A stretch of 12,550 bases of DNA from Nanopusillaceae archaeon (GTDB lineage: Archaea > Nanobdellota > Nanobdellia > Nanobdellales > Nanobdellaceae): assembly GCA_049973735.1 (NCBI GenBank), contig JBMFJL010000012.1, forward strand, positions 1-12,550, read 5' to 3'. Shown here one piece after another: positions 1 through 12,550 of this stretch. Under the pieces are notes generated by a model. That model ran no database searches, was not told the DNA's origin, and was given only the letters and a program-made list of their open reading frames with translations. The stretch's first letter is position 1. Each line of letters opens with the position of its first letter. Both the position numbers and the translations under genes were made by a program.

Positions 1-453
1 TGCCGTTCCTTTATTACCTCCTGCAGCAATTAAAATATATACAGTATAATTTTGTCCTGATAAAGTAAAAGAAAAACTACCAGTAGGAGATTTTGTATAT
101 GTATTTGTATAAGTTGTTATTATAGAAAATACAGAATAATTATTTATGCTTATCCCTCCTAAAGCATAAGATGTTGCAGTAGTAGTGATAGAACAACTGT
201 TTGTGGAAGAATTACCAATAACTGCATAGCCACCATTATTTACAAGTGCTGTAAAGCCAGGGGTGATTGTACCTCCATTTGTTCCTGCAACACAAAAATA
301 ATCATTTGCAGAAGATAATGTTATAGATGTAGTTGTAGTTGAAGTATTGCTTCCTATTAAAACTGCTCCAACTTGTGCATATATACTATTACTTATTAGT
401 ATTAATATAGAAGCGAACAAAGATATAATATATTTTATAGATTTAATTCTCAT
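1..453 (-). CDS. Secreted Ser/Thr/Asn-rich protein, N-terminal part only (C-terminus lies beyond the left window edge)
   Basis: Not in the ORF track because it is open at the window edge. Manual minus-strand translation from the ATG at 453-451 gives MRIKSIKYIISLFASILILISNSIYAQVGAVLIGSNTSTTTTSITLSSANDYFCVAGTNGG...SFSFTLSGQNYTVYILIAAGGNKGTA, open for all 151 codons down to position 1. The basic n-region, hydrophobic core and IYA|QV site resemble a Sec signal peptide. The mature part has almost no K/R/E/D and carries four N-x-S/T sequons. A BRE/TATA-like element lies 23-40 nt upstream. Confidence 0.5.
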   Translation of the reverse strand, partial: MRIKSIKYIISLFASILILISNSIYAQVGAVLIGSNTSTTTTSITLSSANDYFCVAGTNGGTITPGFTALVNNGGYAVIGNSSTNSCSITTTATSYALGGISINNYSVFSIITTYTNTYTKSPTGSFSFTLSGQNYTVYILIAAGGNKGTA

Positions 454-475
454 AATAGAAAATTAAAAATCTTGA

Positions 476-493
476 TAAATAAAAAGGTTTGTT
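476..493 (-). promoter_or_regulatory. Putative BRE/TATA promoter of the secreted-protein gene
   Basis: The minus strand reads AACAAACC-TTTTTATTTA, at -23 to -40 from the ATG at 453. This spacing fits an archaeal TATA box with a leaderless or near-leaderless transcript. It shares 11 bp with the archaellin-like gene promoter. Confidence 0.35.
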
Positions 494-582
494 TTTGTAT
501 GTTTTAAAACATTATTGATAATCAATATCGAAATTTAATATAATTATAATTCTATTTTATTAAAATTCAATAAAAATTCGCT

Positions 583-608
583 AAATAAACAAAAATGAAA
601 GCGAAAAA
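583..608 (-). terminator. Putative oligo-T archaeal terminator after the two class-III-signal genes
   Basis: Immediately after the TAA stop (611-609) the minus strand reads TTTTTCGCTTTCATTTTTGTTTATTT. Multiple T-tracts are the known archaeal intrinsic termination signal, but T-tracts are also common by chance in AT-rich DNA. Confidence 0.3.
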
Positions 609-1223
609 TTATTGAGAAGCTATATAATTTATAGAACTACAGGATGCATATCCTGTATATGGATTTACATTACATGCCATCATATTAGTATATGATGTTG
701 GATGAATAGTTATTTTCATTCCCATTTCTAAATTACTTCTAGACCAATTTATTGTTTCATTTAAACATCCAGACAGCAATGTTAATGTTACAAATGCATA
801 TGAGTGTGGTGGTATTACTTCTCCAAATGAAATTGTTTTATTTTCTTTTGGTAGGAATACGTCTTCAGCTACTCCTATTGTTGCTGCATCGCTTGAAGAT
901 TGGAATATAATCATAGAACAAAATTTATTTAAATTGTTTGGATCTACAAAATCAATTGTCCATTGATTTAATGGAATAGGTTCATTTCCTAGATTGAATA
1001 TTGTAAAGTTTACTATTGCAACAGTACCAAATTCTTGATATACTACGTCACTTACCTGGAATTGTGGTATAATACTTTTTTCTTGAATATTTTGTGTTTT
1101 TGCAATAACCATGCCAGAACCTTTTAAATATGATCCAACTATTATATAAGTTGATACTGTTACAGCTATAGCTAAAAATGTAAAAAGAAGAAGAGATCCA
1201 AAAGGATTATCTTGCCCTTTCAT
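609..1223 (-). CDS. Type IV pilin/archaellin-like protein with class III (prepilin-type) signal peptide
   Basis: 204-aa ORF. The N-terminus MKGQDNPFGSLLLFTFLAIAVTVSTYIIVG has a short basic leader ending in KG, followed by a hydrophobic helix, and parallels the upstream gene (MKGQSGFGAMVLFIATALTAALAAF). It has four N-x-S/T sequons (NFT, NKT, NET, NWS) and four Cys. The start lies 1 nt after the upstream gene's stop, so the two are probably co-transcribed and coupled. Confidence 0.55.
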   Translation of the reverse strand: MKGQDNPFGSLLLFTFLAIAVTVSTYIIVGSYLKGSGMVIAKTQNIQEKSIIPQFQVSDVVYQEFGTVAIVNFTIFNLGNEPIPLNQWTIDFVDPNNLNKFCSMIIFQSSSDAATIGVAEDVFLPKENKTISFGEVIPPHSYAFVTLTLLSGCLNETINWSRSNLEMGMKITIHPTSYTNMMACNVNPYTGYASCSSINYIASQ

Positions 1224-1224
1224 T

Positions 1225-1812
1225 TTATCCGTATAATACTACAACTGGATATATCATTGCGCCTGGTGTTGTTCCCGCTAAATCATATGGTTGTCCGTTT
1301 GGAGGTACTAATGAAACTTCCCATGCTTGTGATGTTCCGAATGTGAAGTTTGTGTAGACTACTAATGCTGCTAAGTCATTTGGTCCCAATACTCCGTTGT
1401 ACAATAATCCTGAATTACTTACAGAATTTTGTTGATCAATATAATAATATCCTGTATAGCTTGTTACTAGTGAAGGATCTGCTACTACTCCTCCATATGA
1501 GAATACTTGTCTACCTTCTGCAGAATATACTATTACTGGTGTTTGTGTCAATAATATTGGTTGGGATCCTGGTACTAATCTTGTGTATACTAATAATTTG
1601 CTGAATGTTTGTGTAGTTGTATTTACATCTATTGCTTCTACTCTAACTACTTCTACAGATGTACCTGATGTTCTTACTGCTTGTGTTGCTGCTGCTGCTG
1701 CATGACCTTGTGCGCTAGAGGTTGTGGATACGATTACAAAAGCCGCCAATGCTGCTGTTAATGCTGTTGCTATAAATAACACCATTGCACCAAAACCAGA
1801 TTGGCCTTTCAT
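1225..1812 (-). CDS. Archaellin (archaeal flagellin FlaB/ArlB)-like filament protein
   Basis: 195-aa ORF. It starts with the class-III signal MKG|QSGFGAMVLFIATALTAALAAFVIVSTTSSAQ. Later segments (LVYTRLVPGSQPILLTQTPVIVY; VSLVPPNGQPYDLAGTTPG) resemble the conserved archaellin body as I recall it. It has only 2 Lys in 195 aa and is rich in A/V/T/S/G. The gene is visibly more GC-rich than its neighbours. Confidence 0.6.
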   Translation of the reverse strand: MKGQSGFGAMVLFIATALTAALAAFVIVSTTSSAQGHAAAAATQAVRTSGTSVEVVRVEAIDVNTTTQTFSKLLVYTRLVPGSQPILLTQTPVIVYSAEGRQVFSYGGVVADPSLVTSYTGYYYIDQQNSVSNSGLLYNGVLGPNDLAALVVYTNFTFGTSQAWEVSLVPPNGQPYDLAGTTPGAMIYPVVVLYG

Positions 1813-1836
1813 AAATACTACTAAGAGAGCTTGGAA

Positions 1837-1852
1837 AATATAAAGGTTTGTT
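1837..1852 (-). promoter_or_regulatory. Putative BRE/TATA promoter of the archaellin-like gene
   Basis: The minus strand reads AACAAACC-TTTATATT, with the TATA at -25 to -32 from the ATG at 1812. This suggests a leaderless mRNA. Confidence 0.4.
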
Positions 1853-1871
1853 AGTCATCATTGTTTTTCAA

Positions 1872-1946
1872 TGCCCCCGCCGGGATTTGAACCCGGGTCA
1901 TAGGGACGAAAACCCTATATCCTAGACCTGGCTAGACGACGGGGGC
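1872..1946 (-). tRNA. tRNA-Glu (anticodon UUC), contiguous, no intron seen, CCA not encoded
   Basis: Hand-folded from the minus strand: GCCCCCG-UC-GUCU-AGCCAGGUCUA-GGAU-A-UAGGG-UUUUCGU-CCCUA-UGAC-CCGGG-UUCAAAU-CCCGG-CGGGGGC-A. The acceptor stem is 7/7 G:C. The T-loop is UUCAAAU, G18G19 are present, and the anticodon loop is UU-UUC-GU. The discriminator is A and is followed by TTG, so CCA is not encoded. Confidence 0.9.
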
Positions 1947-1966
1947 TAATATTCTTAATATAAAAA

Positions 1967-2215
1967 TTAATTTATAAAAATTTTATTCAGCAAGTTTATT
2001 ACTTCTTCTCTTGAAAAATTAATGAATATAATTTCGCCAAAACTATAAATTAATATATTTTTTTCATTATTCTTAAGGGCTATAGAATCTTCATTTTTTT
2101 CAATTAAAACAAAATCTAAAAGTTTTAGTTTTTCTTCTAAGCTATTTAAATCAATTTTTTTGCTAATTTTAACTAAATAATCATTTTTTCCACATAATTC
2201 ATAAATATAATACAT
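1967..2215 (-). CDS. Hypothetical small protein (82 aa)
   Basis: The ORF fills the gap between tRNA-Glu and the sufB promoter, and its composition matches local coding DNA. The segment IALKNNEKNILIYSFGEIIFINFSREEVINLLNKI loosely resembles one repeat of TBP (..[17 protein letters not shown]..). This is not a secure assignment. Confidence 0.45.
   Translation of the reverse strand: MYYIYELCGKNDYLVKISKKIDLNSLEEKLKLLDFVLIEKNEDSIALKNNEKNILIYSFGEIIFINFSREEVINLLNKIFIN
1969..1980 (-). promoter_or_regulatory. Putative TATA box for tRNA-Glu
   Basis: The minus strand reads TTTTTATAAATT at -23 to -34 from the tRNA 5' end (1946). It overlaps the last codons of the 82-aa ORF. Confidence 0.35.
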
Positions 2216-2226
2216 AAAAATTATAT

Positions 2227-2244
2227 TAGAAAAAACTTTATAAG
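2227..2244 (+). promoter_or_regulatory. Putative BRE/TATA promoter of sufB-sufS
   Basis: AGAAAAAAC-TTTATAAG lies at -22 to -39 from the ATG at 2266. Confidence 0.35.
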
Positions 2245-2265
2245 ATTATATAACGTTGTTATAAT

Positions 2266-3651
2266 ATGTTAGAAAAAAAAGAAAACTTTATTGAAAAAGC
2301 AGAGAATATAAAATATGAGTTAATAATAAAGGGACCACTTACTGAAGAAAAAATAAAGATGATTTCAAATATAAAGGGTGAACCGGATTGGATGTTAGAT
2401 ATTAGATTAAAAGCGTTTAAATATTTCGAAAAACTTCCATTACCAGATTTTGGACCAGATTTATTCAAAATTAATTTTGATAATATAGTTTATTATGGTT
2501 CTATTACAAGATATCCAAAACCTGTTAAATGGGAAGAATTACCAGAATATATAAAAGAAACTATAGAAAAATTAGGATTAAAAGAGGAATTTAAATTTTT
2601 AGGAGCATTAAATGTTCAATACGATTCAATACCAATATATAAGGAAGTAAGAAAATATTTAGATCAGGAAGGAATTATATTTACATCATTAGACGAAGGA
2701 GTTAGAGAGTATCCAGAAATAGTTAAAAAATATTTTGCAAAAGTAGTTTCTATAAATGATAATAAATTTGCTGCTTTAAATACATCTGTTTGGTCTGGTG
2801 GAGTATTCATTTATGTTCCTGAAAATAAAAAAGTTGAACTTCCACTTCATGCATATTTTCTAATTAATTTAGAAAATTTAGGCCAATTTGAAAGAACATT
2901 AATAATTGCAGAAAAAAATTCCAAAGTTACTTATATAGAAGGATGTACAGCTCCCATATTTTCATCAAGTCAATTACATGCTGCAGTTGTAGAAATTTTT
3001 GCTAATGATAATTCTCAAGTTACTTATGGTACTATACAGAATTGGTCTAAAAATGTATATAATTTAGTTACAAAGAGAGCGAAGGTTGGAAAAAATTCTA
3101 TAGTAAGATGGATATCTGCGGAATTTGGTAGTAAAGTTACAATGCTATATCCCGGTTTGATTTTGGATGATGATGCTATAGGAGAAATTTATACCATCGG
3201 ATTTGCGACGGATAATCAAATAATAGACACAGGTGGAAGAATAATTGCACTAGGAAAGAATTCTAAAGGCTTTATACTGTCAAAGTCTATAGCAATAGGG
3301 AAAGAAAAAGAAGCAATTTCCATAAATAGAATAGATATAAAGTTAAACAACAATAGTTATGTAATTTCAAAATGCGATTCGTTAATAGAGAATAAGGGAA
3401 AAGTAGAATCTATACCAAGAATTGAAAAATATAGCGAACATAGTTATTATAATCATGAAGCTAAAATGGAAAAAATTGATAATGAAAAGATATTTTATTT
3501 AAAATCTCTAGGATTGGAAGAAAAAGAGGCTAAGAGATTATTTTTACTTGGTTTCTTAGATGATGTATTTCAACATTTTCCTCCATCATATCGTATAGAA
3601 GTTATGAAGTTGGCCAATTTAGAATTAGAAGAAATAGGTGGATTTGGATAA
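2266..3651 (+). CDS. sufB: Fe-S cluster assembly scaffold protein SufB
   Basis: 461 aa. The N-terminal GEPDWMLDIRLKAFKYFEKLPLPDFGP and the C-terminal EKIFYLKSLGLEEKEAKRLFLLGF...LELEEIGGFG match the SufB signature regions (EPxWM...; FYLxSRGIxxxEA) as I recall them. Length is typical for SufB. Confidence 0.88.
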   Translation: MLEKKENFIEKAENIKYELIIKGPLTEEKIKMISNIKGEPDWMLDIRLKAFKYFEKLPLPDFGPDLFKINFDNIVYYGSITRYPKPVKWEELPEYIKETIEKLGLKEEFKFLGALNVQYDSIPIYKEVRKYLDQEGIIFTSLDEGVREYPEIVKKYFAKVVSINDNKFAALNTSVWSGGVFIYVPENKKVELPLHAYFLINLENLGQFERTLIIAEKNSKVTYIEGCTAPIFSSSQLHAAVVEIFANDNSQVTYGTIQNWSKNVYNLVTKRAKVGKNSIVRWISAEFGSKVTMLYPGLILDDDAIGEIYTIGFATDNQIIDTGGRIIALGKNSKGFILSKSIAIGKEKEAISINRIDIKLNNNSYVISKCDSLIENKGKVESIPRIEKYSEHSYYNHEAKMEKIDNEKIFYLKSLGLEEKEAKRLFLLGFLDDVFQHFPPSYRIEVMKLANLELEEIGGFG

Positions 3652-3652
3652 A

Positions 3653-4897
3653 ATGCTAGATCCTTATAAAATAAGGGAAGATTTTCCAATATTGAAAAGG
3701 AAAATAAATGGAAAAGATTTAATCTATTTTGATAATGCAGCAACAACTCAAAAACCATTAAGAGTAATAAATAAATTTTTAGAAGTTTATTCTAATTATT
3801 ATGCCAATATTCATAGAGGAATACATACTTTAAGTATGGAAGCATCAGAAAAATATGAAGAAGCTCATAAATTGGTAGCAGATTTTATTGGCGCAAAAAA
3901 TTGGAGAGAAATAATATTTACTAGAAATACTACAGAATCAATAAATTTGGTAGCATATTCTTATGGTTTAAATGCAGTTAAGAGAGGGGAAAAAATTGTA
4001 ATAACCAAAATGGAGCATCATGCAAATTTAGTACCATGGCAATTTGTTTCAAAAAAGACTGGAGCAAAATTAGAATATATAGAAATAGATAATAATTTTA
4101 GATTAGATATGGAAAGTGTAGAAAAAATAATAGATGATAAAACAAAAATAGTTGCTATAACCCATGCTTCGAATGTTTTAGGTACGATAAATCCGATAGA
4201 AGAAATAATAAAGATTGCGCATGAGCATGGTGCAATTGTTTTAGTTGATGCGGCTCAAAGCATACCACATATTCAAATAGATGTAAAGAAGTATGATGTG
4301 GATTTCTTAGCATTTAGTGCGCATAAAATGATGGGACCAGATGGTATTGGCATATTATATGGAAAAGAAGAAATTCTAGAAAAGATGGAACCATTCTTAT
4401 TGGGTGGAGATATGATAAAGGATGTGGATTTGTATGAATCAAAGTGGAATGATTTACCATGGAAATTTGAAGCAGGTACACCAAATATAGTGGGAGGAAT
4501 AGTATTTGGAGAAACTATAAGATATATAAATGAAATAGGAATAAAGAATATTGAAGAATATGATAAATACATTACAAAATATTTTATAGATAAATATCAC
4601 GAATATAAGAATGATAATTTAATTTTGATTGGACCGGATGATTATCATGATAGAACACCTACTTTTTCTTTCTATACTCCTAAATACAAGTCTCATCAAA
4701 TAGCAAAAATTTTAGATATTAATGGAATTGCTGTAAGATCAGGTTTTCATTGTGCTCATCCACTCTTAAAGAATATAAAAATATTAAATAATACTCTATT
4801 TGACCTTGGAGGTACTTTTAGAGCAAGTTTATACATATATAATACTAGAGAAGAAGTAGATTATTTCTTTGAAATTTTAAATAAGTATATTAAATAA
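3653..4897 (+). CDS. sufS: Cysteine desulfurase, SufS/CsdA-type (class V aminotransferase)
   Basis: Motifs seen: FDNAATTQKP, HHANLVPWQ, the PLP-lysine motif SAHKMMGPDGIGILYGK, and the catalytic-Cys loop VRSGFHCAHP. The ORF track starts at a GTG (3638) that overlaps sufB by 14 nt. I prefer the in-frame ATG at 3653, 1 nt after the sufB stop, with AGGTG 11-17 nt upstream. Confidence 0.88.
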   Translation: MLDPYKIREDFPILKRKINGKDLIYFDNAATTQKPLRVINKFLEVYSNYYANIHRGIHTLSMEASEKYEEAHKLVADFIGAKNWREIIFTRNTTESINLVAYSYGLNAVKRGEKIVITKMEHHANLVPWQFVSKKTGAKLEYIEIDNNFRLDMESVEKIIDDKTKIVAITHASNVLGTINPIEEIIKIAHEHGAIVLVDAAQSIPHIQIDVKKYDVDFLAFSAHKMMGPDGIGILYGKEEILEKMEPFLLGGDMIKDVDLYESKWNDLPWKFEAGTPNIVGGIVFGETIRYINEIGIKNIEEYDKYITKYFIDKYHEYKNDNLILIGPDDYHDRTPTFSFYTPKYKSHQIAKILDINGIAVRSGFHCAHPLLKNIKILNNTLFDLGGTFRASLYIYNTREEVDYFFEILNKYIK

Positions 4898-7217
4898 AAT
4901 TTTCAAGCCATTTATATATTGTTTTTATAGATTTTTTAATGATTCTTCTAGATTCATATTTCTTTAGATCAAAATAGTCCATTATTTTTTTAAAACTCCA
5001 CGAAAGTAAGAATTTAGCAACAAGTATTTCTTCATATTTTTCATCAATCTTTGGTTTATCCTTGTATGTATATAATAAATAATATATATATGATAATTTT
5101 GCTACATCGGCAGCGGCTTCGTAGGTCATTGGAGATTCGAGATATCCTTTCAATCTCTCTAACTGGTTTTCGGTAAGTATTAATTTAAAATGAGGTCTAA
5201 ATTCGTAAGGTGTTTCTAATATTTTTAATATTATTTTTGGTTCTAGGTCAAAATATACATCTGATATTTGATTTATGAACCTCCATCTAAATTCATAATT
5301 TAATTTTTTAATTATTTTTTCGGATTTTTCATTTAATGGTTTAAGAACAATTCCAGAATATTCGCCAGAAACTTTATTTTTTTCTGGGGATAAGTGAATT
5401 AACACAAAATTATTTTTTTGCCAAAAATTAAGAAGTTCATATGTAATACCAAAGCTTGAACCTAGCCAATCATATTTATTTTCTTTTCCCCATTCGTATA
5501 ATTTTTCTAGTGCTATAGATCCTAAACCAAGTCCTTGAATTTCTGGTATTGTAGCAATTCTAACTATTCTCAATCCTCTCAATTTTGCAAATTCTTTTAG
5601 TCTATAATGTTTTACAATAATATCGGGTATAATATTGCCTTTAGGTTTGAAATCTCTTAACATTCTTTCAATTGTTTCATCATCTATGTTACCTTCATAG
5701 GCTACTTGAATACCATTTACAATTTTCCCATTTTTTAGTTCAAGAACAAAAGCATCATGATGTGGTGCATCAGCAAGCATAGCAATATCATTAGGTTTAT
5801 TTTGATAATGTGCAAGTATATATATACCAACAAAATTTTTTAATTTTGGATTATCATTATAAAACCATTCTTTTAATGGTACTTTGTAAAAATTAACTTC
5901 TTTTTTCTTTATAAGTTCTATGTCTTTTTCATTAATCTCTTCTGGTTCAGAATCTAATAATAGAGAGTCATATAACCATTTTTCTATAGGATCTCCATCA
6001 TTGTATCTTATTGGTTCATTCATGAAGTATCTATATATTTTAACGTCCTTCAGGCTGTTTAGGTATTTAATAAATTTCACAGAAAATGATCTTCCAGCTC
6101 CTTCATATCCGTGTATAGTTGAAGAGAAAACAATTTTATTATACTTCTCTGTAAATTTATATAAAAAGTTTATTCCAATTCCGGCAGCTTCATCAACAAA
6201 TAAAAAGTCATATTTTTTCTTTAATATATTTATAGGTTCTCTATATTCAATGTATATCTTATCTTTAATACTTATTTTAGTTCTACTTATTTCTCTAAAT
6301 TCTATTCCATTTTTCTTTAATCCTAATTTTAAAAATTCAAATAATGCTTCTACATTTTCTATTGAAGGAGCAGTTATACCAATATCAAACATCTTTTTCT
6401 TTTCTAATAAAATTTCCGATAGTGCTGCTATTGATAAACCCAGTGAAGCACTTTTACCTCTACCCCTATCTGCAATGATCAGAAAAATACTTTTTTCATT
6501 GTTTAACAAATTTTCTAGCATGTTTAAAACATTAACTTGATCTTGAGTCAAACACAATTTATATATTCTGGGAGAGAATTTGCTATTTTCATTTATAATT
6601 ATTTTTTTCCTTTCAGGTATTTTAATTTCCTCGCATTTATAATCCAAACCCTTTATTAAACCTTTTGATGTATCAAAAATAATTATATTATCGTATTGTA
6701 GCAACTTTTGTTTAAATCTATATTCAAAATATTTTCTAACATCTTCAATCTTGTATGGTGGTGTCAATAAATGTTCGTGAAAAGTTGTTGTATTATTTTC
6801 AAAATTATCAAAGTCTTTAACTAATAGAAAAGCAATTCCCGAACCAGATAAAGTTTCTATTATTATTCCTAAGTGATTTGGTGTTAAAGATTTATACATA
6901 TCCAATATTATAATATCAAATGTTTTGCCTAAAACTTTTTTAGAATCTTTGTACTTAACTTTGATAATTTCAAAATCTTTTAAAAGATCTGCTAAATTTT
7001 CAAATCTATATAGATATTCACCATAAAAATCTTCTGTTACATACAGAATCTTTATATCTTTGTAAATATTTAGATTTTTTAAAAATTCATTATATTTTTT
7101 TATCATTTTATTTAATATTTCAAAATAATTATCTCCAGATATTACTACAATACCTCTATGATTATGGTTAAAGATCTTGCATAATAATGCAGAATAAACA
7201 TTCTCAATATTATTCAT
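4890..7217 (-). CDS. tmcA: tRNA/RNA cytidine N4-acetyltransferase (TmcA / NAT10-Kre33 homologue)
   Basis: 775 aa. Motifs seen: Walker A ADRGRGKSASLG, Walker B FVDEAAGI, the STIHGYEGAGRSF motif, and the GNAT acetyl-CoA motif RIVRIATIPEIQGLGLGSIALEKL. The domain order matches the TmcA family. Confidence 0.85.
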   Translation of the reverse strand: MNNIENVYSALLCKIFNHNHRGIVVISGDNYFEILNKMIKKYNEFLKNLNIYKDIKILYVTEDFYGEYLYRFENLADLLKDFEIIKVKYKDSKKVLGKTFDIIILDMYKSLTPNHLGIIIETLSGSGIAFLLVKDFDNFENNTTTFHEHLLTPPYKIEDVRKYFEYRFKQKLLQYDNIIIFDTSKGLIKGLDYKCEEIKIPERKKIIINENSKFSPRIYKLCLTQDQVNVLNMLENLLNNEKSIFLIIADRGRGKSASLGLSIAALSEILLEKKKMFDIGITAPSIENVEALFEFLKLGLKKNGIEFREISRTKISIKDKIYIEYREPINILKKKYDFLFVDEAAGIGINFLYKFTEKYNKIVFSSTIHGYEGAGRSFSVKFIKYLNSLKDVKIYRYFMNEPIRYNDGDPIEKWLYDSLLLDSEPEEINEKDIELIKKKEVNFYKVPLKEWFYNDNPKLKNFVGIYILAHYQNKPNDIAMLADAPHHDAFVLELKNGKIVNGIQVAYEGNIDDETIERMLRDFKPKGNIIPDIIVKHYRLKEFAKLRGLRIVRIATIPEIQGLGLGSIALEKLYEWGKENKYDWLGSSFGITYELLNFWQKNNFVLIHLSPEKNKVSGEYSGIVLKPLNEKSEKIIKKLNYEFRWRFINQISDVYFDLEPKIILKILETPYEFRPHFKLILTENQLERLKGYLESPMTYEAAADVAKLSYIYYLLYTYKDKPKIDEKYEEILVAKFLLSWSFKKIMDYFDLKKYESRRIIKKSIKTIYKWLENFI

Positions 7218-7255
7218 AATTTATATATTTATAGGGAATAAGTTTTAATTTAGAT

Positions 7256-7424
7256 TTAACGTTAAAGTGTTAAACTATTATGTTAAACCAATGTTAAGCA
7301 AAAATTAATATATGATAAAGTAATGTTAAGATGTTAAATCATTGAGTTAAATAATTATTAAATCGATGTTAAACTTATAAGTCTTACGTTAAAGTGTTAA
7401 TGAGTAAAGTTAAATAAATGTTAA
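7256..7424 (+). repeat. Phased GTTAA iteron-like array (12 copies, three ~40-bp super-repeats)
   Basis: GTTAA starts at 7261, 7269, 7282, 7293, 7325, 7333, 7346, 7368, 7388, 7396, 7409 and 7420, all in the same orientation, with a degenerate ATTAA at 7357. The spacing pattern 8-13-11 recurs. The 15-mer ACGTTAAAGTGTTAA is exactly duplicated at 7259-7273 and 7386-7400, and a 12/15 copy lies at 7323-7337. A perfect palindrome TTAACGTTAA lies at 7256-7265. Confidence 0.85.
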
Positions 7425-7425
7425 A

Positions 7426-9195
7426 CTAGAGTAAATAATATCTTAACTTTGCATCCAGGGATTTTAATAGTTTCACATCATCAACAATTACTATAGATAA
7501 ACCCTTTGTTATACCTCCGGCATACAATCTAGAGCTCCTACCAGAACCTTGTAAGTAAGTCTTAAAATCTACAATATTTAAAATTAGATTGCCATTTTCT
7601 TCAGTTATAGATACCTCAGGATCATTTTTAAGCTTTTCAACCATATCCTTATTTTTTAAATGGTGTGAAATAGTGTTATATAAATCTAATAGATTATCTA
7701 ATAAATATTTGTTAAAACCTTCCACATTTTTATCTTCAGATTTGAATATTTCAGACAAAAATCTTATAGCATCTGGAGACAATTTTTTTAGATTTCTTTT
7801 TAGATTTTCTATTTTCCTAAGTAAAATATTTTTTTCTGTGTCTGTAAGATTATTTGCAATCAAAGTGCCCAGTATAATAATGTTTGAAATGTTTTTATCT
7901 AAGTTGCTTATATTTATCCTAATCTTTGGTATTCCGACAAAGATTACATATTTTATCCTTTCTGGTATATCTATACCTCTAATAAGTATACCATAAACGT
8001 CTGCAATCCCAATTAATATATTTATCTCTTTATTAATGAATTTCTTTATAATCTCTTCTATATCCTTAGATTTTGAGGTTACAACTTCAGATTTTATATT
8101 ATTATTTTTTAAAAAATCATTCAATTCACTTGCGTAATTTATTCCTTTTTCTTTACTAACAAAAATAATTATACCATCTTCCAATTTTTTAACTATATCT
8201 AATATTTGTTCTTTTAGATCCTTATTTTTATCTGGAATATAATAAACATCTAAAATATTTCTTAACTTAGAAGTTCCCGTACCGATTGTAAAATTTGCAA
8301 GTTCTTTGTACAATTTTATTCTTTTACCTCTCAAACTACCTGTTGCTGAAGATAAAACAATTATACCATGTTCTTTATTCCTTATTTCTAAAAATTTTTT
8401 ATATATATCGCTATTAAAATCTAATTTTCCAGAAGATTTTAAGTCTATTATTTTTTTTGCTATATTAATATCTTCTTCTGTAAATCCAGATAATATAAAA
8501 ATTCTTTCTATATTTTTAGATCCTTTAAAGAAAGAATCTACATCATCTATAAATATTATATCAAATCTTTTATCTTTTAATAAATCAAAGTTTTTTGATA
8601 GAAATTGGTTAGATATGACTAAAATATTATAATCTCCCTCTTTTATTTTCTCTTTTTGTTCTTTTTTATCTTTTCCATAATACCCTTGTACTTTTACATT
8701 GATATTTAGTTTGTCTATAAATTCGTTAAGTCTATTTAATGTTTGTTTTACTAATAATCTTGTAGGTAATATTATCAATATTTTTTTATTAAATTTATGT
8801 GAAAAATAAATAGAACTTAATATTATGAAAGTAGATTTGCCAATACCTGTTGGTGCAATCATAGAAAAACTAATATTTTTGTATAATCTTTTGAACCAGG
8901 TTATTTGTATCTGCCATGGATAATTATTCAAAGCCTTTTTAAAGAATTCTTTAAATTCTTCTGTTTCTTTGTATATATTGTATATTTTTTCAAATTCTTT
9001 TAATTTATTTTTCTCCTTTAATTTAACATATAATTTATCTAAAAAATCCTTTTGATTTTTTATTTTTATTAACTCTTCAACATCTTTTTCATCAAGATCA
9101 TTTTCACAAGGTAAGTTATTAATCAATCTATCAGAACTAATTTCATTACCGCAATTGAAGCATAAATTTTTTAATCTTAAATGGATATTTTCCAT
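7426..9195 (-). CDS. rgy: Reverse gyrase, helicase-domain subunit only (split reverse gyrase, N-terminal half)
   Basis: 589 aa. Motifs seen: N-terminal zinc-finger-like CFNCGNEISSDRLINNLPCEND, SF2 motif I APTGIGKST, motif II FIDDVD, motif III SSATG, and motif VI QGSGRSSRLYAGGITKGLSIVIVDD, which is characteristic of reverse gyrase. The ORF stops about 25 aa after motif VI. No Toprim or topoisomerase IA module follows; downstream are the repeat array and tmcA. Confidence 0.85.
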   Translation of the reverse strand: MENIHLRLKNLCFNCGNEISSDRLINNLPCENDLDEKDVEELIKIKNQKDFLDKLYVKLKEKNKLKEFEKIYNIYKETEEFKEFFKKALNNYPWQIQITWFKRLYKNISFSMIAPTGIGKSTFIILSSIYFSHKFNKKILIILPTRLLVKQTLNRLNEFIDKLNINVKVQGYYGKDKKEQKEKIKEGDYNILVISNQFLSKNFDLLKDKRFDIIFIDDVDSFFKGSKNIERIFILSGFTEEDINIAKKIIDLKSSGKLDFNSDIYKKFLEIRNKEHGIIVLSSATGSLRGKRIKLYKELANFTIGTGTSKLRNILDVYYIPDKNKDLKEQILDIVKKLEDGIIIFVSKEKGINYASELNDFLKNNNIKSEVVTSKSKDIEEIIKKFINKEINILIGIADVYGILIRGIDIPERIKYVIFVGIPKIRINISNLDKNISNIIILGTLIANNLTDTEKNILLRKIENLKRNLKKLSPDAIRFLSEIFKSEDKNVEGFNKYLLDNLLDLYNTISHHLKNKDMVEKLKNDPEVSITEENGNLILNIVDFKTYLQGSGRSSRLYAGGITKGLSIVIVDDVKLLKSLDAKLRYYLL

Positions 9196-9236
9196 AAAAT
9201 TCTTATTTTAAAAATTAATTTATAAACTATTTTATT
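9196..9236. promoter_or_regulatory. 41-bp divergent promoter region (rgy helicase half <-> GINS)
   Basis: The minus strand reads TTTATAAATT (9219-9228), 24-33 nt upstream of the rgy ATG at 9195. The plus strand reads TTTTAAAAA (9206-9214), 23-31 nt upstream of the ATG at 9237. There is no room for 5' UTRs. Confidence 0.4.
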
Positions 9237-9836
9237 ATGGATCCTTCTGAAATATTCTCATATTTTCAAAAGGAAAAAGAAAGAAAAAACTTAGAAAAAA
9301 TCCCAAAAGACTTTTATTATAAAATATTGGATTTTATGAAAAAAAATAAAAAGCAACTAGAAGTTTACAAATCAGATACTAAGGAGTATATGGAATTGGT
9401 CAGAAATATAGAAAATATAAAAGATACTATATTTACTTTAATAATGATAAGATTATCGAAAATAATAAGTATGGTTCAATTAGAAATAAAAGAAAATTTG
9501 AATATAGTCGATCAAAATAATTTAACAGAAGAAGAAAAAGTATTTTATAACATATTTAAATCACTATTGAAATCTTATAAAGAAAATATAATAAATAAAA
9601 TATTAAACGGAGAAGAAATATTGATAGATAGAATATATGAAGATATTTCGAAGAACGTTGTTGTTAGTGCTCCAAAGATTGACAAAAACGTAATTCTTAT
9701 AAAAAATGAATTGCCAAAGATAATAGGTCCAAATGGAAAGGTTTATGGACCGTTTAAATCTGGCGATATATTAATTGTGAATAAATCTTTTGCTGAAAAA
9801 ATAGAAAGTATAAAAGCAGGAACAAAGATATTGTAA
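9237..9836 (+). CDS. GINS complex subunit, Gins51 (Gins15)-type
   Basis: 199 aa. The N-terminal helical region (LEKIPKDFYYKILDFMKK..., IRLSKII, LTEEEKVFYNIF) and the C-terminal small beta domain (LPKIIGPNGKVYGPFKSGDILIVNKSFAEKIESIKAGTKI) resemble archaeal Gins51 A-then-B domain order as I recall it. No search was run. Confidence 0.55.
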   Translation: MDPSEIFSYFQKEKERKNLEKIPKDFYYKILDFMKKNKKQLEVYKSDTKEYMELVRNIENIKDTIFTLIMIRLSKIISMVQLEIKENLNIVDQNNLTEEEKVFYNIFKSLLKSYKENIINKILNGEEILIDRIYEDISKNVVVSAPKIDKNVILIKNELPKIIGPNGKVYGPFKSGDILIVNKSFAEKIESIKAGTKIL

Positions 9837-9838
9837 AG

Positions 9839-9847
9839 TTTATAAAA
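9839..9847 (+). promoter_or_regulatory. Putative TATA box of the L44e operon
   Basis: TTTATAAAA lies at -22 to -30 from the ATG at 9869, 3 nt after the GINS stop. Confidence 0.35.
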
Positions 9848-9868
9848 TTAATAAAGATATATGGAAGA

Positions 9869-10180
9869 ATGAAAATTCCAAAGGAAGTCAATAAATATTG
9901 TCCATATTGTAGGAGGGTTACACAACATAAGGTAATCATAGTAAAGAAAAAGGCGCAAAGAACCGGGTTATCATGGGGAGCCAGGAGGGGAAGAGAAGGA
10001 AAAAAAGGAATTGGAAACAAAGGAAAGTATAGTAAAAGACCTATTGCAGAAAGAAAAAGAGGAATCTTTAAATCTGCTAAGGGCGTAGATTTAAGATTAG
10101 AATGTTCTGTATGTAAGAGACAACATGTTTGGACAATAAAGGGCAGATATAAGAAAGTAGAATTATCTACAGCTATATAA
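9869..10180 (+). CDS. rpl44e: Large-subunit ribosomal protein L44e (eL42)
   Basis: 103 aa. It has MKIPKEVNKYCPYCRRVTQHKV ... LECSVCKRQH, a CxxC...CxxC zinc ribbon, and a highly basic middle region. This is a typical L44e pattern. Confidence 0.9.
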   Translation: MKIPKEVNKYCPYCRRVTQHKVIIVKKKAQRTGLSWGARRGREGKKGIGNKGKYSKRPIAERKRGIFKSAKGVDLRLECSVCKRQHVWTIKGRYKKVELSTAI

Positions 10181-10677
10181 TGAAGGCAAAATTATTTTTT
10201 GAAGCTTTTAGTAATGATAAAGATAAGTTGAAAGAAATCCTTGAAGAAGTTGTATATAAAAATGTATCTCAGTTTAAAAATTTTACAATAATTGATAAAA
10301 AGGTTGCGGATCCAATAGAAAAAGAAATAGCTACTCCAGATAAGAAAACAATAAAAGGTTGGTCTTCTTACTTAGAAATAAGAGCAGATTTTAATGATTT
10401 TGAATCTTTGTTAGACTTTGTTTTATCATATACGCCTTCAAAAATAGAGTTAGAGGATATTAAAGAAATGAGGGTAATTACAAAGGAAGGAGAATATAAG
10501 TATAACAAAATGAAGGTTGAAATGATGTTTCAACAAATATCCCAAGCAATAATAACAAAAATAGCAACGTTTGCAAATGTTTATTTAGCACAAATGAGAA
10601 AGCCACCTCAAGAACAACAGAATACACAAAAGCCTAATTTAAATTTAAAAATACCAAAAGAAGATCAGCCAAAGTAG
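10180..10677 (+). CDS. Hypothetical protein (165 aa), translationally coupled to L44e
   Basis: The ATG overlaps the L44e stop (TAATG at 10178-10182). It has no Cys. Its pattern alternates in a beta-alpha-beta-like way, and it ends in a Q/P/K-rich tail (KPPQEQQNTQKPNLNLKIPKEDQPK). I recognise no family. Confidence 0.55.
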   Translation: MKAKLFFEAFSNDKDKLKEILEEVVYKNVSQFKNFTIIDKKVADPIEKEIATPDKKTIKGWSSYLEIRADFNDFESLLDFVLSYTPSKIELEDIKEMRVITKEGEYKYNKMKVEMMFQQISQAIITKIATFANVYLAQMRKPPQEQQNTQKPNLNLKIPKEDQPK

Positions 10678-11468
10678 AAATATTCGTTTCTCCTTTGTTC
10701 TTCTTTTTGTTTTTCTAGTTCCTTTATTTTGTTTATGTCTCTTGTTATTTCTTCTCTAACTTTTTTACCCATATCTTCAAGATCTTTTAAGTCAATATTA
10801 AAATCATAGATCTTTGACAATATTTCAATAGCTTTTTTAGCTCCTAAATATCCATTTATTTGTGGTGTTGGATATGTTTCTATTAGTAAGGCATATGCTG
10901 GCTTTTTATATAATGTAGAAAAATATAATGTCAATCCACTCATACCAATTATATTACTATTCTTCATCAAATTTATCTCTCCTAACTTATTTTTTATTTT
11001 ATCTATATTATAATATTTGTTAAAGCTGAAGAAATAGTTTGGATCATCAGATTCTACTGTCATTGCCATATTATAATAACCACCCAGGATAACATACTCT
11101 TGGATATTATATCTCGTTAATATCTTGAACAGTTTATTTGTAAATTTATATCTAAGATATAAAGAAAATCCAGGATCTTCTAATATAGATATTTGAAAAT
11201 CACCATAAAGTATTATAAAATCGTATTCGTTAATTTTTGTTTTATATAACTTATAAGAAATATTGTCTTTAATCATTCCATTTTTGTCGATATAAACGAT
11301 GTCTGGAAAAAAATCTGTTATAATTCTACCAATTATTTTTGCATTAGTACTATCTTTTATTTTTTTACCAACTATTTTAGCCAGATTTCCATATCCTCCT
11401 CCCAAAGAATATAAAAATATACCATTTTTAATATTTTTCAATTCTTCCTTATTTATAATGAATTCCAT
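10665..11468 (-). CDS. PAC2-family proteasome assembly chaperone-like protein (COG1938 type)
   Basis: The position immediately downstream of aIF2-alpha and Nop10 matches the conserved archaeal neighbourhood. The N-terminal GIFLYSLGGGYGNLAKIVG ... FPDIVYIDKNGMI ... FIILYGDFQ resembles PAC2 family motifs. The ORF-track start at 11483 is a TTG that overlaps nop10. I prefer the ATG at 11468 (MEFIINK...). Confidence 0.65.
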   Translation of the reverse strand: MEFIINKEELKNIKNGIFLYSLGGGYGNLAKIVGKKIKDSTNAKIIGRIITDFFPDIVYIDKNGMIKDNISYKLYKTKINEYDFIILYGDFQISILEDPGFSLYLRYKFTNKLFKILTRYNIQEYVILGGYYNMAMTVESDDPNYFFSFNKYYNIDKIKNKLGEINLMKNSNIIGMSGLTLYFSTLYKKPAYALLIETYPTPQINGYLGAKKAIEILSKIYDFNIDLKDLEDMGKKVREEITRDINKIKELEKQKEEQRRNEYFYFG

Positions 11469-11473
11469 ATATA

Positions 11474-11650
11474 TTATAACCAACCAAGTTCATATAAAAT
11501 TTTTCTTTTTATTTTTCTTCTATAATCTCCCCATTTATCATCAGGAGAAAATTTTGGAGGAATGACTCTAACAGTTTTATTATTACATTTTGGACATATT
11601 TCTTTGAAAGTATATGTTTTACAGTTTTTACACTTTCTAATTTCCTTCAT
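11474..11650 (-). CDS. nop10: H/ACA RNP subunit Nop10
   Basis: Not in the ORF track because it is too short. Manual translation gives MKEIRKCKNCKTYTFKEICPKCNNKTVRVIPPKFSPDDKWGDYRRKIKRKILYELGWL (58 aa). The CxxC...CPxC zinc ribbon, PPKFSPDD and YRR are the Nop10 signature. Its position after aIF2-alpha is the conserved one. Confidence 0.85.
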   Translation of the reverse strand: MKEIRKCKNCKTYTFKEICPKCNNKTVRVIPPKFSPDDKWGDYRRKIKRKILYELGWL

Positions 11651-12413
11651 TTTTCTTTATCTCATATATTATATTATATTTTTTCGCTGCTTGTTCTATA
11701 GTTTGTAATAATTTCTTCTCCATATTTTGTAAATCTTTAGGACTATAAGAAGTATATCTTATAGAATATCTTGGAGACCCTAGATACTTTATCTCTAGAT
11801 TTAAATTCTTTATCTCCATTAAAAAATTCTTTAGCTTTAATATACCATCACCCTCAATATTATAGGCCTCTAATATATATTCAAATCTATACTTTGTTGG
11901 ATTTAGATTTTCTATTATATATTCATATAATTTATTAATGTATTTCTTTTTTATTTTATACTTTTCTAGTACTTCTTTTCCATTTATATAAGCATCCAAG
12001 AATACTTTGTACAATTTTTCTTCAGGAACTATTTTAAATACAATCTCTTTTTCTAATTCTTTAATATCTATATTTTCTCTTTCGCTCATTATTTTAATAA
12101 CATTGTATGCCGATATTTCCCTTTTGTATTCTAAAATTTTTGCTTTTTGTTTGTTTTTATCTACCCTCTTTAAAGATAGCACTGCAAGTCTATTATCTTT
12201 ATCTATATCTAATACCATACAAACTATTTTTTCATTTTCTTTTACAATAATTCTCGGATTGGTTACTCTTTTGTTTGATAATTCGTCAATTGGTATTATG
12301 CCTTTGAAGTTCTCAAATTCATCTAGCGATACTTTTACAGACATATCTGAAATTTCTTTAACAGTGCATATAACTAGATCATTTTCTTTAGGATAGTCTA
12401 CTCTTTTATACAT
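11637..12413 (-). CDS. eif2a: Translation initiation factor aIF2 alpha subunit
   Basis: 258 aa. The N-terminal S1/OB domain (YPKENDLVICTVKEISDMSVKVSLDEFENFKGIIPIDELS) is followed by helical and alpha-beta domains of the right length. Its neighbourhood with nop10 and PAC2 supports the call. Confidence 0.85.
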   Translation of the reverse strand: MYKRVDYPKENDLVICTVKEISDMSVKVSLDEFENFKGIIPIDELSNKRVTNPRIIVKENEKIVCMVLDIDKDNRLAVLSLKRVDKNKQKAKILEYKREISAYNVIKIMSERENIDIKELEKEIVFKIVPEEKLYKVFLDAYINGKEVLEKYKIKKKYINKLYEYIIENLNPTKYRFEYILEAYNIEGDGILKLKNFLMEIKNLNLEIKYLGSPRYSIRYTSYSPKDLQNMEKKLLQTIEQAAKKYNIIYEIKKNEGN

Positions 12414-12432
12414 AAAGATACAAATTGTGGAA

Positions 12433-12443
12433 TATTTTTTAAA
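12433..12443 (-). promoter_or_regulatory. Putative TATA box of the aIF2alpha-nop10-PAC2 operon
   Basis: The minus strand reads TTTAAAAAATA at -20 to -30 from the ATG at 12413. Confidence 0.35.
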
Positions 12444-12550
12444 TCATTTAATATATGAAGGTACTTTCTACTACTGAAAGACTAGCTATTTTATTGTACT
12501 TTTATTGGTATAGATGTTTGATATACTGATACACACGTATATGAAAGGGT

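Follow-up and report, generated by a model that had tools for sequence, protein, structure and literature searches.

A helically phased ladder of short TTAAY boxes in the spacer between the reverse gyrase helicase and tmcA genes of Nanopusillaceae and related archaea

The window analyzed here is an entire 12,550-bp contig (26% GC) of a Nanopusillaceae MAG. Two genes on its minus strand frame the region of interest: rgyH (7426-9195), which encodes the helicase half of reverse gyrase with zf_Rg, DEAD and Helicase_C domains (Pfam) and has homologs named reverse gyrase, and tmcA (4890-7217), which encodes a tRNA/RNA cytidine acetyltransferase containing the TmcA_N, NAT10_TcmA_helicase and GNAT_acetyltr_2 domains and matching, at 100%, a Nanopusillaceae MAG protein from NCBI. 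Because both genes are on the minus strand, the spacer between them (7218-7425) extends from the rgyH stop codon to the tmcA ATG. Its length of 208 bp, given in the first-pass annotation, is confirmed; the spacer contains no ORF of at least 20 aa, in line with the absence of any ORF beyond a few codons noted there, and it is the sole gene-free gap longer than 60 bp in the window. Genes in this contig are packed to an extreme extent, with sufB and sufS overlapping by 14 bp (3638-3651) and the convergent sufS and tmcA overlapping by 8 bp at their 3' ends (4890-4897), which makes the retention of a 208-bp gap unusual. Besides rgyH and tmcA, the window encodes GINS, L44e, SufBS, flagellins and proteins of unknown function without a DNA-binding Pfam match. 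GC skew within the window tracks the gene strand. A tRNA-Glu(UUC) gene (1872-1946, minus strand), with a TTTATAAA consensus box ~26-33 nt upstream of its 5' end, lies between the flagellin genes and a conserved 82-aa ORF and takes up the one other gap of appreciable size. In the orthologous loci, a Nop10 gene (53-69 aa) is annotated between the genes for eIF2-alpha and a PAC2-family protein; its counterpart in the window, at about 11470-11650 on the minus strand, is below the 60-aa threshold of the ORF listing and overlaps its neighbours.

The spacer is filled by a ladder of short boxes that includes 12 copies of GTTAA on the plus strand, that is, of TTAAC on the transcribed strand. All the coordinates reported in the first-pass annotation were re-derived and found to be correct, and the 12 co-oriented GTTAA and the degenerate ATTAA at 7357 are as described there; this ATTAA is, however, not the only degenerate copy, as a second one is present at 7304, and the spacer also contains one inverted box. 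Three blocks can be delineated on the minus strand. The rgyH-proximal block (7388-7424) consists of four TTAAC boxes (GTTAA at 7388, 7396, 7409 and 7420 on the plus strand) whose distances from the rgyH stop codon, counted downstream, are +1, +12, +25 and +33. The middle block (7325-7372) includes the TTAAC boxes that correspond to GTTAA at 7325, 7333, 7346 and 7368 together with the degenerate TTAAT at 7357-7361. The tmcA-proximal block (7261-7297) again contains four TTAAC boxes (GTTAA at 7261, 7269, 7282 and 7293), the last of which lies at -48 to -44 from the tmcA ATG and abuts an inverted box (-43 to -39), the two forming the perfect palindrome TTAACGTTAA (7256-7265) that had been recognized at this end of the array. 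The second degenerate TTAAT (7304-7308, minus strand) is located in phase within a 32-bp inter-block 'gap' (turn 11, residual -0.9 bp). The array comprises three units of ~64 bp; also in line with the earlier description, these super-repeats have starts 64 and 63 bp apart and a recurring 8-13-11 spacing of boxes, and the exact 15-mer ACGTTAAAGTGTTAA is found in both units 1 and 3. The three units show 63-75% mutual identity and thus remain recognizably related, which shows that the array was built by duplication. The only T5 tract on the transcribed strand (7300-7304, minus strand) is a possible termination signal for rgyH, as far as can be read from the sequence; its position is not conserved across the orthologs.

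The density of the boxes greatly exceeds the chance expectation. The remaining 12.3 kb of the window contain 15 GTTAA and 16 TTAAC, or ~0.26 per 208 bp per strand, and in 20,000 shuffles of the spacer the mean number of GTTAA is 0.8 (mononucleotide) or 1.4 (first-order Markov), with a maximum of 6-7. The resulting expectation of 0.3-1.4 copies, compared to the 12 observed, agrees with the previous estimate of about one or fewer and corresponds to a Poisson P(≥12 GTTAA) of 4e-8 to 2e-16. Among the 5-mers of the window that are not homopolymers, GTTAA forms the top cluster, and no other non-trivial 5-mer is comparable.

The boxes follow the helical repeat of DNA. It had been proposed that most of the sites fall on one face of the duplex, and the Rayleigh statistic bears this out, with a peak at 10.6 bp (R = 0.77) in the window that none of the 2000 random placements equalled. 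When periods from 7 to 16 bp are scanned, the six closest lineages, whose TmcA identity is 71-79%, are best fitted at 10.6-10.7 bp (R = 0.75-0.97); for L001 and L002 as well, none of the 2000 random placements equalled the fit. A period of 10.0 bp fits poorly (R = 0.08-0.40). On the 10.6-bp ladder, a TTAAY is found within ~1 bp of nearly every turn over 13-18 turns. A regular subset of the boxes is shifted from this phase by +2 to +2.5 bp (turns 2, 8 and 14 in the window): a conserved off-phase box is located 8 bp ahead of every third in-phase box, and the sub-block length is 31.8 bp.

The rgyH-spacer-tmcA synteny is retained in relatives with TmcA sequences that are 58-79% identical, and the array is present in every such spacer that was fetched. 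The comparison of orthologous spacers suggested in the first-pass annotation thus shows conservation in L001, L002, L003, L183, L221, L005, L006 and L248, with spacers of 167-228 bp (94 bp in L248). In particular, the 228-bp spacer of L001 (JGI) contains 14 TTAAC, that of L002 (ENA; 167-179 bp) seven TTAAC and five TTAAT, that of Nanobdella aerobiophila (L003/L004, near 394.6 kb of the complete 668,961-bp genome AP019769.1; 215 bp) seven TTAAC and 10 TTAAT, and those of the metagenomic L183 and L221 (176 bp each) nine and eight TTAAC, respectively. In Nanoclepta (L005 and L250, one organism; 175 bp), L006 (197 bp) and L248 (94 bp), boxes are found in both orientations, in a convergent TTAAC-then-GTTAA arrangement. 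Palindrome-like composites are also present in the relatives, namely GTTAAC in L002 and L005 and TTAACgcaatGTTAA in L006. The most distant rgyH (L251, 47% identity) is followed by four TTAAC with an 11-bp spacing within the 41 bp between its stop codon and the contig end. The tmcA orthologs without rgyH upstream (L007 and L249) lack the array.

In the four-way alignment of the spacers, invariance is essentially limited to the TTAA(C/T) cores. Pairwise identity is 85-98% in the box cores and 57-86% in the rest of the spacer, values that are somewhat inflated by anchoring of the aligner on the repeats. The base after TTAA is C or T, with A in just one or two cases per spacer compared to the 38-41% A on this strand, and the consensus of 57 boxes is tTTAACat. 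In ~130 kb of related DNA, runs of at least three boxes are confined to this spacer, with the exception of one three-box run inside an ORF, and the array is the sole cluster of this kind in each of the 10-22 kb loci examined. The retention of 170-230 bp filled with a phased, deeply conserved ladder indicates that the spacer is under strong selection. We conclude that the ladder is a real, strongly selected and previously undescribed element, which is likely to be a phased multi-site protein-binding array.

Both ends of the ladder are anchored. At the rgyH end, the offsets of +1, +12, +25 and +33 after the stop codon are shared by the window, L002, L003, L183 and L221; they are moved by 6 bp in L248 (7, 18, 31 and 39) and by 9 bp in L001. 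At the tmcA end, six lineages have a box at -44 to -50 from the ATG. Measured from the first box to the last, the ladder spans a nearly integral number of turns in four of the six closest lineages (15.0, 12.1, 17.1 and 12.1); the values for the other two, both with an off-phase outermost TTAAY, are 15.2 (L221) and 16.5 (L001).

The promoter context of the two genes differs. The TTTATAAA sequence is found at about -31 to -24 from the ATG of rgyH, L44e, sufB and flaB1, as well as upstream of tRNA-Glu, which implies leaderless mRNAs in this lineage. The TATA-like elements of tmcA, at about -34 to -22, are all weaker than this local consensus, and the last ladder box is located directly upstream of them. 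The putative element AAATTAAAA (7243-7251, minus strand; -34 to -26 from the ATG) might serve as the weak TATA box of a presumably leaderless tmcA mRNA. In L248, L005 and L006, inverted boxes run into the putative tmcA core promoter. The possibility that the boxes are TATA decoys was considered and rejected because the local TATA box is TTTATAAA whereas the boxes avoid A after TTAA. The box A of N. equitans reads TTTAAA (PMC3491384). Between the divergent rgyH and GINS, a 41-bp spacer (window 9196-9236) contains two TATA boxes, TTTATAAA and TTTTAAAAA, which are arranged back to back and located, relative to the ATG of the respective gene, at about -31 to -24; the arrangement is kept in L001-L003 and appears to be a compact bidirectional promoter for two leaderless mRNAs.

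The conservation of the cores, the 10.6-bp ladder in six lineages and the presence of boxes in either orientation in distant relatives lend good support to the core reading of the first-pass annotation, namely, that the spacer is probably a multi-site platform bound by protein along one face of the DNA. Among the three roles proposed there, regulation upstream of tmcA fits best, given that the end of the ladder is fixed at -44 to -50, directly upstream of the weak TATA-like element. The explanation that we tentatively favor, at somewhat less than even confidence, is a docking ladder at the DNA level: a small sequence-specific protein would bind the spacer and in this way control, or else insulate, the promoter of tmcA, which is weak. 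Under this scenario, about one tTTAAY(a) box per helical turn, over 13-18 turns on a single face of the duplex, would be coated cooperatively by a small sequence-specific DNA-binding protein. In other systems, arrays of this kind are bound by dimeric ribbon-helix-helix, winged-helix or AbrB/MraZ-like proteins. The filament formed by protein and DNA would cover the region between the rgyH stop codon and the weak core promoter of tmcA, ending shortly before the latter. Cis-regulation would be the most likely job of this filament, whereby tmcA transcription might be set by recruitment or by occlusion of TBP/TFB at a fixed helical face; the filament could also act as a roadblock that keeps transcription of the strongly promoted rgyH from reading through into tmcA. 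As in operators and upstream activating sequences (UAS), a conserved short box is repeated here at a fixed position beside a putative core promoter. Several observations weigh against this explanation. No DNA-binding gene was detected by Pfam within 10 kb of the ladder in the window and the fetched loci, and the 82-aa ORF and the conserved neighbour proteins, considered as candidate regulators, have no DNA-binding Pfam match. Furthermore, 12-18 sites far exceed the archaeal operator and UAS arrays known to us and are more common in centromeres or iterons, and the block that is most conserved in position adjoins the rgyH stop codon, not the promoter. The absence of the array in L007 and L249, which have no rgyH upstream, shows that tmcA does not need it everywhere.

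Instead, the ladder could serve chromosome maintenance, be it as a centromere-like site coated by an adaptor for segregation or as a replication-control or fork-barrier element of the iteron type, present once in the ~0.6-Mb genome of these archaea, which are ultra-small symbionts; we consider such a once-per-genome site with an adaptor protein unlikely, and the same holds for its variant, in which a 170-bp twist-dependent array with one box per turn, located after the reverse gyrase gene, would be a topology and temperature sensor. A chromosome-maintenance site of this kind would, if real, be the first cis-element of its type to be defined in DPANN archaea. Plasmid centromeres and iterons (parC, parH, tubC) are likewise built with one box per turn over 12-18 turns, and tandem short boxes in helical phase are precisely what the six closest lineages show; the array is also the only such cluster in every locus examined, is deeply conserved at one syntenic position and lies 1.8 kb from a GINS gene, and its convergent boxes in L005, L006 and L248 recall inverted origin or terminator sites. 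However, the flanking genes are co-directional, the distance of the boxes to the tmcA promoter is fixed, and neither Nanobdella nor any of the other loci has an orc1/cdc6, parA/segA, parM or tubZ-like gene in the surrounding 10 kb (for orc1/cdc6, neither the gene nor the Pfam family is found within this distance in L001-L006 or L250), nor is a cognate adaptor, NTPase or Rep gene found by Pfam among the neighbours. For the origin role suggested in the first-pass annotation, we find no positive support: as had been pointed out there, the array does not match canonical ORB or mini-ORB elements, there being no ORB-type dyad, no TCCA or TGGA and no G-string in the spacer (the sole G/C run is a single GGG/CCC), and no obvious unwinding element is present, the largest box-free stretch being 20 bp. 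Repeats inverted around an AT-rich repeat-free unwinding element are not seen in the window, where the 12 boxes are co-oriented, and a convergent arrangement occurs only in the distant lineages. A 10.6-bp box spacing is too dense for Orc1/Cdc6 footprints.

It is less probable still, in our assessment, that the ladder is an architectural element without a dedicated binder, in which phased flexible TTAA steps position histone or chromatin oligomers or form a twist- or temperature-sensitive stretch by the reverse gyrase gene. The strict phasing over ~170 bp, the 32-bp sub-blocks and 64-bp units, which approach the footprints of archaeal histone dimers and tetramers, the period of 10.6-10.7 bp, which by a general estimate matches relaxed DNA at 70-80 °C, and the involvement of both neighbours, reverse gyrase and TmcA, in thermoadaptation are all compatible with this possibility, but the dinucleotide period of 10.0-10.2 bp and the 30-bp steps of wrapped DNA in histone or hypernucleosome positioning are not found: the fit at 10.0 bp is poor, the 31.8-bp block slips out of register with a 30-bp histone step, and the asymmetric TTAAY, with A avoided, together with the conserved off-phase box points to base-specific recognition. 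Intrinsic curvature was rejected by the TnAn-versus-AnTn rule; repeats of the TnAn type are reportedly not intrinsically curved, a classical result of Hagerman. We regard as very unlikely the possibility that the boxes function in RNA, as UUAAC repeats in the rgyH 3' UTR, the motif role put forward in the first-pass annotation, or in an rgyH-tmcA intercistronic RNA that binds a protein or pairs with, for example, the mRNA of the topoisomerase half. In the closest lineages, the boxes indeed have the orientation of both genes, and the first of them starts 1 nt after the rgyH stop codon; moreover, in N. equitans, C/D box sRNA genes flank the same split-gene half (Randau, 2012; PMC3491384), which is why the absence of C boxes (RUGAUGA) and D boxes (CUGA) from both strands of the spacer matters. 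A 10.6-bp period is meaningless for RNA, and this B-DNA period, the variation of spacer length towards whole helical turns and the flips of the boxes to GTTAA in L005, L006 and L248, along with the palindromes in distant lineages, are compatible with recognition of duplex DNA and not with an RNA motif. Folding of both strands yields no structure signal (z = +0.74 sense, 0.02 antisense), and neither an Rfam search (E ≤ 1) nor a tRNA scan of the spacer produced a hit. In view of the relationship of the units, at 63-75% identity, the ladder could also have arisen neutrally, through tandem duplication of a unit of 32/64 bp, and be without function. This we deem highly improbable, given that the cores are conserved and the flanks diverged across lineages with 58-79% TmcA identity, that box offsets are identical in five lineages, that the phase survives box turnover (L002, R = 0.97), and that a 170-230 bp spacer is maintained in genomes where other gaps are 60 bp or shorter. 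Finally, a CRISPR array was considered and rejected, as the boxes are 5-8 bp long at a spacing of 8-13 bp, in contrast to repeats of at least 23 nt with unique spacers of similar length.

By analogy, the ladder appears to resemble most the ParR-parC and ParG-parH arrays, along with head-to-tail arrays of winged-helix or MraZ boxes. ParR-parC (R1, pB171 and pSK41) and ParG-parH/OF (TP228) are plasmid centromere/operator arrays bound by ribbon-helix-helix adaptors; like the ladder, they consist of 8-20 short boxes, about one per turn, with AT-rich spacers, in direct or inverted orientation, in blocks by or over a promoter, and their cooperative coating on one face is what we propose for the ladder. 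The differences are that the ladder has no par genes nearby, is located on an archaeal chromosome, has a 5-8 bp box and includes an off-phase box every third or sixth turn. The OmpR/PhoB/CtrA sites (pho boxes) are likewise direct repeats 10-11 bp apart, on one face and upstream of a promoter, and the CtrA box TTAA-N7-TTAAC shares its half-site and 11-bp spacing with the TTAAY-N6-TTAAC of the ladder, probably by coincidence; these are bacterial response regulators with 2-6 half-sites, compared to 12-18 in the ladder, and we know of no such regulator in this archaeal lineage. In the case of MraZ, a ring-oligomer AbrB-fold protein, a short box also occurs once per turn (10-bp period) upstream of a promoter, but there are only 3-5 boxes of a different sequence, in the dcw cluster and with the gene of the protein itself adjacent. 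The archaeal UAS, such as the TACATA repeats of EarA at fla promoters and the Ptr2 UAS, are similar in that copies of a short box are located just upstream of the BRE/TATA of a weak promoter; they have two to four copies, and to our knowledge no extended helical ladder has been reported. ORB and mini-ORB clusters at oriC share with the ladder the clustering of repeated elements in an AT-rich intergenic region. The ORBs are 13-36 bp dyads that contain a G-string, flank an unwinding element in inverted orientation and usually have orc1/cdc6 as a neighbour, and all these features are absent here. As in the related lineage of N. equitans, where C/D box sRNA genes border the N-terminal reverse gyrase half NEQ434 (PMC3491384), a special non-coding element is found here beside this split gene; unlike those sRNA genes, the ladder shows no C/D boxes, Rfam hit or RNA structure signal.

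Almost nothing is known about cis-regulatory and chromosome-maintenance elements in Nanobdellota or DPANN in general, and genomes of ~0.6 Mb keep scant non-coding DNA. Being located between split reverse gyrase and the ac4C writer TmcA, the ladder could show how a minimal archaeon controls both thermoadaptation genes or, alternatively, what serves in its chromosome as the mark for segregation or replication. Given that Nanobdella aerobiophila is cultivable with its host, the spacer offers a concrete bait for the proposed binder.

In the literature, we found no description of this element and no archaeal chromosomal ladder of 12-18 boxes with one box per turn. The exact 11-13-8 pattern has no match in viral contigs, and a plasmid BLAST search with the spacer yields only AT-rich chance similarity to a Clostridium butyricum megaplasmid, without boxes. 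Scans of genome contigs and metagenomes for ladders gave at least 120 matches each, mostly bacterial 8-bp tandem TTAAC arrays and simple repeats; among the matches listed, L183 and L221 are the two further orthologous spacers, and the one extra archaeal match, L033, is located inside an ABC-ATPase ORF and is attributed to chance. The tmcA ortholog of L249 (positions 1-330; 58% identity) is preceded by 308 bp up to the contig start, with neither rgyH nor a ladder but with a consensus-type promoter at ~44-56, a GC-richer stretch at 120-250 and, on the opposite strand, a potential ORF of 72 aa (110-328) overlapping the start of tmcA; Rfam yields no hit here. An rgyH homolog (P0123, 64% identity) is encoded on a 773,326-bp NCBI 'Nanoarchaeota archaeon' contig that is probably a complete genome. 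We also observe tandem 8-bp TTAAC/GTTAA units in many contigs of Bacteroidota, Planctomycetota and Patescibacteria, for example, L036 (740-890), L029 (1935-2035) and L008 (2488-2516). These units, which are unrelated to the archaeal ladder, form inverted tandem blocks around a short centre, such as (GGAGTTAA)n followed by (CTCCTTAA)n.
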